Part shown: piece by piece, positions 1-64,000 of the stretch
How positions within the stretch are numbered: the stretch's first letter is position 1
How the letters are laid out: the number at the start of each line of letters is the position of its first letter
Assembly: GCA_963700635.1 (NCBI GenBank)
Contig: CAVOYH010000001.1
Coordinates: forward strand, 256,001 to 320,000
Reading direction: 5' to 3'
Source of the DNA: an uncultured Bacteroidota bacterium
GTDB lineage: Bacteria; Bacteroidota; Ignavibacteria; UBA10030; UBA6906
Length of the DNA: 64,000 nucleotides
The notes under the pieces: model-generated
The model's input: only the letters and a program-made list of their open reading frames with translations
Databases searched by the model: none
Told to the model about the DNA's origin: nothing
Made by a program: the position numbers and the translations under genes

Positions 1-2
1 AG

Positions 3-1130
3 CAGCAACAGTCTGTTCTGGAACTGGCTCGCTCCTTCGCCGAAAAGGAGCTGCGTCCCGTTGTGTCGCAGTTCGACGAGACCCAGGAATTTCCCTTTGC
101 GATGGTCTCCCGGCTGGGGCAACTCGGGTTTATGGGAATCACCTGTCCGCCGGATCTTGGCGGGGCAGGGTTGTCGCCCCTGGAATCCGTCATCATCATT
201 GAAGAGCTTGCCCGGGTTGATCCATCCATCGCGTTGACTGTCGCTTCACACAACAGCTTGTGTACCGGTCACATTATGATGTTCGGGAATAAGGACCAAC
301 AGCGTGCGTATGTTCCGTCTCTGGCCAGCGGCAAATCGCTGGGCGCATGGGGTCTTACCGAGCCTGATTCGGGAAGTGACGCGGGAGGCATGAAGACCAC
401 CGCGGTTCGGGATGGGTCCGACTGGATACTCAACGGGAGCAAAACTTTTATAACGCAGGGATCCGTGGGTGCTGTGTACGTTATACTGGCTGTCACGGGT
501 GAGGCATCCTCCCGAAAAGTAATATCCGCGTTTATTCTCGAAAGGGACATGCCGGGATTCGTGATCGGAAAGAAGGAGAATAAGCTCGGGATGCGCTGTA
601 GCGACACCGCGACGCTTATTTTCGACAATGTCCGGGTACCCGGAAAGAACCTCATCGGTTTGCAGGGCGAAGGATTTAAGCAGGCGCTCCGGGTTCTGGA
701 CGGGGGACGGGTCGGTATCGCCGCACTCTCAGTCGGGATCGCACAGGGGGCGTTTGAAGCAAGCGTGAAATATGCCCGCGAACGCTCACAATTTGGCAAG
801 CCGGTCGGAGAGTTCCAGGGGATACAGTGGAAGCTCGCTGATATGGCGACCGAGATCGAAGCGGCCCGACTTCTGACACATCAGGCGGCATGGAAACACA
901 CCCACGGACTGCCCCTTACGCTTGCTGCCTCGCAGGCGAAGTACTTTGCGAGTGAAGTTGCCGTGAGGGCGGCGAATGAGGCTGTTCAAATCCACGGCGG
1001 GTACGGTTTTATCAAAGATTTTCCGGTGGAGAAGTTCTATCGGGATGTAAAGTTGATGACCATCGGGGAGGGAACATCAGAAGTCCAGAAAATGGTAATT
1101 GCCCGGCACTTTCTCGGGCAGGGTGACTGA
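3..1130 (+). CDS. Acyl-CoA dehydrogenase (5'-truncated by window edge; isovaleryl/short-chain type)
   Basis: Frame is open from position 3 (QQQSVLELARSFAEKELRP...). ACAD motifs LTEPDSGSDA, NGSKTFIT, R.QFG, QIHGGYG, IGEGTSE. Confidence 0.93.
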   Translation, partial: QQQSVLELARSFAEKELRPVVSQFDETQEFPFAMVSRLGQLGFMGITCPPDLGGAGLSPLESVIIIEELARVDPSIALTVASHNSLCTGHIMMFGNKDQQRAYVPSLASGKSLGAWGLTEPDSGSDAGGMKTTAVRDGSDWILNGSKTFITQGSVGAVYVILAVTGEASSRKVISAFILERDMPGFVIGKKENKLGMRCSDTATLIFDNVRVPGKNLIGLQGEGFKQALRVLDGGRVGIAALSVGIAQGAFEASVKYARERSQFGKPVGEFQGIQWKLADMATEIEAARLLTHQAAWKHTHGLPLTLAASQAKYFASEVAVRAANEAVQIHGGYGFIKDFPVEKFYRDVKLMTIGEGTSEVQKMVIARHFLGQGD

Positions 1131-1134
1131 CACT

Positions 1135-2790
1135 ATGGCCCTTTTTGGAACACCTCTTTCAGAAAACGATCAGACCGTGCGCTATGCCGAGCAGATGCAT
1201 GCCCTGCTCGATATGATGGAGACGCGTGGGGCGGACGTGCGTGCCGGCGGCAAGGCATCCGCCATGAATCGCCATAAGGCGAAGGGAAAACTCCCGGCGC
1301 GCGAACGGATTGATCTGCTGATCGATCCCGGAACAATACCCATGGAAGTCGGCTTGTTCGCCGCATACGGCATGTATGATGAGTATGGCGGCGCACCTTC
1401 GTCAGGCACGGTGGTCGTTATTGGGACCGTTCATGGCCGCCACGTGGTGATTGTGGCAAACGATGCAACTGTAAAGGCCGGCGCATGGTTTCCCATGACC
1501 TGCAAGAAGAACCTCCGCGCGCAGGAGCTTGCCATGGAAAATCACATGCCGATCGTGTATCTCGTTGATTCAGGGGGTGTCTTTCTCCCCCTCCAGAGCG
1601 AGATTTTTCCTGACAAGGAGCATTTCGGCCGCATATTCAGGAACAATGCCGTTATGTCGGCCATGGGGATCCCTCAGATTGCCGCAATCATGGGCCCCTG
1701 CGTCGCCGGCGGTGCGTATCTCCCGATCATGAGTGACGAAGCATTGATCGTGGAGAACACCGGCAGCGTTTTTCTGGCAGGATCCCATCTCGTAAAAGCC
1801 GCTATCGGTGAAGAGATAGGGAACGAAGAACTCGGCGGCGCAAAAGTACATTCGGAAGTCAGCGGGGTTACCGATCACCGCATGCCGGACGATACGGCAT
1901 GTCTCGAGCGTGTCCGGGCAATTCTCGGAAAGCTGGGCGGGGAAAAGCAGCGTGCGTATAACCGGACCAATGCCCGTCTGCCCCGTTTCTCCTCATCCGA
2001 AATTTACAGCCTTGTCCCGGCAGACAGGACCCGGCCATACGACATGGCGGAAGTGCTGGCACGCATCGTTGATAACAGCGAGTGGGATGAATACAAGGCG
2101 GGATACGGGAAAACACTTATTACAGCGTATGCCCGCATCGATGGGTGGGCGGTCGGAATAGTGGCCAACCAGCGGAGCGTCGTCAAGACCCAGCGTGGAG
2201 AAATGCAGGTGGGCGGGGTGATCTACAGTGACAGTGCTGACAAGGGTGCCCGGTTTATCATGAACTGCAACCAGAAAAGGATACCGCTCGTGTTCTTTCA
2301 GGATGTCACCGGATTTATGGTGGGAAGCCGGGCGGAACACGGGGGGATCATCAAAGATGGCGCAAAAATGGTGAGCGCTGTTGCAAACAGCGTTGTCCCC
2401 AAGTTCACCATCGTGGTGGGCAACAGCTACGGCGCAGGAAACTATGCGATGTGCGGGAGGGCGTATGATCCCCGGCTTATGGTCGCCTGGCCGACCGCGA
2501 CCATTGCCGTCATGGGCGGCCGGCAGGCAAGTGAAACACTGCTCGCAATCCGCGTCCAGCAGATGGACAAAGGCGGGCGGGTGATCGGCGAGGAGGAACA
2601 GCAGGCATTACTCGCCGAGATTGCGGCGAAATATGAGGAGGAGACTGATCCGTATTATGCCGCCGCGCGCCTCTGGGTGGATGCGATTATCGATCCGGTC
2701 GAAACACGTTCGGTGCTCTCCCGGGGTATTGCGGCGGCGGCGGCCGGCCCTCCGCCTCCACCCTTCAACCCCGGGGTGATTCAGACCTGA
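1135..2790 (+). CDS. Acyl-CoA carboxylase carboxyltransferase (beta) subunit, methylcrotonyl-CoA carboxylase-like
   Basis: GKLPARERIDLL, ANDATVKAG, LVDSGG, GPCVAGGAY, QDVTGFMVG, GNSYGAGNYAMCG. ATG 4 nt after the ACAD stop. Confidence 0.92.
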   Translation: MALFGTPLSENDQTVRYAEQMHALLDMMETRGADVRAGGKASAMNRHKAKGKLPARERIDLLIDPGTIPMEVGLFAAYGMYDEYGGAPSSGTVVVIGTVHGRHVVIVANDATVKAGAWFPMTCKKNLRAQELAMENHMPIVYLVDSGGVFLPLQSEIFPDKEHFGRIFRNNAVMSAMGIPQIAAIMGPCVAGGAYLPIMSDEALIVENTGSVFLAGSHLVKAAIGEEIGNEELGGAKVHSEVSGVTDHRMPDDTACLERVRAILGKLGGEKQRAYNRTNARLPRFSSSEIYSLVPADRTRPYDMAEVLARIVDNSEWDEYKAGYGKTLITAYARIDGWAVGIVANQRSVVKTQRGEMQVGGVIYSDSADKGARFIMNCNQKRIPLVFFQDVTGFMVGSRAEHGGIIKDGAKMVSAVANSVVPKFTIVVGNSYGAGNYAMCGRAYDPRLMVAWPTATIAVMGGRQASETLLAIRVQQMDKGGRVIGEEEQQALLAEIAAKYEEETDPYYAAARLWVDAIIDPVETRSVLSRGIAAAAAGPPPPPFNPGVIQT

Positions 2791-2800
2791 GCACCCCGTG

Positions 2801-3577
2801 ATGCGCATTGCCGTCTGGCTCCTGATTCTCTGTGCTTCTTCAACCCCCATCAGGGCACAGGAACATCCCGTGTGGCTTCCGGGCAACCGGGAGATGGAAC
2901 ATCGGCGTGACCCTCCCGTTGACTCGGTCGAGACCTTCCATCCCCTTCTGGAGGCCCTGGCAATGTTCGCGATCCCGAAGATTCTTCAGGACGGGGTACT
3001 TCTGAAGGATTTTGTGCGAGGTGAGGAGTTCCGGTACGCACGTGTTTCGCACGGCGACGTCTTCGCCGTGGATATGCTGTTCCGGCGTGCCCTGCGGATG
3101 TGCTGGAACAATCCGTATGTCACGCTCCTGATTGTGGTGACGGCGGTACTTGATCACCACCGGGTCGGAGTGCGGCTTCCCCTGCTCGGGCCGCTCCTCT
3201 GGGTCCCGCTGACGTCTGAATTCCCCGAGGAGTTTTCTGCCCGACGTGATGCGCTGCCCAAAAACGTATTCCCCGATTCCCCGGCCTGGGGTGATCGGGA
3301 CAAGCTGCAACATTTTTTTGGCTCGGCATTGCTGGCAATGCTCACGGAATCAGCGGATGCCGCAGAGCGTGTTGGTGACTTTGTCGAGTGGGGAGAGGAA
3401 TCATTCGTCGTGGAAGGAACCTTCGAATCCCGGGACACGGAGGCCAACCGGCGCGGCGTGCTGTTTGGATTCGCATTCTTCCGGGATCGTACTGTGCTGC
3501 CCTCAATGTACATGCAGACCCCCCTGGAGATCACGCCTCAGGATAGCGTCACGTTGCACCAGGAGATACAACCATGA
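2801..3577 (+). CDS. Hypothetical exported/membrane protein with DKxxHF motif
   Basis: Signal-peptide-like N-terminus, hydrophobic segments, DKLQHFFGSA motif. Stop overlaps next start (ATGA). Start could be GTG 2798. Confidence 0.7.
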   Translation: MRIAVWLLILCASSTPIRAQEHPVWLPGNREMEHRRDPPVDSVETFHPLLEALAMFAIPKILQDGVLLKDFVRGEEFRYARVSHGDVFAVDMLFRRALRMCWNNPYVTLLIVVTAVLDHHRVGVRLPLLGPLLWVPLTSEFPEEFSARRDALPKNVFPDSPAWGDRDKLQHFFGSALLAMLTESADAAERVGDFVEWGEESFVVEGTFESRDTEANRRGVLFGFAFFRDRTVLPSMYMQTPLEITPQDSVTLHQEIQP

Positions 3578-4905
3578 AAACCGTGCTGATTGCTGATGAT
3601 GAACAAGCCATCCGTGAAACTGTTCGAATGATTCTTGAATACGAGAAATTCACCGTCGTCCAGGCCGAAGACGGACCGGGTGCCATGGCGCGGGTGGCTG
3701 CGGGAGGCGTGGACCTTGTGCTTCTTGATATCAAGATGCCGGTTATCGATGGGATGCGTGTGCTCGAGACCCTGCGGGAGCAGCATCCGGAATTGCCGGT
3801 CGTGATGATATCCGGCCATGCGACAATCGACACAGCCGTTGAGGCCACACGGCTCGGCGCGTATGACTTTCTGCAGAAGCCGATCGACCGGGAACGGTTG
3901 ATGATTGTCGTCCGGAACGCCACGGAAGTCAAACGCCTCCGCGAACAGGTTGAAGGCAGGAGCCGGATCCTGGGCGGCACACAGATTGTGAAGGACCTGC
4001 TTGCCCTCATTGAACGGGTCGCGCCAACAGAGGCGCGTGTTCTGATTACGGGGGAAAATGGTTCCGGAAAAGAACTCGTGGCGAAAGCTCTCCATCGTCT
4101 CAGCAGACGTGCGGCCCACCCCCTCATCGAAGTGAATTGCGCTGCCATCCCCAACGAACTTATCGAGTCGGAGTTGTTTGGTCACGAACGAGGTTCCTTT
4201 ACGGGCGCGACGAACCAGCGGATCGGAAAGTTCGAGCTGGCCGACGGGGGAACGATTTTTCTCGACGAGATCGGTGACATGAGTCTGACCGCCCAGGCAA
4301 AGGTGCTCCGCGCGCTTGAGGAGGGCAAGGTCGAGCGGGTGGGGGGATCAAAGCAGGTTGTGGTTGATGTACGGGTTATTGCCGCAACCAACAAGAACCT
4401 TCCGGATGCGTTCCGGGCAGGACTGTTCCGTGAAGATCTGTATCACCGCCTCAATGTGATTCCCATCAGGGTTCCGTCGTTGCGCGAGCGCCGGGAGGAT
4501 ATTCCCTTGCTGGCAGCCGCGTTTGCCGAGGATGTGTGCGCGCAGAACGGCATGGCTCGCAAACAGTTTTCTGATGAGGCCCTGTCATTACTGCAGGGGA
4601 TGGACTGGAGGGGCAACGTGCGGGAGCTCCGAAACACCGTTGAACGGCTCGTCATCATGACTCCCGAAGCCACCATTACCCGCGTGGAGGTCTTTCCCCA
4701 TGACGTGCGCCATACGGGTGAAGGGGGAGAATTGCCTCTGCAGGCATCAACGTTTCAGGAGTTCAAAGACCGTTCGGAAGCGGCATTCATTCGAGCTCAA
4801 CTTGAAGCGCACGATTGGAATGTCAGCAAAACAGCGGAGGCACTGGAGATCCAGCGCAGTCATTTGTACAACAAGATGCGAAAATACGGCCTTGAGAGGA
4901 CCTGA
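3574..4905 (+). CDS. Sigma-54-dependent response regulator (NtrC/NtrX family; REC-AAA+-HTH)
   Basis: REC domain (ADDE, LLDIKMP), Walker A GENGSGKE, GSFTGA loop, FLDEIGD, WRGNVREL, Fis-type HTH. Confidence 0.95.
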   Translation: MKTVLIADDEQAIRETVRMILEYEKFTVVQAEDGPGAMARVAAGGVDLVLLDIKMPVIDGMRVLETLREQHPELPVVMISGHATIDTAVEATRLGAYDFLQKPIDRERLMIVVRNATEVKRLREQVEGRSRILGGTQIVKDLLALIERVAPTEARVLITGENGSGKELVAKALHRLSRRAAHPLIEVNCAAIPNELIESELFGHERGSFTGATNQRIGKFELADGGTIFLDEIGDMSLTAQAKVLRALEEGKVERVGGSKQVVVDVRVIAATNKNLPDAFRAGLFREDLYHRLNVIPIRVPSLRERREDIPLLAAAFAEDVCAQNGMARKQFSDEALSLLQGMDWRGNVRELRNTVERLVIMTPEATITRVEVFPHDVRHTGEGGELPLQASTFQEFKDRSEAAFIRAQLEAHDWNVSKTAEALEIQRSHLYNKMRKYGLERT

Positions 4906-4907
4906 GT

Positions 4908-5645
4908 TCAGAACTTTTCCCGCTGGCGCACAACTTCAAACATGCCCAGTGCTGCCGCCACCGAAGCATTAAGAGACTGTACCTTGCCGAAGAGTGGTAT
5001 CCGGACGAGGTGATCACAATGTTCCTTCACAAGTCGGCGGAGACCACGCCCCTCATTGCCGACCACGATCGCTATCGGCACACGATAGTCCGGCTCGGTA
5101 TAGAGTTTCTCCCCGTCGGATGCCAATCCCACTATCCAGAATCCTTCGTTCTTCAATTGTTCCATTGCGGCAACAATGTTGGTTACCTCGGCTATCGGGA
5201 TATGCTCGGTGGCGCCCGCTGACGCTTTGACGGCTGCGGAGCTTACGGGTGCGGTGTGGTGGCGCGGAAGCAGTACGCCGTGAGTGCCGGCGCATTCGGC
5301 GGTCCTGATCAGGGCTCCAAGATTCTGGGGGTCTTCGATCTGGTCCAGAATGAGGAGGAATCCGGTGGCGCCACTCTCCCTCACACGTGCCAGAATCTGA
5401 TCAAGGTCAACCAGATTCCGTTCAGGCGCGAACGCGACGACCCCCTGTGTCATTGCCTCAGGGGTGAACTCCAGGAAGTGCTTTTTCTCGGAATCCACGA
5501 CGGGAACCCCGCGTTGCTCGGCACGCCGGCGGATCTCATCAATGGTGCTGCCGTGGGTTCCGCGCAGCAGGAGAATCCGTTCCAGGGGACGGCCTGCTTT
5601 GAGCGCTTCAAGGATGGGTTTGCGGCCTGTGAGGACACTTGTCAT
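4908..5645 (-). CDS. rlmB: 23S rRNA (guanosine-2251-2'-O)-methyltransferase
   Basis: SPOUT motifs LDQIEDPQNLGALIRTA, KASAGA, GNEGRGL, SLNASVA. Start reassigned to ATG 5645 (MTSVLTGRKP). Confidence 0.92.
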   Translation of the reverse strand: MTSVLTGRKPILEALKAGRPLERILLLRGTHGSTIDEIRRRAEQRGVPVVDSEKKHFLEFTPEAMTQGVVAFAPERNLVDLDQILARVRESGATGFLLILDQIEDPQNLGALIRTAECAGTHGVLLPRHHTAPVSSAAVKASAGATEHIPIAEVTNIVAAMEQLKNEGFWIVGLASDGEKLYTEPDYRVPIAIVVGNEGRGLRRLVKEHCDHLVRIPLFGKVQSLNASVAAALGMFEVVRQREKF

Positions 5646-5661
5646 GGCCCCGGCGGTGGAA

Positions 5662-6555
5662 TCATCCCACTCCTGTTGTGCGTGCAGTGGACTGTTTGCT
5701 GAGGTAGATGAAGCCTGCGAAGCCCAACATGAACAGCACGATGCTGAAGAGTTGGGCCTCGGAAAGCCCGGCGGCAAACCGGGGATTTAACCTGAGAAAT
5801 TCTATGGTGAACCGGAATGTACTTGCAAGCATCAGGTACATCATGAACAGTGAACCGTCGGGGAGCTGTCTCCTCTGGATCCCGAGCAGGAGAAAATACC
5901 CGAGTATGCCGAGCAGGAATTCATAGATCGGAGTGGGGTGAAGGGGCGTGACTTCGTCGAAGCGGGTGTAGAGGTGACCGAGTCTGTCTCTTCCCGCGAT
6001 TTGCGCGCGCAGGGAATCGTAGTGCCAATCCTGCCGCTCTACGGGTTCTCGGTGGAAATAATCTTCGAGCATAATCGATGGTTTGGCCGTTCCGTGGGAA
6101 TAGATTGTTCCCCATGCGAGGGTTGTCGGGGTACCGTAGTCTCCGTCGCCTGAAAGATGGCACCCGATGCGGCCGACTCCGTACGCGAGAATGAGGGCAA
6201 TCCCCAGGCAGTCCCACACTTTCAGAAAGGGGACCTTTTTCTTCCTGATGTACAGCGAAACGGCGAGGAGTGCCAGCAGGAAACCCCCGTACCAGGTGAG
6301 TCCGCCCGCTGAGAACGCCATCCCTGCCGGATTCATCAGAAAGGCCTCCCACTCCTCAATGAGATAGAGTATCTTTGCGCCGGCGATGCCAAACACGACA
6401 GCGAACACGGTGATGGTGTTGGCCATCGCCTTGTCAAGTCCGCGGCGCTTGAGTTCGCGGCCGAGCACTGCGCTGCCGAGGAGAAAGGCAATCCCGAGCA
6501 TCAGACCATAACTATAGATCTTGAAGGGGCCGAGTTCGAAGAGAACAGGAATCAT
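5662..6555 (-). CDS. lgt: Prolipoprotein diacylglyceryl transferase
   Basis: IYSYG, GGLTWYGG, GRIGC..GDGDYG, HPTPIYE, RFTIEFLR motifs and multiple TM helices. Confidence 0.93.
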   Translation of the reverse strand: MIPVLFELGPFKIYSYGLMLGIAFLLGSAVLGRELKRRGLDKAMANTITVFAVVFGIAGAKILYLIEEWEAFLMNPAGMAFSAGGLTWYGGFLLALLAVSLYIRKKKVPFLKVWDCLGIALILAYGVGRIGCHLSGDGDYGTPTTLAWGTIYSHGTAKPSIMLEDYFHREPVERQDWHYDSLRAQIAGRDRLGHLYTRFDEVTPLHPTPIYEFLLGILGYFLLLGIQRRQLPDGSLFMMYLMLASTFRFTIEFLRLNPRFAAGLSEAQLFSIVLFMLGFAGFIYLSKQSTARTTGVG

Positions 6556-6558
6556 AGA

Positions 6559-6984
6559 TCAGGTACTCTGGCTGTTCCATTGAGAGAGAGTTGTGGTGAT
6601 CTGGACAAAAGTCTTCTTTGGCGTTTTCAACAACTTCACCTGTCCGGGAGTGATCCCGACGGAAAATGTTGTGGCGCGACCGTCGATCCCCTGCAGGGTG
6701 ACTTCGTACGTCCCGTGGAGGCCTTCGAACTCCTGTTCGAAACGCGCGGATCCTGATGACGGCAAACTGAGTTGTGGGGTACGAAAACCGAGAATGGCAA
6801 AATGGAGTGTTGACGGGGTGACTTCCGTTTTCACGGACAATTCGTACCGGAATGTGGCAAAGGTCTTCATCGTTTCAAGCACGACAAGGGTCGTCGGTCG
6901 CTGTGTACGTTCAGCGACGTGCGGTGCGATCAGGATGCGGTATTCCGTCTCCCCGCGTGTGCGGGTGGATTGTTGACGAGGCAT
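6559..6984 (-). CDS. Hypothetical protein (141 aa, beta-rich)
   Basis: Fills the gap between PTS IIA and lgt with 8- and 3-nt spacing on the same strand. No recognised motif. Confidence 0.7.
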   Translation of the reverse strand: MPRQQSTRTRGETEYRILIAPHVAERTQRPTTLVVLETMKTFATFRYELSVKTEVTPSTLHFAILGFRTPQLSLPSSGSARFEQEFEGLHGTYEVTLQGIDGRATTFSVGITPGQVKLLKTPKKTFVQITTTLSQWNSQST

Positions 6985-6992
6985 GAGTTCCC

Positions 6993-7463
6993 CTACAGCT
7001 CGAAGTACGATGCTTCCTCCTGGCGAAACATCTCGAGGATGTCTTTCGGCGATGTCACGTTCAGAAGACGCCTTCGGAATTCTTCTTTATTCATGAGGCG
7101 TGAGATGCGGCTCAGCAATTTTATGTGCGGGCCAACCAGATTGTCTTTGCCCACAAGGAGAAACACGAGACGCACCGGCTTTTCGTCCAGAGAGTCGTAG
7201 TCAATCTCTTCATCGGTGACGGCAAATGCTGCGACAATATCGGCCACGGCATCGGTCTTCCCGTGGGGAATAGCAAACCCATTACCGACCCCGGTTGACA
7301 TGATGCTCTCGCGTTCAAGGATCGCAACGCGGACCTTTTCCTTGTCCAGCACTTTCGGTGAACTCGCCACGAGATCCACCATGGCATCAATAATGTCATC
7401 TTTGGACGTGCCTTTGAGTCCAGCGACGACAAGGTCTTCGGTAAGGATGTCGCTGATTTTCAT
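6993..7463 (-). CDS. PTS EIIA component (Ntr/fructose type)
   Basis: ERESIMSTGVGNGFAIPHGKT with phospho-His, YDSLDEKPVRLVFLL, HIKLLSRISR. Confidence 0.93.
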   Translation of the reverse strand: MKISDILTEDLVVAGLKGTSKDDIIDAMVDLVASSPKVLDKEKVRVAILERESIMSTGVGNGFAIPHGKTDAVADIVAAFAVTDEEIDYDSLDEKPVRLVFLLVGKDNLVGPHIKLLSRISRLMNKEEFRRRLLNVTSPKDILEMFRQEEASYFEL

Positions 7464-7478
7464 CGCGTGGAGATTCTC

Positions 7479-9989
7479 CTATGGTTCATCGCGCCAGGAT
7501 ATGACCTTCTTCTCATAATCGAGTGCAAGGCGGTCGGCCGTCTGTTGATCCTGTGCTTCAGCGCAGACATGGAACAGCGGTCGTTCCTTGTCGGGGATGA
7601 GCAGGATGGACACGCCGCGCAGCCGGTCATCGAAGTACATCTTTACTCCATCCACAAGATCGCGACGGGACCCTTCCGTGTTGGCCATGATGTACCGCAT
7701 GACCTTTCCCTTGTGTTCCCAGGAGCAGTTTACGGCGCGCCGGGCGGCATACAACCGCGGAATGTCCTCGTCAAATCCGCCCAGCCGCTTGTCTGCGTGC
7801 GCCATCATCTCGAGGAACTTGGCAAGTGAATACATCGCATCGGTGGCGAAGAAGAAGTCGGTGAAGATGAACCCCCCCTTTGTTCCTCCGATAAATCGTA
7901 CGTTCTTATTGGCAGCAGCCTCCATCATCGCCAGGTGACTGTTGCGGGTTTTGATAACCTTGACGTTGTGCTGTGCAGCCAGCAAATCAATCTCCCCGCT
8001 TGACGTAATCGGTACCGCAATAGCTTCCACATCGTTGTGTGTCTGCAGGAACATATCCGCCACCACCGTCAGCAACCGGTCGCTGTCAAACGCATCCCCG
8101 TTCTCGTTTACGAGAAACAGACGTTCACCGCCGCCATCAATGAGGCACCCCATGTCATATTTGAGCGAGGTGACGATGTGCGAGAGCTGCTTTATCGAAT
8201 AGTCGAACTCGTACTTGTCGCGTGTCAGTTTGCGCGGGTCGAGATGTGCGTTAAGGGCAACCACCTGGCAGTCAAACGACCCGAGGATGAGCGGAAATAT
8301 CGTCGATGCGACGCCGTTGGAATAATCGATCACCAGCTTGAATTTCTTCTTGTTAATGGCGTCGATGTCAAGCGAGGAGAGGAATTTCTCCTTGTATGCC
8401 TCCGTGGTGCGTTCCGGGAAGGAGATCGAGCCGACCTTCTCCCGTGGGGCACGGGCAAAATCCTCCCCAAAAAAGAGACGGTCCACACTCTTCGTTTTGG
8501 AGGATGGTAAATCCTTCCCGGTGGCGTCGAAGAAGATAATATCGGTCAGATTCTTGTCGGTGGGGTTACGGCGGACGTGAATCCCTCCTGCCTCCTTCCC
8601 GCTGCTCAGTTCATGCCGGAGCAGGGGGATCGAGATGGCGCGCAGATCGAAAGTATTGACGCCGGCCGATACCAGGCCGCATAAGATGGCACGGTTCATC
8701 ATGCGGGATACATTGTCGGAATCACGGCACGTGACGACGGTCTTTCCTGCACCGATAAATGCCCCGTACGCTGCGCCGAGTTTTGCGCCAAATTCCGGGT
8801 TCATTTCGATGTTGGAGAGCCCGGTCACCCGGGAGTCAGTAAACAGCTCCCGCAGCCATTTGTCCTCCCACACAAGACTCCTGGTAAGAATCGCTCCCTC
8901 TTCCACCACTTTTTCCGGCCAGAGTTTGATGTTCGCACTCAGCCGCGCACTTCTGCCAATCCAGCATCCGTCGCCGATAAAGACATTCTCCGAGATGACG
9001 GACTTCTCCCCTATGGAGCATTTGGATCCGACAACGTCCGAGGAAATCTCGGTGTTGTGTCCGATGACGACGTCACTCCAGATGACAGAGTTGGTGATGA
9101 TGGCGCCCGGACCGATCACGCTGTTGTCGCCGATGACGGTATTGGACAGCTTCACGTCCTCGCCAATGGTACAGTTGCGGCCGATCAGGACCCTTCCCGT
9201 GAACTGCACCTTGGCCGGATCAAACCGCGTGCCTTCCCCGATGGCCGCAGTCCCGTTGTGCGTGTACTGAATTTGCAGGTTGACCGCGTCGTGCAGGACA
9301 TCCATATGGGCATCCTGATATTCGTTCAGGTTGCCGATATCGCGCCAGTATCCGTCCGTTGTACAACCGTACAACCCCAGATCCCGCCGCAGAAGAAGAG
9401 GGAAAAGATCCTTTCCGAAATCGTAATCCTGCCGGTAGGGAATCATCTCGAGCACGTCCGGCTCGAGAATATAGATACCCGTGTTGATGGTATCGCTGAA
9501 TACCTCTCCCCACGAAGGCTTCTCAAGAAACCGGGTAATCTTGCCATCCCCGCCCGTGATCACCACACCGAACTGAAGTGGATTTTTTACGTGGGTGAGC
9601 ACGATGGTGGCTTTGGATTTTTTCTCTTCGTGAAACTTCAGCGCGCCCGTAAGGTCAAAATCGGTCAACACGTCGCCGCTGATTATCAGAATACGCTCAT
9701 TGGTGCCTTTTGTGGCATTACGAACGCTTCCCGCAGTCCCATAATCGGCTTCAGCCCGAACGTATTGCATGGAGACCCCGAAGGCGGAACCATCACCAAA
9801 ATAGCTGGTAATCGCTTCCGGGCTATAATACAACGTAGCGATAATGTCTGTCAGCCCGTGCTGCTTCAGCAATGCAACGATATGGTGCATCATGGGTTTA
9901 TTCATGAGCGGCACCATGGGCTTCGGTGTATTACAGGTGAGCGGACGCAACCGCGTCCCGAACCCACCGGCCATGATGATAGCTTTCAT
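7479..9989 (-). CDS. Mannose-1-phosphate guanylyltransferase-like NTP transferase / LbH / phosphomannomutase-like fusion
   Basis: MAGGFGTRLRPLT..PKPM, EKP, YWRDIG, then hexapeptide repeats and a C-terminal alpha-D-phosphohexomutase-like region. Confidence 0.9.
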   Translation of the reverse strand: MKAIIMAGGFGTRLRPLTCNTPKPMVPLMNKPMMHHIVALLKQHGLTDIIATLYYSPEAITSYFGDGSAFGVSMQYVRAEADYGTAGSVRNATKGTNERILIISGDVLTDFDLTGALKFHEEKKSKATIVLTHVKNPLQFGVVITGGDGKITRFLEKPSWGEVFSDTINTGIYILEPDVLEMIPYRQDYDFGKDLFPLLLRRDLGLYGCTTDGYWRDIGNLNEYQDAHMDVLHDAVNLQIQYTHNGTAAIGEGTRFDPAKVQFTGRVLIGRNCTIGEDVKLSNTVIGDNSVIGPGAIITNSVIWSDVVIGHNTEISSDVVGSKCSIGEKSVISENVFIGDGCWIGRSARLSANIKLWPEKVVEEGAILTRSLVWEDKWLRELFTDSRVTGLSNIEMNPEFGAKLGAAYGAFIGAGKTVVTCRDSDNVSRMMNRAILCGLVSAGVNTFDLRAISIPLLRHELSSGKEAGGIHVRRNPTDKNLTDIIFFDATGKDLPSSKTKSVDRLFFGEDFARAPREKVGSISFPERTTEAYKEKFLSSLDIDAINKKKFKLVIDYSNGVASTIFPLILGSFDCQVVALNAHLDPRKLTRDKYEFDYSIKQLSHIVTSLKYDMGCLIDGGGERLFLVNENGDAFDSDRLLTVVADMFLQTHNDVEAIAVPITSSGEIDLLAAQHNVKVIKTRNSHLAMMEAAANKNVRFIGGTKGGFIFTDFFFATDAMYSLAKFLEMMAHADKRLGGFDEDIPRLYAARRAVNCSWEHKGKVMRYIMANTEGSRRDLVDGVKMYFDDRLRGVSILLIPDKERPLFHVCAEAQDQQTADRLALDYEKKVISWRDEP

Positions 9990-10042
9990 AGGTTGTTCAG
10001 ACGCTGATATCGGATTGGAAGGTTATCATACCGTAACCACTC

Positions 10043-10071
10043 AATATAGAAAACGACCGTCTGGGATACAA
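10043..10071 (-). promoter_or_regulatory. Putative sigma70 promoter for the NTP-transferase/PTS IIA/lgt/rlmB run
   Basis: Minus strand TTGTAT-17 nt-TATATT. Confidence 0.55.
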
Positions 10072-10084
10072 TAGAATGCAGGGG

Positions 10085-10855
10085 TCAGCGGCTATTTTCC
10101 TGTCCGGGGCGCCGGTTGATGATCGACGCGGCATATCCGGCGCCGAACCCATTGTCGATGTTGACCACCGTTACCCCCGCTGCGCAGGAATTCAGCATGC
10201 CAAGAAGCGCGGAGACACCCCGGAAACTCGCCCCGTATCCAACCGAGGTCGGGACGGCGATAACGGGAACCTGTACCATCCCCCCTACCACGCTGGCGAG
10301 CGCTCCTTCCATACCCGCGACAACGATGATGACCGATGCCTCGCGGAGCTTCTGGCTCTGCATCAGGATACGATGAATGCCCGCAACGCCGACGTCAAAA
10401 AGTGTGTCGACGGAGTTCCCCATGACGGTGGCTGTCTCCACAGCCTCCGCAGCAACCGGGATATCTGACGTCCCCGCCGTTACCACAAGAATTTTTCCCG
10501 CGCCGGCCGGCTTAACCCCTGATACGTTCCCCACGATCGTCCGCGCAACGGGATTGTATCGCGCATTCCGAACAAGTTTTCGCACCGCCGTAAAATGCTT
10601 GCGCGATGCTCTGGTCGCCAGCAAGACACTTCCGCGGCGGACAATTGCCCTGGCTATGCCTGCCACCTGACCGGGTGTCTTTCCCTCACTGAATATCACC
10701 TCGGGAAATCCGTGTCGCACCTGGCGGTGATGATCCACGGTGGCAAAACCAAGAGATTCGTACATCTGCTCAGAAAGACTCTGAAGGAGTTGTTCTTCGG
10801 AGAGAGATCCCTTTTTATAGCGGGAGAGGAGTTGTTGTACCTTCCGGTCGGCCAT
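10085..10855 (-). CDS. larB: Nickel-pincer cofactor biosynthesis protein LarB (NCAIR mutase-like)
   Basis: DHHR...GFPEVI, AGTSD.PVA.EA, DVGVAGIHR, VAGMEGAL, PTSVGYG, NSCA.GV.VVNIDNGFGA. Confidence 0.92.
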   Translation of the reverse strand: MADRKVQQLLSRYKKGSLSEEQLLQSLSEQMYESLGFATVDHHRQVRHGFPEVIFSEGKTPGQVAGIARAIVRRGSVLLATRASRKHFTAVRKLVRNARYNPVARTIVGNVSGVKPAGAGKILVVTAGTSDIPVAAEAVETATVMGNSVDTLFDVGVAGIHRILMQSQKLREASVIIVVAGMEGALASVVGGMVQVPVIAVPTSVGYGASFRGVSALLGMLNSCAAGVTVVNIDNGFGAGYAASIINRRPGQENSR

Positions 10856-10863
10856 TGACGGTC

Positions 10864-10892
10864 AATATACTCGATTCCGTGAGGAATATCAA
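10864..10892 (-). promoter_or_regulatory. Putative sigma70 promoter of larB (near-leaderless)
   Basis: Minus strand TTGATA-17 nt-TATATT, 8 nt before the ATG. Confidence 0.6.
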
Positions 10893-10905
10893 GGATTCCC
10901 GCTGG

Positions 10906-10934
10906 TTGACTCTCCAGCCCGTTTTTCGTACCTT
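10906..10934 (+). promoter_or_regulatory. Putative sigma70 promoter of the plsY operon
   Basis: TTGACT-17 nt-TACCTT, divergent from the larB promoter. Confidence 0.55.
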
Positions 10935-10970
10935 TTTGCATAACTGTGCCCCCACCGTCAGCGGGATATC

Positions 10971-11594
10971 GTGGAACGGCTTGCACTCGCTGCACTCTTT
11001 GGTTATTTCCTCGGCTCCATCCCGACCGCCTACCTTGTTGTTCGCTGGAAATCTCAGCTTGATATTCGCATTGCTGGCAGCGGCAACGTGGGGACAGTGA
11101 ACAGTTTTGAGGTCACGAAGTCGCCGTGGGTTGCCGTTGTGGTCCTTCTGGCCGACTTCGCCAAAGGGGCTCTTGCCGTTCTGGCGGTCCGCGCCTTCTA
11201 TCCTGAAGGCCCTTATGCCGTCGAATGGGGTCTCCTGGGAGCGGTGCTCGGACACAATTACCCGGTATGGCTCCGGTGGAGAGGGGGACGGGGTTTGGCC
11301 ACAGCGGCAGGTGGGGCGTGCCTCACGTTCTGGGGTCTGATTCCGGCCTGGATAACATTCTGGGCTGTGTCTTTTTCAGTTCTTCGACGGGTAAACCCGG
11401 CCAGCGCGGTAGCGTGCGTGCTCACCACCGCAACGGTCTTTCTGAGCCCGATGCTACTTCCGGGAGCTGACCGGGTTGGAGATCTGACGCCCGCCTGGTT
11501 TACCGGATCACTCATGGCGCTCATCCTGATGCGACTTATCGAGCCGGTCCGGTCCTATCTGTTGGAGCTAAAGGGAGTAAGGAGTTCATCATGA
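10971..11594 (+). CDS. plsY: Glycerol-3-phosphate acyltransferase
   Basis: GYFLGSIP, GSGNVG, DFAKG, GHNYP, GGRGLAT motifs and hydrophobic character. Confidence 0.88.
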   Translation: MERLALAALFGYFLGSIPTAYLVVRWKSQLDIRIAGSGNVGTVNSFEVTKSPWVAVVVLLADFAKGALAVLAVRAFYPEGPYAVEWGLLGAVLGHNYPVWLRWRGGRGLATAAGGACLTFWGLIPAWITFWAVSFSVLRRVNPASAVACVLTTATVFLSPMLLPGADRVGDLTPAWFTGSLMALILMRLIEPVRSYLLELKGVRSSS

Positions 11595-12793
11595 CTTTAC
11601 GCGTTGTCAGTGTCGTTTTCCTTATCCTCGCGGCCGTTCTTGGAGGCGGGATCATCGGGTACAGTCTTGGGCATATCCCCGGTGAAAGCACAGAACTCAC
11701 GGACAATAATCCGCCGACGTTTGAACAGACATTTGCACTGCACACCGCATCCGCCCGACCGGATTCTGTCGCGGCGGCGGTGACCACAGGGCGCCATAAT
11801 GCCATTACCAGGGCGGTCGCCTCCGCCAGCCCCGCCGTGGTCGGCATCAACGTGATCGAGCTCCGCCAGTACCGGCAATTATCTCCGTGGGGAGACGATC
11901 CGTTCTGGCGGCAGTTTATTCCAAACCGCACGTACACACAACAGGTCCAGGGTCTGGGATCGGGCTTTCTCATTTCGCCGGATGGATATATCCTTACCAA
12001 CGACCACGTGGCCGGCAACGCAAAGGAGATCACCGTGACCCTGACCAGCGGCAGGCAGTACAAGGCCTCGCTGGTGGGGACGGATCTGATTACCGACATC
12101 GCGCTTTTAAAAATTGACGGGACGGATCTTCCACACGTCGCACTTGGTAATTCCGAGGATGTGCTGGTGGGCGAATGGGTAATCGCCCTCGGAAATCCTT
12201 TCGGGTTGTTTGATATCAACGACAAACCCACCGTCACGGTCGGTGTCATAAGCAATACGGGCATGAAACTCGAAGCGCAGGATGGCCGGGTGTACCGGGA
12301 CATGATCCAGACGGATGCGGCAATCAACTCGGGCAACAGCGGTGGCCCCCTGTTGAATGCCCTGGGCGAAGTGATCGGCGTAAATTCCGTGATCTATTCC
12401 ACCAATCAGGGCAACATCGGACTCGGATTCGCGATCCCCATCAACCGTGTGAAGACGATCGTCGCCGAACTCCGGCGCAGCGGAAAAATCGAGCGTGCGT
12501 TCTGGACCGGACTGGAAATTCAGGCGGTCGACCGTCGGATAGCCCGCTATTTCGGTCTTGAAAAGGTTCAGGGTGTGATCGTAAGCGAAATAAAACGATC
12601 CAGTCCCGCCGAACGCGCAGGTTTCCGGGTCGGCGACATCATAATTGAAGTGAATGGTGAGAAGATCAATGACGAGGCTTCGCTCATTGCCATCGCAGAT
12701 GAAGCCCGTACCGGAGACACGCTCAAGATGAAAGTAATCCGGGATCGGCGCGAAGTACAACTCTCACTTCGGCTGGAGAAAAGCTCTTTATGA
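11591..12793 (+). CDS. HtrA/DegP-family serine protease with one PDZ domain
   Basis: GLGSGF, TNDHV (His), DIALLK (Asp), GNSGGPL (Ser), C-terminal PDZ, N-terminal TM anchor. Confidence 0.95.
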   Translation: MTLRVVSVVFLILAAVLGGGIIGYSLGHIPGESTELTDNNPPTFEQTFALHTASARPDSVAAAVTTGRHNAITRAVASASPAVVGINVIELRQYRQLSPWGDDPFWRQFIPNRTYTQQVQGLGSGFLISPDGYILTNDHVAGNAKEITVTLTSGRQYKASLVGTDLITDIALLKIDGTDLPHVALGNSEDVLVGEWVIALGNPFGLFDINDKPTVTVGVISNTGMKLEAQDGRVYRDMIQTDAAINSGNSGGPLLNALGEVIGVNSVIYSTNQGNIGLGFAIPINRVKTIVAELRRSGKIERAFWTGLEIQAVDRRIARYFGLEKVQGVIVSEIKRSSPAERAGFRVGDIIIEVNGEKINDEASLIAIADEARTGDTLKMKVIRDRREVQLSLRLEKSSL

Positions 12794-14085
12794 TCACACG
12801 CTACACGCGACCCGCTATGGGCGCCATCTGGGAAGATGAGAACAAATTCCGGATCTGGCTCGAAATTGAAATACTTGCCTGCGAAGCGCAGGCGAAACTG
12901 GGTGTTATCCCGGCGGAAGCCGTGTCAAATATCCGTGCCAGAGCCGCCTTCGAAGTCACGCGGATCGAAACACTCGAACAGGAAGTCAAACACGACGTTA
13001 TCGCGTTTTTGACCAATGTCGGGGAACATGTTGGTCCGGACTCCCGGTACATCCATCTCGGCATGACCTCATCAGACGTCCTGGATACTGCGCTTGCTGT
13101 GCAGATGAAGCAGGCGGGGGAGCTGTTGCTCCAGGGGCTCCAGGAGCTTGCGACGGTCCTTGCGCGCAGGGCCAGGGAGTTCAAGACTACGGTGATGGTC
13201 GGACGTACGCACGGTATTCACGCAGAACCGATTACCTTTGGCTTGAAACTGGCTCTCTGGTACGCGGAAACCCAGCGACATATCAGCCGCCTGCAATCGG
13301 CCCTTGAACGTATTGCCGTCGGACAGATATCGGGAGCGGTGGGGACCTTCGAGCACCTGAGTCCGGACGTGGAGGAGTATGTGTGTGCAAAGCTCGGCCT
13401 CATCCCGGCGCCTGTTTCGACGCAGGTGCTCCAGCGCGACCGCCATGCAGAATTTATGAACGCGCTGGCCCTTGTGGGATGCTCCCTGGAAAAATTCGCG
13501 ACGGAAATCCGGCATCTGCAGAAGACGGAAGTTCTGGAAGCGGAGGAGTTCTTTTCCAAGGGACAGAAGGGTTCTTCCGCGATGCCCCACAAACGAAATC
13601 CCATCACCTGCGAACGTGTCGCAGGCCTCTCCCGCGTTCTGCGCGGGAACGCCCAGGCGGCAATGGAGAACGTCGCCCTCTGGCATGAACGTGATATCAC
13701 CCATTCCTCGGTGGAACGGGTTGTGATCCCTGACAGCTGTATCCTGCTGGACTACATGCTGGCGCTCATGACGGACGTGCTGGACAAGCTTGTGGTTTAT
13801 CCCGCGAATATGCTCAAAAACCTGGAACGGACACGCGGACTGATTTTCTCCCAATCTGTGCTCCTGGCCCTCACCAGAAAGGGAATGAAGAGGGAAGATG
13901 CCTATCGTATCGTTCAGCTTGCGGCGATGGAGGTGTGGGAGAGCGGGGCGGAGTTCAAGGAACGGCTCCTCGCCGAACCCGCAGTCGGCGAAATTCTGGG
14001 TGCCGAGACTGTAGAAGGGATGTTTGACTTGCAGAAGAGCATCAAATATATCAACGTGCTGTTTGCCCGTGCTGGGCTTTCGTAA
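12790..14085 (+). CDS. purB: Adenylosuccinate lyase
   Basis: MITRYTRP, KHDVIAF, HLGMTSSD, GRTHGIHAEP, GSSAMPHKRNP. Confidence 0.97.
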   Translation: MITRYTRPAMGAIWEDENKFRIWLEIEILACEAQAKLGVIPAEAVSNIRARAAFEVTRIETLEQEVKHDVIAFLTNVGEHVGPDSRYIHLGMTSSDVLDTALAVQMKQAGELLLQGLQELATVLARRAREFKTTVMVGRTHGIHAEPITFGLKLALWYAETQRHISRLQSALERIAVGQISGAVGTFEHLSPDVEEYVCAKLGLIPAPVSTQVLQRDRHAEFMNALALVGCSLEKFATEIRHLQKTEVLEAEEFFSKGQKGSSAMPHKRNPITCERVAGLSRVLRGNAQAAMENVALWHERDITHSSVERVVIPDSCILLDYMLALMTDVLDKLVVYPANMLKNLERTRGLIFSQSVLLALTRKGMKREDAYRIVQLAAMEVWESGAEFKERLLAEPAVGEILGAETVEGMFDLQKSIKYINVLFARAGLS

Positions 14086-14124
14086 AGACAACTGTGCATG
14101 ACTGACATAATGAGGACTCTTGGT

Positions 14125-15618
14125 ATGGCCAAAAAATTTCAGAACTTTGTCAACGGCAGGTGGGCTGACGCAAAGTCAGGCAAGACCTTTGAAAACCGTA
14201 ATCCCGCAAACTGGGACGAGGTCATCGGGACATTCCCCAAATCCGGCAAAGAAGACGTCGAAGAAGCTGTACAGGCTGCGCGCAAAGCCTTTGATTCGTG
14301 GCGGCTCATGCCGGCCCCCAAGCGGGGCGATATTCTGAAGGCGGTGGGTGATCTGATGGTTGCACGGAAGGAAGATCTTTCCCGGATGATGACCCGCGAA
14401 ATGGGGAAGGTCCTCGCCGAGACACGAGGTGATGTGCAGGAGGGAATCGATACTGCCTACTATGCGGCGAGCGAAGGACGCAGGCTGTTCGGTCATACGG
14501 TCCCGTCGGAACTGCCCAATAAATTTAATATGGCGATGCGCGTGCCGGTGGGTGTCGCCGGTATTATTACACCCTGGAATTTTCCCATGGCAATCCCAAC
14601 ATGGAAAATCTTCCCGGCACTGCTCTGCGGTAATACGGTCGTGTTCAAACCTGCATCGGATACTCCGGCCACGGCGACAGCGCTCGTCGAGATCCTCGCC
14701 GAAGCGGGAGTCCCGGACGGTGTGGTGAACATCGTGCACGGTGGAGGGGGAGAGGTCGGCAATGCGATCGTCAACCACACGGAGGTTGATCTTGTAAGTT
14801 TTACGGGCTCGACTTTGGTGGGGAAGAAGATATCCGAAGTGGCGTCCGCCACGCTCAAGCGGGTGTCCCTCGAACTTGGCGGTAAGAATGCACAACTCGT
14901 CATGCCTGACGCGACCATGGAACTTGCGCTGGAAGGTGTATTGTGGGGGGCATTTGGAACCACCGGCCAGCGGTGCACTGCCACCAGCAGACTGCTTTTG
15001 CATGAGAACATTCATGACGCATTTATGGAAACCCTCATCCGGCGTGTGAACAGTCTAAAATTGGGCGACGGCCTGAAACCCGGGGTAGATGTCGGCCCGT
15101 GCGTAAACGAGGGTCAGCAGAAGACGGTGCAGAGTTATGTCGAGATCGGCCTCAAGGATGGCGCGACCCTTGCCGCCGGAGGGTCAGTGCCCGGAGATAG
15201 TGAGCTGGCAAAAGGCTGGTTCTACAAACCTACGGTGTTTACGGGCGTCCAGCCGCATCACCGGATCGCGCAGGAAGAGATCTTCGGTCCGGTACTGTCC
15301 GTGATCAAATTCCGCACGCTGGAAGAGGGTATCCGCATCATGAACGATACCATCTACGGCCTCTCTTCGTCAGTCTACACGACGAACGTCAACGATGCCT
15401 ATACGGCGATACGTGATATTAAAGCCGGGATCACCTATATCAATGCGCCGACGATCGGGGCTGAAGCACACATGCCGTTCGGCGGTGTCAAACAGACGGG
15501 CAACGGCCACCGCGAAGGCGGATGGACGGTCTACGATTTCTTCTCGGATTGGAAAACGGTCTACGTGGATTATAGCGGCGGTCTCCAACGCGCCCAGATC
15601 GACAACTATCAGAGCTGA
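14125..15618 (+). CDS. Aldehyde dehydrogenase, probably piperideine-6-carboxylate/aminoadipate-semialdehyde dehydrogenase
   Basis: PWNFP, FTGS, LELGGKN, GQRCTA, EEIFGP. GAGGA SD before ATG 14125. Specificity inferred from the neighbouring lat. Confidence 0.9.
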   Translation: MAKKFQNFVNGRWADAKSGKTFENRNPANWDEVIGTFPKSGKEDVEEAVQAARKAFDSWRLMPAPKRGDILKAVGDLMVARKEDLSRMMTREMGKVLAETRGDVQEGIDTAYYAASEGRRLFGHTVPSELPNKFNMAMRVPVGVAGIITPWNFPMAIPTWKIFPALLCGNTVVFKPASDTPATATALVEILAEAGVPDGVVNIVHGGGGEVGNAIVNHTEVDLVSFTGSTLVGKKISEVASATLKRVSLELGGKNAQLVMPDATMELALEGVLWGAFGTTGQRCTATSRLLLHENIHDAFMETLIRRVNSLKLGDGLKPGVDVGPCVNEGQQKTVQSYVEIGLKDGATLAAGGSVPGDSELAKGWFYKPTVFTGVQPHHRIAQEEIFGPVLSVIKFRTLEEGIRIMNDTIYGLSSSVYTTNVNDAYTAIRDIKAGITYINAPTIGAEAHMPFGGVKQTGNGHREGGWTVYDFFSDWKTVYVDYSGGLQRAQIDNYQS

Positions 15619-15622
15619 CACC

Positions 15623-15679
15623 ATGACGCGCCAGCCGCTCTATAATGTTTCGCTGTTCGAGCATAACGAATTCTTCTGA
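15623..15679 (+). CDS. Putative 18-aa leader peptide MTRQPLYNVSLFEHNEFF
   Basis: ATG 4 nt after the ALDH stop. TGA 3 nt before the anti-SD arm of the lat leader hairpin. Translation not proven. Confidence 0.5.
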   Translation: MTRQPLYNVSLFEHNEFF

Positions 15680-15682
15680 AGT

Positions 15683-15736
15683 TCACTCCTCCGCCGTCGT
15701 GGTGTCCACAGACTATTATACTTTTTGGAGGAGTGA
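15683..15736 (+). promoter_or_regulatory. SD-sequestering stem-loop upstream of lat
   Basis: TCACTCCTCC (15683-15692) is the exact reverse complement of GGAGGAGTGA (15727-15736), which contains the lat SD. Nested hairpin GTCGTGG/CCAC-A-GAC in the loop. Confidence 0.75.
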
Positions 15737-15742
15737 TACAGT

Positions 15743-17161
15743 ATGAAGAAGCGTAAGAGCAGGACCACACGGGCGCCGCGCAAACCGGCAGTCGCCCGAA
15801 AGAAGACAAAAACCACCCGCCGCGCCGGCTCACGGCGTACGGTCGTTCATTCCCGCCTCAACCCCGCGCTGGTGTTCCCCGCTTTACGGAAACACATGCT
15901 CATTGACGGATTCGAGATCGTGATTGATCTGCAGCGCAGCAAAGGTTCGTTTATTGTTGACGCGCAGGACGGAAAACTCTATCTGGACTTCTTCACGTTT
16001 GTCGCGTCGTCGCCGGTCGGATTAAATCATCCCAAGATGACGTCGCCGGATTTTCTTGAGCACCTGGCATACGTGGCAGTGAACAAACCTTCAAATTCAG
16101 ACATTTACACTGCCGAACAGGCCGAATTCCTGGAGACCTTCTCCCGGGTCGGCATTCCATCATACCTCCCGCACGCGTTTTTTGTCGAAGGCGGCGCGCT
16201 GGGGGTGGAAAACGCCCTCAAAGCGTCGTTCGATTGGAAGATCAGAAAGAACTTCGCAAAAGGATACCGGGAAGAACGCGGGAAACAGGTGATTCATTTC
16301 CGGCATGCTTTTCACGGTCGGACGGGATACACATTATCGATGACCAACACGGATCCCGTGAAGACCGATTATTTCCCCAAGTTCGGTTGGCCCCGTGTGG
16401 ACAGCCCGATTCTCCGTTTTCCCCTCACCCCGGAAAACCTCGCGCAGGTGCAGCAGGAAGAGCAGAAGAGTCTGAACCAGATCAAGGACGCATTCCGGCA
16501 AAACAAAGACGATGTTGCCGCAATTATCATCGAAGCAATCCAGGGTGAAGGGGGAGACAATCACTTCCGCCCCGAGTTCTTCCGGGCGCTCCGACAACTG
16601 GCAGATGAAAATGAAGCCATGCTGATCATTGATGAAGTCCAAACCGGCATCGGCATGACGGGGAAGATGTGGGCCCATCAGCACTGGGGGGAGCCCGACA
16701 TGATCGCATTCGGCAAAAAAATGCAGGTGTGCGGTTTCCTCTGCGGTCGCCGGATCGACGAGGTGAAGGAAAATGTCTTCACGGTTCCAGGCCGCATTAA
16801 TTCAACCTGGGGCGGTAATCTGGTTGACATGGTCCGTGCCCAACGGTACCTGGAAATTATCGAAGAAGAGGATCTCGTCAGGAATGCCGCGGTTGTGGGA
16901 AAGTTTCTTCTGAAACGGCTCCAGGGACTGGCGGAGGAGTTCCCCGAGGTAATCTCAAATCCGCGAGGGCTCGGCCTCTTTGCGGCCGTGGACGTGGCCA
17001 CACCGGAAAAACGCACGGAAATTCGCAACGGGTGTTATAACCTGGGACTCATCCTGCTGCCCAGCGGCGAACGGGCGATCAGGTTCCGCCCGCCGTTGAC
17101 GGTCACCGAGGAGGAGATTGAGCTCGGAATAGAAATTATCCGGAAGGTGATGCAGCAGTAG
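15743..17161 (+). CDS. lat: L-lysine 6-aminotransferase (class III PLP enzyme)
   Basis: NKPSNSDIY, GALGVENALK, AFHGRTGY, IQGEGGD, DEVQTG, FGKK (PLP Lys), INSTWGG, RFRPPL. Confidence 0.93.
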   Translation: MKKRKSRTTRAPRKPAVARKKTKTTRRAGSRRTVVHSRLNPALVFPALRKHMLIDGFEIVIDLQRSKGSFIVDAQDGKLYLDFFTFVASSPVGLNHPKMTSPDFLEHLAYVAVNKPSNSDIYTAEQAEFLETFSRVGIPSYLPHAFFVEGGALGVENALKASFDWKIRKNFAKGYREERGKQVIHFRHAFHGRTGYTLSMTNTDPVKTDYFPKFGWPRVDSPILRFPLTPENLAQVQQEEQKSLNQIKDAFRQNKDDVAAIIIEAIQGEGGDNHFRPEFFRALRQLADENEAMLIIDEVQTGIGMTGKMWAHQHWGEPDMIAFGKKMQVCGFLCGRRIDEVKENVFTVPGRINSTWGGNLVDMVRAQRYLEIIEEEDLVRNAAVVGKFLLKRLQGLAEEFPEVISNPRGLGLFAAVDVATPEKRTEIRNGCYNLGLILLPSGERAIRFRPPLTVTEEEIELGIEIIRKVMQQ

Positions 17162-17188
17162 TCCTGTAACACAGTGCCACGTTCCAGC

Positions 17189-17228
17189 AGGGCCAGTAAC
17201 TACACCGGTAGCTTCTGGCCCTTTTTTT
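17189..17228 (+). terminator. Intrinsic terminator after lat
   Basis: AGGGCCAG...CTGGCCCT stem followed by a T-run, between convergent genes. Confidence 0.75.
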
Positions 17229-17251
17229 CGAGCTCCGACCGCTGCCCTGCC

Positions 17252-19048
17252 TCAGCGGAGCAGGATCATTTTGTTGCTCACCACCGACCGGCTTCCGTCC
17301 GCCCCCACGGCGGTGAATCGGCAGATGTATGTTCCCGCCGCTACGTGTACACCACCCGCGTCAGTCCCGTCCCAACGTACGGTGTACGTTCCGCCGACCT
17401 TCTGTCCGCGTACCAGCGTCAGGACCTCACGGCCCAGGATATCGTACACGGCAATGGAGACCCCGGATGGAACCGGGACGCCGTACACGATGACCGTTCC
17501 GGCGTTAAAGGGGTTTGGATAGTTTTGCCGCAGGAGATACGTTTCCGGAGGTACTGGTGATGTATTGGTGTCCGTGCCGCTTAACCTGTTATGCGCAGCG
17601 AGGGCGTTGAGGATCCCCCAACCCATCAGATTGTCGGGGGTGGATGCCCTGCTTGCCGTTTGTCGCATGGCGTCAACGATCACCATTGGAGGAAGGTTGG
17701 GATGCGCCTTCACCAGAAGTGCAGCAACACCGGCTGCAAGCGGGCAGGAGAAGGACGTTCCCTGGGCATTAAATCGATAGCCCGTGACTTGTGTTTCGCT
17801 TGCTACTGTCACGCTTGATCCGAGAGCCATCACGTCCGGCTTGAACCGCGGAGGAGCTGCTGTGGTCGGACCGACAGAGCTGAAGGAAGTCCGCTTCCCG
17901 CTCAGATCGACAGCTCCAACAGCAAGCACACTGTCCGCATCAGCCGGTGCGACAAGCGTATTGTGCGTTGGACTAAAACCTTCGTTCCCTGCCGAGTTCA
18001 CCACGAGAATCCCCTTGCGGACCGCCATGGCTGCTGCACGGCTGATGACGGTCGTCCTGCCGTCCATGTCTTCCCATGTCCAGCTGGTATATCCCGGATC
18101 GTACACATCGTATCCCAGAGAGGTGCTGGTAACCTGCACGCCGAGACTGTCGGCCCATTCAATGGCCCGCACCCATTTATCCTCTTCGAGAGGTGTTTCA
18201 CTGCTGTCGTTTTCGGTCCGGGCCAGAATGTAACTCGCGCCGTAGGCCGGACCGATCAGCTGACCGGGTTTGAATCCGCCGATGGTGGAGAGGGTATTGA
18301 CCCCATGGTCGCCGAAGGAGGTGTTGGGATTGTTCGGTACAACGCTCACCTTGTAGTCGACAAAATCGTATGTGGCGATGATATTCATCGAGGCAAACGC
18401 CTCGTGGTTGAGGAGACGGAATCCGTTGTCGAAAACGCCCACGATCACACCCTGGGCACTATTACCGAGATCATGGAGCGCCGGCACATTAATCTGCGTG
18501 ACCTGATTCACCGACGGACCGTAGTCCAGTGCATGAGCACTCGTCGTTTTGGGCATGGACGACGGAGCGGCTGGAGTTTCCGACACGGGAGGAGGAGGAT
18601 GAGACCGCCTGGACCGGCCGACGAGTTCGATCTCGCGTACAAACGGCAAGGCTGCAATGGCAACAATCTGCCCGGCGGTTGCCTGGATACTTACCGCGTT
18701 GAACCATTTCGAGCTATGCCGCAGGACAGCACCGGTGGCGCTGAGCCGGGCAACATATGATTCATCAACGGGGAGATCCGAGTATTCGACAAGGGCATCG
18801 GGAGGCAGCACATTCGCACGCCGGCGGAGGGAGTGTTCAGTGACGACGGAATACGGGACGGAGGATTTCAACAACTCCCCTCCTCCTTTGTCAGCGAGGT
18901 ATACCCACACCAGCTGATTGGAAGTCTTGTCTGAACTGTTAAGCACGCCGGAGAGTTGTGGTCCGATTATTCCCTTTGCGGCGATGGATGGAACGGCAAG
19001 AAGGGAAAAAAGGGCCACAATAAGCATATTTTTAAACAAGAACCTCAT
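17252..19048 (-). CDS. Secreted S8 (subtilisin-like) serine peptidase with T9SS-type C-terminal domain
   Basis: Signal peptide. Triad GVFDNG / DHG / GTSFSCP, oxyanion SAGNEG. C-terminal QNYPNPFN...YDILGREV...WDG...KMILLR. Confidence 0.92.
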   Translation of the reverse strand: MRFLFKNMLIVALFSLLAVPSIAAKGIIGPQLSGVLNSSDKTSNQLVWVYLADKGGGELLKSSVPYSVVTEHSLRRRANVLPPDALVEYSDLPVDESYVARLSATGAVLRHSSKWFNAVSIQATAGQIVAIAALPFVREIELVGRSRRSHPPPPVSETPAAPSSMPKTTSAHALDYGPSVNQVTQINVPALHDLGNSAQGVIVGVFDNGFRLLNHEAFASMNIIATYDFVDYKVSVVPNNPNTSFGDHGVNTLSTIGGFKPGQLIGPAYGASYILARTENDSSETPLEEDKWVRAIEWADSLGVQVTSTSLGYDVYDPGYTSWTWEDMDGRTTVISRAAAMAVRKGILVVNSAGNEGFSPTHNTLVAPADADSVLAVGAVDLSGKRTSFSSVGPTTAAPPRFKPDVMALGSSVTVASETQVTGYRFNAQGTSFSCPLAAGVAALLVKAHPNLPPMVIVDAMRQTASRASTPDNLMGWGILNALAAHNRLSGTDTNTSPVPPETYLLRQNYPNPFNAGTVIVYGVPVPSGVSIAVYDILGREVLTLVRGQKVGGTYTVRWDGTDAGGVHVAAGTYICRFTAVGADGSRSVVSNKMILLR

Positions 19049-19092
19049 ACGAATCTTCTCTCAGGTACTCGTGTCACGGTGATTGCTACCAG

Positions 19093-19121
19093 AGGATAAC
19101 AATTCAGCATGGAATTTGCAA
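19093..19121 (-). promoter_or_regulatory. Putative sigma70 promoter of the S8 peptidase gene
   Basis: Minus strand TTGCAA-17 nt-TATCCT with extended TG. Confidence 0.5.
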
Positions 19122-19159
19122 GGGATGAGCCGCCGCGAACGGCCGCGGGGTTGATCTCC

Positions 19160-19188
19160 TTGAATCCCATTTCTCCCTTTTGTACCTT
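19160..19188 (+). promoter_or_regulatory. Putative sigma70 promoter of nadE (leaderless)
   Basis: TTGAAT-17 nt-TACCTT, 6 nt before ATG 19195, with no SD. Confidence 0.55.
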
Positions 19189-19194
19189 AGCGCC

Positions 19195-20037
19195 ATGGAA
19201 ACAGTCTCAAAAGTTGAACTGGGCGGGCTGCTCAATCCGCACACGGTGGAACGGATTCTCGTGGATTTCCTTCGCGATGAAACACACAACGCGGGATTCC
19301 GGCGGGGTGTGATCGGGCTGTCCGGCGGAGTGGATTCAGCAGTCTGTGCGGCACTTGCCGTCCGGGCGCTGGGCGCCGATCATGTGCTCGGCGTGATCCT
19401 GCCACATCATACAAGCTCACCGGAAAGCCGGACCGATGCAGAACTTGTGGCGGCGGACCTTCGCATAAAAACCGACGTGCTGGATATCTCCCCGATGGTC
19501 GATCCGTATCTTTCGGGCGCTTCCGTGACCGACCATATCCGGGCAGGCAATGTGATGGCCCGTGCCCGGATGATCGTCCTGTATGATATCTCCCGACGCG
19601 AGCAAGCTCTGGTGTACGGGACATCGAACAAGACTGAATTGCTCCTTGGCTACGGTACCCAGTTTGGCGACATGGCATCCGCGCTCAACCCCCTGGGTGA
19701 TCTGTACAAGACGCAGATCTGGCAACTTGCGCTGCACCTCGGTCTGCCGGAGCGTGTGCGATTGAAGACCCCTTCGGCCGACCTCTGGGCGGGCCAAACA
19801 GACGAGGGAGAACTGGGATTTACGTACGCTGAAGTTGATCGCTTGCTCTATCTTATGGTCGATGACCGCAGGACAGATGCCGAATTACTCGGGGCTGGAT
19901 TCGCCGGGCCGTTCATACAGCAAGTTCGGAGCATGGTGAGCAGCAGCCAGTTTAAGCGCCGTATGCCATTGATCGCAAAAATCTCTCACCGCACCGTGAA
20001 TGTGGATTTTCGCTATGCGAGGGACTGGGGTCTATGA
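19195..20037 (+). CDS. nadE: NH3-dependent NAD+ synthetase
   Basis: GLSGGVDS, GNVMARARM, GTSNKTE..LGYGT..GD, DLYKTQ, PSADLW.GQTDE. No glutaminase domain. Confidence 0.95.
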   Translation: METVSKVELGGLLNPHTVERILVDFLRDETHNAGFRRGVIGLSGGVDSAVCAALAVRALGADHVLGVILPHHTSSPESRTDAELVAADLRIKTDVLDISPMVDPYLSGASVTDHIRAGNVMARARMIVLYDISRREQALVYGTSNKTELLLGYGTQFGDMASALNPLGDLYKTQIWQLALHLGLPERVRLKTPSADLWAGQTDEGELGFTYAEVDRLLYLMVDDRRTDAELLGAGFAGPFIQQVRSMVSSSQFKRRMPLIAKISHRTVNVDFRYARDWGL

Positions 20038-20777
20038 GCGAGACGATCCAGCCCGGCGTGCTGTATGTCGTCTCCACCCCCATTGGCAATCTTGAGGATA
20101 TCACGTTCCGGGCGGTGAAGATCCTCGGTGGTGTGGATCTGATAGCGGCGGAGGACACCCGGACGACCCGGATCCTGCTGAACCATCTTGGCATCGACAA
20201 ACCGCTGGTCAGCTATTATATCCACAATGAGTTACGGCGAATTCCGGAGTTGGTGCGCCGCCTTCAGGAGGGGAGCGCCGTGGCGGTCGTCACTGACGCC
20301 GGCACCCCGGGTATTTCTGATCCTGCGTTTGCCCTGATACGCGCTGTGCACCTGGAGAATATAAGGGTGGTCCCCGTGCCGGGTGCCAGTGCAGTCCTTG
20401 CAGCGCTGGTCGCGAGCGGGTTGCCCACGGATCGGTTTGTGTTTGAGGGATTCCTGCCGCATAAAAAGGGGAGGAAAACACGCATCGCGCAGCTGATGCT
20501 CGAGACCCGCACCATTGTGCTGTACGAATCGCCCCACCGGATCGAGCGCACGCTTGCCGAGTTGGCGGAACAATGGGGAGGACGCAGAGCTGCGCTTGTG
20601 CGTGAGCTCACGAAGAAGTTTGAAGAGGTGCGTCGGGGGAGTCTGGTCGATCTTCTCAACGGGGTGCGGGAAAAGCCGCCGAAAGGCGAGATTGTCCTGG
20701 TCCTTGATGGCTGTGAAGATCGCGCCACGCCGACCGGGAACAAGAGTATCGAAAAAAAGGATGTGTACCATGGCTAA
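20034..20777 (+). CDS. rsmI: 16S rRNA (cytidine-1402-2'-O)-methyltransferase
   Basis: LYVVSTPIGNLEDIT.RA, AEDTR, DAGTPGISDP, FEGFLP, YESPHR, RELTK.FEE. Confidence 0.96.
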   Translation: MSETIQPGVLYVVSTPIGNLEDITFRAVKILGGVDLIAAEDTRTTRILLNHLGIDKPLVSYYIHNELRRIPELVRRLQEGSAVAVVTDAGTPGISDPAFALIRAVHLENIRVVPVPGASAVLAALVASGLPTDRFVFEGFLPHKKGRKTRIAQLMLETRTIVLYESPHRIERTLAELAEQWGGRRAALVRELTKKFEEVRRGSLVDLLNGVREKPPKGEIVLVLDGCEDRATPTGNKSIEKKDVYHG

Positions 20778-22315
20778 GAAGACAACGCCATTGCGCCTGC
20801 ACAACACACGCCACCCGGTGGTATTGGAAATACCTGTTCGGGTTTTTTTGCATGAACTTTCTGCAGCGGCGGGCACCCCGGTGACGCTCGCGGAGATTCC
20901 CGAAGAAGTGCTGGACGAATGGTCTGCTCTGGGTCTGGATGCAGTCTGGCTTATGGGCGTGTGGGCAACGGGTGACGTGGGGCGGCAGCTTGCACGTGAA
21001 TATCCCGGGATGATGGATGTGTACCGCGGGGCGCTGCCTGATGTTGGTCCGGATGACATTCTCGGATCACCCTATGCGGTGCAGGAGTATCGGGTTGCGC
21101 CGGCGTTCGGAGGCGGTCTGGCATTACGAGCATTACGACGGCGTCTGGCACGGAGGGGAATCGGGATCTTCCTCGACTATGTGTGCAACCACACGGCGCG
21201 TGATCACAAGTGGGTGAAGCAGCACCCGGACTATTATATCCATCGTGATCCTTCCGTGAACCCCGCGCCGTTGCAGGGTGCATTCTCCGCGCAAACTACC
21301 AGAGGTGAACGCTGGATCGCACACGGACGTGATCCGTTGTTTCCCGAGTGGGAGGACACCGCGCAATTAAATCCCAGGTCGGCCCCGGCACGCGCCGCGA
21401 TGGTCGCTCAGATGAAGAAAATTGCAGGCATGTGCGACGGCGTACGCTGCGACATGGCGATGCTCCTGCTTTCTGATGTCTTCACACGGACCTGGGGGGA
21501 ACAGGGAATACCGGATTCCGGGGACGTGGCGGAAGGTGAATTCTGGAAGGAAGCGATCGAGGCGGTCCTGAAGGGGAAGCCTGAATTCCTGTTCATTGCA
21601 GAAGCCTACTGGGATCGTCAGTGGGACTTGCAGCAGCTTGGTTTTCACTTCACCTATGACAAGACGCTCTACGACCGGCTTCTCAGGGAAGGCGCGGCGG
21701 CAGTGGGTGATCATTTGAAGGCAGATCTGTCATATCAGCAGCACAGTCTGCGTTTTCTGGAGAATCACGACGAGGAACGGGTGGCCAGGCTAATTCCATC
21801 GGAGCCGTGGCATTTTGCTGCTGCTGCGGTCGTTGCCACTGTGCCAGGGATGTTTCTGGTTCATGACGGCCAGATGGAAGGGAGAGCCATCAGCAGTGCC
21901 GGTGCAGTTGCGCAGACGGGTGGAAGAGGCGCCCAATGCCCGCACGCATGCGTTTTACCGGGAGTTGTTGGGGACAATAGACCATCCGGTGTTCAGAAGG
22001 GGAGAATGGCGTTTGCTTACGATACGGCCGGCGTGGCACGACAATTATACGTGTCAGAATTTTTTGAGTTACTGGTGGCATGAACCTCTCCACGGGCACC
22101 GATTTGTCGTCATCAACTATGCTCCTCACGGTGGTCAATGTTATGTTGATCTCCCCTTTGAGCTTCTTGAAGGGAATCTGCTCGAGTTCCGGGATCTCCT
22201 GGGCAGTTCCACGTATGTACGCGAACGGTCCGCGATACAGACCAAAGGGATGTACTTTGATCTTTCCGGTTACGGGTTTCACATCTTCGAGGTAACAGAA
22301 GCGCACAAGCAGTAA
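20770..22315 (+). CDS. GH13 alpha-amylase family protein, split by a +1 frameshift near 21892-21895
   Basis: GSPYAV..Y, LDYVCNH, GVRCDMAM, AEAYW, FLENHDE. The frame switches between EGRAI and VPVQLRRR. Removing one base gives a continuous 514-aa ORF. Confidence 0.85.
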
Positions 22316-22329
22316 GAGTCAGGAAGCTC

Positions 22330-22359
22330 AAAAGGGCCTTGACATTAGCCCTTTTTTTT
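22330..22359 (+). terminator. Intrinsic terminator after GH13, overlapping the groES promoter
   Basis: AAAAGGGC-10 nt loop-GCCCTTTT, continuing into a T8 run. Confidence 0.65.
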
Positions 22360-22366
22360 GTATATT
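22339..22366 (+). promoter_or_regulatory. Sigma70 promoter of groESL
   Basis: TTGACA-16 nt-TATATT immediately upstream of CIRCE. Confidence 0.8.
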
Positions 22367-22367
22367 G

Positions 22368-22394
22368 TTAGCACTCGCCATCGATGAGTGCTAA
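22368..22394 (+). promoter_or_regulatory. CIRCE element (HrcA operator)
   Basis: Perfect TTAGCACTC-N9-GAGTGCTAA upstream of groES. Confidence 0.97.
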
Positions 22395-22454
22395 TGCCAG
22401 AATTTGATCGTTGTAACTCGTTTATTATCAATATCTTACAAAACAGGAGGTAGT

Positions 22455-22739
22455 ATGAAGATAAAGCCGTTGGCCGATCGTGTCGTTATCAAGCCTTCCC
22501 CCGCGGAAGAAAAGACCAAGGGAGGGATCATCCTGCCTGACACCGCAAAGGAGAAGCCTGTGGTGGGTGAAGTTGTGGCTGTCGGACCGGGTAAAGTGAC
22601 TGATGACGGCAAGAAGGTTGCGCCGGAAGTGAAAGTCGGCGACAAAGTGCTCTACGGAAAATACTCGGGCACAGAGGTGACCGTCGAAGGTGATGAATAT
22701 CTTATCATGCGTGAAGCGGATATCTTCGCAATCGTCTGA
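22455..22739 (+). CDS. groES: Co-chaperonin GroES
   Basis: [12 protein letters not shown]...[15 protein letters not shown]...[16 protein letters not shown]. Confidence 0.98.
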
Positions 22740-22784
22740 AGTAGCGGACACGAGAATCTGATTACATAACACAGGAGAAGTACA

Positions 22785-24432
22785 ATGGCTGCAAAACTAA
22801 TTAACTTCGACGTCGAGGCGCGGTCCGCCCTGAAGACGGGGTGTGGATCAGCTCGCGAACGCGGTGAAGGTTACTCTCGGCCCGAAGGGTCGCAACGTCG
22901 TCATCGACAAAAAATTCGGTGCGCCGACCGTCACCAAAGACGGTGTTACGGTCGCAAAGGAAATTGAGCTCGAAAATCCGCTTGAGAACATGGGCGCCCA
23001 GATGGTGCGTGAGGTTGCTTCAAAAACCTCCGATGTTGCAGGTGACGGCACCACCACGGCCACCGTGCTTGCCCAGGCGATTGTGCGTGAAGGACTTGAA
23101 GAACGTGGCGGCCGGTGCCAACCCGATGGACCTGAAGCGCGGCATCGATATGGCCGTGACGAAGGTCGTGGAAGGACTCGAAGGAACTCAGCAAGCCGGT
23201 CGACAAGACCAGCAAGAAGGAAATTGCGCAGGTCGGCTCCATCTCCGCCAATAACGATGTCGTCATCGGCGACCTTATTGCCGATGCGATGATGAAGGTC
23301 GGAACCGATGGCGTTATCACCGTGGAAGAAGCCAAAGGAACAGATACGAACATCGAAGTGGTCGAAGGTATGCAGTTCGACCGCGGATATATGTCTCCGT
23401 ACTTCGTGACGGATGCAGAGACCATGGAAGCGGTGCTGGAAAACGCAGATCCTGCTGATCCACGACAAGAAGATCTCCGCAATGAAGGACCTGCTCCCGA
23501 TCCTGGAAAAAGTTGCACAAACAGGCTCGCCGCTGCTCGTCATCGCCGAAGATCTGGAAGGCGAAGCGCTTGCGACACTCGTGGTCAACAAGCTGCGCGG
23601 CACGCTCCGCGTGACAGCGGTGAAGGCACCGGGCTTCGGCGACCGCCGCAAGGCAATGCTCGAGGATATCGCCATCCTCACCGGCGGCACGGTCATCTCC
23701 GAAGAGCAGGGCTACAAGCTGGAGAACGCCACGCTGAGTTATCTCGGCAAGGCGAAAAAAGTTGTGGTGGACAAAGACAACACCACAATCGTTGAGGGCG
23801 CGGGCAAGAAGGAAGACATCAAGAAACGCATCAACGAGATCCACGCACAGATCGAAAAGACAACATCCGACTACGACCGCGAGAAACTGCAGGAACGCCT
23901 TGCAAAACTCTCCGGCGGCGTCGCGGTGCTCAAGATCGGTGCGGCCACGGAAGTGGAGATGAAGGAAAAGAAGGCGCGCGTGGAAGATGCACTCCATGCC
24001 ACCCGCGCGGCTGTCGAAGAAGGGATCGTGCCCGGCGGCGGAGTTGCATACCTGCGCGCTGCAGCAAAACTTGATACCCTGAAACCGGCAAACGATGACC
24101 AGGCAACCGGCATCGAGATCATCCGACGCTCCGTCGAAGAGCCCATCCGGCTCATCGTCGAAAACGCCGGCCACGAAGGTTCCGTCGTGGTGAACAAAGT
24201 AAAAGAAGGCAAAGACGATTATGGCTTTAATGCCTTCAACGACCAGTACGAAAACCTGGTGAAGTCCGGTGTGATCGATCCGACCAAGGTTGCCCGTACG
24301 GCGCTTGAAAATGCCGCATCCGTGGCAGCGTTACTTCTGATGACGGAAGCGACAATCGTCGAGAAGCCCAAAGAAGAAAAAGCCCCGCCGATGATGCCCC
24401 CTGGCGGCGGTGGTATGGGCGACATGTACTAA
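22785..24432 (+). CDS. groEL: Chaperonin GroEL, interrupted by four +1 frameshifts (about 22836, 23097, 23180, 23448)
   Basis: [53 protein letters not shown] and a GGM tail are spread over successive frames. Removing 4 nt restores a 547-aa ORF. Confidence 0.93.
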
Positions 24433-24465
24433 ACCGCAATCTTCTCTGCGGCTCCGTGTCCAATC

Positions 24466-24506
24466 CCCCCTCCCCGGCCCTTATGCCGGCGGAGGGGTTT
24501 TTATTT
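24466..24506 (+). terminator. Intrinsic terminator after groEL
   Basis: CCCCTCC-CCGGC / GCCGG-C-GGAGGGG stem followed by TTTTTATTT. Confidence 0.8.
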
Positions 24507-24507
24507 C

Positions 24508-24536
24508 TTGACAAATCCCACAGGATTTCGTAGATT
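24508..24536 (+). promoter_or_regulatory. Sigma70 promoter of the TetR-efflux operon
   Basis: TTGACA-17 nt-TAGATT. Confidence 0.75.
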
Positions 24537-24564
24537 GGAAACCAAGAAAACGAAATGGGTTTCC
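24537..24564. promoter_or_regulatory. Putative TetR operator 1
   Basis: GGAAACC-N14-GGTTTCC palindrome directly after the -10 box. Confidence 0.65.
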
Positions 24565-24597
24565 TGTGCTTGTGGGGTCCTTTTTTTTGGAACTTTC

Positions 24598-24625
24598 GGA
24601 AACCAAAGAAACCAAGGGAGTTTCC
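24598..24625. promoter_or_regulatory. Putative TetR operator 2
   Basis: GGAAAC-N16-GTTTCC, same 28-bp length and similar spacer to operator 1. Abuts ATG 24626. Confidence 0.6.
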
Positions 24626-25261
24626 ATGTTGTCGAAACAGGATCAATCCTCAGATATGAAGAAACGGATCCTCGACTATGCCCATTCTCTCTTTGTAACT
24701 TCGGGCTTCTCGCGAGTCCCTGTGGAAGAAATCACTTCGGGACTGGGCATGAGCAAGAAAACCTTCTACAGGTATTTTGAAGGGAAGGAAGACCTCGTCC
24801 GGCAGATCGTCGAACGTCTTGTTGGCGAAAGCTCCCTCCGCATCCAGACAATCGTCGAGACAGACCAACCATTCGTTGCCAAACTGGAGAAGCTCACAAC
24901 CTTTTTGAGCCACCAGTTTCGGAAGATAAGCTCACCATTTCTTCGTGACCTCCAGATTCACTCTCCGGATACCTGGCAGTACATCCAGGAGTTCCGTCGT
25001 AAAAAAATCCTGACCGTGTGGGCAGGACTTATCGAACAGGGAAAACGTGAAGGGCAGATTCGACCGGAGACAAACTCCCGGCTTCTTCTCCTCTCCCTGC
25101 TCGGTGTTATCGAATCAGTCGTCAATCCGTCGACACTCGCCAATGAATCGTTCTCCATTGATGAGGCGCTGGAAGGGATCATGCAGATGCTCTTCCGGGG
25201 TGTCCTCACCGATGAGGCGGTCTACCGGCTTGATTCACTCCATCTGACACAACAACCATAG
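24626..25261 (+). CDS. TetR/AcrR family transcriptional regulator
   Basis: RILDYA..LF...GF....VEEI...LGMSKKTFYRYFEGKEDL HTH. Start may instead be ATG 24656. Confidence 0.93.
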   Translation: MLSKQDQSSDMKKRILDYAHSLFVTSGFSRVPVEEITSGLGMSKKTFYRYFEGKEDLVRQIVERLVGESSLRIQTIVETDQPFVAKLEKLTTFLSHQFRKISSPFLRDLQIHSPDTWQYIQEFRRKKILTVWAGLIEQGKREGQIRPETNSRLLLLSLLGVIESVVNPSTLANESFSIDEALEGIMQMLFRGVLTDEAVYRLDSLHLTQQP

Positions 25262-25269
25262 GAAGCAGT

Positions 25270-26211
25270 ATGCGCGATCTTCTGTCATTACTTGTACTTG
25301 CGGCACTCGGTGCCGCCGCGGCGGGGTGCGGAGGAAACGGAGACGGAACTATCGAAGCATCCGGGACCATCGAAGGAACAGAGATAAATGTGGCCGCCGA
25401 GGCGGGGGGACGGGTGCTGCACGTCCCTGTCACCGAAGGGGTACGCGTCACCGTCGGCGATACACTTGTTCTGATCAACGACGAGGAATACCGGCTCCAG
25501 CTCAAACAGGCCGAGGCAAACCTCGCTTCCCTCGACGCCGCCTACCGGCTTGCTCTTGAAGGTTCCCGCAAGGAAGACCTGCTTCAGGCCGAGGCAGCGT
25601 ATGCCTCCGCGAAGGCCGATCAGCAGCGTATGAAAGAGCTGCTCGCAACGGCGACCATTACACAGAAACAGTATGACGATGCCTACACGCGCTTCGTGGC
25701 TGCGGAGCAAACCTATGCCAAAATGAAAACAGGCCTCCGCCCGGCAGAGATTTCGGGTGCCCGCGCACGCCGGGAAGGAGCGTTGGCACAGGTGGAACTG
25801 CTGCATAAACGTATACGGGACTGCACCGTTCTCGCCCCAGCGCAGGGGACAGTGACCCTTCGCGCAGTTGAGCCGGGAGAATTTGTCGGGATGGGGAGTA
25901 ATGTGATCCGGCTTACGTTCCTTGACAGGGTGAAGCTGACGATCTATGTCAGCGAAGGGGAGCTTGGCCTCGTGACCCTCGGGCAATCAGCCGAAGTCTT
26001 CATCGATACCTTTGGCAAGGATCGTTCATTCGGGGGAACCGTCGTTTACGTATCCCCAAGCGCCGAGTTTACGCCAAAAAACGTCCAAACCAAGGAAGAA
26101 CGCACCAAGCTGGTTTTTGCCGTGAAGATCGAAGTCCACAACCCTGATGGCGCCTTGAAACCGGGGCTGCCCGCCGATGCGGTGCTGCGCGTTCCTGTGA
26201 AAGCACAATAA
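25270..26211 (+). CDS. HlyD-family membrane fusion lipoprotein (YbhG-like)
   Basis: Lipobox AAAGC, ASGTIEG, lipoyl-like halves, coiled coil, AEFTPKNVQT, LKPGLPAD. Confidence 0.92.
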   Translation: MRDLLSLLVLAALGAAAAGCGGNGDGTIEASGTIEGTEINVAAEAGGRVLHVPVTEGVRVTVGDTLVLINDEEYRLQLKQAEANLASLDAAYRLALEGSRKEDLLQAEAAYASAKADQQRMKELLATATITQKQYDDAYTRFVAAEQTYAKMKTGLRPAEISGARARREGALAQVELLHKRIRDCTVLAPAQGTVTLRAVEPGEFVGMGSNVIRLTFLDRVKLTIYVSEGELGLVTLGQSAEVFIDTFGKDRSFGGTVVYVSPSAEFTPKNVQTKEERTKLVFAVKIEVHNPDGALKPGLPADAVLRVPVKAQ

Positions 26212-27137
26212 TGCAACCCATCATTCGCACTGTTGCCCTCTCCCGATCCTTCGGCGCAGTCACTGCTGTCGACAGCGTGGACCTTACTGTCAACGAGGGA
26301 GAGATGTTCGGCATTGTCGGTCCGGACGGAGCAGGCAAGACAACACTTATCCGTTTGCTCTGTGGAATCCTCCTGTCTTCATCCGGGACCGCGCACGTTC
26401 TTGGAAAGGACCTCCTGAAGGAGCCTGACGCGGTGAAACGGGAGATCGGTTATCTTTCGCAACGGTTTACCCTTTACGGTGACCTGACGATCGACGAGAA
26501 CATCGAATTCTTCGCCGAAATAAACAATGTCTATGATTACAAAGCCCGGCGGGAACAACTTCTTGAATTCACCCGCCTGACGCCATTCCGGAACCGTCTG
26601 GCAGAACGGCTCTCCGGCGGCATGAAACAGAAGCTGGCCCTTGCCTGCACCCTGGTGCATACCCCCAGGATCATCTTCCTGGATGAACCAACGACCGGCG
26701 TGGATCCCGTGTCACGCCGCGACTTCTGGAAAATTCTCCAGAGTCTCATTCGCGAAGGGATTACCATCGTGATGACCACCCCGTATCTCGACGAAGCGGA
26801 GCGATGTACGCGTGTTGCACTTATGAACCGGGGCTCTATTATGCGCGTGGCACCTCCGATGGATCTCAAGGAGTCTATGAACGGGACGGTTGTGGAGATC
26901 TTATGCGATCGTGTCCGTGAGGGATTCCGGATCCTGAAGCAAAACCGTCCGGATGTCGAGGTGCAGGCTTTTGGAGACCGCCTGAACGTCGTGGTTCAGG
27001 ATGCTTCGCACGACATTGCGGACGTCACACGTATCCTCACCGCGGCCGGCGTTCACATCGCGACGACCCGGGTTGTTCCTCCCTCGCTGGAAAACGTATT
27101 TATCTCACTGTTGACACAGACCGAAGGTGTTGCATGA
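26211..27137 (+). CDS. ABC transporter ATP-binding protein (YbhF-like)
   Basis: GPDGAGKTT, LSGGMKQKL, LDEPTTGVDP. Confidence 0.94.
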   Translation: MQPIIRTVALSRSFGAVTAVDSVDLTVNEGEMFGIVGPDGAGKTTLIRLLCGILLSSSGTAHVLGKDLLKEPDAVKREIGYLSQRFTLYGDLTIDENIEFFAEINNVYDYKARREQLLEFTRLTPFRNRLAERLSGGMKQKLALACTLVHTPRIIFLDEPTTGVDPVSRRDFWKILQSLIREGITIVMTTPYLDEAERCTRVALMNRGSIMRVAPPMDLKESMNGTVVEILCDRVREGFRILKQNRPDVEVQAFGDRLNVVVQDASHDIADVTRILTAAGVHIATTRVVPPSLENVFISLLTQTEGVA

Positions 27138-28453
27138 AACGTTGTCTTGTTGTGTGCCTGATGCTTCCTTGTATGGTCTTTGCCGGCCAGGAAGAGGGAC
27201 TCACCGTGGAGAACGCCATCACGATCGGACTGGCACAGAGCCGCACTCTTCGGGCGTCTGCCGCGCGTGTGGAAGCAGCCGAGGCTCGCGCTGCTGAAGC
27301 GCAGACCTCACGCCTGCCCCTTCTGAAGGGTGAGGCAAGTTACCGACGGCTTAGCGAAGTCGACCCGTTCAGAGTGCAACTCCCTATTTCGCCGCAACCG
27401 GTAGAGATTTCGCCGACCGTTCTGGATAACACAGCGTTGCGCGTGAGTCTCCAGCAGCCGCTGTTTACAGGGTTCCGGATTGCCAGCACGATCCGTGTGG
27501 CGGAATTGGGCTCTCAGGCGGCGACGCTGGAGTACGCCAGCGACCGGTCGGATCTGGTCCTGAACATCATCGCAGCATACTGGACGCTCTATCAGGCGCG
27601 GGAAGCAGAGAGGTTTGCGGCGGAAAACGTCACCCGTCTTGAACAATATGCTCGTGATGCCGACCTGCTCCTGGGCGCCGGTGCTGCCACACGTAATGAT
27701 GTCCTGCGCATCCAGGTCCAGCTCTCCACTGCGCGGCTTGGCAGGATTGACGCCCAGAACGATGCCCGGCTTGCCGCCATGAATCTGAACATGCTGCTCG
27801 GCCGTCCCGTGGATATGCCTCTCCTGCTGCTGTCAGCCCCCGCACGTTCTTCGCCTCCGATTCCGGGCGCCGTCCACTCCATGATCACGGATGCACGCGA
27901 CAACCGGGCTGATCTGAAGTCCCTGCGCACGCGTGTTGAAGCATCGAGAGCCGGCGTGGGTGTTGCGCAGGCCGGATGGTGGCCGCAACTCGCGCTCAGC
28001 GGAAGTTTCCTGTACGCGCGGCCGAACAGCCGGTACCTGCCCACCCGCGACGAATTTAAGGGTACGTGGGAGGTCGGGGTGGCCCTCTCGATGGATATCT
28101 GGAATTGGGGTCAGACCTCATACCAGACGGCGCAGGCCGAAGCAACGCTCAGGCAAAACGAATTCCTGGCCTCACAGATGGAAGAGCTGGTTTCGCTTGA
28201 AGTTCACCGGGCCTCACTGCTGGTCTCCCGCGCGGTTGAGCGCACCGAGGTGGCAACATTGGCACTCCGTCAGGCGGAAGAACAGGCCCGGATGACACAG
28301 GACAAATACCGGAACGGGCTCGCGACGACAGCCGATCTTCTGGATGCCGAGGTCGCCCTGCATCAGGCAAAGACGACCGTCAGCGGCGCCCGCGTGGAAC
28401 AGGAAATCGCCCGGGCGCGCCTCACCCGAACCGTCGGGGGTCTCGCCCCATGA
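27134..28453 (+). CDS. TolC-family outer membrane efflux protein
   Basis: Signal peptide and two OEP repeats (LQQPLFTG; WWPQLALSG; Y.NGLAT..DLLDAE). Confidence 0.9.
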   Translation: MKRCLVVCLMLPCMVFAGQEEGLTVENAITIGLAQSRTLRASAARVEAAEARAAEAQTSRLPLLKGEASYRRLSEVDPFRVQLPISPQPVEISPTVLDNTALRVSLQQPLFTGFRIASTIRVAELGSQAATLEYASDRSDLVLNIIAAYWTLYQAREAERFAAENVTRLEQYARDADLLLGAGAATRNDVLRIQVQLSTARLGRIDAQNDARLAAMNLNMLLGRPVDMPLLLLSAPARSSPPIPGAVHSMITDARDNRADLKSLRTRVEASRAGVGVAQAGWWPQLALSGSFLYARPNSRYLPTRDEFKGTWEVGVALSMDIWNWGQTSYQTAQAEATLRQNEFLASQMEELVSLEVHRASLLVSRAVERTEVATLALRQAEEQARMTQDKYRNGLATTADLLDAEVALHQAKTTVSGARVEQEIARARLTRTVGGLAP

Positions 28454-29415
28454 CGGACGTGACAATAGATGTGCGCGATCTTACCAAACGTTTCGGTTCG
28501 TTTACGGCGGTTGACCATGTCTCGTTTACCGCGCGGCGGGGGGAGATTTTCGGCTTTCTCGGCGCGAATGGCGCAGGCAAATCCACGACCATCCGTATGC
28601 TCTGCGGCATCCTCCAGCCCACATCCGGCACGGCTCTTGTCGGTGGATACGATATCAACACACAGACCGAACTCGTCAAACAGAACATCGGCTACATGTC
28701 GCAACGCTTTTCGCTGTATGATGACCTCACAGTCGAACAGAACATCAGGTTCTTCGGCGGCGTCTATGGCCTTGATGCGGGCCGCCTGCGCGACCGGATG
28801 GCATGGGTCGTGGACATGGCGGACCTGCGGGGCCGGGAAACCGCGCTCACCCGTACACTCTCTGGAGGATGGAAACAGAGACTTGCGCTCGGGTGCGCGA
28901 TCCTCCACGAACCGCCCATTGTCTTTCTGGACGAACCCACCGGGGGAGTTGACCCGATCTCGCGACGGAATTTCTGGGAACTCATCAACCGGCTGTCTGA
29001 CGATGGCGTCACGGTCCTGGTGACGACACACTTCCTGGACGAGGCTGAGTATTGTAATGACATTATCTTGATCAACGCGGGCTCCCTGATCGCGTCCGGG
29101 AGTCCGATGGAACTCAAAACCAGACACATCACGACCCCGCTTCTCGAAGTTACGCTGGCCGAGGGAGAAATCGTGGAGGCCCTGGAGGCAGTCCGGGCCG
29201 AGCCCTGGGCAATCGAGACGTCGGTGTTTGGAACCCGTTTGCATGTGATGGTGGAAGATGAGGCCACCGGACGGGCGCAGCTCCGGGCTCTGCTCACTTC
29301 CCGGGGGAGCCGGCCCAAGACAATCGACCGGATTATCCCCTCGCTGGAGGACGTCTTTCTCTATCTGCTCGAACACGGTGGACGGCGCACCGAAGATCCC
29401 ACACGGCAAGGATAA
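28450..29415 (+). CDS. ABC transporter ATP-binding protein (YbhF-like)
   Basis: GANGAGKST, LSGGWKQRL, LDEPTGGVDP, TTHFLDEAE. Confidence 0.94.
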   Translation: MTDVTIDVRDLTKRFGSFTAVDHVSFTARRGEIFGFLGANGAGKSTTIRMLCGILQPTSGTALVGGYDINTQTELVKQNIGYMSQRFSLYDDLTVEQNIRFFGGVYGLDAGRLRDRMAWVVDMADLRGRETALTRTLSGGWKQRLALGCAILHEPPIVFLDEPTGGVDPISRRNFWELINRLSDDGVTVLVTTHFLDEAEYCNDIILINAGSLIASGSPMELKTRHITTPLLEVTLAEGEIVEALEAVRAEPWAIETSVFGTRLHVMVEDEATGRAQLRALLTSRGSRPKTIDRIIPSLEDVFLYLLEHGGRRTEDPTRQG

Positions 29416-29418
29416 CGT

Positions 29419-30552
29419 ATGGCGTTGCTCCGAATCCTCAAACCGATAGTTATCAAGGAGTTCCGGCAGATCCGCCGTGACCCGACATCACTCGGCATGC
29501 TTCTCGTTCTTCCCGCGGCGCTTATCGTCCTGGTCGGGTACGCCCTGAATTTTGATGTAAAACATGTGCCGATGCTGGTGATGGATCAAAGCCGGACTCC
29601 GGAAAGCCGTGAGTATCTCGCCATGTTCCAGCACTCCGAATATTTTACGCAGATTGCAACAGTGGATCGTTATGAGGACATCGAGGAGTCGTTTATGCAC
29701 GGCCGTGCGAAGATCGCCCTCGTAGTCCCGCCGGAATTCGGCCGCCACGTTATGGCCGGCCGGGGAACCCGGATTCAGATACTGGTTGACGGGTCCGATG
29801 CCAACACCTCGGGACAGGCCATGGGGAACGCGGTGCGGATGACCATGGACTATTCCAACCGGATCCTCCTGGAAAAGCTCCGCAGAACCGGACGGAATGC
29901 GTATGTTCCACTTGAGCTTCAGTCCCGCATCTGGTACAACCCGGACATGGTGACCTCGAAATTTCTGGTGCCCGGCCTGATCGGATTTATCATCATGCTC
30001 ACCGCCGTGATTTCCATTTCATTGACGGTTGTCCGGGAAAAAGAGCGGGGAACGATGGAACAAATCATGGTGTCACCCCTCCGGCCCATCGACGTGATCC
30101 TTGGCAAGACGCTTCCGTACATGGCCATCGCGCTGGCATCTGCCACGATTATCCTGCTGTTTGGATACATACTCTTCGACATCCGGATTACCGGGAGTAT
30201 GATCCTGCTGTATGCCGGCATTTTTATGATTGTCCTCGGATCCCTCGGACAGGGATTGTTGATTTCATCGATGACCGACTCGCAGCAGGTGGCCTTCATG
30301 ATCTCCGTGTTCTCGTCACTGCTGCCCTCGTTTCTGCTGTCAGGCTTTGTTTTTCCGGTTGCCAGCATGCCTGTCGTCCTGCAGGTGCTCTCGAATCTTG
30401 CCGTGGCAAAGTATTTCCTCGTTGTCGTGCGCGGCGTGATGCTCAAGGGCGTCGGCATAGAAGCCGTGTGGGAACAGTTCTTGTTTATGGGGCTATTTGC
30501 GCTGATCACAATCGGGATCAGCGTGAAGCGGCTTCAGAAGCGCACACTGTGA
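29419..30552 (+). CDS. ABC-2 type permease (YbhS-like)
   Basis: KEFRQIRRD, VDGSDAN, WYNP, VPGL, REKERGTMEQ. Confidence 0.92.
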   Translation: MALLRILKPIVIKEFRQIRRDPTSLGMLLVLPAALIVLVGYALNFDVKHVPMLVMDQSRTPESREYLAMFQHSEYFTQIATVDRYEDIEESFMHGRAKIALVVPPEFGRHVMAGRGTRIQILVDGSDANTSGQAMGNAVRMTMDYSNRILLEKLRRTGRNAYVPLELQSRIWYNPDMVTSKFLVPGLIGFIIMLTAVISISLTVVREKERGTMEQIMVSPLRPIDVILGKTLPYMAIALASATIILLFGYILFDIRITGSMILLYAGIFMIVLGSLGQGLLISSMTDSQQVAFMISVFSSLLPSFLLSGFVFPVASMPVVLQVLSNLAVAKYFLVVVRGVMLKGVGIEAVWEQFLFMGLFALITIGISVKRLQKRTL

Positions 30553-30578
30553 TCCGATTCAAGCAGAGGAAGAAGTTT

Positions 30579-31721
30579 ATGGCCGTACAGCGCAGTCTGT
30601 CAGTGATCGGTGAGATTATCAGGAAAGAATTCTACCAGATCCGGCAGGACAAACGGATGCTGGGCATTTCCATTGTCGCCCCGATTCTCCAGGTGATTCT
30701 TCTTGGCTATGCTGCCACCACCGACATCATCAACACCACGATGGTGGTATGTGACCAGGATCGAACCGCCGAGAGCAGGGCGTTTGTGCAGAGTTATACT
30801 TCCTCGGGGTACTTTATCCACGGGTACAGCGTCGAAACGCCCGGTGAGGTCGATGAGCTGGTGGCGGACGGTCGGGCAACCATTGCCCTTGTGATACCGC
30901 GCGGGTTCGCTGCTGCACTACTCGCGAGAAAAACGACCGCAGTGCAGGTGGTGCTTGACGGAACCGATGCGAACACCGCGAGTATTCTCCTTAATTATGC
31001 GACACAAATTGTGTCTACCTATTCGCAGAAGATCCTGCTTGAACAATCCACGGTAATGCGCTCCATGACGTCCGCACGGGTGCTGCCGGAACCGCGCGTA
31101 TGGTTTAACCCGGATCTCAAGAGTTCCAACTATATGGTGCCGGGAGTTGTGGCGCTGGTGCTCATGATCATCACCATGATGCTAACGTCGCTGGGCATAG
31201 TCCGGGAAAAGGAGATCGGCACGCTGGAACAGCTGATGGTCACACCCATCAAGCCGCATGAACTGATTCTGGGGAAGCTCATTCCGTTTACAGTCATTGG
31301 CTTCATCGATGTCCTGATCGTGCTCGGCCTTGCGCACTACTGGTTCGCCGTTCCGATGCTCGGAAGTCTTCCGCTTTTGTTCGGACTGAGCGGACTCTTT
31401 ATTCTCACCACGCTGGGGCTGGGGCTGTTTATTTCCACCGTTGCCCGGACACAACAGCAGGCCATGCTTATCGCCCAGTTCTTCTTCTTCATGCCGTTTT
31501 TGTTCCTTTCCGGGTTCACCTTTCCCATTGCGAACATGCCGGAGAGTATCCAGCTTATTACGTATGCGATACCGCTCAGGTACTTTCTGGAAATTGTGCG
31601 GGGGATTTTCCTCAAGGGCGCCGGCATCGGTGAACTCTGGTGGCAGGGGGTGACCCTGCTCGGGCTGGGGGTGATGATCTTTGCGCTGAGCGTATGGCGA
31701 TTCCAGAAAAAACTTGAATAA
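30579..31721 (+). CDS. ABC-2 type permease (YbhR-like)
   Basis: KEFYQIRQD, LDGTDAN, WFNP, REKEIGTLEQL, LSGFTFPI.NMP. Confidence 0.92.
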   Translation: MAVQRSLSVIGEIIRKEFYQIRQDKRMLGISIVAPILQVILLGYAATTDIINTTMVVCDQDRTAESRAFVQSYTSSGYFIHGYSVETPGEVDELVADGRATIALVIPRGFAAALLARKTTAVQVVLDGTDANTASILLNYATQIVSTYSQKILLEQSTVMRSMTSARVLPEPRVWFNPDLKSSNYMVPGVVALVLMIITMMLTSLGIVREKEIGTLEQLMVTPIKPHELILGKLIPFTVIGFIDVLIVLGLAHYWFAVPMLGSLPLLFGLSGLFILTTLGLGLFISTVARTQQQAMLIAQFFFFMPFLFLSGFTFPIANMPESIQLITYAIPLRYFLEIVRGIFLKGAGIGELWWQGVTLLGLGVMIFALSVWRFQKKLE

Positions 31722-31772
31722 AAGCGGGGAAATTGTGATGTTCCGGTCAACAGGAATCATCATGGAGGTGGT

Positions 31773-32477
31773 ATGGCGCGGCATCCGATCGAAGAAATGC
31801 AGTACCCCCCCTTCGCGGGATTTTCCAGGGAGACATTCCGTTTTCTCCGGAGACTCAAACGCAACAATAACCGTCCGTGGTTCCTGAAGCACAAGCAGGA
31901 ATATGAGGAACTGGTCCGGTTTCCGATGCAATGTCTGATCGCCGCTCTGGGACCCCGTCTCGCCGATGCCGCTCCGGATTTTGACTTCCATCCCCGGAAA
32001 TCCATCTTCCGGATCTACAGGGACGTCCGCTTCAGCAAGAACAAAGCTCCGTACAAGACCAACATTGCGGCGACATTCGAACCGCGGGGGAAAAGAAAAC
32101 CCACGGAGCAACCCGGACTGTATGTCGGGATTGAGCCGGGAGAGATTTTTGTCGGCGGTGGATTGTATATGCCTTCAGGGGAACAACTCAAGAGCATACG
32201 GGGGCAAATCGCTCAAGAGCCGCTTGAGTATCTTGCCGTCATTGAACATCCGCATTTCCGGCGCATGTTCGGAGAGGTGATGGGTGAGAAGCTGCAGCGA
32301 GCGCCGCTGGGATATCCGAAGGACCACGAGATGATCGCCCACCTGCGGATGAAGCAGTTTTTTGTCGGAAAAGTTCTCGGCGATGAGTCCAGTTTGTCAC
32401 CCAGATTCGCAGACACGGTTGCGCGGATCCTGACTGAAACGATGCCGTTTATACGCTGGCTGCAGCGCGCGTTGTAG
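31773..32477 (+). CDS. DUF2461 (TIGR02453) family protein
   Basis: FL..L..NNNRPWF..HK..YE, IFRIYRDVRFSKNKAPYK, GGGLYMP, L.RAP.GY. GGAGG SD. Confidence 0.88.
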   Translation: MARHPIEEMQYPPFAGFSRETFRFLRRLKRNNNRPWFLKHKQEYEELVRFPMQCLIAALGPRLADAAPDFDFHPRKSIFRIYRDVRFSKNKAPYKTNIAATFEPRGKRKPTEQPGLYVGIEPGEIFVGGGLYMPSGEQLKSIRGQIAQEPLEYLAVIEHPHFRRMFGEVMGEKLQRAPLGYPKDHEMIAHLRMKQFFVGKVLGDESSLSPRFADTVARILTETMPFIRWLQRAL

Positions 32478-32554
32478 GGCTCCGGGCGCCGCTGTATTCC
32501 CCGGGCACGCAGACGAATACCTCAATACCCACGACCCGCGTAAACTGTTGGAGA

Positions 32555-33724
32555 TTACGCCGAGCGTAATGCCGTGAGAATGTTCAGGCGCGAAGCACGG
32601 ACTGCTGGCAGAAAGCCCCCCGCAATGCCCATGATGACGGAGAAGAAGAGGGTCCAGCCTATGATTTCGGGAGTGAGTAAAAAGCCAAACGCCAATTCGG
32701 AAAAACTCCCAAAATTGGTTGTGGAGATCCGTACAAATGACATAAAGGAGGCAAGACTGAGTCCGACCGCACCGCCGAGTAGCGAGAGGATGATTGCTTC
32801 CACAAGAAACGCTCCCAGGATGCTCCGCCGGCGGAAACCAAGGGCGCGCATGGTTCCGATTTCCCGGGTGCGGTTTGCCACCGCCGCGTACATGGTGATC
32901 ATGGCCCCGATCATCGCGCCGACGCTGAAAATGATCGTTACGATCAGCCCCAGGTAACGAATAAAATCCGACATCATCTGCGACTGTTCGCGGTAGAACG
33001 CCTGTTCACCCTTTACTTCCAGATACGAAGTACGCGGATCCTGCTCGATTCGCACTTTGGCTGTTTCGAACATCTCCCGCGAGCGTAGCCGGAACGTCAT
33101 CGATGAAAACACAGGCCTGCCGAACGCAGGCATGGTTTGTTCCACGTCTCCCCATATTTCCGAGTCGAATGCCGTTCCCTGGCCGTTGATATGCCCGACG
33201 ATAGTCCATTGAGCGTCGCCGAACCGGAGTTGATCGCCGAGGGCGCAGTTCTGGAACTGTGAGGCGATGTTTTTGCCGACCACGATCTCCTGGGAACCGA
33301 AGGTGAACCAGCGGCCCGCTTCGAGGTTCACCTGGGGGCGGAGCTGGCGGGCTTCGGGGGAAATACCCCGCACGGAAATATTCCCCATATCATTTGAGCC
33401 GCGCTTCAGGAGATTGATGATGATAAAGGTCTCGGTGGAAACGAAGGGTTTGCCGTCCGGAAGCAGCGCCACTTCCGGAAACGTCTTTATAAGATTGGCG
33501 TGGTCACGTTCAATCTGGCTGACCAGTTCGGACGCAGCGGACTTCCTGAGCACGATGACATTGTCCGGCGATCCGGTTTCGATCAGGGTGTTTTCCACGC
33601 CGCGGGAAAGCATCAGGACCGATGCAAAAACAAACGCCACCAGAGCGATGCCGGTCAGTGTGAGGGCTGTTGTCAGACGGCGGGCCCAGAGACTCCGCCA
33701 GGTGTACACAAAGGGAATTTTCAT
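32555..33724 (-). CDS. MacB/FtsX-family ABC permease
   Basis: N-terminal TM, periplasmic domain, TMYAAV.NRTREIGTMRALGF, C-terminal PA.RASRL. Confidence 0.9.
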   Translation of the reverse strand: MKIPFVYTWRSLWARRLTTALTLTGIALVAFVFASVLMLSRGVENTLIETGSPDNVIVLRKSAASELVSQIERDHANLIKTFPEVALLPDGKPFVSTETFIIINLLKRGSNDMGNISVRGISPEARQLRPQVNLEAGRWFTFGSQEIVVGKNIASQFQNCALGDQLRFGDAQWTIVGHINGQGTAFDSEIWGDVEQTMPAFGRPVFSSMTFRLRSREMFETAKVRIEQDPRTSYLEVKGEQAFYREQSQMMSDFIRYLGLIVTIIFSVGAMIGAMITMYAAVANRTREIGTMRALGFRRRSILGAFLVEAIILSLLGGAVGLSLASFMSFVRISTTNFGSFSELAFGFLLTPEIIGWTLFFSVIMGIAGGFLPAVRASRLNILTALRSA

Positions 33725-33728
33725 ATGC

Positions 33729-34895
33729 TCATCCTATCGCTCGAAGACCTTCGGCGATGCTGGTCCGGAGGGCGCGAATCGTCGGAAATAACGCGGCGAC
33801 AACGCCGGCCAGAGCCGCCACTATCGCTGCAAGAACGATCGTAATCGTCTCAACATTAAACACGGGGAAAAAGGTCGGAAACATGGAAGCAAATCCTCCC
33901 GCAAGCGGGAACGTGAGCGCCAGGCCGAGTGCTCCACCGATACCCGCGATCAGCAGCGATTCGCCGGCTATAAGACCGATGATGTGACGCGGGGAAAAGC
34001 CGATCGTTTTCAACACCGCATACTCGGTGGTGCGTTCGCGGGCGGCCATCACGATGGTGTTTGCAAGGACAAGTAGGATGATCCCGATGATGATAAATGA
34101 AACGATCTCGAGCGAGCGGATAATTGCACTGGACATGGAAACAAAACCCTGCTGGAATTCCCGTTCCGTTTCGGTCTTTGTTCCTGCGCGGGAATTCAGG
34201 TACAGGGCGTCAATGGTTTGCGCCACCGTGGGCATGTCGGCGGGGTTATCCACGGTGAGGACAAACCACCCGATGTTCCCCTGACTGCTTGGCTGGATCT
34301 CCTTGATACGCTCATTCAGGTAGTTCCAGTGGAACAACATCTGCGTCTCATCGGTGGTTGCGTCTCTTCCTGTATAGAGTCCGCGGACAACAAAATCCCA
34401 CCGGCCGGGGTAGATATCGCCCTCCACCGTAATAATATCTCCGATCTTAAAACCGTGCTCTCTGGCGATTTTTTGTCCGACGATGCATGCATTACGATTC
34501 GCCTGAAAATCCTTGAGTTCCTTCTCAGAAACAAGGTACTCCGGATACACCTTAAAATAGGTGTCGGGATCGATTGCCATCCGGGGAAAGAAGTTCTTGA
34601 AATCAGCCGGGTCCTTAAATGTGCCCTGGAACCAGTTTGCAAAGGATACAGTGGAAACACCCGGAACGCGGGCGATCTGATCACGATAGGAGTAGGGCAG
34701 GGGGAAAATAAAAGAGACAGAGGAGCGCGTGATCATACGATTTGCTGCAGAGGCTTCCACACCGTAGGACCACGCTGTGACCACGGTGCGGAGGAACCCG
34801 AACGACATCACTGCAATGGCGATTCCCATGATGGTCAGAATGGTGCGTAGTTTATGGCGCAGGGCATTCTTCAGGACGAGTTTCACAACGAACAT
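33729..34895 (-). CDS. MacB/FtsX-family ABC permease
   Basis: KNALRHKLRT.LT, NT.VMA.RERT.EYAVLKTIGF, P.IRA.R.SIAEGLR. Confidence 0.9.
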   Translation of the reverse strand: MFVVKLVLKNALRHKLRTILTIMGIAIAVMSFGFLRTVVTAWSYGVEASAANRMITRSSVSFIFPLPYSYRDQIARVPGVSTVSFANWFQGTFKDPADFKNFFPRMAIDPDTYFKVYPEYLVSEKELKDFQANRNACIVGQKIAREHGFKIGDIITVEGDIYPGRWDFVVRGLYTGRDATTDETQMLFHWNYLNERIKEIQPSSQGNIGWFVLTVDNPADMPTVAQTIDALYLNSRAGTKTETEREFQQGFVSMSSAIIRSLEIVSFIIIGIILLVLANTIVMAARERTTEYAVLKTIGFSPRHIIGLIAGESLLIAGIGGALGLALTFPLAGGFASMFPTFFPVFNVETITIVLAAIVAALAGVVAALFPTIRALRTSIAEGLRAIG

Positions 34896-34905
34896 GGTAG
34901 GCTCC

Positions 34906-35568
34906 TCAGTTCAACTCGCCTTTGTCAAGTTGCATGACATTGTTTGCCTTTTCGGCAGCACGTGGATCGTGGGTGACCATCACGATGGTCTTTTTGAATT
35001 CTTTGTTCAGGCGATCCAGCAACGTTAACACTTCAGCCGCCGAGACGCGGTCCAGATCTCCGGTTGGTTCATCGGCTACAAGAACCGTCGGGTCGGTCAC
35101 AAGAGCCCGTGCAATCGCCACCCGCTGCTCCTGTCCGCCAGAAAGCTGCTTCGGGTAGTGTTTCATCCGGTCCGAAAGCCCCACCAGAGCAAGCGACGCT
35201 TCCACATGCTCCCTCCGTTCCCGTCTGGAAAGGTGGGTAAGCAGAAGGGGTAGCTCCACATTTTCGTAGGCTGTCAGGACAGGCAGCAAATTATAGAACT
35301 GAAAGATAAACCCGACATTGTTTGCACGCCAGCGGGCCAGAGCCGATTCGCTGAGGGCTGCAATCTCGGTCCCATTGACGCTGATGGAACCTTCATCGGG
35401 TTTGTCAATCCCTGCGATAAGATTCAGCAGGGTTGTTTTCCCTGATCCGGAAGGTCCCATCAATGCCAGGAACTCTCCGTCGGGCACCGAGATGCTGAGG
35501 TCATTCAGCACCGGGATAAGGATGGAATCACGATGGTATGATTTGGATACGTTTCGGACTTCGATCAT
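34906..35568 (-). CDS. ABC transporter ATP-binding protein (LolD/MacB type)
   Basis: [43 protein letters not shown]. Confidence 0.95.
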
Positions 35569-35595
35569 GATGGCTCCACAAGATACGCTACGGGA

Positions 35596-36792
35596 TTATC
35601 GAGTTCGGACTTTCACCCTTGTGCCCGGTGTAAGATCCGGATGAGGCCGCAGGACAACGTGGTCGCCGGCCGCCAGCCCTCCGCGGATGACGATACGGTC
35701 TCCGAGAGTCTCGCCGAGAGACACGGGTGATTCCACGATGTTCTCTTCACTCACACTGAGCACCATATCCTGGTTGTCGCGCTGTGTGACCGCGGAAAGA
35801 GGGATGGTGAGCACCGGGAGATCTGCACCCGGGGTCTGGTCCGGCTCTTCCGACAGGAACATCACTTTTGCGCTCATCTCGGGGAGCACACGCTCATCCT
35901 TTGCACGGAATGCAACTTTAGTAAGGACTGTGGCCTTGGCGCGATCCGCGGTCGGCACGATTTTGTGAACAACACCCCCGTACCGTTTGTCAGGGTAGGC
36001 ATCCAGGATGATTTCACACGGTTGTCCGGGATGAACACGGATAATATTGGATTCGGAGACGTCCGCCTCCACCTGCAGGGAGCTCATATCGGCCATGGTA
36101 ACGACAGCACCCCGGGAGTTCACCGATGACGCAAACGGCGCCACCACCTCGCCGACATCCGCGTGTTTGGTGAGCACGGTGCCGTCGAACGGTGCCCTGA
36201 TGCGGGTGTTTTCCACGGATACCTCCGCTGCGCTGACGACCGCCTCGGCGTAACGTATGGTCGCCTCCACCCGCGCAAATCGGGCCTGCGCTGCATCCAG
36301 ATCTGCCTGGGCCGACAGGCTGGATGCATGGAGTTGTTGCTGCCGTTCAAGCGTAAGTCTCGCGTCCTGGTGATCGGCTCGTGCCACGCCCAGATTTGCT
36401 TCGGCCTGTCGGAGCGCCGCCAGGACATCCTGATCTTCAAGGCGTGCGATAATCTCGCCTTTCTTCACACGATCCCCCTCCTCAAACCCGAGGAATTCCA
36501 GGCGGCCCGTGCCTTTTGACGCAACCGCTGCTTTCACCTGGGCCACAACGTAACCGTTTGCGGTGAGCACGGCATTCGCCTGTGAGGGTGACGTGAGCGT
36601 TGCCGTTGCGAGATCCACTTCCGGCGTCCCGGTGAAAACGCCTTTCAGGAGAAAATATCCGAGCACTGCCAGAAGAACGATAGCCGCAGGAATGATGATC
36701 TTCCAGGGAACGGTCGGTCCCTGGGGCGACTCCTTCGGGTTTCGGTTTATGCGCAATGCGGACAGATCTGCCTGTTCAGTAGAGGTGCTCAT
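35596..36792 (-). CDS. Efflux periplasmic adaptor (MacA-like membrane fusion protein)
   Basis: N-terminal [48 protein letters not shown]. Confidence 0.9.
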
Positions 36793-36832
36793 AAGCATTC
36801 AATGCTGTAACGTGCCCGTTGGGAGAAAAGTT

Positions 36833-37168
36833 TCATGGTTCGAGAGACTTCTTGTACGCCCATTCCATGTACGGAAGATCCAGTACTGTGCGTTTCTCCA
36901 GAGCCAGCGGCTTCTTTGTTGCCGTCGTGAAGCCTATGCCGGATGTTTTCTCTTTCGGTGGCGGGGGTGGAATCTTCACATCCGGGGAGTTGTACATAGG
37001 CTCCCCGGGTTCACGCTCCACGATGAGGGTGGCCCCCTCAGGGCGTGTTTTGGACGGCGGATAGGAATACACAGAGTAGATTCCCGTCCACACGGCAAAT
37101 GCCATCCAGAACACACCGGCAAGCGCGGCGAGAATTACAAGGACTAGAAATCGTTTGAGCCATTTCAT
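36833..37168 (-). CDS. Hypothetical small membrane-anchored protein
   Basis: N-terminal hydrophobic helix, GGAG SD, PPPPP tract. Fills the gap between OPT and the MacA-like gene. Confidence 0.72.
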   Translation of the reverse strand: MKWLKRFLVLVILAALAGVFWMAFAVWTGIYSVYSYPPSKTRPEGATLIVEREPGEPMYNSPDVKIPPPPPKEKTSGIGFTTATKKPLALEKRTVLDLPYMEWAYKKSLEP

Positions 37169-37211
37169 GGGTATGCTCCCTGATCGGTTACGAACATCTT
37201 CAAGGCGCCTG

Positions 37212-39194
37212 CTAATCCTCGACTTTTGCCCGCATGGAGTCCATCAGCGCATAGGCGAAGAGCAGGAGAAATGCTATGAGTCCGACGAGTTCGGCGAGGC
37301 GTGTTTGCGCCCAGCCGTGGATTTCTAAATCGAGACCGCCGAACCGCAGGAACGCACTCAGCACGCCGAAGAGTGACCCCCCGGCGATAAAACCGGAGGC
37401 AATAAGTGTTCCCCGTGAGAAGCGGGCGTTGTTGAGTTTTTCGTTTTTTGACCTCGAGGTCACCCACCAGGCGAGGAGACCGCCGACGAGGAGCGGCGTA
37501 TTGAGTTCCTGCGGGATATACATGCCCAAGGCAAAGGCGAGGGGTGGGATCTTCACCATCACAAGGAGCAGCGCGATGATTGCTCCGAACAGATAGAGTG
37601 ACCACGGCGCCGGGGAGTCGGACATGAGCGGCTGGATCACCGCGGCCATGGCATTGGCCTGGGGCGCAGCGAGTGCACCTTCTCCGGTGAATCCGAACGT
37701 CTGGTTCAGCACAAGGATGACCCCGCCCACAGTGGCGGCAGAGAGGAGCACTCCTGCGAACTTCCAACTCTCCTGTTTCTTCGGGGTGGAGCCCAGCCAG
37801 TACCCGACTTTGAGATCTGTTATAAATCCCCCGGCCACGGAGAGGGCAGTGCACACCACTCCGCCGATAATCAGAGCACTCACCATGCCGGCTGTTCCCG
37901 AAAGACCCACCTGCACGAGCACGAACGACGAAAGGATAAGCGTCATGAGTGTCATGCCCGAAACCGGGTTTGTGCCGACGATCGCGATGGCATTGGCGGA
38001 GACCGTCGTAAAGAGGAAGGCGATGGCCAGCACAATGCCGATACCAACCAGCGCGTGCGTAATGTCAAAGACCACGCCGGTGTAGAAGAATATGAACAGC
38101 AGGATTGCCGTCAGGAGTATAAGTTGAATGTTGAACAGTATGCGCAGATCAGTCTGGGTTCTGGACGTTTTCGTGTTTTCAGCTTCTCCCCGGTGAAAGA
38201 TCTCCCTGAACGCCAGCGTGAATGCGCCGCCAATGATCCGGGATGACCGGATGATGCCGACAATACCTGCCATGGCAATTCCGCCGATACCGATTTGGCG
38301 CACGTAGGTCCTGAAGATTTCTTCTGCAGACATCTCCGCGATCAGTTTTGTGGCTGTGGCCCCAAAGGGGGATGTCAGCGATTGACCGAGCTCGGCGAAT
38401 ATCGGCACAAGAACAAACCAGGAGAGGAACGATCCGGCGGCAATGATGGCAGAATACTTCAGTCCGACGATGTACCCGAGCCCGAAGATCATTGCGGAAA
38501 CATTAAACCGGGCCACCAGTTTCAGTTTGTCGGCCAGGACTTCCCCCACGGAGAGCATCCGTGATGTGATAACTTCGGCCCAGAGACCGAACGCGCTGAA
38601 GAGGAAGTCAAAAATTCCCCCGATGAGCCCGCTCACGACAAGGACCACGGCCTGTGAACCGCCTTTTTCACCGGCGACAAGGATTTCCGTTGTCGCGGTA
38701 GCCTCAGGGAACGGAAACTTGCCGTGCATGTCTTTTACAAAGTACTTGCGAAAGGGGATAAGAAAAAGGATGCCGAGAAACCCGCCGAGCGCGGAGGCAA
38801 AGAACACCTGGAAGAAATCGGCGGGCAGATCAAGGATGTACAGTGCAGGGATGGTAAAGATCGCTCCGGCTACGATAACGCCGGATGATGCGCCAATGGA
38901 CTGAATGATCACATTCTGGCCGAGCGCATTGGATTTGCCAAGAAGTGTGGACATCCCGACAGCAAGGATGGCGATCGGTATGGCGGCCTCGAACACCTGC
39001 CCGATCTTCAGTCCTGAGTACGCCGCCGCAGCCGAAAAAAGGACGGCCATCAGCAAGCCCATGATCACCGAATACGGGGTGACTTCCCGGGGAGTGGAAG
39101 TGGCGGGCATGATCGGCCGGTATTCTTCTCCCGGCTTGAGCTCTTTGTACGCATTGTCCGGCAACCCATGGCCGGCTGCTGCCTGGTGTTCCAT
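37212..39194 (-). CDS. OPT-family oligopeptide transporter
   Basis: GLKIGQVFEAAIP, FPEATA, GTNPVSGMT, DLKVGYWLG.TP..Q, APQANAM. Many TM helices. AAAGGAG SD before ATG 39194. Confidence 0.93.
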   Translation of the reverse strand: MEHQAAAGHGLPDNAYKELKPGEEYRPIMPATSTPREVTPYSVIMGLLMAVLFSAAAAYSGLKIGQVFEAAIPIAILAVGMSTLLGKSNALGQNVIIQSIGASSGVIVAGAIFTIPALYILDLPADFFQVFFASALGGFLGILFLIPFRKYFVKDMHGKFPFPEATATTEILVAGEKGGSQAVVLVVSGLIGGIFDFLFSAFGLWAEVITSRMLSVGEVLADKLKLVARFNVSAMIFGLGYIVGLKYSAIIAAGSFLSWFVLVPIFAELGQSLTSPFGATATKLIAEMSAEEIFRTYVRQIGIGGIAMAGIVGIIRSSRIIGGAFTLAFREIFHRGEAENTKTSRTQTDLRILFNIQLILLTAILLFIFFYTGVVFDITHALVGIGIVLAIAFLFTTVSANAIAIVGTNPVSGMTLMTLILSSFVLVQVGLSGTAGMVSALIIGGVVCTALSVAGGFITDLKVGYWLGSTPKKQESWKFAGVLLSAATVGGVILVLNQTFGFTGEGALAAPQANAMAAVIQPLMSDSPAPWSLYLFGAIIALLLVMVKIPPLAFALGMYIPQELNTPLLVGGLLAWWVTSRSKNEKLNNARFSRGTLIASGFIAGGSLFGVLSAFLRFGGLDLEIHGWAQTRLAELVGLIAFLLLFAYALMDSMRAKVED

Positions 39195-39210
39195 ACTGCT
39201 TCTCCTTTGG

Positions 39211-40467
39211 TCAGGCGTGAGAGTGTTCAACCCAGATCTGGGCGAGGTTGACTACTGTGCTGACGGCGTTTTCCATTGCTTCGACAGACAACCATTCCGT
39301 CAGCCCATGATAATTCTGTCCCCCGGTGAATATGTTCGGCGTTGGCAGTCCCTTTTCTGTGAGGCGTGATCCATCAGTGCCTCCCCGGATCGGGACCCAC
39401 CGTGGTGTAAGCCCGGCACGGCGTGTGGCTTCCCACAGGCAGTCTGTGACCCGCGGATCCTTCTCAAGCCCATCACGCATGTTGCGGTAGGACTCGCGGA
39501 TCTCCAGTTCGATGCGCGCCTTTGGATGTAGAGGTTGTACGTCGGCGATAATGCGTCGCAGGATTTCCTCCTGCACCTTGAGTCCGGATGTCTCAAAATC
39601 GCGGAGCAACAACTTCAGGGTGGACATGGCTTCTTCGCCTTCACACCGGTGCGGGTGAATGTAGGGCTCGTACCCTTCGGTAGTTTCAGGTGCCATATCG
39701 TTCGGGAGGCGGACGATGATGTCTGCGAGGGCACGCAGGGAGTTCACCATGATACCCTTTGCGGTTCCCGGATGAATATTCCGTCCGTGTACCGTGATGG
39801 TCGCTGAATTGGCGCTGAACGTCTCTTTGTTCAGCTCGCCGGGGGTATCACCATCCACCGTATAGGCAGCGACCGCGCCAAACTTCTGGAGATCAAAAAA
39901 CTTTGTTCCATTTCCGACTTCCTCGTCCGGCGTGAATCCTATGCGAATGTCTCCATGTAACAGTGCGGGGTTTCCCAGAAGGGTCTGCACGGCCGTCATG
40001 ATAATTGCGATGCCAGCCTTGTCATCTGCGCCAAGCAGGGTTGTCCCGTCAGAGGTGACGATGGTCTTCCCGATGTTCCTTGCCAATTCGGGATTTTCCT
40101 CGGCGCGGATTACCACTGCCGGATTTGCCGGGAGCACAATGTCCCCTCCGGGATAAGCGCGAATAATCTGGGGCCGAACGTTTTCCCCGCTTGCCGAGGG
40201 TGATGTATCGACGTGGGCAACAAATCCGATGACAGGGACTTTTCCATGCGCACGATGGGTCTTCGGAAGAGTGGATGGCACCGTTGCCATGACATATCCG
40301 TGCCCGTCAATGTCAACGTCGGCGAGTCCGAGACTCCGGAGTTCTTGTACAAGGAGATTCAGAAGGTCAAATTGTTTGGCCGTGCTGGGATAGGTTTCGG
40401 AGTCCTCTTTTGACTGGGTGTCGATTTTGGCGTAGCGGACAAAACGATCGAGTGCTGTATCAGACAT
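39211..40467 (-). CDS. pepT: Peptidase T (M20B tripeptide aminopeptidase)
   Basis: RF.RYAKIDTQS, AHVDTS, LLGADDKAG, FTPDEEVG, HPGTAKG.MVN, PIRGGTDG, PNIFTGG.N.H. Confidence 0.95.
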   Translation of the reverse strand: MSDTALDRFVRYAKIDTQSKEDSETYPSTAKQFDLLNLLVQELRSLGLADVDIDGHGYVMATVPSTLPKTHRAHGKVPVIGFVAHVDTSPSASGENVRPQIIRAYPGGDIVLPANPAVVIRAEENPELARNIGKTIVTSDGTTLLGADDKAGIAIIMTAVQTLLGNPALLHGDIRIGFTPDEEVGNGTKFFDLQKFGAVAAYTVDGDTPGELNKETFSANSATITVHGRNIHPGTAKGIMVNSLRALADIIVRLPNDMAPETTEGYEPYIHPHRCEGEEAMSTLKLLLRDFETSGLKVQEEILRRIIADVQPLHPKARIELEIRESYRNMRDGLEKDPRVTDCLWEATRRAGLTPRWVPIRGGTDGSRLTEKGLPTPNIFTGGQNYHGLTEWLSVEAMENAVSTVVNLAQIWVEHSHA

Positions 40468-40487
40468 AATAGGCCTCATCTCCAGGT

Positions 40488-42860
40488 TTATTCCACGGTA
40501 ATTTCATCTGCATAGATCCAGGTTGGTTGGAGTGCAAACTTGTGCCAGTCGGGGGCCGGCCCGGGCGAGGTGGCGACGAGCTTTACAAACCGTGCAGACA
40601 TCCCCTGGAGCCCGAGAGTATAGTCCCGTACAACGGGCCGCGGGTCTTTTACCGGAGATGGATGTTGTATGTATCCGGCGTGTGTATACGCAACACCGTC
40701 CTCTGAGATGCTTACTGCCACTGCAGGCGGAGGGAAGGCTAAACGCACGGTCTCGTGGAAGAAGCCTGCGGTAAGACGATGCACGGGAACAACGCTGCCC
40801 AGATCCAGTATGATGGTAATATCCCTGCCTTTCCAGCCAGTCCATTGAATGTCGGAGGCGGAAGGGGAGGCACGCCGATGGTCTATCAACCTGCCACCTC
40901 CTGCGTCAGCGGCCGCGTTTTCGGGGGGGGATGAAAGGAGGACCGATACTGCGCGGAACGGGGTCACCGAGAGGCGTCGCACTGTTGTCGGGCCGATCAT
41001 CCTGCCCTCTTTGAAGGTGGCCGTCGTGAGCGTGCACGAGGTGCTGACGTCAAACGGTTCCCTGTACAGTGCAGATAATGATGTCGGTGTGGATCCATCG
41101 AGTGTGTACCGGATCTCACCCCTGCCGCTTTGGGAGGAGAGAGCAACTATACGTTTCCAGGCGGCCGTGTCAAAGGAGTCGGTCACCGATACGGCCATAA
41201 TACTTCGCGCGGCGTTGATACCACGCGCATCGTACCTCTTGAACTGGGTTTCGAGCCGGTCCAGGAACGACGGCCATGAACGCAGGGAGCGTGCCGTCCA
41301 CCCCAGTTCCGCCGTGGCTGCGATGCGCGGGAAGATCATGTACTCTGCTGTGGTGGAATCGGGCACATATTCCGCCCAGAGGTTTGCCTGCACGCCAAGG
41401 ATATGCCGGGCCTCGGCGGGAGTCAGGCTGTCCGGGGTGGGCTCAAAGGAATAGACGGTTTCCAGGGGAAGGTAGCCGCCGATGGCGAGTGGCTCCAGCA
41501 CCGGGGCTCCCTGGTAATAGTCCAAATAGCAGTGTGACGTGGGAGTCATCACCACGTCGTGTCCGCTCCGAGCGGCTTCGATCCCGCCCTGCGTCCCCCG
41601 CCACGACATCACAGCGGTCCGGGGGGGTAATCCCCCTTCGATGATTTCGTCCCATCCGATCAGCCGTTTGCCCAGACGGGTGAGTGTCGTTTCGATGCGC
41701 CGTGTGAAGTAGCTCTGGAGTTCCATTTCATCGGCGAGTCCCTCGGCGCGTATACGGGCCTGACATTTTGGACATCGTCTCCACTCGGTCTTGTCGGCCT
41801 CATCGCCACCGATGTGAAGAAACGTACCGGGAAAGAGATCCACGACTTCTGCAAGGACGTTCTCCAGGAACACAAACACGCTGTCGTTGCCGCCACAGTA
41901 GATGTCTTTGATCGGCCAGACGCTGCCCGGGGGGACGGTAAATGGTCCGCCGGTGCAGGACAGTTCGGGAAATGCGGTCAGCACCGCTGTTGCGTGGGAG
42001 GGCATTTCGATTTCCGGAACGATGGTAATGTAACGATCGGCTGCATAGCGTACGATCTCGCGTATCTCGTCCTGAGTATAAAACCCTCCATACAGGGCGG
42101 GTTCACCGGCAGTCTGCGCAGGGCGGATATTCCAGTGGACGTCCTCCTTGTCCGCTCTCCAGGCCGATGTCTGCGTGAGCCGGGGGTACTTCTTGATTTC
42201 AATGCGCCATCCCTGATCGTCATTCAAATGCCAGTGGAATGTGTTCATCTTGTGCATGGCGAGATAGTCGATCACCTTCTTCACAAACTGTTTTGGCAGA
42301 AAATGGCGCGAGACATCGAGCATAAAGCCCCGCCACGTGTACCGCGGCGTGTCTATGATGGTGACACAGGGGAGTTTCCAGGCATGCAGCTTCGGGCGGC
42401 GGACAGCATAGACCTCGGGGGGGAGAAGCTGCAACACCGTCTGCGCGGCATAAAAGAAACCCGGATCGTTGTTCGCTTCAAGGACCACCGCGTCATCCCG
42501 CACCTCCAGCCGATAACCCTCACGATGAAGGGATTCGTCACGTATGGGGCGAAACGAGATATAGTCTTTCCTGGGCGTCGCCGCGGCATCAACAACCTTC
42601 AACGGAAACCCCGTGCTCCGGCGGAGGATGTCGGCCAGATACAGAACGCTCTTTTGAGTTTCAGGATTACCGGTATGATAGACAAGCACCGTACCTGGTC
42701 CGACGGTAAAAAACCCGGCGCTTCGCACCACCGACAGGGGTTGTGGGACGATGTGCAGGGGCGATCCTTCCGCGGCCTGTGGCACTTGTGCGGGGAGATT
42801 GGCTGAAAGAGGCACGATGCCTCCGAAACACAGGCACAGAATAGCGGCAAGGCGCACCAT
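40488..42860 (-). CDS. GH20 beta-N-acetylhexosaminidase with C-terminal accessory domains
   Basis: PRY.WRGFMLDVSRHF, HWHLNDDQGWR, PEIEMPSH, HIGGDE. C-terminal IRYTLDGS.P (Fn3-like) and F5/8-like domain. Signal peptide. Start could be 42866. Confidence 0.93.
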   Translation of the reverse strand: MVRLAAILCLCFGGIVPLSANLPAQVPQAAEGSPLHIVPQPLSVVRSAGFFTVGPGTVLVYHTGNPETQKSVLYLADILRRSTGFPLKVVDAAATPRKDYISFRPIRDESLHREGYRLEVRDDAVVLEANNDPGFFYAAQTVLQLLPPEVYAVRRPKLHAWKLPCVTIIDTPRYTWRGFMLDVSRHFLPKQFVKKVIDYLAMHKMNTFHWHLNDDQGWRIEIKKYPRLTQTSAWRADKEDVHWNIRPAQTAGEPALYGGFYTQDEIREIVRYAADRYITIVPEIEMPSHATAVLTAFPELSCTGGPFTVPPGSVWPIKDIYCGGNDSVFVFLENVLAEVVDLFPGTFLHIGGDEADKTEWRRCPKCQARIRAEGLADEMELQSYFTRRIETTLTRLGKRLIGWDEIIEGGLPPRTAVMSWRGTQGGIEAARSGHDVVMTPTSHCYLDYYQGAPVLEPLAIGGYLPLETVYSFEPTPDSLTPAEARHILGVQANLWAEYVPDSTTAEYMIFPRIAATAELGWTARSLRSWPSFLDRLETQFKRYDARGINAARSIMAVSVTDSFDTAAWKRIVALSSQSGRGEIRYTLDGSTPTSLSALYREPFDVSTSCTLTTATFKEGRMIGPTTVRRLSVTPFRAVSVLLSSPPENAAADAGGGRLIDHRRASPSASDIQWTGWKGRDITIILDLGSVVPVHRLTAGFFHETVRLAFPPPAVAVSISEDGVAYTHAGYIQHPSPVKDPRPVVRDYTLGLQGMSARFVKLVATSPGPAPDWHKFALQPTWIYADEITVE

Positions 42861-42914
42861 GGGCACTTCCTCCAGATGAGAAAAACGTATTACATTGAGG
42901 CGCGGTCCCGGGAC

Positions 42915-44030
42915 TCAGGACGTGATCATGCCGGCAACATACCGCGCAATTGCGGGTGATGCGGTGAGACCTGGCGATTCAATTCCGATGAGGTTGATGA
43001 GGCCAGGCAGCCCGCGCTCCGTTTCATGGACAATGACAAAATCGCGCACCGGATCCCCCTTGGCCTGGATCTTCGGGCGGATGCCGCTCATGTCCGGCGA
43101 AAGGTCCTCGTCGCGGACCATCGGCAGAATACGCCTCACCGATTGTGCGAAGGCGTCCCGCTTTGCCGGATCAACAGTGTACGGGAGCGAGCGATCGGGG
43201 AGGTATTCCACATCCGGTCCGAATTTTAACCTTCCGCCCAGGTCAACAACTGCATGGACGCCGAGGGAATGTTTGGTCGGGACGGGATACACAAGCCGGC
43301 GAACAAGGGAACTCATCGATCCGGGTAGCGCGAAATAGGATCCCTTGCAGTAATGGATCCGGTACCCCGCGCCCGCAACGTCTATTCCCGTCAGCCCTGC
43401 GATCGTATCGGCTTCCAGGCCTGCGGAGTTGACCAGCCATTCGGTGGTGAAGGTGGATGTCTGTTCGCCTTCGCGGATCGTTACACGAAACCCCTCGGAG
43501 AGTTTCTCCAGGCCGATCACCGTGCAGTGCGTCTGCACTTCGCCGCCGTGTTTGCGAACCTCATGATAGAAGAAATCCATAAGACCATGAGCGCTGATAA
43601 TCCCCGTAGAAGGTGAGAGAAGCCCTCCTACCGTGGTGATGTTTGGTTCGAGCGCGCTCACGGCTGCGGCGGTCAGTCGTTCAAGCGGGGCACCATTGGT
43701 GGTGCCGACTGAATACAGGCGGTCGAGTTCGGCCGTTTCCTCTTCGCTGGTGGCCGTGATGATTTTGGTGATACGCTGATGCGGGATGCCGTGACGTTCG
43801 CACAAGGCATACAACAACCCGCGTCCCTCGACGCACAGGCTTGCCTTGAGCGAGTTGGGCGGATAATAGATCCCCGCGTGGATAACCTCGCTGTTGCGTG
43901 CCGATGTCTCCTGACCATACCGGGGATTACGCTCCAGAACGAAGATGGATGAGTGGCGCGGGGCAAGTTCTGCGGCTATAGCCAGTCCGACCACGCCGCC
44001 GCCCACTATCGTTATTGCCACATCCGGCAT
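42915..44030 (-). CDS. FAD-dependent oxidoreductase, L-2-hydroxyglutarate dehydrogenase-like
   Basis: GGGVVG, ETSARNSEVIHAGIYY, VNSAGL.AD, KGSYF, LVYPVP, GIRPK, GIESPGLTAS. Confidence 0.88.
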   Translation of the reverse strand: MPDVAITIVGGGVVGLAIAAELAPRHSSIFVLERNPRYGQETSARNSEVIHAGIYYPPNSLKASLCVEGRGLLYALCERHGIPHQRITKIITATSEEETAELDRLYSVGTTNGAPLERLTAAAVSALEPNITTVGGLLSPSTGIISAHGLMDFFYHEVRKHGGEVQTHCTVIGLEKLSEGFRVTIREGEQTSTFTTEWLVNSAGLEADTIAGLTGIDVAGAGYRIHYCKGSYFALPGSMSSLVRRLVYPVPTKHSLGVHAVVDLGGRLKFGPDVEYLPDRSLPYTVDPAKRDAFAQSVRRILPMVRDEDLSPDMSGIRPKIQAKGDPVRDFVIVHETERGLPGLINLIGIESPGLTASPAIARYVAGMITS

Positions 44031-44042
44031 TCGTGATACCGT

Positions 44043-44978
44043 CTACTTGTGGTGGATGTTGGTGGGTTCTTCGATGAGGAGCCACTGCGCGTCCGGCTCA
44101 CGGCCGACAGCGGTAAAAAATTCGGCTTTGCTCCGGCGCCGCGAATTGATCCATACCTTGACGCCTGCCGAATACAGTAGAAGGGGGATATCATTCCGCG
44201 AGTCGCTCGCCACCAGGTGCGGGACACGTGATTCCCTGGCCTGGAGGGCCTGAATCTTCTCACTCCGGATCGGGATCGGTTCTACGGGGATGCTGGAAAG
44301 TGTCCCGTTGGCGGATTCAAGAGAGATCCCGATGACCTGATCGGCAGGTACTCCAAGCCGCTGGAACACCGCCTCTACGCTCCACGTGCTGCTTCCGGAT
44401 ACCGCCCAGATATCAAAGTGGTGATCCTGTAAGAGACGTACGAGTTCGAGGGACTCCTGCAAAAACCGCACACCGGTATGGACCCTTCGGCCGCCGAGCT
44501 GTCTCTCGCCGAGAGGAGACTTCAATTCATGCTCTAACGCTTCGGCTGCGAACGCGCGCACCTCCGCGGCGGGGAAACCGGCAAACAGCCGGACAATATC
44601 CGCACACGCCTTTGCGACGCGTCCGTCGGAGATCTGATCATAGTACCAGGACAAAAGGTATCCCGCAAATTCTTCAAAGGCAGGGTGCGTCGGTCGTTGT
44701 GCGGGAGTGGCGGCAGCCAGATCCCTGAAGCTCTTATCAAGTTTCTGCCGGTGAGGATGATCCAGCCAGAGCTCTGCGGGCGAAATCCGGAACTTGAACG
44801 CCTCAATCTGCCGAAAAAAGACCGCCTCTCCGATATCTCCCCGGATCACTGTTCCGTCACAGTCGAAGACGGCAAGCGGTGGCATGGGTCCCGGGTTGCG
44901 GGCTGTCTCTTCCAGGAGTTCCCGGACGGAGGGGTGATTCTCAAGCTTCGTGTGGTGCGCGTCGTTGGCGGAGTCCAT
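44043..44978 (-). CDS. HAD-superfamily hydrolase (IB type)
   Basis: Motif I FDCDGT, motif II VSGS, Lys, motif IV SDSRND. Start reassigned to ATG 44978. Confidence 0.82.
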   Translation of the reverse strand: MDSANDAHHTKLENHPSVRELLEETARNPGPMPPLAVFDCDGTVIRGDIGEAVFFRQIEAFKFRISPAELWLDHPHRQKLDKSFRDLAAATPAQRPTHPAFEEFAGYLLSWYYDQISDGRVAKACADIVRLFAGFPAAEVRAFAAEALEHELKSPLGERQLGGRRVHTGVRFLQESLELVRLLQDHHFDIWAVSGSSTWSVEAVFQRLGVPADQVIGISLESANGTLSSIPVEPIPIRSEKIQALQARESRVPHLVASDSRNDIPLLLYSAGVKVWINSRRRSKAEFFTAVGREPDAQWLLIEEPTNIHHK

Positions 44979-44985
44979 GGCGTCT

Positions 44986-45014
44986 AAGATACAAACACGT
45001 TGCCGGAAGAGCAA
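44986..45014 (-). promoter_or_regulatory. Putative sigma70 promoter of the HAD gene (leaderless)
   Basis: Minus strand TTGCTC-17 nt-TATCTT, 7 nt before the ATG. Confidence 0.5.
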
Positions 45015-45018
45015 GACA

Positions 45019-45047
45019 TTGCAAGTTCTTCGCCAAATTGGTATATT
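45019..45047 (+). promoter_or_regulatory. Putative sigma70 promoter of the lepA operon
   Basis: TTGCAA-17 nt-TATATT with extended TG. Confidence 0.65.
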
Positions 45048-45074
45048 TTGAATGTTGTCGACTTGTTCCCCGGC

Positions 45075-45110
45075 AAGTCCGTCCCGTGGCACGGGACGGA
45101 TTTTCTATTA
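45075..45110 (+). promoter_or_regulatory. Terminator-like hairpin in the lepA 5' leader
   Basis: TCCGTCCCGT-GGC-ACGGGACGGA perfect stem followed by TTTTCTATT. Confidence 0.55.
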
Positions 45111-45123
45111 TATAGAGCGGGAT

Positions 45124-46923
45124 ATGCAAAACATTCGAAATTTCTGCATCATAGCACATATCGATCATGGCAAGTCGACCATAGCGGACCGGCTCCTGGA
45201 GCGCACCGGTACGATCACGGCACGCGAAATGAAGTTCAACCAGGTGCTGGATAACATGGAGCTGGAACAGGAACGCGGCATCACGATCAAGCTCCATGCC
45301 GTCCAGATGCACTACCGTGCCCTGGACGATCAGACTTACACGCTGAATCTGATTGACACGCCCGGCCATGTGGATTTTTCGTACGAGGTCTCCCGCTCAC
45401 TTGCGGCCTGTGAAGGCGCCGTTCTTGTCGTTGACGCATCCCAGGGTGTCGAGGCCCAGACGATCAGCAACCTGTACCTTGCCATCGATGCGGGACTCGA
45501 GATTATTCCCGTCATCAACAAGATTGATCTGCCCGGCGCGATGGTCGATGTGGTGAAGCATCAGATCAAAGACCTCATCGGCTGCAAGGACGAAGACATC
45601 ATCATGGCAAGCGCCAAAGCAGACCTGGGCATGTCCGAAATCATGGAACGAGTGGTACGGGATGTTCCCCCTCCCCAGGGAGATCCCGATGCGCCGCTCC
45701 GGGCGCTCATTTTTGACTCGGTATTTGACACCTATCGGGGCTCCATCGTCTACCTCCGGGTATTTGACGGCACTCTGCATGAGGGGGAGAAGATTATGTT
45801 TTTCCATAACGGAAGGACATATGAGGCGGAAGAGGTCGGTGCCCTCGAATTAAAACGCACACGCACAGGCCTGGTGAGTGCCGGGAGTGTTGGATACCTG
45901 ATCGCCGGGGTCAAGGATGTGCATGATACCAAAGTCGGTGATACAGTCACCTCGGCCACTTTTCCCGCTGCATCACCCCTTCCGGGCTACAAAGAGGTCA
46001 AGCCCATGGTCTTCAGCGGCGTCTATCCGACCAATGCAGAAGAATTTGAAGACCTCCGGGCATCCATCGAAAAACTTCAATTAAATGACTCTTCTCTCGT
46101 GTACGAACCTGAGACTTCCACTGCTCTTGGTTTCGGATTCCGGTGTGGTTTCCTGGGCCTGCTCCACATGGAGATTGTCCAGGAACGTCTGGAGCGCGAG
46201 TACGACCAGAACATCATCAATACTGTTCCGAACGTCGAGTACCGGGTCACGCGGACTGACGGCGAGGTTGTTCTGGTTGATAACCCGTCGTTTATGCCCC
46301 CGCTCGGTCAGATTGACAAAGTGGAGGAACCGTTCGTCCGTGCGCAGATTATTCTGCCGACCGAGTACGTGGGCAATATCATGAAATTGTGTATGGACCG
46401 GCGCGGGGTGTACAAGAACACGACCTATCTGGACCCGACGCGCGTGGATCTTCATTATGAAATGCCCCTCTCCGAGATCATCTTTGATTTTTATGACAAG
46501 CTCAAGTCTACCTCAAGGGGCTATGCATCATTCGACTATGAATACCTGGAGTTCCGCGAGTCGGAACTGGTAAAGCTCGAAATACTGCTGAACGGCGAAG
46601 CTGTGGACGCATTTTCCACCATCGTGCACCGCGACAAAGCGCATGAATGGGGGAAAAAGCTCTGTGTGAAGCTTCGGAAGCTTATACCCCGCCAGATGTT
46701 CGAAGTGGCAATTCAGGCCGCCATCGGGTCAAAAGTGGTGGCAAGGGAGACGATTTCAGCCATGCGGAAAAACGTCATCGCCAAATGCTATGGCGGTGAT
46801 ATTTCCAGAAAACGTAAGCTTCTGGAGAAACAGAAAGAGGGGAAGAAACGTATGAAACAGGTAGGCCGTGTGGAGATACCCCAGGAAGCTTTCCTGGCGG
46901 TTCTGTCAATGGAAGACCAATAG
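45124..46923 (+). CDS. lepA: Translation elongation factor 4
   Basis: [68 protein letters not shown]. Confidence 0.98.
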
Positions 46924-46931
46924 GAGAGCGT

Positions 46932-47822
46932 ATGGCAAAAGTACTCCCCCCGACGAAGAAGGAACCGGTCAAGGACTTTTTCAAAGACGTTGTGTTTGTG
47001 CTGGTGGCATTCTTTTTTCTGAACAGCTTTGTCCTGGCTTCGTTTGAAGTGCCGACCGGATCCATGGAAAACGAGATCATGGCCGGTGACTTTCTGTTTG
47101 TCAACAAGTTTATCTACGGTGGTACCACACCCCGGAATATTCCGTTTACGAACGCCCGCCTTCCCTGGTTCCGGCTGCCGGCGTTCCAGGATGTTGAACG
47201 CGGTGATGTAATCGTCTTTGAGTTCCCCGGCCAGCGGGAGGAGGTGGCCTCGCCCGAGTTTATGTTCTATTTGAAGCGGGCAGTGGCACTCTCGGGTGAT
47301 ACCATTGAGATCGTGGACCGAGCATTATACGTCAACGGCAGGCCCGCTCCGATACCCCGGCATATGAAGTTCAACGACTATTCGATAAAGCCCCGGGGAC
47401 TTGCAGAGTACAACATTTTTCCTCCCGGTGCCCCCTATAACGAGGACAACTGGGGTCCCGTGGTGGTGCCGAAAAAAGATGACCTCATCGCACTCTCGGC
47501 TGATAATTTTGAGAAGTGGCGCGTCTTTATCGGACGCGAAGGACATACTGCACTCCTGGATACACATGGTCGGGTGCTGATCGACGGTGCACCGGCAACA
47601 TCATACAAGGTCGAACGTAACTACCTCTTCGGAATGGGGGACAACCGGGATAACAGTCTTGACAGCCGGTTCTGGGGTTTTATTCCGGAAGAAAATATTG
47701 TCGGGACCCCGATGATCGTCTACTGGTCCTGGTCCCCCGATCTTGCCCTGCTTGATCTTTCTTCACTTCCTTCGAAACTGGCTTCAATACGGTTCGGCCG
47801 GATTGGAACACTGATAAAATAG
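46932..47822 (+). CDS. lepB: Signal peptidase I
   Basis: VPTGSME (Ser), GDFLFVNK, RGDVIVF, YLKR (Lys), GDNRDNSLDSRFWG. Confidence 0.95.
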   Translation: MAKVLPPTKKEPVKDFFKDVVFVLVAFFFLNSFVLASFEVPTGSMENEIMAGDFLFVNKFIYGGTTPRNIPFTNARLPWFRLPAFQDVERGDVIVFEFPGQREEVASPEFMFYLKRAVALSGDTIEIVDRALYVNGRPAPIPRHMKFNDYSIKPRGLAEYNIFPPGAPYNEDNWGPVVVPKKDDLIALSADNFEKWRVFIGREGHTALLDTHGRVLIDGAPATSYKVERNYLFGMGDNRDNSLDSRFWGFIPEENIVGTPMIVYWSWSPDLALLDLSSLPSKLASIRFGRIGTLIK

Positions 47823-47835
47823 GCGATCGTACGGT

Positions 47836-48561
47836 ATGAGTCCCGTCGGTGAAAGCCACGCTCCGGCTGTCGATGAACGGCGCGGGCATTGCCGGTCCTG
47901 GTGTTCCGCGGCACTTCTTGGTATTGGTCTCGCCGTTCTCACCGGACTCCTGCTCCGGACGTTTGTTGTCGGGGCTGTCCGGGTTCCCTCCCGTTCCATG
48001 GAAGCGACGATCCTGCCGGGTGATCACGTGCTCGTGAACAAACTCGTGGCCTCGCGCCCCCTGCTGCTTCAGTTTCCGTTTGCGCCACCTCACCCTCTCC
48101 TTGTCACTGTTCCCGGGGTACGCCCTCTGCGTGTTGGAGATGTGCTGGTAATACGCCCTCCCGGCGCAGGGGCACAACAGAGGCTCGGCCGGGATGTATT
48201 TTTTCTCAAGCGGTGTGTCGGGACGCCCGGTGACACCCTTACCTTCCACCGGACCGCCCTCTCCGTAAACGGCCAGAGAGTGATCTTCCCGGCAACCGCG
48301 GTACAACGACAGCGTCCAGGGCTACTCGTGGAATCAGACGTTCCCGTTACGGTGATTGTTCCGCCGGACACATACTACATGCTGGGGGACAACCCGGAAG
48401 ACAGCGCGGACAGCAGAGTCTGGGGACCGGTGCCCTATACATCCATCGTGGGATCGGCTGTGATGATCTACTGGTCGGTCCTCGCAGTGGGAGATGGTGG
48501 ACCGGAGGAAACCGGCTCGCGCTCAGTCCGATGGGATCGAATCGGGGTGATGATTCGATGA
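47836..48561 (+). CDS. Second signal peptidase I paralog
   Basis: VPSRSME, GDHVLVNK, FLKRCVG.PGD, GDNPEDSADSRVWG. Confidence 0.85.
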   Translation: MSPVGESHAPAVDERRGHCRSWCSAALLGIGLAVLTGLLLRTFVVGAVRVPSRSMEATILPGDHVLVNKLVASRPLLLQFPFAPPHPLLVTVPGVRPLRVGDVLVIRPPGAGAQQRLGRDVFFLKRCVGTPGDTLTFHRTALSVNGQRVIFPATAVQRQRPGLLVESDVPVTVIVPPDTYYMLGDNPEDSADSRVWGPVPYTSIVGSAVMIYWSVLAVGDGGPEETGSRSVRWDRIGVMIR

Positions 48562-49739
48562 TGGACTCGCTGACAACGGGCGGGAAGCCCTGGCGGGGTG
48601 GAGTGTATGTCCACATCCCGTTCTGCGAGCGGAAATGTCCGTACTGCGATTTCTTTTCAGTGGAATCCCGCGATCGTGTCGGGGAATACCTGGCTGCCCT
48701 TGAGGAAGAGATCCTGCTGTCGGCTGACGCAGCACGTGGCATGGTGGCTGACACTGTGTACCTCGGCGGGGGCACACCGTCAGTTCTAAGCCTTCCTGAG
48801 TTACACCGTGTTTTTGCATCCCTGGAACGGTGTTGTTCGATCAGCCCGGAAGCTGAGATCACCATTGAAGTAAACCCCGGAACCGTGACACGTCAGTCTC
48901 TTGAAGAAATTCGCACGCTCGGGTGCAACCGGCTGAGCATTGGCGTCCAGTCTTTTGACGATGCAGAGCTTACATTCCTGGGACGTATTCATGATGCCGG
49001 GCAGGCACGGCGGTGTATCATGGATGCCCGCGAGGCAGGATTTGACAACATCAGTATTGATCTTATTGTTTCGCTCCCGGGGCAGAGCGACGAACGGTGT
49101 GAGGCATCCCTGCAGGAAGCCGTACGTTTTGAGCCGGAGCACCTGTCAGTCTATACCCTGATCGTAGAGGATCAGACCCCCCTCGCGCAATGGGTGACGG
49201 AAGGGCGGGTCAGGCCCAATGACGAGAATCGCGAAGCAATGTTATACGAGAAGACGATGGACATTCTGGACCGGGCGGGGTACGAGCACTACGAAGTCTC
49301 GAATTATGCACGGCCCGGCTACCGCAGCAGGCACAATAGTTCCTACTGGAATCACACATCGTACTTTGGCTTTGGCCCGTCTGCCCATTCGTTCCTCTGG
49401 AAGGATCACACGGCGCCTGCCCGGCGATGGGCGAATGTGAGGAGCATCGGTGAGTATTGCGACCGTCTGCGCTCCCCGAACGGCCCGGTCGACCAGGAAG
49501 AAACGCTCAACGCCCGGCAACTCTTTGATGAGGCGGTCTTTCTCGGGTTACGCAGTGATGGCCTCGATCTGGAAATGTTAACTCGTTCGGTAGGAGTGGC
49601 CCTGACCGAGCGGCAGGATGCTACGATCAGGAGTCTCTGTGAAGAAGGTCTGGCCATCCGTCAGGGTGACCGGGTGCGGCTGACGGCACGAGGGTTTGTT
49701 CTGTGCGACGAGATCTGTGCCCGGGTTATGAATCCTTGA
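48558..49739 (+). CDS. hemW: Radical SAM heme chaperone
   Basis: YVHIPFCERKCPYCDF, GGGTPS, SIGVQSF, YEVSNYA, HNSSYW. Confidence 0.92.
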   Translation: MMDSLTTGGKPWRGGVYVHIPFCERKCPYCDFFSVESRDRVGEYLAALEEEILLSADAARGMVADTVYLGGGTPSVLSLPELHRVFASLERCCSISPEAEITIEVNPGTVTRQSLEEIRTLGCNRLSIGVQSFDDAELTFLGRIHDAGQARRCIMDAREAGFDNISIDLIVSLPGQSDERCEASLQEAVRFEPEHLSVYTLIVEDQTPLAQWVTEGRVRPNDENREAMLYEKTMDILDRAGYEHYEVSNYARPGYRSRHNSSYWNHTSYFGFGPSAHSFLWKDHTAPARRWANVRSIGEYCDRLRSPNGPVDQEETLNARQLFDEAVFLGLRSDGLDLEMLTRSVGVALTERQDATIRSLCEEGLAIRQGDRVRLTARGFVLCDEICARVMNP

Positions 49740-49764
49740 ACATGAACGAAGTTTGGGGTATATT
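49736..49764 (+). promoter_or_regulatory. Putative sigma70 promoter of DUF2723-GT4
   Basis: TTGAAC-17 nt-TATATT. Confidence 0.55.
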
Positions 49765-49810
49765 AAGTATTTAGCAGGCCGGAGCAACTCTCCGCAAGAC
49801 TATTACAGGG

Positions 49811-52519
49811 ATGTCCGAGGAAATCATGACCACTTCCACCGTAAACCGTATCATCGCAGCCGTCGTGTTTGTACTCACGTTCGGTGTCTACCTCATGACA
49901 CTGGCTCCGACCGTTGTGTTCTGGGATGTAGGAGAGTTTATTGCCGCGGCGAAGATGATGCAGGTTCCCCATCCGCCGGGATCTCCCCTCTTTCTGCTCG
50001 TGACCCGTGTAGCAATGATGCTCCCGGTCGCCGACGACATGGCGGTCCGCGCGCACATGCTCTCGGCGCTTTTCAGCGGCCTCGGCATCATGTTTCTGTA
50101 TCTGGTTGCGGTCCGTGTGGTCGTGAGTTTCCGGGGTTATCCGGCAGGGATACTGGACCAGGTTACCGTCTTCGGCGGCGCCGCCATCGGAGCTTTTGCC
50201 CTGGCATTCAGTACTTCCTACTGGGCAAACTCCATCGAGGCAGAAGTGTACGGCGCGAGCATGTTCTTTCTCAGCGCCATTCTCTGGCTGGCAATGCGCT
50301 GGCTGGACCGGTCAGAGACCGCCGGGAATGAAAAGTATCTGCTTCTGATCGCCTATCTCATTGGTCTTTCCCTCGGCGTCCATCTCCTTGCCCTCCTGGC
50401 GATCTTCCCGGTCCTCATGATTGTGTATTTCAAGAAATACGAATACACCATTACCAGCTTCATGAAATTCTGGATTGTTGCGGTGATGACCTTCGTCATC
50501 GTCTATCCCCTGATTGTCAAGTACCTCCCCGGGATGATGGATGGCGATTTTATGGGCCGGAAGAGCAATCTGATCGCCTACGTTCCGTGGCTTATCATTG
50601 CGGCCGTGTGTTATGGAGTGTACGCCTCCTACAAGAAAAAACAAAAGCTGCTGCATGTCGGGCTCCTGGCAATGCTCTTGATTTTCATCGGCTATACCAC
50701 CTATGTCCAGGTGGTGATCCGGTCCAATGCGAATCCTCCGATGAACGAGAACGATCCGAGTACTCTTGCCCGGCTCACCGCCTACCTCGGCCGCGAACAG
50801 TATGGTGATGCTCCGCTCTTTATGCCCCGCCGGTACAGTCAGGAACCCCATCAGCAGGGGATCTACACGAACTACTCGGGCGAATGGGATTTTCTCTTCC
50901 GGTATCAGCTTAATCACATGTTCGTGCGGTATCTTTCCTGGAATTTTATAGGCGCGGCAGGAGACGCACAGGATTCCGGAGTGAACTGGAATGTGACGTA
51001 TGGCATTCCCTTCTTCCTCGGCATCATCGGACTCTACGCGCATTTTAAGCGTGACTGGAAGATGGCTCTGGTTTTCCTTGTGGCATTTATTATCCTGGGT
51101 CCGGTGCTGGCTCTCTACCAGAACCAGCAGGAGCCGCAACCAAGGGAACGTGACTATTTCTATGTCGGAGCGTTCTTTGTGTTTGCCCTCTGGATCTCCA
51201 TCGGAATCGTTGCGGTTATCGACTGGATGCGCACGTTAACACCAAAAGAAACCATCCGGTCAGCCTTCACCTACGGCATTATCGGGGTCTCAGCACTTGC
51301 CGTTCCCGGCCGCCTTCTGCACGCCAACTGGACCGATCTCGACCGGTCGGGCAACTATGTGGCCTGGGACTATTCCTACAACATGCTCCAGTCCTGTGAA
51401 CAGGATGCTATTCTCTTTACAAATGGAGACAACGACACATTTCCCCTCTGGTATCTGCAGGATGTCGAAGGAGTGCGGCGCGACGTGCGCATCGTAAACC
51501 TGAGTCTCGTAAATACACCCTGGTACATACGGCAGATGAAGGGCCCGGCATACTATACGGAGGCGAAACCCGTCCCGATAAGTTTGTCGGACAAACAGAT
51601 TGAGAAAATTCAACCGGTAGTCTGGGAACCGCGGCAGCTGGATATTCCCGTGACGCCGGAGGCTATCAGCCGCTACCAGGTGACGGACAGCGCAACAATC
51701 ACATCCGGAAAAATCAGCTTCCTGATGCGAAATACGCTGGAGGTGGGCGGAACCCGCGCAATCCGGATACAGGATCTCCTTGTCCGTGATATCATCTATA
51801 CAAATCAGTGGAAACGGCCGATCTATTTCGCCGTGACATGCGCGCCCGACAGCAAGATCGGTCTTGATGAGTACCTGTGGTTCCATGGTCTTGCGTGGCG
51901 ATTCGAGCCCCGCAAGGTTAATCGTGAAGATCTGGGTCTCAACAAGGAAGTCCTCGAAGAGAATCTCTTCCGTCAACCCGAAGGGTTCTCCACCACCCCG
52001 CAGTACGGGTACAAATTCCGGGGCATTGCGGACCCGGCTGTGCATTATGACGAAAACGCCACACGCCTTATGCTGAATTACCGTTCGGCGTTCATCCGGC
52101 TGGCGATGTATTATATGAATGTCGAGCCCGACGCCAAAAAGGGCGTCGCGGCGCTTGATCAAATGGAACGACTCATTCCCCAGTCAAAAATCCCGATGGG
52201 TTGGGAACTGATGTCGGATCTTGCAAACATCTACCACAGGTTCGGACGGGAAGACCGCTTTAACGAACTTTCCGTAGAGCTTGAACGCGTCGCAAAATCG
52301 CTGATCGCATCCGGCCAGACAAACCTCAACAGCTACTACAATCCGTACAGGGTTTTGCTGGATATCTATGAGACGCGCAATGATCATAGGAGTGCGCTTG
52401 AACTGCTGCAGAGTCTGCAGTCACAGTTCCCGAATGACCCCAATCTGACCCAGCGGATCGAGTTTCTCAAGACACAGATTGCGCTTGAGGGACCGTCAGG
52501 GAAGGACACAACACGGTGA
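49811..52519 (+). CDS. DUF2723 family GT-C-type membrane glycosyltransferase (TMEM260-like) with helical C-terminal region
   Basis: PTV.FWD.GEFI, VPHPPG.P, EAEVY, GVH, YL.REQYG, PRERDYF, GDNDTFPLWY.Q.VEG.R.D. Confidence 0.88.
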   Translation: MSEEIMTTSTVNRIIAAVVFVLTFGVYLMTLAPTVVFWDVGEFIAAAKMMQVPHPPGSPLFLLVTRVAMMLPVADDMAVRAHMLSALFSGLGIMFLYLVAVRVVVSFRGYPAGILDQVTVFGGAAIGAFALAFSTSYWANSIEAEVYGASMFFLSAILWLAMRWLDRSETAGNEKYLLLIAYLIGLSLGVHLLALLAIFPVLMIVYFKKYEYTITSFMKFWIVAVMTFVIVYPLIVKYLPGMMDGDFMGRKSNLIAYVPWLIIAAVCYGVYASYKKKQKLLHVGLLAMLLIFIGYTTYVQVVIRSNANPPMNENDPSTLARLTAYLGREQYGDAPLFMPRRYSQEPHQQGIYTNYSGEWDFLFRYQLNHMFVRYLSWNFIGAAGDAQDSGVNWNVTYGIPFFLGIIGLYAHFKRDWKMALVFLVAFIILGPVLALYQNQQEPQPRERDYFYVGAFFVFALWISIGIVAVIDWMRTLTPKETIRSAFTYGIIGVSALAVPGRLLHANWTDLDRSGNYVAWDYSYNMLQSCEQDAILFTNGDNDTFPLWYLQDVEGVRRDVRIVNLSLVNTPWYIRQMKGPAYYTEAKPVPISLSDKQIEKIQPVVWEPRQLDIPVTPEAISRYQVTDSATITSGKISFLMRNTLEVGGTRAIRIQDLLVRDIIYTNQWKRPIYFAVTCAPDSKIGLDEYLWFHGLAWRFEPRKVNREDLGLNKEVLEENLFRQPEGFSTTPQYGYKFRGIADPAVHYDENATRLMLNYRSAFIRLAMYYMNVEPDAKKGVAALDQMERLIPQSKIPMGWELMSDLANIYHRFGREDRFNELSVELERVAKSLIASGQTNLNSYYNPYRVLLDIYETRNDHRSALELLQSLQSQFPNDPNLTQRIEFLKTQIALEGPSGKDTTR

Positions 52520-52559
52520 TCAAGAACTGCGCTCCCGACGCTGTGTATCGGTGTGGTTG

Positions 52560-53699
52560 ATGCGCATCCTTGTCTTAAACTGGCAGGATATCACCAACCC
52601 GCTCGCAGGAGGGGCGGAAGTCCACCTGCATAACATTTTTTCGCGTATAGCCCGGTTCGGTCACGAGGTAACACTGTTCTGTTCTTCGTACCCGGGCGCA
52701 CCACGCGAGGAACTGCGCGACGGCATACATATTATCCGTCAGGGGGGACGCTCACTGTTCAATTTTCACGTCCCCCTTGCTTATCTCCGGCGATTCCGTG
52801 CTGAACAGTTTGATGTCGTTATCGACGACGTAAACAAGATCCCGTTCCTGACGCCCCTCTATGTGCGTCGCCCGCTTTTCGGTATTGTCCACCATCTCTT
52901 CGGTCGCAGCATTTTCCTTGAAACGAATGCACTTGTAGCGTCGTATGTTCTGGGCATGGAGCATCTCGGACTGCGCATGTATCAGAGAAGCTCCATGCCG
53001 TTTTTTGTGGTTTCTCCCAGCACCGGGAAAGAAATGCAGGAAAAGGGATTCCCGTCCTCCAGACTGCATCTTGTACACAACTGTGTTGATCACGTCGTGC
53101 ACCGCCCGGCTGAACACCGCCGTGCATCCACCCCCATGATCGGCGTATTCGGACGGCTGAAAAGATACAAGTGCGTTGACCATATCCTCCGGGCGATTCC
53201 CGCCGTGGTGCAGCAGATTCCAGAAACAAAAGTGCTGATAATCGGGGATGGTGACGATCGTCCTCGTCTTGAGCGGATCACGCGTGAATTGGGTGTTCAG
53301 CACGCGGTGAGATATACCGGGCATGTTTCAGACGACGTGAAGGTGGATCTGCTCCAGCAGATGTGGTTTGGTGTCACGATGTCCTCGAAGGAGGGGTGGG
53401 GTCTGACGGTGCTCGAAGCGAATGCCTGCGGAACACCGATGATTGCAGCCGATGTGCCGGGTTTGCGGGATGCCATAAAAGACGGAATAACCGGCGTGCT
53501 CACGCCATCGGGCGACAGTGCGGCGCTGGGTGAAAAGATGATTGCCCTGTTGCAGGATACGAACCGCCGCGCGCGCCTGTCAGAAGGTGCGGTCGCCTGG
53601 GCGAGTGAGTTCAACTGGGACCATGCAGCGGAGCAAACCCTTGATATCCTTCAATCGTACGTCCGTTCACGTTCATCCCCCAGCGTGCCAACTCCCTGA
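52560..53699 (+). CDS. Glycosyltransferase family 4
   Basis: MRILVLNWQD..NP.AGGAE, GRLKRYK, EGWGLTVLEANACGTP (EX7E). Confidence 0.92.
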   Translation: MRILVLNWQDITNPLAGGAEVHLHNIFSRIARFGHEVTLFCSSYPGAPREELRDGIHIIRQGGRSLFNFHVPLAYLRRFRAEQFDVVIDDVNKIPFLTPLYVRRPLFGIVHHLFGRSIFLETNALVASYVLGMEHLGLRMYQRSSMPFFVVSPSTGKEMQEKGFPSSRLHLVHNCVDHVVHRPAEHRRASTPMIGVFGRLKRYKCVDHILRAIPAVVQQIPETKVLIIGDGDDRPRLERITRELGVQHAVRYTGHVSDDVKVDLLQQMWFGVTMSSKEGWGLTVLEANACGTPMIAADVPGLRDAIKDGITGVLTPSGDSAALGEKMIALLQDTNRRARLSEGAVAWASEFNWDHAAEQTLDILQSYVRSRSSPSVPTP

Positions 53700-53707
53700 C
53701 ACACTGC

Positions 53708-54187
53708 TTATCGCCTTCTCTGTAATCTCTTCAGAAGCTGGATCTGTCCCGCGTGGTACACATCATGACACGCAATACCGTAAACGAGGGCCTCGATTTT
53801 TACGGTACCCCCCGGAGTCTTCCGCGAAAGGTCCTTCGTAGACAGTTGTGCGACCGCACTCCGCAGGGCCCCGTGAGACTCTTCCAGCAGCCTGAGATCC
53901 TGGCGCCAGAGTTTTTCGGTGAGGTTGGACTCGCGGGGAAACCAGTTGCTTCCCGTCAGTGTGAACGACCCGCGTTTGGCGCCGGTCAGCCGGCGCTGTA
54001 CGGCATATTTCCAGTATGCCGCATGCACGGTGATCTCCCAGATTGAATGCCGTCCAGGATCCGGTCGCCACGCAGCTTCGCCGCTCTTCAGGCCGCGCAG
54101 GGAGCCACGGAGGTTTGGCCCGTGCCATGCCCTGCGATCGTAAGCCTGGTCAAAAATTCTCAGGAGAAGAGCGATCTGTGGTTCCAT
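53708..54187 (-). CDS. DinB/YfiT family protein
   Basis: AWHGP, HSIWEI..H, HDVYHAGQI His triad. GGAGG SD before ATG 54187. Confidence 0.88.
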   Translation of the reverse strand: MEPQIALLLRIFDQAYDRRAWHGPNLRGSLRGLKSGEAAWRPDPGRHSIWEITVHAAYWKYAVQRRLTGAKRGSFTLTGSNWFPRESNLTEKLWRQDLRLLEESHGALRSAVAQLSTKDLSRKTPGGTVKIEALVYGIACHDVYHAGQIQLLKRLQRRR

Positions 54188-54215
54188 AAAGCCTCCGGGG
54201 CGAGAAGAGACGGAG

Positions 54216-56270
54216 TTAGTTTTTGAATTCCCAGGATACGCCAAACCGTATAGAACGATCGAGAGCAGGGGTGAAGGGCGTGGAAAAATACGATGTATTT
54301 GCCAGGTTCTCCCAGAGAAAATGAATGTACGCATCGCCGATCCGCGCAATGAGAACCAGGTCCAGTGTGGAAGCCATGCCTACGGTGACGCGCGTGTTGG
54401 GCAGGGGGAAGAGTGATTCGCCGGACAACGTCGAACCACGGAACGAACTCCGCATGTCTCCCCGTACGCCCGCCTGAAGTTCCAGCGCGCCGTCCAGAAG
54501 CCGGTCCCGAAAATAGATGCCTCCGCGGACCCGGGTGCGGGGAAGCTCATTGACCTCAGTCCCGGAGCCGTCAGTCTGGAGAATGTACGCAGCGGTGCCT
54601 TCGATCAGAACGAATCCGATGTGAAGGTTCAGCGACAACTCTACACTGTGCGTCTGATGCTGATCCCCCTGAGAGAGCAGGACGGCCGGGCGCAACCCGG
54701 TAGTCGCAAAAAAAAGCGCCGAAAATAGTACGGGATTTTTGATCCGGCGAAACACATAGGTCGCACGTGCGCTTCCATCCTTCCCAAAAGCCAACCGGGT
54801 GCCAATTTCCCCCTGTGTATGGCGTTCTTCTTCAAGCGGCTGACTGCGAAACACAGTCGTATCACTCCAGAACGCCTCTGCGTATGTGACCGGACGGGTG
54901 CTGTGGGAGAATCCGCCCATGACAGACACCACATCATTCAACCGGATTGTGAGGTCCGTGCCGAAACCGCTGTGCGTGGTCCCGCGAAAGTGATCCAGGC
55001 GGCCAAAAACGGACCATACGATTCCGGAAGTGACGGCAATTTCGTCCAGCAGCCATCCCGATACCATTGGATTCCGCCGGCTGCCCATCGTAGGGCTTTC
55101 TTGTATTCTCCGCTCTTCCACATGAAATCCACCTGTAAAATTTTGGGCCCCGGCATGAAATCGTTGCCGCATCTGGAGACCGGACCACGTGACCCTGTGG
55201 TTGTGCTGCAGAAATATTCCGTTTGGCTCCAGACGATTCTCCTCGTCCCGGTATTCGCGCAACATGTGAGAAGAATATAATGATATGGAGGTCAGATTTG
55301 TGCTGTCGCCGAAGAAGGATCCCGCAATCTTCAGGGCGAGATCGTGGCGGGTGAGTTTTTCGTAGGCATCGGTGTTCTGAACGATTGCCTGTTGGGGGAG
55401 GAATGCGAGCGCGACCCCCGTCAGATCGAGGTTTATTCCGCCGTTCAGGCCGGTTTGCGTCTGGGTGTAAAGATGGCTCAGGGTGACGTCCCACTGCTGT
55501 CCTGCATGATACCGCACGCTGCTGCGGAAACTCCACTGTTCATGTCCGCTATTGTCAAAGCGTCCTTCCGTGCCCTGATACTGATATCCGAGCGCGACAT
55601 TCACCCGCCGGCTGATATCCTGATTGGCAGATCCATCGCTACAGGCATACTCATATCCTGACTCCGCATAGCGGATCGTTGTGGATGGAATGGTATGTGA
55701 TGCCCGCCGGGTCACGATATTCACGGCACCGCCCACTGCGCCGATGTTGTACAGAAATGCACGGGGGCCGGTGATGACCTCAACACGGTCGGCGATACTC
55801 ACCGGAATCACAGAGAGGTTCAGCATTCCCGTGGATGGATCTGCCGCCGGGATCCCATCGATCGTGAAACTGATACCACGCCAATCCACACCCCGTATGG
55901 TCAGGTGCTGGTATTGCCCGATACTGGATGGGTCGAAGAGATAAACACCGGGAAATCTCTGTATGGCATGTCCGAGGCTCACGGGGGCGAGCCATTCGAG
56001 TTGACCCGCGGTAAGGGACTGAGTGGTATCGGTGATCAGCGCCAGCGATCCCGCCCAGGTGTGCAGATCCCACCGCACAAGCGAATCGGGACGGTGCGCC
56101 AGGGTGGAGTCGGGAGGGATGTTGGTGTTGAGTGGCGCGACGGTTGAGTCTGGATGTCCCCGGCGTTCCTGAGCTGGTCCGGGGTGGACAAGCAGGATGG
56201 TCAGGAGCAGACAGAGCACCGCGTTAGTCCAGACTGGAATTTCCCGCTTACGTCGCCCTTGTTCCATCAT
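54216..56270 (-). CDS. TonB-dependent receptor-like outer membrane protein
   Basis: Plug motifs IRG...IDG.P, RVEVITGPRAFLY...GGAVNIVT. Beta-barrel ending ENL...Y...RFGVSWEF. Confidence 0.82.
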   Translation of the reverse strand: MMEQGRRKREIPVWTNAVLCLLLTILLVHPGPAQERRGHPDSTVAPLNTNIPPDSTLAHRPDSLVRWDLHTWAGSLALITDTTQSLTAGQLEWLAPVSLGHAIQRFPGVYLFDPSSIGQYQHLTIRGVDWRGISFTIDGIPAADPSTGMLNLSVIPVSIADRVEVITGPRAFLYNIGAVGGAVNIVTRRASHTIPSTTIRYAESGYEYACSDGSANQDISRRVNVALGYQYQGTEGRFDNSGHEQWSFRSSVRYHAGQQWDVTLSHLYTQTQTGLNGGINLDLTGVALAFLPQQAIVQNTDAYEKLTRHDLALKIAGSFFGDSTNLTSISLYSSHMLREYRDEENRLEPNGIFLQHNHRVTWSGLQMRQRFHAGAQNFTGGFHVEERRIQESPTMGSRRNPMVSGWLLDEIAVTSGIVWSVFGRLDHFRGTTHSGFGTDLTIRLNDVVSVMGGFSHSTRPVTYAEAFWSDTTVFRSQPLEEERHTQGEIGTRLAFGKDGSARATYVFRRIKNPVLFSALFFATTGLRPAVLLSQGDQHQTHSVELSLNLHIGFVLIEGTAAYILQTDGSGTEVNELPRTRVRGGIYFRDRLLDGALELQAGVRGDMRSSFRGSTLSGESLFPLPNTRVTVGMASTLDLVLIARIGDAYIHFLWENLANTSYFSTPFTPALDRSIRFGVSWEFKN

Positions 56271-56276
56271 GAGTCC

Positions 56277-57119
56277 TTACACCTGAAAATGAGGGTCCGT
56301 AACAAATGTACGGTAACCCAGTGTCCGGAATGGTGCCGCGCAGGCCGAGGCAGAAACGGAGTCGGCAAAGAGGCCGTATACTGTGGAGCCGCTGCCCGAC
56401 ATAAGTGCAAAAGCAGCTCCCGCATCAAGCAGACGTTGTTTCAGATCACGGACCACAGGATACGCTGCAAACACAATGGGCTCAAAGTCATTACGGAGTG
56501 ATGTCCCGAGGATCGATGGTTTCTGCATCCCTGATCGTACCACGAATCTGAGGTCCTCCGCCTTCCCCGCTGTCCCGGGCCGGATCTGTCCATAGGCCCA
56601 GCGCGTTGCCACATGGACATTAGGGCTGCAGAGCAGGATAGCGTATGGAACGTCGAGTTGAAAATACTCTAGAATCTCACCCCGTCCCTTCGCGACTGCC
56701 GAACCCGAAGAGAGGAAATAGGGGACATCGGACCCGAGCCGGAGGGCGAGTGTCCGAAGAGCCTGTTCCGGAACAGTCGTCCCCCAGAATGAAGGGAGTT
56801 CTCGCAGGACCGTGGCAGCATCGGAACTGCCTCCGCCGAGACCCGCCCCGACGGGTATACGTTTCTCGATGTGAATATGTGCACCCTGTGTAACTCCCAG
56901 GTATTCCCGGAGAAGGACGGCTGCCTTGTAACAGATATTCGATGGGTCGCTCGGCGCATCGGGAGACGAGGATGTGACGACGAGGTCCGGGGCCGCAGTC
57001 AGATGGATTGTATCGGCGATGTCGATCCGGTGGAACACGGTTTCGATATTGTGAAAACCGTCCGGCCGTCGATCCACGACGTAGAGACCGATATTAATCT
57101 TTGCGTAGGCACGGAACAT
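56277..57119 (-). CDS. ispE: 4-diphosphocytidyl-2-C-methyl-D-erythritol kinase
   Basis: AKINIGL, R.DGFH.IET, KRIPVGAGLGGGSSDAA, LGSDVP, NDFE, MSGSGS. Confidence 0.96.
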   Translation of the reverse strand: MFRAYAKINIGLYVVDRRPDGFHNIETVFHRIDIADTIHLTAAPDLVVTSSSPDAPSDPSNICYKAAVLLREYLGVTQGAHIHIEKRIPVGAGLGGGSSDAATVLRELPSFWGTTVPEQALRTLALRLGSDVPYFLSSGSAVAKGRGEILEYFQLDVPYAILLCSPNVHVATRWAYGQIRPGTAGKAEDLRFVVRSGMQKPSILGTSLRNDFEPIVFAAYPVVRDLKQRLLDAGAAFALMSGSGSTVYGLFADSVSASACAAPFRTLGYRTFVTDPHFQV

Positions 57120-57166
57120 AGGGGATTCTGTTGAGAATAACGAAAAAATGAGACAAAAACACCTCT

Positions 57167-57195
57167 TTGATTGTCAATTCGTTTTTTTGTACAAT
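57167..57195 (+). promoter_or_regulatory. Putative sigma70 promoter of the symporter-kds-lpt operon
   Basis: TTGATT-17 nt-TACAAT. Confidence 0.6.
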
Positions 57196-57225
57196 GAACA
57201 ACTCAGTCACTTGCGAAACCCCGTC

Positions 57226-58776
57226 ATGGCGATACGCCTTCCCAGGCTGCAACTGCACAGCAAGATCCTCCTCGCGCTGATTCTGGGCGTCATTTTTGGT
57301 GCGCTCTTTAATGTGAGCAAGTATGAGCTCGCGATCAAGTCAACGGATGGGCGAAACGAAAGCTCGGTTGATGTTGTGGAGCACTGGACGGCCGTTGAGT
57401 TTGTTGATCCGCAGGGTGCGGTGATCGCCCGTTTGGGCCCTGAGGATCAACTCAGGGTCCTTTCTACGTTCAAGAGTCTGACGAAGGACCAGAAGAAGGG
57501 AATTGTGGTCTGGATACGCCGGGAGTCGACAGATGCCGGTGGCAGCGTTGTGAAGGCAGACCGGAAATTTGAACATGTGACCGGCATCGAAAAAGTTCAA
57601 ACGATTGCTGTTGCGATCAAGCCGGTCGGAACAGTCTTTATCCGGCTGCTGATGTTCGTGGCAATTCCCCTTGTACTTTCTTCGTTGATTGTGGGGGCGT
57701 CAAGCCTGGGCGACCTGCGAAAGGTCGGTCGGATAGGCGCAAAGACCGTGTTCTTTTACGCCGTGACGATCGTCTCGGCGATTTCGATTGGCCTGATTCT
57801 GGTGAATTACATCCAACCGGGCACCCGGCTCGGGCTTGAATCACGCGAACGGCTGATGTCTGAATTCCAGCCGAATATTCAGGAGAAAATTGAACAGGAA
57901 GCTTCTCTGGACATTCAGGAGATGCTCATCCGAATCGTTTCCACGAACCCCATCGACTCCATGGCCCGGGGCGACATGCTGCAGATCGTCTTTTTCGCCC
58001 TGATGATCGGTGTAAGTCTCACAGCCATTGCACCGCACAAAGCTATGCCTGTGATAGGATTCTTCGACGGTTTTAGCGACCTGATGATCAAGATGGTGGA
58101 TATAATCATGAAGGTGGCGCCGTACGGGGTGTTTGCTCTTATCGCGGCAACGGTGGGTGAATTCGGCTTCGGGATTCTTCAAACTCTTGCGTGGTATGCC
58201 GGAACGTTGCTGCTGGGATTTTTTCTGCACCAGTTCATCACACTCGGTATTCTCGTCCGCACGTTTGGAGGGCTCAATCCAATTCGGTTTTTCCGGGCCA
58301 TGAAGGAGGTGATGCTGATTGCTTTCAGCTCCAGTTCCAGCGCCGCGACGCTTCCCGTAAACATGGAAACGTGTGAACTTCGTCTTGGCGTTCCGAAGCA
58401 GATCACCAGTTTTGTCCTCCCCCTCGGGGCCACCATCAATATGGACGGAACGTCCATGTACCAGGCCGTTGCCACCGTATTCATCGCTCAGGTGTACGGG
58501 CTCGACCTGAATCTGTCAGCGCAATTAACCGTACTGTTCACCGCCGTGCTGGCCTCCATCGGTACCGCGCCCGTTCCCGGAGTCGGAATCGTCATCCTCA
58601 TCATCGTGCTGCGGTCCGTAAACGTTCCGGAAGAAGGGATTGCCCTTATTCTCGGCGTGGACCGCATCCTGGACATGTGCCGGACGGTTTTGAACGTAAG
58701 CGGTGATGCGGTTGTCGCGGTCATCATGGCAAAACAGGAAGGTGTTCTGGAGAATCCTGAAGGAATTGCAGCATGA
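57226..58776 (+). CDS. Dicarboxylate/amino acid:cation symporter (GltP/GltT family) with extra loop domain
   Basis: G..FIRLL, AFSSSSSAATLP, LPLGATINMDGT, SIGTAPVPG, DRILDMCRT.LNV.GD. Confidence 0.93.
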   Translation: MAIRLPRLQLHSKILLALILGVIFGALFNVSKYELAIKSTDGRNESSVDVVEHWTAVEFVDPQGAVIARLGPEDQLRVLSTFKSLTKDQKKGIVVWIRRESTDAGGSVVKADRKFEHVTGIEKVQTIAVAIKPVGTVFIRLLMFVAIPLVLSSLIVGASSLGDLRKVGRIGAKTVFFYAVTIVSAISIGLILVNYIQPGTRLGLESRERLMSEFQPNIQEKIEQEASLDIQEMLIRIVSTNPIDSMARGDMLQIVFFALMIGVSLTAIAPHKAMPVIGFFDGFSDLMIKMVDIIMKVAPYGVFALIAATVGEFGFGILQTLAWYAGTLLLGFFLHQFITLGILVRTFGGLNPIRFFRAMKEVMLIAFSSSSSAATLPVNMETCELRLGVPKQITSFVLPLGATINMDGTSMYQAVATVFIAQVYGLDLNLSAQLTVLFTAVLASIGTAPVPGVGIVILIIVLRSVNVPEEGIALILGVDRILDMCRTVLNVSGDAVVAVIMAKQEGVLENPEGIAA

Positions 58777-59597
58777 GTGTCATTATCGGGACGATCACCA
58801 TCGGCAGCGGACACCCTCTGGCGCTTATTGCCGGACCGTGTGTGATTGAGAGCCGCGATATGACGTTGCGAACGGCTGAAAGCGTGCGTGCCATAGCCGC
58901 GGCACACAACACACCCGTCATTTTCAAATCATCCTATCGTAAGGCAAACCGGACCAGCGGAACCGGCTTCTCCGGGCCGGGGATGGACGAGGGTCTCCGT
59001 ATTCTCGAGGAAGTCAGCACAGAGTTCGGCCTGCCCATTCTCACGGATATCCACACGGAAGCCGAAGCATCTGCCGCAGCGCAGGTCGCAGACATCCTGC
59101 AGATCCCTGCATTCCTGTGCCGCCAGACGGAGTTGCTCCGTGCTGCGGGAAACACGGGAAAGGCCGTTAATATCAAAAAGGGACAGTATCTTGCCCCCGG
59201 GGATATGCGCCATGCTGCGGAGAAAGTGCGTGAGACCGGCAACCAGCGGATTCTCCTGACCGAGCGGGGATCGATGTTCGGATATCACAATCTCGTGGTG
59301 GATATGCGTGCGTTACCCATCATGCGTTCGACAGGATGCCCCGTCATCCTGGATGCGACGCACTCGGTGCAATTGCCCGGGGGGGAGGCGGCAGGGAGCC
59401 GGTCCGGAGGACAACCCGAATTCATCTTTCCCATCGCCCGGGCCGGTGTAGCGGCCGGGTGTGATGCCCTCTTTGTGGAGGTGCATCCCGATCCCCTGTC
59501 AGCCCTCAGCGACGCCGCGAGCCAGTTACGCCTGGATCTGCTCGACCGGCTCTTGAGCCAGGTCCTTCCGATTCACCATCTTTCAAAGGAGTGGTAG
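58773..59597 (+). CDS. kdsA: KDO 8-phosphate synthase
   Basis: IAGPCVIES, KANRTS, QIPAFLCRQT, NIKKGQ, ERG, DATHSVQ.P, EVHPDP..A.SD. Confidence 0.96.
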   Translation: MSVIIGTITIGSGHPLALIAGPCVIESRDMTLRTAESVRAIAAAHNTPVIFKSSYRKANRTSGTGFSGPGMDEGLRILEEVSTEFGLPILTDIHTEAEASAAAQVADILQIPAFLCRQTELLRAAGNTGKAVNIKKGQYLAPGDMRHAAEKVRETGNQRILLTERGSMFGYHNLVVDMRALPIMRSTGCPVILDATHSVQLPGGEAAGSRSGGQPEFIFPIARAGVAAGCDALFVEVHPDPLSALSDAASQLRLDLLDRLLSQVLPIHHLSKEW

Positions 59598-60131
59598 ATG
59601 CCTGCACGCCGGTCAATACGATCCAGGGTCCTTCCCGTCAAGATGTTGCTCCTGGATGTTGATGGAGTGATGACCGATGGCGGATTGTATTATGGAGCCG
59701 ATGGTGTCGAGCTCAAACGATTTGACGCACACGACGGATATGGCGTGGTGAGGGCATCCGAGCATGGTCTCCGCATCGGGATCATCAGCGGCAGATCGAC
59801 GCCCATCGTGGAAGCCCGTGCACGGGTGCTCCACATTGAGGATGTATTTCAGGGTTCGATGGACAAGGTCACGCCCATGCGGGATCTCCAGCGGAAGTAT
59901 GGACTCCAGGAACATGAATTTGCGTTTATCGGAGATGAGCTGTTTGACATTCCCTTGCTGAGCCTCGTGGGATTTTCTGCAGGACCCCGGAACGCCCGGC
60001 CAGAGGTCAAACGTGTGGTGGACTACGTGACAAAATCACGGGGCGGCGACGGTGCGGTGAGGGAAGTGATAGAGCTCATCATTGCACATCAATCGCACTC
60101 CCCACAGGGGAAGAAAAGACGGCACCAATAA
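59598..60131 (+). CDS. kdsC: KDO 8-phosphate phosphatase
   Basis: LDVDGVMTDG, F...DG.G, ISGR, FIGD...D, GG.GAVRE. Confidence 0.92.
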   Translation: MPARRSIRSRVLPVKMLLLDVDGVMTDGGLYYGADGVELKRFDAHDGYGVVRASEHGLRIGIISGRSTPIVEARARVLHIEDVFQGSMDKVTPMRDLQRKYGLQEHEFAFIGDELFDIPLLSLVGFSAGPRNARPEVKRVVDYVTKSRGGDGAVREVIELIIAHQSHSPQGKKRRHQ

Positions 60132-60147
60132 CCCCGGACAGGATTGT

Positions 60148-61137
60148 ATGAGCGACGACCAGACAGCGATCGACAAAGGGAGGGAAGTCGTCCGTATTGA
60201 AAAGGACGCCGTAGCAGCGCTTGAACAGCGTATCAGCCTTGATTTTGCCCGGGCTGTGGATCTTCTCGCTGCGTGCAAGGGAAGGGTCATTGTGACAGGC
60301 GTGGGAAAATCAGGCATCATCGCCCGAAAAATAGTTGCCACGATGAACTCCACGGCCACTTCCGCAGTGTTCCTTCATCCCACCGATGCGGTACATGGTG
60401 ATCTCGGGATGGTTCGGAAAGACGATGTGGTGATATGTCTTTCGAAAAGCGGAAACACCGATGAACTCAACACGCTCATACCCATGTTCAAGCGGATCGG
60501 TGTCCCGATTATCTCCCTTGTCGGGCGCATGAATTCCATGCTGGCACATGAGTCGACGGTGGCCCTGGATGCGTCGGTGGAAGAAGAAGCGTGTCCGCTG
60601 GACCTCGCGCCCACATCGTCAACCACTGTCGCCCTGGTGCTCGGCGATGCTCTTGCGATAGCCCTCCTGGACCGGCGGCATTTCCAGAAGGAAGATTTTG
60701 CACTGTACCATCCGGGCGGGACGCTGGGTAAACGGCTTCTGCTGAAGGTGGATGAACTCATGGTTAGCGGTACGGACGTTCCTCAGGTGCGCAGCGACGT
60801 TCCTCTCCGGGACGCCATCATGGAGATGACCAGCAAACGGCTCGGGTGTACCTGTGTTGTCCGGGAGGATGGGACACTCGAAGGGATTATTACCGATGGG
60901 GATTTGCGGCGGCTTCTTCAGACGACCACGGACATCTCGCACATGACGGGGGGGATGGCAATGACGCGCAGCCCCAAGACCGTCCGGCAGGGTTCTCTGG
61001 CGGCGGTCGTGCTGCAGGAGATGGAGACCTACAAGATCACCCAGATTATCGTGGTGAATGACGCACATCGGCCGGTCGGGGTGGTGCACCTTCACGATCT
61101 TGTGAACGCCGGACTGGGGGGGGAAGAAGGATTGTGA
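60148..61137 (+). CDS. kdsD: Arabinose 5-phosphate isomerase (SIS + CBS)
   Basis: GVGKSG..A.K, HP.DA.HGDLG, SKSG, EACP.DLAPTSST, HPGG.LG, tandem CBS domains. Confidence 0.94.
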   Translation: MSDDQTAIDKGREVVRIEKDAVAALEQRISLDFARAVDLLAACKGRVIVTGVGKSGIIARKIVATMNSTATSAVFLHPTDAVHGDLGMVRKDDVVICLSKSGNTDELNTLIPMFKRIGVPIISLVGRMNSMLAHESTVALDASVEEEACPLDLAPTSSTTVALVLGDALAIALLDRRHFQKEDFALYHPGGTLGKRLLLKVDELMVSGTDVPQVRSDVPLRDAIMEMTSKRLGCTCVVREDGTLEGIITDGDLRRLLQTTTDISHMTGGMAMTRSPKTVRQGSLAAVVLQEMETYKITQIIVVNDAHRPVGVVHLHDLVNAGLGGEEGL

Positions 61138-61664
61138 AACGTCTCGTTGCGCTGTTGATATGCGGCATGCTGCTCGCAGGATGTGAAGAGAAGGTGAAGC
61201 CAAGGGTTGTACCCCTGTCCACCACCGAAATCCCATCGCAGGAAAGCTGGAACAGCACGGTGGTGTTCTCGGATTCGGCCCGTCTCAAGGCCGTCCTCTG
61301 GGCCGGCCACATCGCGGTATTTTCCGGAAGACAGATTACGGAGATGCGTGACAGCATCCGGATTGACTTCTACGATGCTTTTGAACAGCACACATCATTA
61401 CTCACGGCCCGGCGCGGGGTTGTTCATGATGCAACACGTGACCTCGAGGCCTATGAAAACGTCGTGGTGGTGTCAGACAGCGGGACAATCCTCAAGACGG
61501 AACGACTCTTCTGGAACAACGCCACCCGGAAGATCCATACCGACGCATTTGTGGATATCCGCTCTCCCCACGAACACATCAAGGGCCATGGTATGGAAAG
61601 TGATCAGGGGTTGAAGCACTATAAGATTTTCCAGGTGACGGGACAGGCGTTGACCGATGAATAA
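61134..61664 (+). CDS. lptC: LPS export periplasmic protein LptC
   Basis: Lipobox LLAGC, beta-jellyroll-type sequence (L.TE.L.W...I.TD..V.I), located between kdsD and lptA/lptB. Confidence 0.85.
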   Translation: MKRLVALLICGMLLAGCEEKVKPRVVPLSTTEIPSQESWNSTVVFSDSARLKAVLWAGHIAVFSGRQITEMRDSIRIDFYDAFEQHTSLLTARRGVVHDATRDLEAYENVVVVSDSGTILKTERLFWNNATRKIHTDAFVDIRSPHEHIKGHGMESDQGLKHYKIFQVTGQALTDE

Positions 61665-62949
61665 GGTCTGGTGGATCGGATCAACTGTGGCTGTGCTCTT
61701 CATCCTTGGCCCGGAACCGTTCGTGTTCGCTCAGCCCTCAAACGTTATTGTGCTTCAGCATGCCGACAGTCTGATCGGGCGCGTTATCAACGGAGAGGAC
61801 GCCCGGGAATTGGTCGGTAATGTGTTTATTACACAGGGAAACGTTCGCATCCGCTGTGACCGCGCCCTCCAGTTTATCACACGTGGCACCGTGGAATTGA
61901 TGGGCAACGTAGTCGTCGAAGATGACAGTCTCATCATCAAAGCCCCCCGTGGCTTCTACCACCGGGATCCACGGCGGGCTGAGGCATTTGGGCGGGTTAC
62001 CCTCGACGATGGAGTTTCACGTCTGGAGGCGGACTACGGAGAATACTCCGTTGAAGCCAGAACGGCGTTCTTCCGTTCAAAGGTTGTGGCGACAGATTCA
62101 CTGTCCATTCTCAATGCGGACACGGTTTACTACCACCGTACGCACCGTCTTATGGATGCCCGGGGCCGTGTTGTGCTCTACAACACTCCGGACCGTGTTA
62201 CCGTCAGCGGCGGCCGTTTTGAACACAACGGGGCGCTTTCGTACAGCCGGATGACGGAATCGCCGGTTCTCGTGCAGCACGATTCAACCGCAGGTGGTAC
62301 GGACACTCTTATCGTGCGCAGCAGGATTATGGAGTCCTTCCGCGATTCCACCCGCCGGCTCCTGGCATCGGACAGTGTCCAGATCATCCGAAGTGACCTT
62401 GCAGGGATTGCCGGATCGGTCGTCTTTTTTACCGCAGCCGACAGCATGCTGTTGCGTTCCTCTCCGGTTCTCTGGTACGGTACAACCCAGGTGACCGGCG
62501 ACTCGATCAACCTGTACCTCCGGCGCCGGGCGCTCGACCGGATCACCGTGATGGGTAATGCGTTTGCGGTCTCCCGGAGCGACTCTGTGTTTTCAGGGCG
62601 GTATGATCAGCTCACCGGGGACTGGCTCACCATGACATTCGCTGAAAAGAAACTTGACCGTATCGATGTGGAGACGAGAGCCACGAGTGTGTATTTTTTG
62701 TATGAAGATTCTGCTGCGAACGGCCTCAACAAGACCAGCGGCGATCGTATCCTGATGCGTTTTGCAGGGGGGCAGGCCAACTCGATCCACGTCTATGGAG
62801 GGGTTGAGGGTCAGTATTTCCCGGAGCCGATGGTCGCACGGCGTGAAGCTGAATACCGTCTCCCCGGTTTTCTGTGGCGCGAGAATCGGCCGTTGATTCG
62901 TGCTTCCGATAGTGTGCCGGAACGTCGGCTGCGGATATTCCCTCACTGA
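61657..62949 (+). CDS. OstA/LptA-like periplasmic protein (long, multi-repeat form)
   Basis: Repeated GNV/D.S beta-jellyroll motifs, signal peptide, position between lptC and lptB. Confidence 0.8.
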   Translation: MNKVWWIGSTVAVLFILGPEPFVFAQPSNVIVLQHADSLIGRVINGEDARELVGNVFITQGNVRIRCDRALQFITRGTVELMGNVVVEDDSLIIKAPRGFYHRDPRRAEAFGRVTLDDGVSRLEADYGEYSVEARTAFFRSKVVATDSLSILNADTVYYHRTHRLMDARGRVVLYNTPDRVTVSGGRFEHNGALSYSRMTESPVLVQHDSTAGGTDTLIVRSRIMESFRDSTRRLLASDSVQIIRSDLAGIAGSVVFFTAADSMLLRSSPVLWYGTTQVTGDSINLYLRRRALDRITVMGNAFAVSRSDSVFSGRYDQLTGDWLTMTFAEKKLDRIDVETRATSVYFLYEDSAANGLNKTSGDRILMRFAGGQANSIHVYGGVEGQYFPEPMVARREAEYRLPGFLWRENRPLIRASDSVPERRLRIFPH

Positions 62950-62987
62950 CATCTGTTTGCGAGAAAGTACTATGGAAAGGTCATCCC

Positions 62988-63734
62988 GTGCCTGCTGAGC
63001 CCCGCGTGTTGCGTGCGGACAATCTGGTGAAGCGTTACAAAAAACGTACAGTCGTGCGTCAGGTCACCATCGAAGTGCGGCAGGGAGAGATCGTCGGGCT
63101 CCTCGGACCGAATGGTGCGGGGAAGACTACAACATTCTATATGATTGTCGGCATGATCCGTCCGAACGAGGGAAAAGTGTTTCTCGACAAAAACGAGATC
63201 ACAACGATGGCGATGTATAAGCGCGCGCGTATGGGCATTGGGTATCTCTCCCAGGAGGCTTCCATCTTTCGGAAAATGACCGTCGAAGAAAATCTGATGT
63301 CGGTGCTGCAGTTGATGACTATGTCACTATCAGAACGGCGGCAGCGCTGTGACCAACTGATGTCGGATTTCAACATCACCCATCTGGCCCGGAGTAAGGG
63401 GTATATGCTCTCGGGCGGGGAACGCCGGCGCACGGAGATAGCCCGCGCACTCGCCGGGGATCCCGGCTTTATCCTTCTGGATGAACCGTTTGCGGGTATT
63501 GATCCGATCGCAGTGGAAGAAATTATGCGGATCGTGAGGACGCTAAAAACCCGCAACATTGGTGTGCTGGTAACGGATCACAACGTGCATGAGACTCTCT
63601 CCATAACCGACCGGGCCTATCTTCTGTTTGAAGGGCAGATCCTGAAGGCCGGGACTTCGGAGATGCTTGCGAGTGATCCGGAGGCACGCAAGCTTTACCT
63701 CGGTGAGAAATTCAAGCTGGACCGGTACGACTGA
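62988..63734 (+). CDS. lptB: LPS export ABC transporter ATPase
   Basis: GPNGAGKTTTFYMIVG, GIGYL.QE.SIFR, LSGGERRR.EIAR, DEPFAGIDP, TDHNV.ETL. Confidence 0.96.
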   Translation: MPAEPRVLRADNLVKRYKKRTVVRQVTIEVRQGEIVGLLGPNGAGKTTTFYMIVGMIRPNEGKVFLDKNEITTMAMYKRARMGIGYLSQEASIFRKMTVEENLMSVLQLMTMSLSERRQRCDQLMSDFNITHLARSKGYMLSGGERRRTEIARALAGDPGFILLDEPFAGIDPIAVEEIMRIVRTLKTRNIGVLVTDHNVHETLSITDRAYLLFEGQILKAGTSEMLASDPEARKLYLGEKFKLDRYD

Positions 63735-63741
63735 CTGCGGC

Positions 63742-64000
63742 TTATTGTTTGTCCTTGGCGCCGGATGCGGGAGTTGACGGCGGGGTGGGCGTGGCCGGTG
63801 CTGCCGGTGTCTCCGACTTCTTGGTTTCCTCCTGCTTGACCTGCGGTTTCTTTTCTTCCTTCCGATAGTCCGTAAGATAGAACCCTGACCCCTTAAAAAT
63901 TAATCCGGCCCCCCCGCCCATCACCCGGATAAGATTCTCCGTCTTACACGCAGGGCACAGGGTCAGCGGATCCTCAACAAATGACTGCAACTCCTCAAGT
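63742..64000 (-). CDS. FmdB-family zinc-ribbon protein (5'-truncated by window edge)
   Basis: E.LQSF.EDPLT.CPAC....L.R.......IFKGSGFY.TDY followed by a low-complexity tail. Confidence 0.85.
   Translation of the reverse strand, partial: LEELQSFVEDPLTLCPACKTENLIRVMGGGAGLIFKGSGFYLTDYRKEEKKPQVKQEETKKSETPAAPATPTPPSTPASGAKDKQ

Follow-up and report, generated by a model that had tools for sequence, protein, structure and literature searches.

What governs the translation of lat, the SD of which is predicted to lie buried in a helix, and what is the role of the short ORF between lat and the ALDH gene upstream of it? The locus lies in the window, by which we mean the whole 64,000-nt stretch of DNA that was analysed (contig CAVOYH010000001.1 of an uncultured Bacteroidota bacterium). 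A sequence-only reading of the window had interpreted the short ORF as a leader whose translation switches lat on by melting the helix, and had predicted that relatives would show a conserved peptide, synonymous-biased substitution, a fixed spacing between the leader stop and the stem, and compensatory changes within the stem. All four were found among the relatives, while the accompanying idea, a relay by which the dehydrogenase is made before LAT, failed as a general rule. On balance, the leader is probably a cis-acting peptide that forms, together with an anti-SD segment, a translational attenuator of lat.

The ALDH-leader-lat locus

The features of the locus are the following:

14098..15618, + strand: ALDH gene (ORF; Pfam Aldedh, E 9.1e-175), stop codon TGA at 15616-15618
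15623..15679, + strand: leader ORF of 18 codons plus TGA, encoding MTRQPLYNVSLFEHNEFF; the peptide is conserved in relatives
15675..15693, + strand: 5' arm (anti-SD) of the sequestering helix, core 15683-15693 (fold and duplex)
15696..15713, + strand: small inner hairpin, within the main-helix loop (three folds)
15726..15742, + strand: 3' arm with the lat SD GGAGGAG (15727-15733) and the spacer to the start codon (fold, duplex)
15743..17161, + strand: lat, L-lysine 6-transaminase (ORF; TIGR03251)

The positions given earlier for the ALDH stop, the small ORF, the complementary arms and the SD all hold when checked against the sequence. The leader ATG (15623) lies 4 nt past the ALDH stop and the leader TGA occupies 15677-15679. 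Three nucleotides past this stop, TCACTCCTCC (15683-15692) forms the perfect complement of GGAGGAGTGA (15727-15736), within which the SD is placed 6 nt ahead of the lat ATG (15743). The 5' arm begins at 15675, the last base of the final Phe codon, takes in the stop codon and extends into the post-stop CUCCUCC. Since the leader frame is open upstream back to 15395 in the ORF listing of the window, the 18-codon reading rests on the conserved proximal start in relatives.

The downstream gene was rightly called lat, its product scoring 651.7 bits with TIGR03251 (cut-off 520.8) in an alignment that begins at residue 45. The N-terminal extension of 44 residues is rich in Lys/Arg, and both the extension and the start are common to the relatives of the genus. 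The ALDH falls below every NCBIfam cut-off, with GucD as the best model (550.9 bits versus 770) and the piperideine-6-carboxylate dehydrogenase model reaching 388.8 versus 730; judged by synteny only, it is the probable partner enzyme of LAT.

Among the 52 leader-bearing loci that were collected through LAT (described below), ALDH is located directly upstream of the leader in 34, with the leader start at -4 to +37 nt from the ALDH stop (mode 4), and only 11 of the 52 have an SD-like 4-mer ahead of the leader start. In the window's family, where the leader is usually without an SD of its own and starts a few nucleotides after the ALDH stop, it is probably fed by ribosomes leaving ALDH. The same arrangement favours plain translational coupling, in which there is neither sensory arrest nor a ligand and leader translation merely melts the SD-masking helix. 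According to this explanation lat is made only on arrival of upstream ribosomes, which come from ALDH in the window's family, and conservation of the peptide reflects either the double use of its codons as anti-SD or a role in tuning termination and re-initiation. Coupling could work without arrest, since every passage of a ribosome opens the helix, although we consider it an unlikely account of the locus as a whole. Indeed, in 18 of the 52 loci the leader does not adjoin ALDH and is not fed from it, many of these loci having a promoter-like element of the leader's own, so that the dehydrogenase relay cannot be the general rule either. An origin of the ORF as a read-through or frameshift extension of ALDH was rejected, since the gap between the two varies over the range given above and the frame changes.

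Conservation of the leader peptide and its linkage to lat

The comparison was based on 54 loci with upstream DNA, which were fetched through LAT alone and represent nine families of one order of Ignavibacteria; as predicted for a conserved peptide, the leader ORF is present in 52 of them. In these 52 loci the last 12 residues are conserved as protein, and the residues N-terminal of -12 are variable. E-6, H-5 and E-3 are invariant (52/52), with codons whose first two positions have zero entropy and whose third position has 0.84-0.99 bits. Ser-9 (44/52) is encoded by TCG, TCA, TCT, TCC and AGT, and all four codons are used for Val-10, which is the expected synonymous bias. A stop codon directly follows the final FF/FY motif in every leader (52/52), with all three stop codons represented. 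The length is 18 aa in 41 of the 52 leaders and 17-19 aa in 48, the N-terminal part ranging from a few to about 20 residues, such that forms of 18 aa and of 34-36 aa are seen; the long-form leaders appear leaderless. Furthermore, GRP residues are conserved further upstream in the leaders of families other than f1. The computation shows the leader peptide to be under protein-level selection.

Plain coupling predicts neither the fixed length of 18 aa nor the GRP residues in the non-f1 families, and it leaves residues -12 to -7 unexplained, which are situated outside the helix and nevertheless show amino-acid conservation combined with synonymous variation of the four-fold and six-fold kind. More in its favour is the codon choice for the last two Phe residues: TTC is used in 89 of 98 cases (0.91, as against 66% in lat), indicating an RNA-level constraint in addition to that on the peptide. 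The Glu, His and Phe codons change at their third positions by transitions, which also keep G-U pairing, so that peptide and RNA constraint are not fully separable at positions -6 to -1.

The leader lies just upstream of lat in all 52 carrier loci, at a distance of 55-190 nt, and stays with lat in the 18 loci where ALDH is elsewhere. A motif scan of 185,579 species genomes found lat downstream of the motif in 76 of 80 long-flank and 37 of 40 short-flank loci; linkage of the leader to lat in cis is shown by these computations. The motif is single-copy in 57 of the 63 genomes of the order and occurs in 1 of 337 genomes of sister orders, 283 of these 337 containing LAT; a control with the reversed pattern gave 0 matches. 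The leader, unannotated yet present in nearly every genome of the order, marks a blind spot of annotation: among 5.8 billion clustered proteins, a search with a 46-aa form of it returned no candidate sharing three 5-residue words. Within the order, at least three losses of the leader with retention of lat are seen (f3 g31; two species of g52; G295 of g57), so that the leader is dispensable, and sister families carry a different, unrelated conserved uORF ahead of lat. A metagenome scan for the EHNEFF variant returned 29 loci, of which only 11 are genuine, the others being chance matches, e.g. within longer ORFs ending in ...EHNEFFW.

Strong conservation at the protein level and a co-location with lat that is constant even after rearrangements would also suit a free functional micropeptide, e.g. 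a small subunit or modulator of LAT, with the helix providing ordinary coupling for proportionate products. The lack of a match to any known family is likewise compatible with this idea: five forms of the leader hit no NCBIfam or Pfam family at E <= 10, in libraries that contain models for TnaC/SpeFL-type leaders. A free micropeptide is nevertheless quite improbable in our view. Conservation is restricted to the C-terminal 12-15 residues and ends exactly at the stop in all 52 loci, behind an N-terminal part of variable length; LAT orthologues do without the peptide in 283 of the 337 genomes of the sister orders and in the lineages that lost the leader; sister families have their unrelated uORF at the same place; and 18 residues with no cysteine pattern or hydrophobic helix have little to fold with.

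Pairing of the lat SD with the end of the leader

In the window, the segment 15675-15745 folds with -24.1 kcal/mol (z = -3.3; 1 of 200 dinucleotide shuffles is as stable) into an 11-bp stem (15683-15693/15726-15736) with three outer pairs (15676-15678/15739-15741), a fold that bears out the stem and inner hairpin seen by the sequence-only reading. The inner hairpin survives forced opening of the main helix, and its sequence is not conserved in relatives. A longer fold, over 142 nt, stands out less (z = -1.65; 14 of 200 shuffles). The two-strand duplex of the window reaches -21.3 kcal/mol (z = -5.5 versus a shuffled partner).

The comparison of relatives adds to this evidence and puts the feature well beyond what chance would give. 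Pairing in the 13-bp helix amounts to 85.6% over the alignment of the genus, versus 76.8% in shuffles (0/500) and 42-59% in slid controls, and six of the 13 pairs show double changes, with a covariation score of 0.255 versus 0.116 (0/500); support for the helix was similar in a further genus analysis. In a set of 113 non-redundant loci, pairing of the leader end (plus 14 nt) with the lat upstream region reaches -15.5 kcal/mol within a locus and -10.2 between loci (0/2000 permutations), and the 16 post-stop nucleotides alone give -11.09 versus -8.11 +/- 0.23 in a GC-stratified permutation (0/2000). The own lat upstream region is also preferred over lat-coding windows of the same locus (-15.5 versus -10.9; Wilcoxon p = 1e-15). 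The computations show pairing between the SD and the leader's terminal zone, with a complementarity that is locus-specific, in line with the compensatory changes that had been predicted.

The MFE partner of the SD falls between -24 and +16 of the leader stop in 86 of 111 non-redundant loci, comprising 39 of 51 with an AGGAG-type and 47 of 60 with a GGTG-type SD; the mean fraction within this zone is 0.70 and 0.67, respectively, versus 0.21 and 0.15 with the zone shuffled. When just the two strands are taken as a duplex, overlap between the 3' arm and the SD is limited to 60 of the 113 loci. Relative to the stop, the 5' arm covers -8 to +14, and it starts within the last codons or a few nucleotides past the stop, which corresponds to the fixed stop-to-stem spacing proposed earlier, and the spacer from the leader stop to the lat start is constrained in length, with a median of 68 nt (n = 141, interquartile range 62-75) and a value of 63 nt in the window. 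The anti-SD idea itself extends across families, but in three different registers rather than one: CUCCUCC after the stop in the genus of the window, UUCUUCU of the Phe-Phe codons elsewhere in its family, and GAGCACC of the Glu-His-Gln codons in other families, the partners of the SD lying at +6 to +10, -3 to -9, or -15 to -18 relative to the leader stop. A covariance model of the window's register (R1) found only its 8 seeds and 3 close relatives among 90 loci, so that this register is genus-level and not general. Between the GGTG-type SD and the His-Gln codons, both sides of the pairing are nearly invariant, which leaves no room for covariation. That the anti-SD lies within the leader's own last codons in most families also agrees with plain coupling.

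A ribosome with a stop codon in its A site has a footprint of about -18 to +9. With a footprint of this general size, a ribosome at the leader stop would cover all partners of the SD and the opposite strand of the helix. In the folding model, the unpaired probability of the window SD is 0.00 in the free RNA and 0.42 with 15662-15689 held open as by a ribosome at the stop; in family f1 the median is 0.02 in the free RNA (29 of 32 below 0.3) and 0.33 with the ribosome at the stop. The SD does not open in the model in the 15 non-f1 loci of the unbiased set (0.24 versus 0.22). For the whole initiation region, placing a ribosome at the stop takes the mean unpaired probability from 0.38 to 0.47, and the opening is just as large with the ribosome five codons earlier, i.e. 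it is not position-specific, as plain coupling would also have it. The modelled thermodynamic switch is thus only moderate.

A third explanation takes the ORF for a chance frame and the stem for a terminator, processing site or stabiliser between ALDH and lat; it is highly improbable and already contradicted, since, for all the stability of the hairpin and the T-runs that follow hairpins in longer spacers of some AT-rich relatives (seen by eye only, and inconsistently, in L032, L034 and L036), the + strand of 13900-17400 contains no terminator-like site and no T-run after the stem, the ORF is conserved at the protein level over nine families, and the 3' arm is the SD itself. Rfam covariance models gave no match at E <= 1 in 14000-17500 of the window, including no lysine riboswitch, and in 18 related loci the sole match was a weak antisense ctRNA (E = 0.4).

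Proposed mechanism and related systems

The attenuator that we favour would alternate between two states. In the off state, the last codons of the leader and the post-stop bases would pair with the SD region of lat, so that 30S subunits could not start lat on the resting mRNA. In the on state, a ribosome at the end of the leader would keep the 5' strand in its mRNA channel and free the SD, an opening that we infer from the general footprint of ribosomes. The strictly conserved C-terminal 12-15 residues would sit in the exit tunnel at this stage and could slow or block termination, and the prolonged open state would then allow enough time for initiation on lat. Such stalling may occur constitutively; a more attractive option is that it responds to lysine or to a breakdown product, a ligand guessed from the function of lat.

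It is conceivable, though tentative, that the peptide senses lysine or a lysine catabolite by arrest, which would make it the third bacterial tunnel sensor of a free amino acid after TnaC and SpeFL, and one with direct RBS unmasking. As the last codons double as the anti-SD, one 12-nt stretch would act both as peptide effector and as RNA switch, and the sister families of the class may have reached control of lat independently via their unrelated uORF. Only a handful of nascent peptides that sense small metabolites are known. As a candidate addition to the regulatory leader and arrest peptides, with putative stalling and a putative ligand, the deeply conserved leader ahead of a lysine-catabolic gene provides a directly testable case in a phylum whose gene regulation has hardly been studied. 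Natural variation for this is at hand, in the form of mutagenesis over nine families, the 18-aa and 34-36-aa classes, three registers and several losses. Should the ligand prove to be lysine or one of its catabolites, the cassette of 120 nt would serve as a compact translational biosensor.

No description of a leader peptide for a lysine aminotransferase was found in the literature outside subscription-only papers, in agreement with the sequence-only reading, which knew of no such element for lat. The leader shares with the arrest-peptide class a short ORF in cis upstream of a gene and conservation in the tunnel-resident residues, and with erm/cat attenuation an RBS in a helix, the opposite strand under the ribosome and compensatory changes. 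The cat and cmlA leaders belong to the same type of translational attenuation as erm. In SecM-secA and MifM-yidC2, the SD of the following gene becomes exposed when translation is arrested near the end of the ORF upstream; these are long, force-sensing monitors that are secreted or membrane-inserted, whereas the lat leader, with 18 aa, would lie wholly in the tunnel.

The RNA logic proposed here is that of the erm leaders, where a stalled ribosome holds a hairpin strand that otherwise sequesters the downstream RBS (ErmCL; PMC5499644), but where the inducers are antibiotics binding to the tunnel or PTC, the genes confer resistance, the stalls occur at internal codons and the peptides are unrelated. 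TnaC and SpeFL are named as the bacterial amino-acid sensors in two reports (10.1101/604074; PMC11890864). SpeFL, which senses ornithine by arrest and lies upstream of speF in gamma-proteobacteria, is likewise a short leader ORF before the gene of an amino-acid-metabolising enzyme, with all three stop codons represented among species, an mRNA hairpin that takes in the 3' end of the leader ORF, and essential aromatic residues near its C-terminus; by contrast, it comprises 34 aa, acts through Rho-dependent termination over a 257-nt spacer, and its stalling and ligand were demonstrated (10.1101/604074), whereas both are putative for the lat leader. The latter has a spacer of about 63-68 nt (63 in the window, median 68) and a helix that masks the SD directly. 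The resemblance to SpeFL that had been pointed out is functional at most, there being no sequence relationship and no match to a curated TnaC/SpeFL-type family.

TnaC, the tryptophan-sensing leader of the tryptophanase operon, is also a leader of a catabolic amino-acid operon, in which the free amino acid inhibits termination and conserved residues along the tunnel-resident part are needed (PMC8429421; PMC11890864). It differs from the lat leader in its output, which is transcription antitermination through Rho (10.1101/604074) and not SD unmasking, in its unrelated sequence, and in belonging to another phylum. In E. coli, the 14-aa PepNL is a similarly short leader ahead of an affected gene and arrests at its stop codon wholly inside the tunnel; unlike the proposed sensor it needs no inducer, tryptophan being an inhibitor of the arrest through read-through (PMC11890864).

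A codon-starvation attenuator of the trp, his, phe or thr type does not fit the leader, which has neither a run of Lys codons nor a terminator with U-run, and a Phe-codon attenuator was rejected as a misfit with the invariant E-H-x-E and the catabolic lysine gene. The mycobacterial leaderless cysteine-responsive attenuators are, like the lat leader, unannotated short ORFs, located at the 5' end of the transcript and controlling the genes of an operon, but contain runs of codons for the regulated amino acid (10.1101/834739), whereas Lys makes up only 11 of the 936 residues in the last 18 codons of the 52 lat leaders and is absent from the window peptide, as noted earlier.

A conserved leader ORF upstream of lat

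As judged from sequence comparison, the 18-codon ORF between the aldehyde dehydrogenase gene (ALDH) and lat, the gene for L-lysine 6-transaminase (LAT), is probably a new regulatory leader and candidate arrest peptide. The positions that the sequence-only reading had assigned to the ALDH stop, the ORF, the stem arms, the SD and the lat ATG all match the sequence:

14098-15618, + strand: ALDH gene, Pfam Aldedh match, stop TGA at 15616-15618
15623-15679, + strand: leader ORF of 18 codons, MTRQPLYNVSLFEHNEFF, ATG at 15623 (4 nt past the ALDH stop), TGA at 15677-15679
15683-15692, + strand: 5' arm of the stem, TCACTCCTCC, 3 nt past the leader stop
15727-15736, + strand: 3' arm of the stem, GGAGGAGTGA, perfect complement of TCACTCCTCC, contains the lat SD
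15743-17161, + strand: lat, TIGR03251 (L-lysine 6-transaminase), 651.7 bits against a cut-off of 520.8

The SD lies 6 nt ahead of the lat ATG. The best models of the ALDH are 2-oxoglutarate-semialdehyde and 2,5-dioxovalerate dehydrogenase, with scores below the cut-offs, and the piperideine-6-carboxylate dehydrogenase model fits it far less well by score; its putative place in the lysine pathway is given by conserved synteny only. The TIGR03251 core of LAT is preceded by a Lys/Arg-rich N-terminal extension of 44 residues (15743-15874); similar extensions of 30-60 residues also occur in several genera of the window's family (f1), with a threefold tandem repeat inside that of L006.

Relatives were sampled via LAT, not via the ORF. 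Of 61 searched, 60 had a LAT match, and DNA 5' of the orthologue was taken from 55 genomes (30 + 25 loci), excluding G016, G021, G023 and G032 (LAT match truncated or fragmented) as well as G054 and G055 (no orthologue-level match); L026 had no upstream DNA, leaving 54 usable loci. The leader is present in 52 of these, so that the peptide conservation proposed as a check was indeed found, while both leader-less loci belong to family f3, genus g31, with lat nearly abutting the ALDH stop. Counting back from the stop codon, E-6, H-5 and E-3 are invariant (52/52), F-2 and F-1 each occur in 49 leaders, S-9 in 44 and Y-12 in 37 (otherwise F or H), and position -4 is Q in 42 and N in 8, including the window; residues N-terminal of -12 vary (3.7 to 2.5 bits). 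The expected synonymous bias is seen in the codons of E-6, H-5 and E-3, which have zero entropy at positions 1 and 2 and 0.84-0.99 bits at position 3, and Ser-9 is encoded by all four TCN codons plus AGT and Val-10 by all four of its codons. A stop codon directly follows the motif in every leader (TGA 36, TAA 14, TAG 2), and the length, counted from the start codon nearest the motif, is 18 aa in 41 and 17-19 aa in 48 of the 52. This pattern points to a translated ORF, with protein-level selection acting on its C-terminal dozen residues. Lysine codons play no part, as Lys makes up 11 of 936 leader residues, in line with the earlier statement that this is no codon-starvation attenuator for lysine.

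In 34 of 52 loci the gap from the ALDH stop to the leader start measures -4 to +37 nt (mode 4); in the other 18 ALDH is non-adjacent or absent, and the leader nonetheless stands in front of lat. Where ALDH is not adjacent, a long form of 34-36 aa occurs, M(K/N)FF...GRPYI.S.YEHQEFF (L048, L035, L053, L064, L082, L125 and 17 others), preceded by a conserved promoter-like element (TTGAC-like, ~17 nt, GTATATT, 5-6 nt, ATG). Since this element ends 5-6 nt from the ATG, the long-form ORF would be read from an mRNA that is leaderless or almost so.

Pairing of the leader end with the lat SD

The spacer between leader stop and lat start is constrained in length (median 68 nt, interquartile range 62-75, 141 unique loci). 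Folds that take in the last leader codons show a single long hairpin around the spacer, in one of three registers. In the genus of the window, CUCCUCC, 6-10 nt past the stop, is the partner of the SD GGAGGAG. In other f1 members the Q-E-F-F codons, GGAAUUCUUCU, are the partner of the SD and spacer AGGAGAAUUCC, and this pairing explains the recurrent GGAGAATTCC right ahead of the lat ATG. In other families, which have a GGUG-type SD, the partner of the leader end is a UUAGAACGAAUU-like segment directly 5' of the SD, and the E-H-Q codons (GAGCACC) are a complement of the SD proper, GGUGCUC. The minimum free energy partner of the SD falls within -24 to +16 of the leader stop in 39/51 AGGAG-type and 47/60 GGTG-type loci, with a mean partner fraction in this zone of 0.70 and 0.67, compared with 0.21 and 0.15 when the zone is shuffled (Wilcoxon p = 3e-8 and 2e-10, respectively). 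Within f1 the median unpaired probability of the SD is 0.02 (below 0.3 in 29/32 loci). In most lineages the leader's own last codons are the predicted anti-SD, an unusual feature. The 71-nt fold of the window comprises an 11-bp stem, three outer pairs and an inner hairpin, the latter corresponding to the second hairpin described within the loop; it has -24.1 kcal/mol and z = -3.3, with 1/200 shuffles equally good, while a longer fold of 142 nt stands out less (z = -1.65).

In a set of 113 non-redundant loci, pairing of the leader end plus 14 nt with the region upstream of lat has an energy of -15.5 kcal/mol within a locus, compared with -10.2 for the regions of other loci (0/2000 permutations) and -10.9 for lat-coding windows of the same locus (p = 1e-15); with shuffled partners as the reference, z averages -2.45 and is below -2 in 63/113 loci. 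The 16 post-stop nucleotides alone give -11.09 versus -8.11 +/- 0.23 (GC-stratified permutation, 0/2000). Even the leader's final 12 nt, which vary at synonymous sites and the stop codon only, show a slight preference for the partner from the same locus (-7.74 versus -7.16 +/- 0.13, 0/2000 permutations). In an alignment of eight sequences from the genus, a 13-bp helix is 85.6% paired versus 76.8% after shuffling (0/500) and 42-59% in slid controls. The compensatory changes that had been called for are seen as both-side changes at six pairs, a number reached by 10/500 shuffles, and a model-guided alignment of 11 sequences agrees. The interpretation passed each comparative test put forward with it.

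Leader translation as a probable switch for lat

Counted from the first P-site base, a ribosome unwinds and covers ~12 nt on the upstream side and ~15 nt on the downstream side, and with the leader stop in the A-site it spans about -18 to +9. All three anti-SD registers lie inside or at the edge of this span. When 15662-15689 of the window is kept open, the unpaired probability rises from 0.00 to 0.42 for the SD and from 0.60 to 0.95 for the AUG, and the f1 median for the SD rises from 0.02 to 0.33 in the ribosome-at-stop model. The modelled switch is imperfect: the whole initiation region changes from 0.38 to 0.47, a ribosome five codons earlier produces no smaller change, and the SD does not open in the 15 non-f1 loci of the LAT-derived set. 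That leader translation would open the lat SD is well supported. Plain translational coupling, which does without sensory arrest, would account for the RNA features, but not for the conservation of residues -12 to -7 at the protein level, the GRP motif that non-f1 families carry further upstream or the fixed leader length, and is rather unlikely.

The best inference is that the conserved peptide would slow termination and so prolong the open state, since conservation is confined to tunnel-resident residues, the junction of peptide and stop is invariant, the fixed 18-aa length keeps the whole chain inside the tunnel, and any stop codon is used. The comparative tests support a regulatory peptide, while stalling and a ligand response remain proposals. 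Known catabolic and biosynthetic leaders sense the amino acid of their own pathway, and LAT is lysine-catabolic, so by analogy a lysine-pathway molecule might be guessed as the ligand.

Distribution, losses and related systems

A scan for codons of EHQEFF-stop across one genome per species (185,579 species) returned at least 120 stretches; among the matches listed, nearly all are titled Ignavibacteria, Ignavibacteriales, Ignavibacteriota or unclassified Bacteroidota MAGs, and lat lies downstream in 76/80 long-flank and 37/40 short-flank loci. Four of the seven listed matches without lat are cut off by the contig or locus end; the other three (L063, L112 and L118, from a Nitrospirota MAG, a goat-rumen bacterium and an 'uncultured bacterium') are chance matches with no lat downstream. 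In 401 genomes sampled evenly across the class, among them the unpublished G410, a looser pattern matched exactly once in 57 of the 63 that belong to the window's order and in 1 of the 337 outside it, and the reversed pattern gave zero matches; LAT (E <= 1e-100) is present in 62/63 and 283/337, respectively. The leader is restricted to one order of Ignavibacteria, apart from G129 among the 337 outside genomes. G129 carries a complete ALDH-leader-lat unit (L189, G129:C6:534400-536700), the only one of the order's type in 37 genomes of family f22, which suggests either that it was transferred or that its distribution within f22 is patchy. Six genomes of the order were missed: G302 and G042 (L043) have the variants EHDEFF and EHLEFF, G154, G163 and G295 have purB immediately 5' of lat and no leader, and G412 has no LAT match. 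With lat kept without the leader in L037 and L038 (f3, g31), L191 and L192 (f8, g52) and L193 (f7, g57), the leader was probably lost at least three times inside the order; purB is the immediate 5' neighbour of lat in three of these loci.

Sister families (f13, f25, f30) have a different uORF in front of lat:

L178:384-569, L185:411-596, L194:414-590: sister-family uORF
L177:76-255, L176:205-297, - strand: sister-family uORF

It begins MKRIYG(Q/H)NKAA..., is conserved, measures 31-62 aa and has no Pfam or NCBIfam match; in the three f13 loci inspected by eye, L178, L185 and L194, it extends across the start of lat. The start pattern occurs once in each of 6/401 class genomes, immediately 5' of lat in all five with LAT coordinates. 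A free micropeptide would explain the peptide conservation of the order's leader, but neither its confinement to a C-terminus ending exactly at the stop, nor the repeated loss with lat retained, nor this unrelated uORF in its place, and is quite improbable. A terminator stem with a chance reading frame is hardly credible given the protein-level conservation and the SD partner zone, and neither terminator-like nor promoter-like sites were seen on the + strand at 13900-17400.

The leader, read as a regulatory peptide, would fit the functional class of regulatory leader and arrest peptides while lying outside every described sequence family. Five leader forms have no NCBIfam or Pfam match, the window and 18 related loci have no Rfam match, and for a 46-aa form no word-sharing protein was found in a collection of 5.8 billion clusters. 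In full-text literature outside subscription journals, no description of a leader peptide for lysine aminotransferase was found, consistent with the initial remark that no such element is known for lat. The erm/cat translational attenuators and SecM-secA are nearest to the leader by RNA logic, and the termination-blocking sensors TnaC, SpeFL and PepNL by biology.
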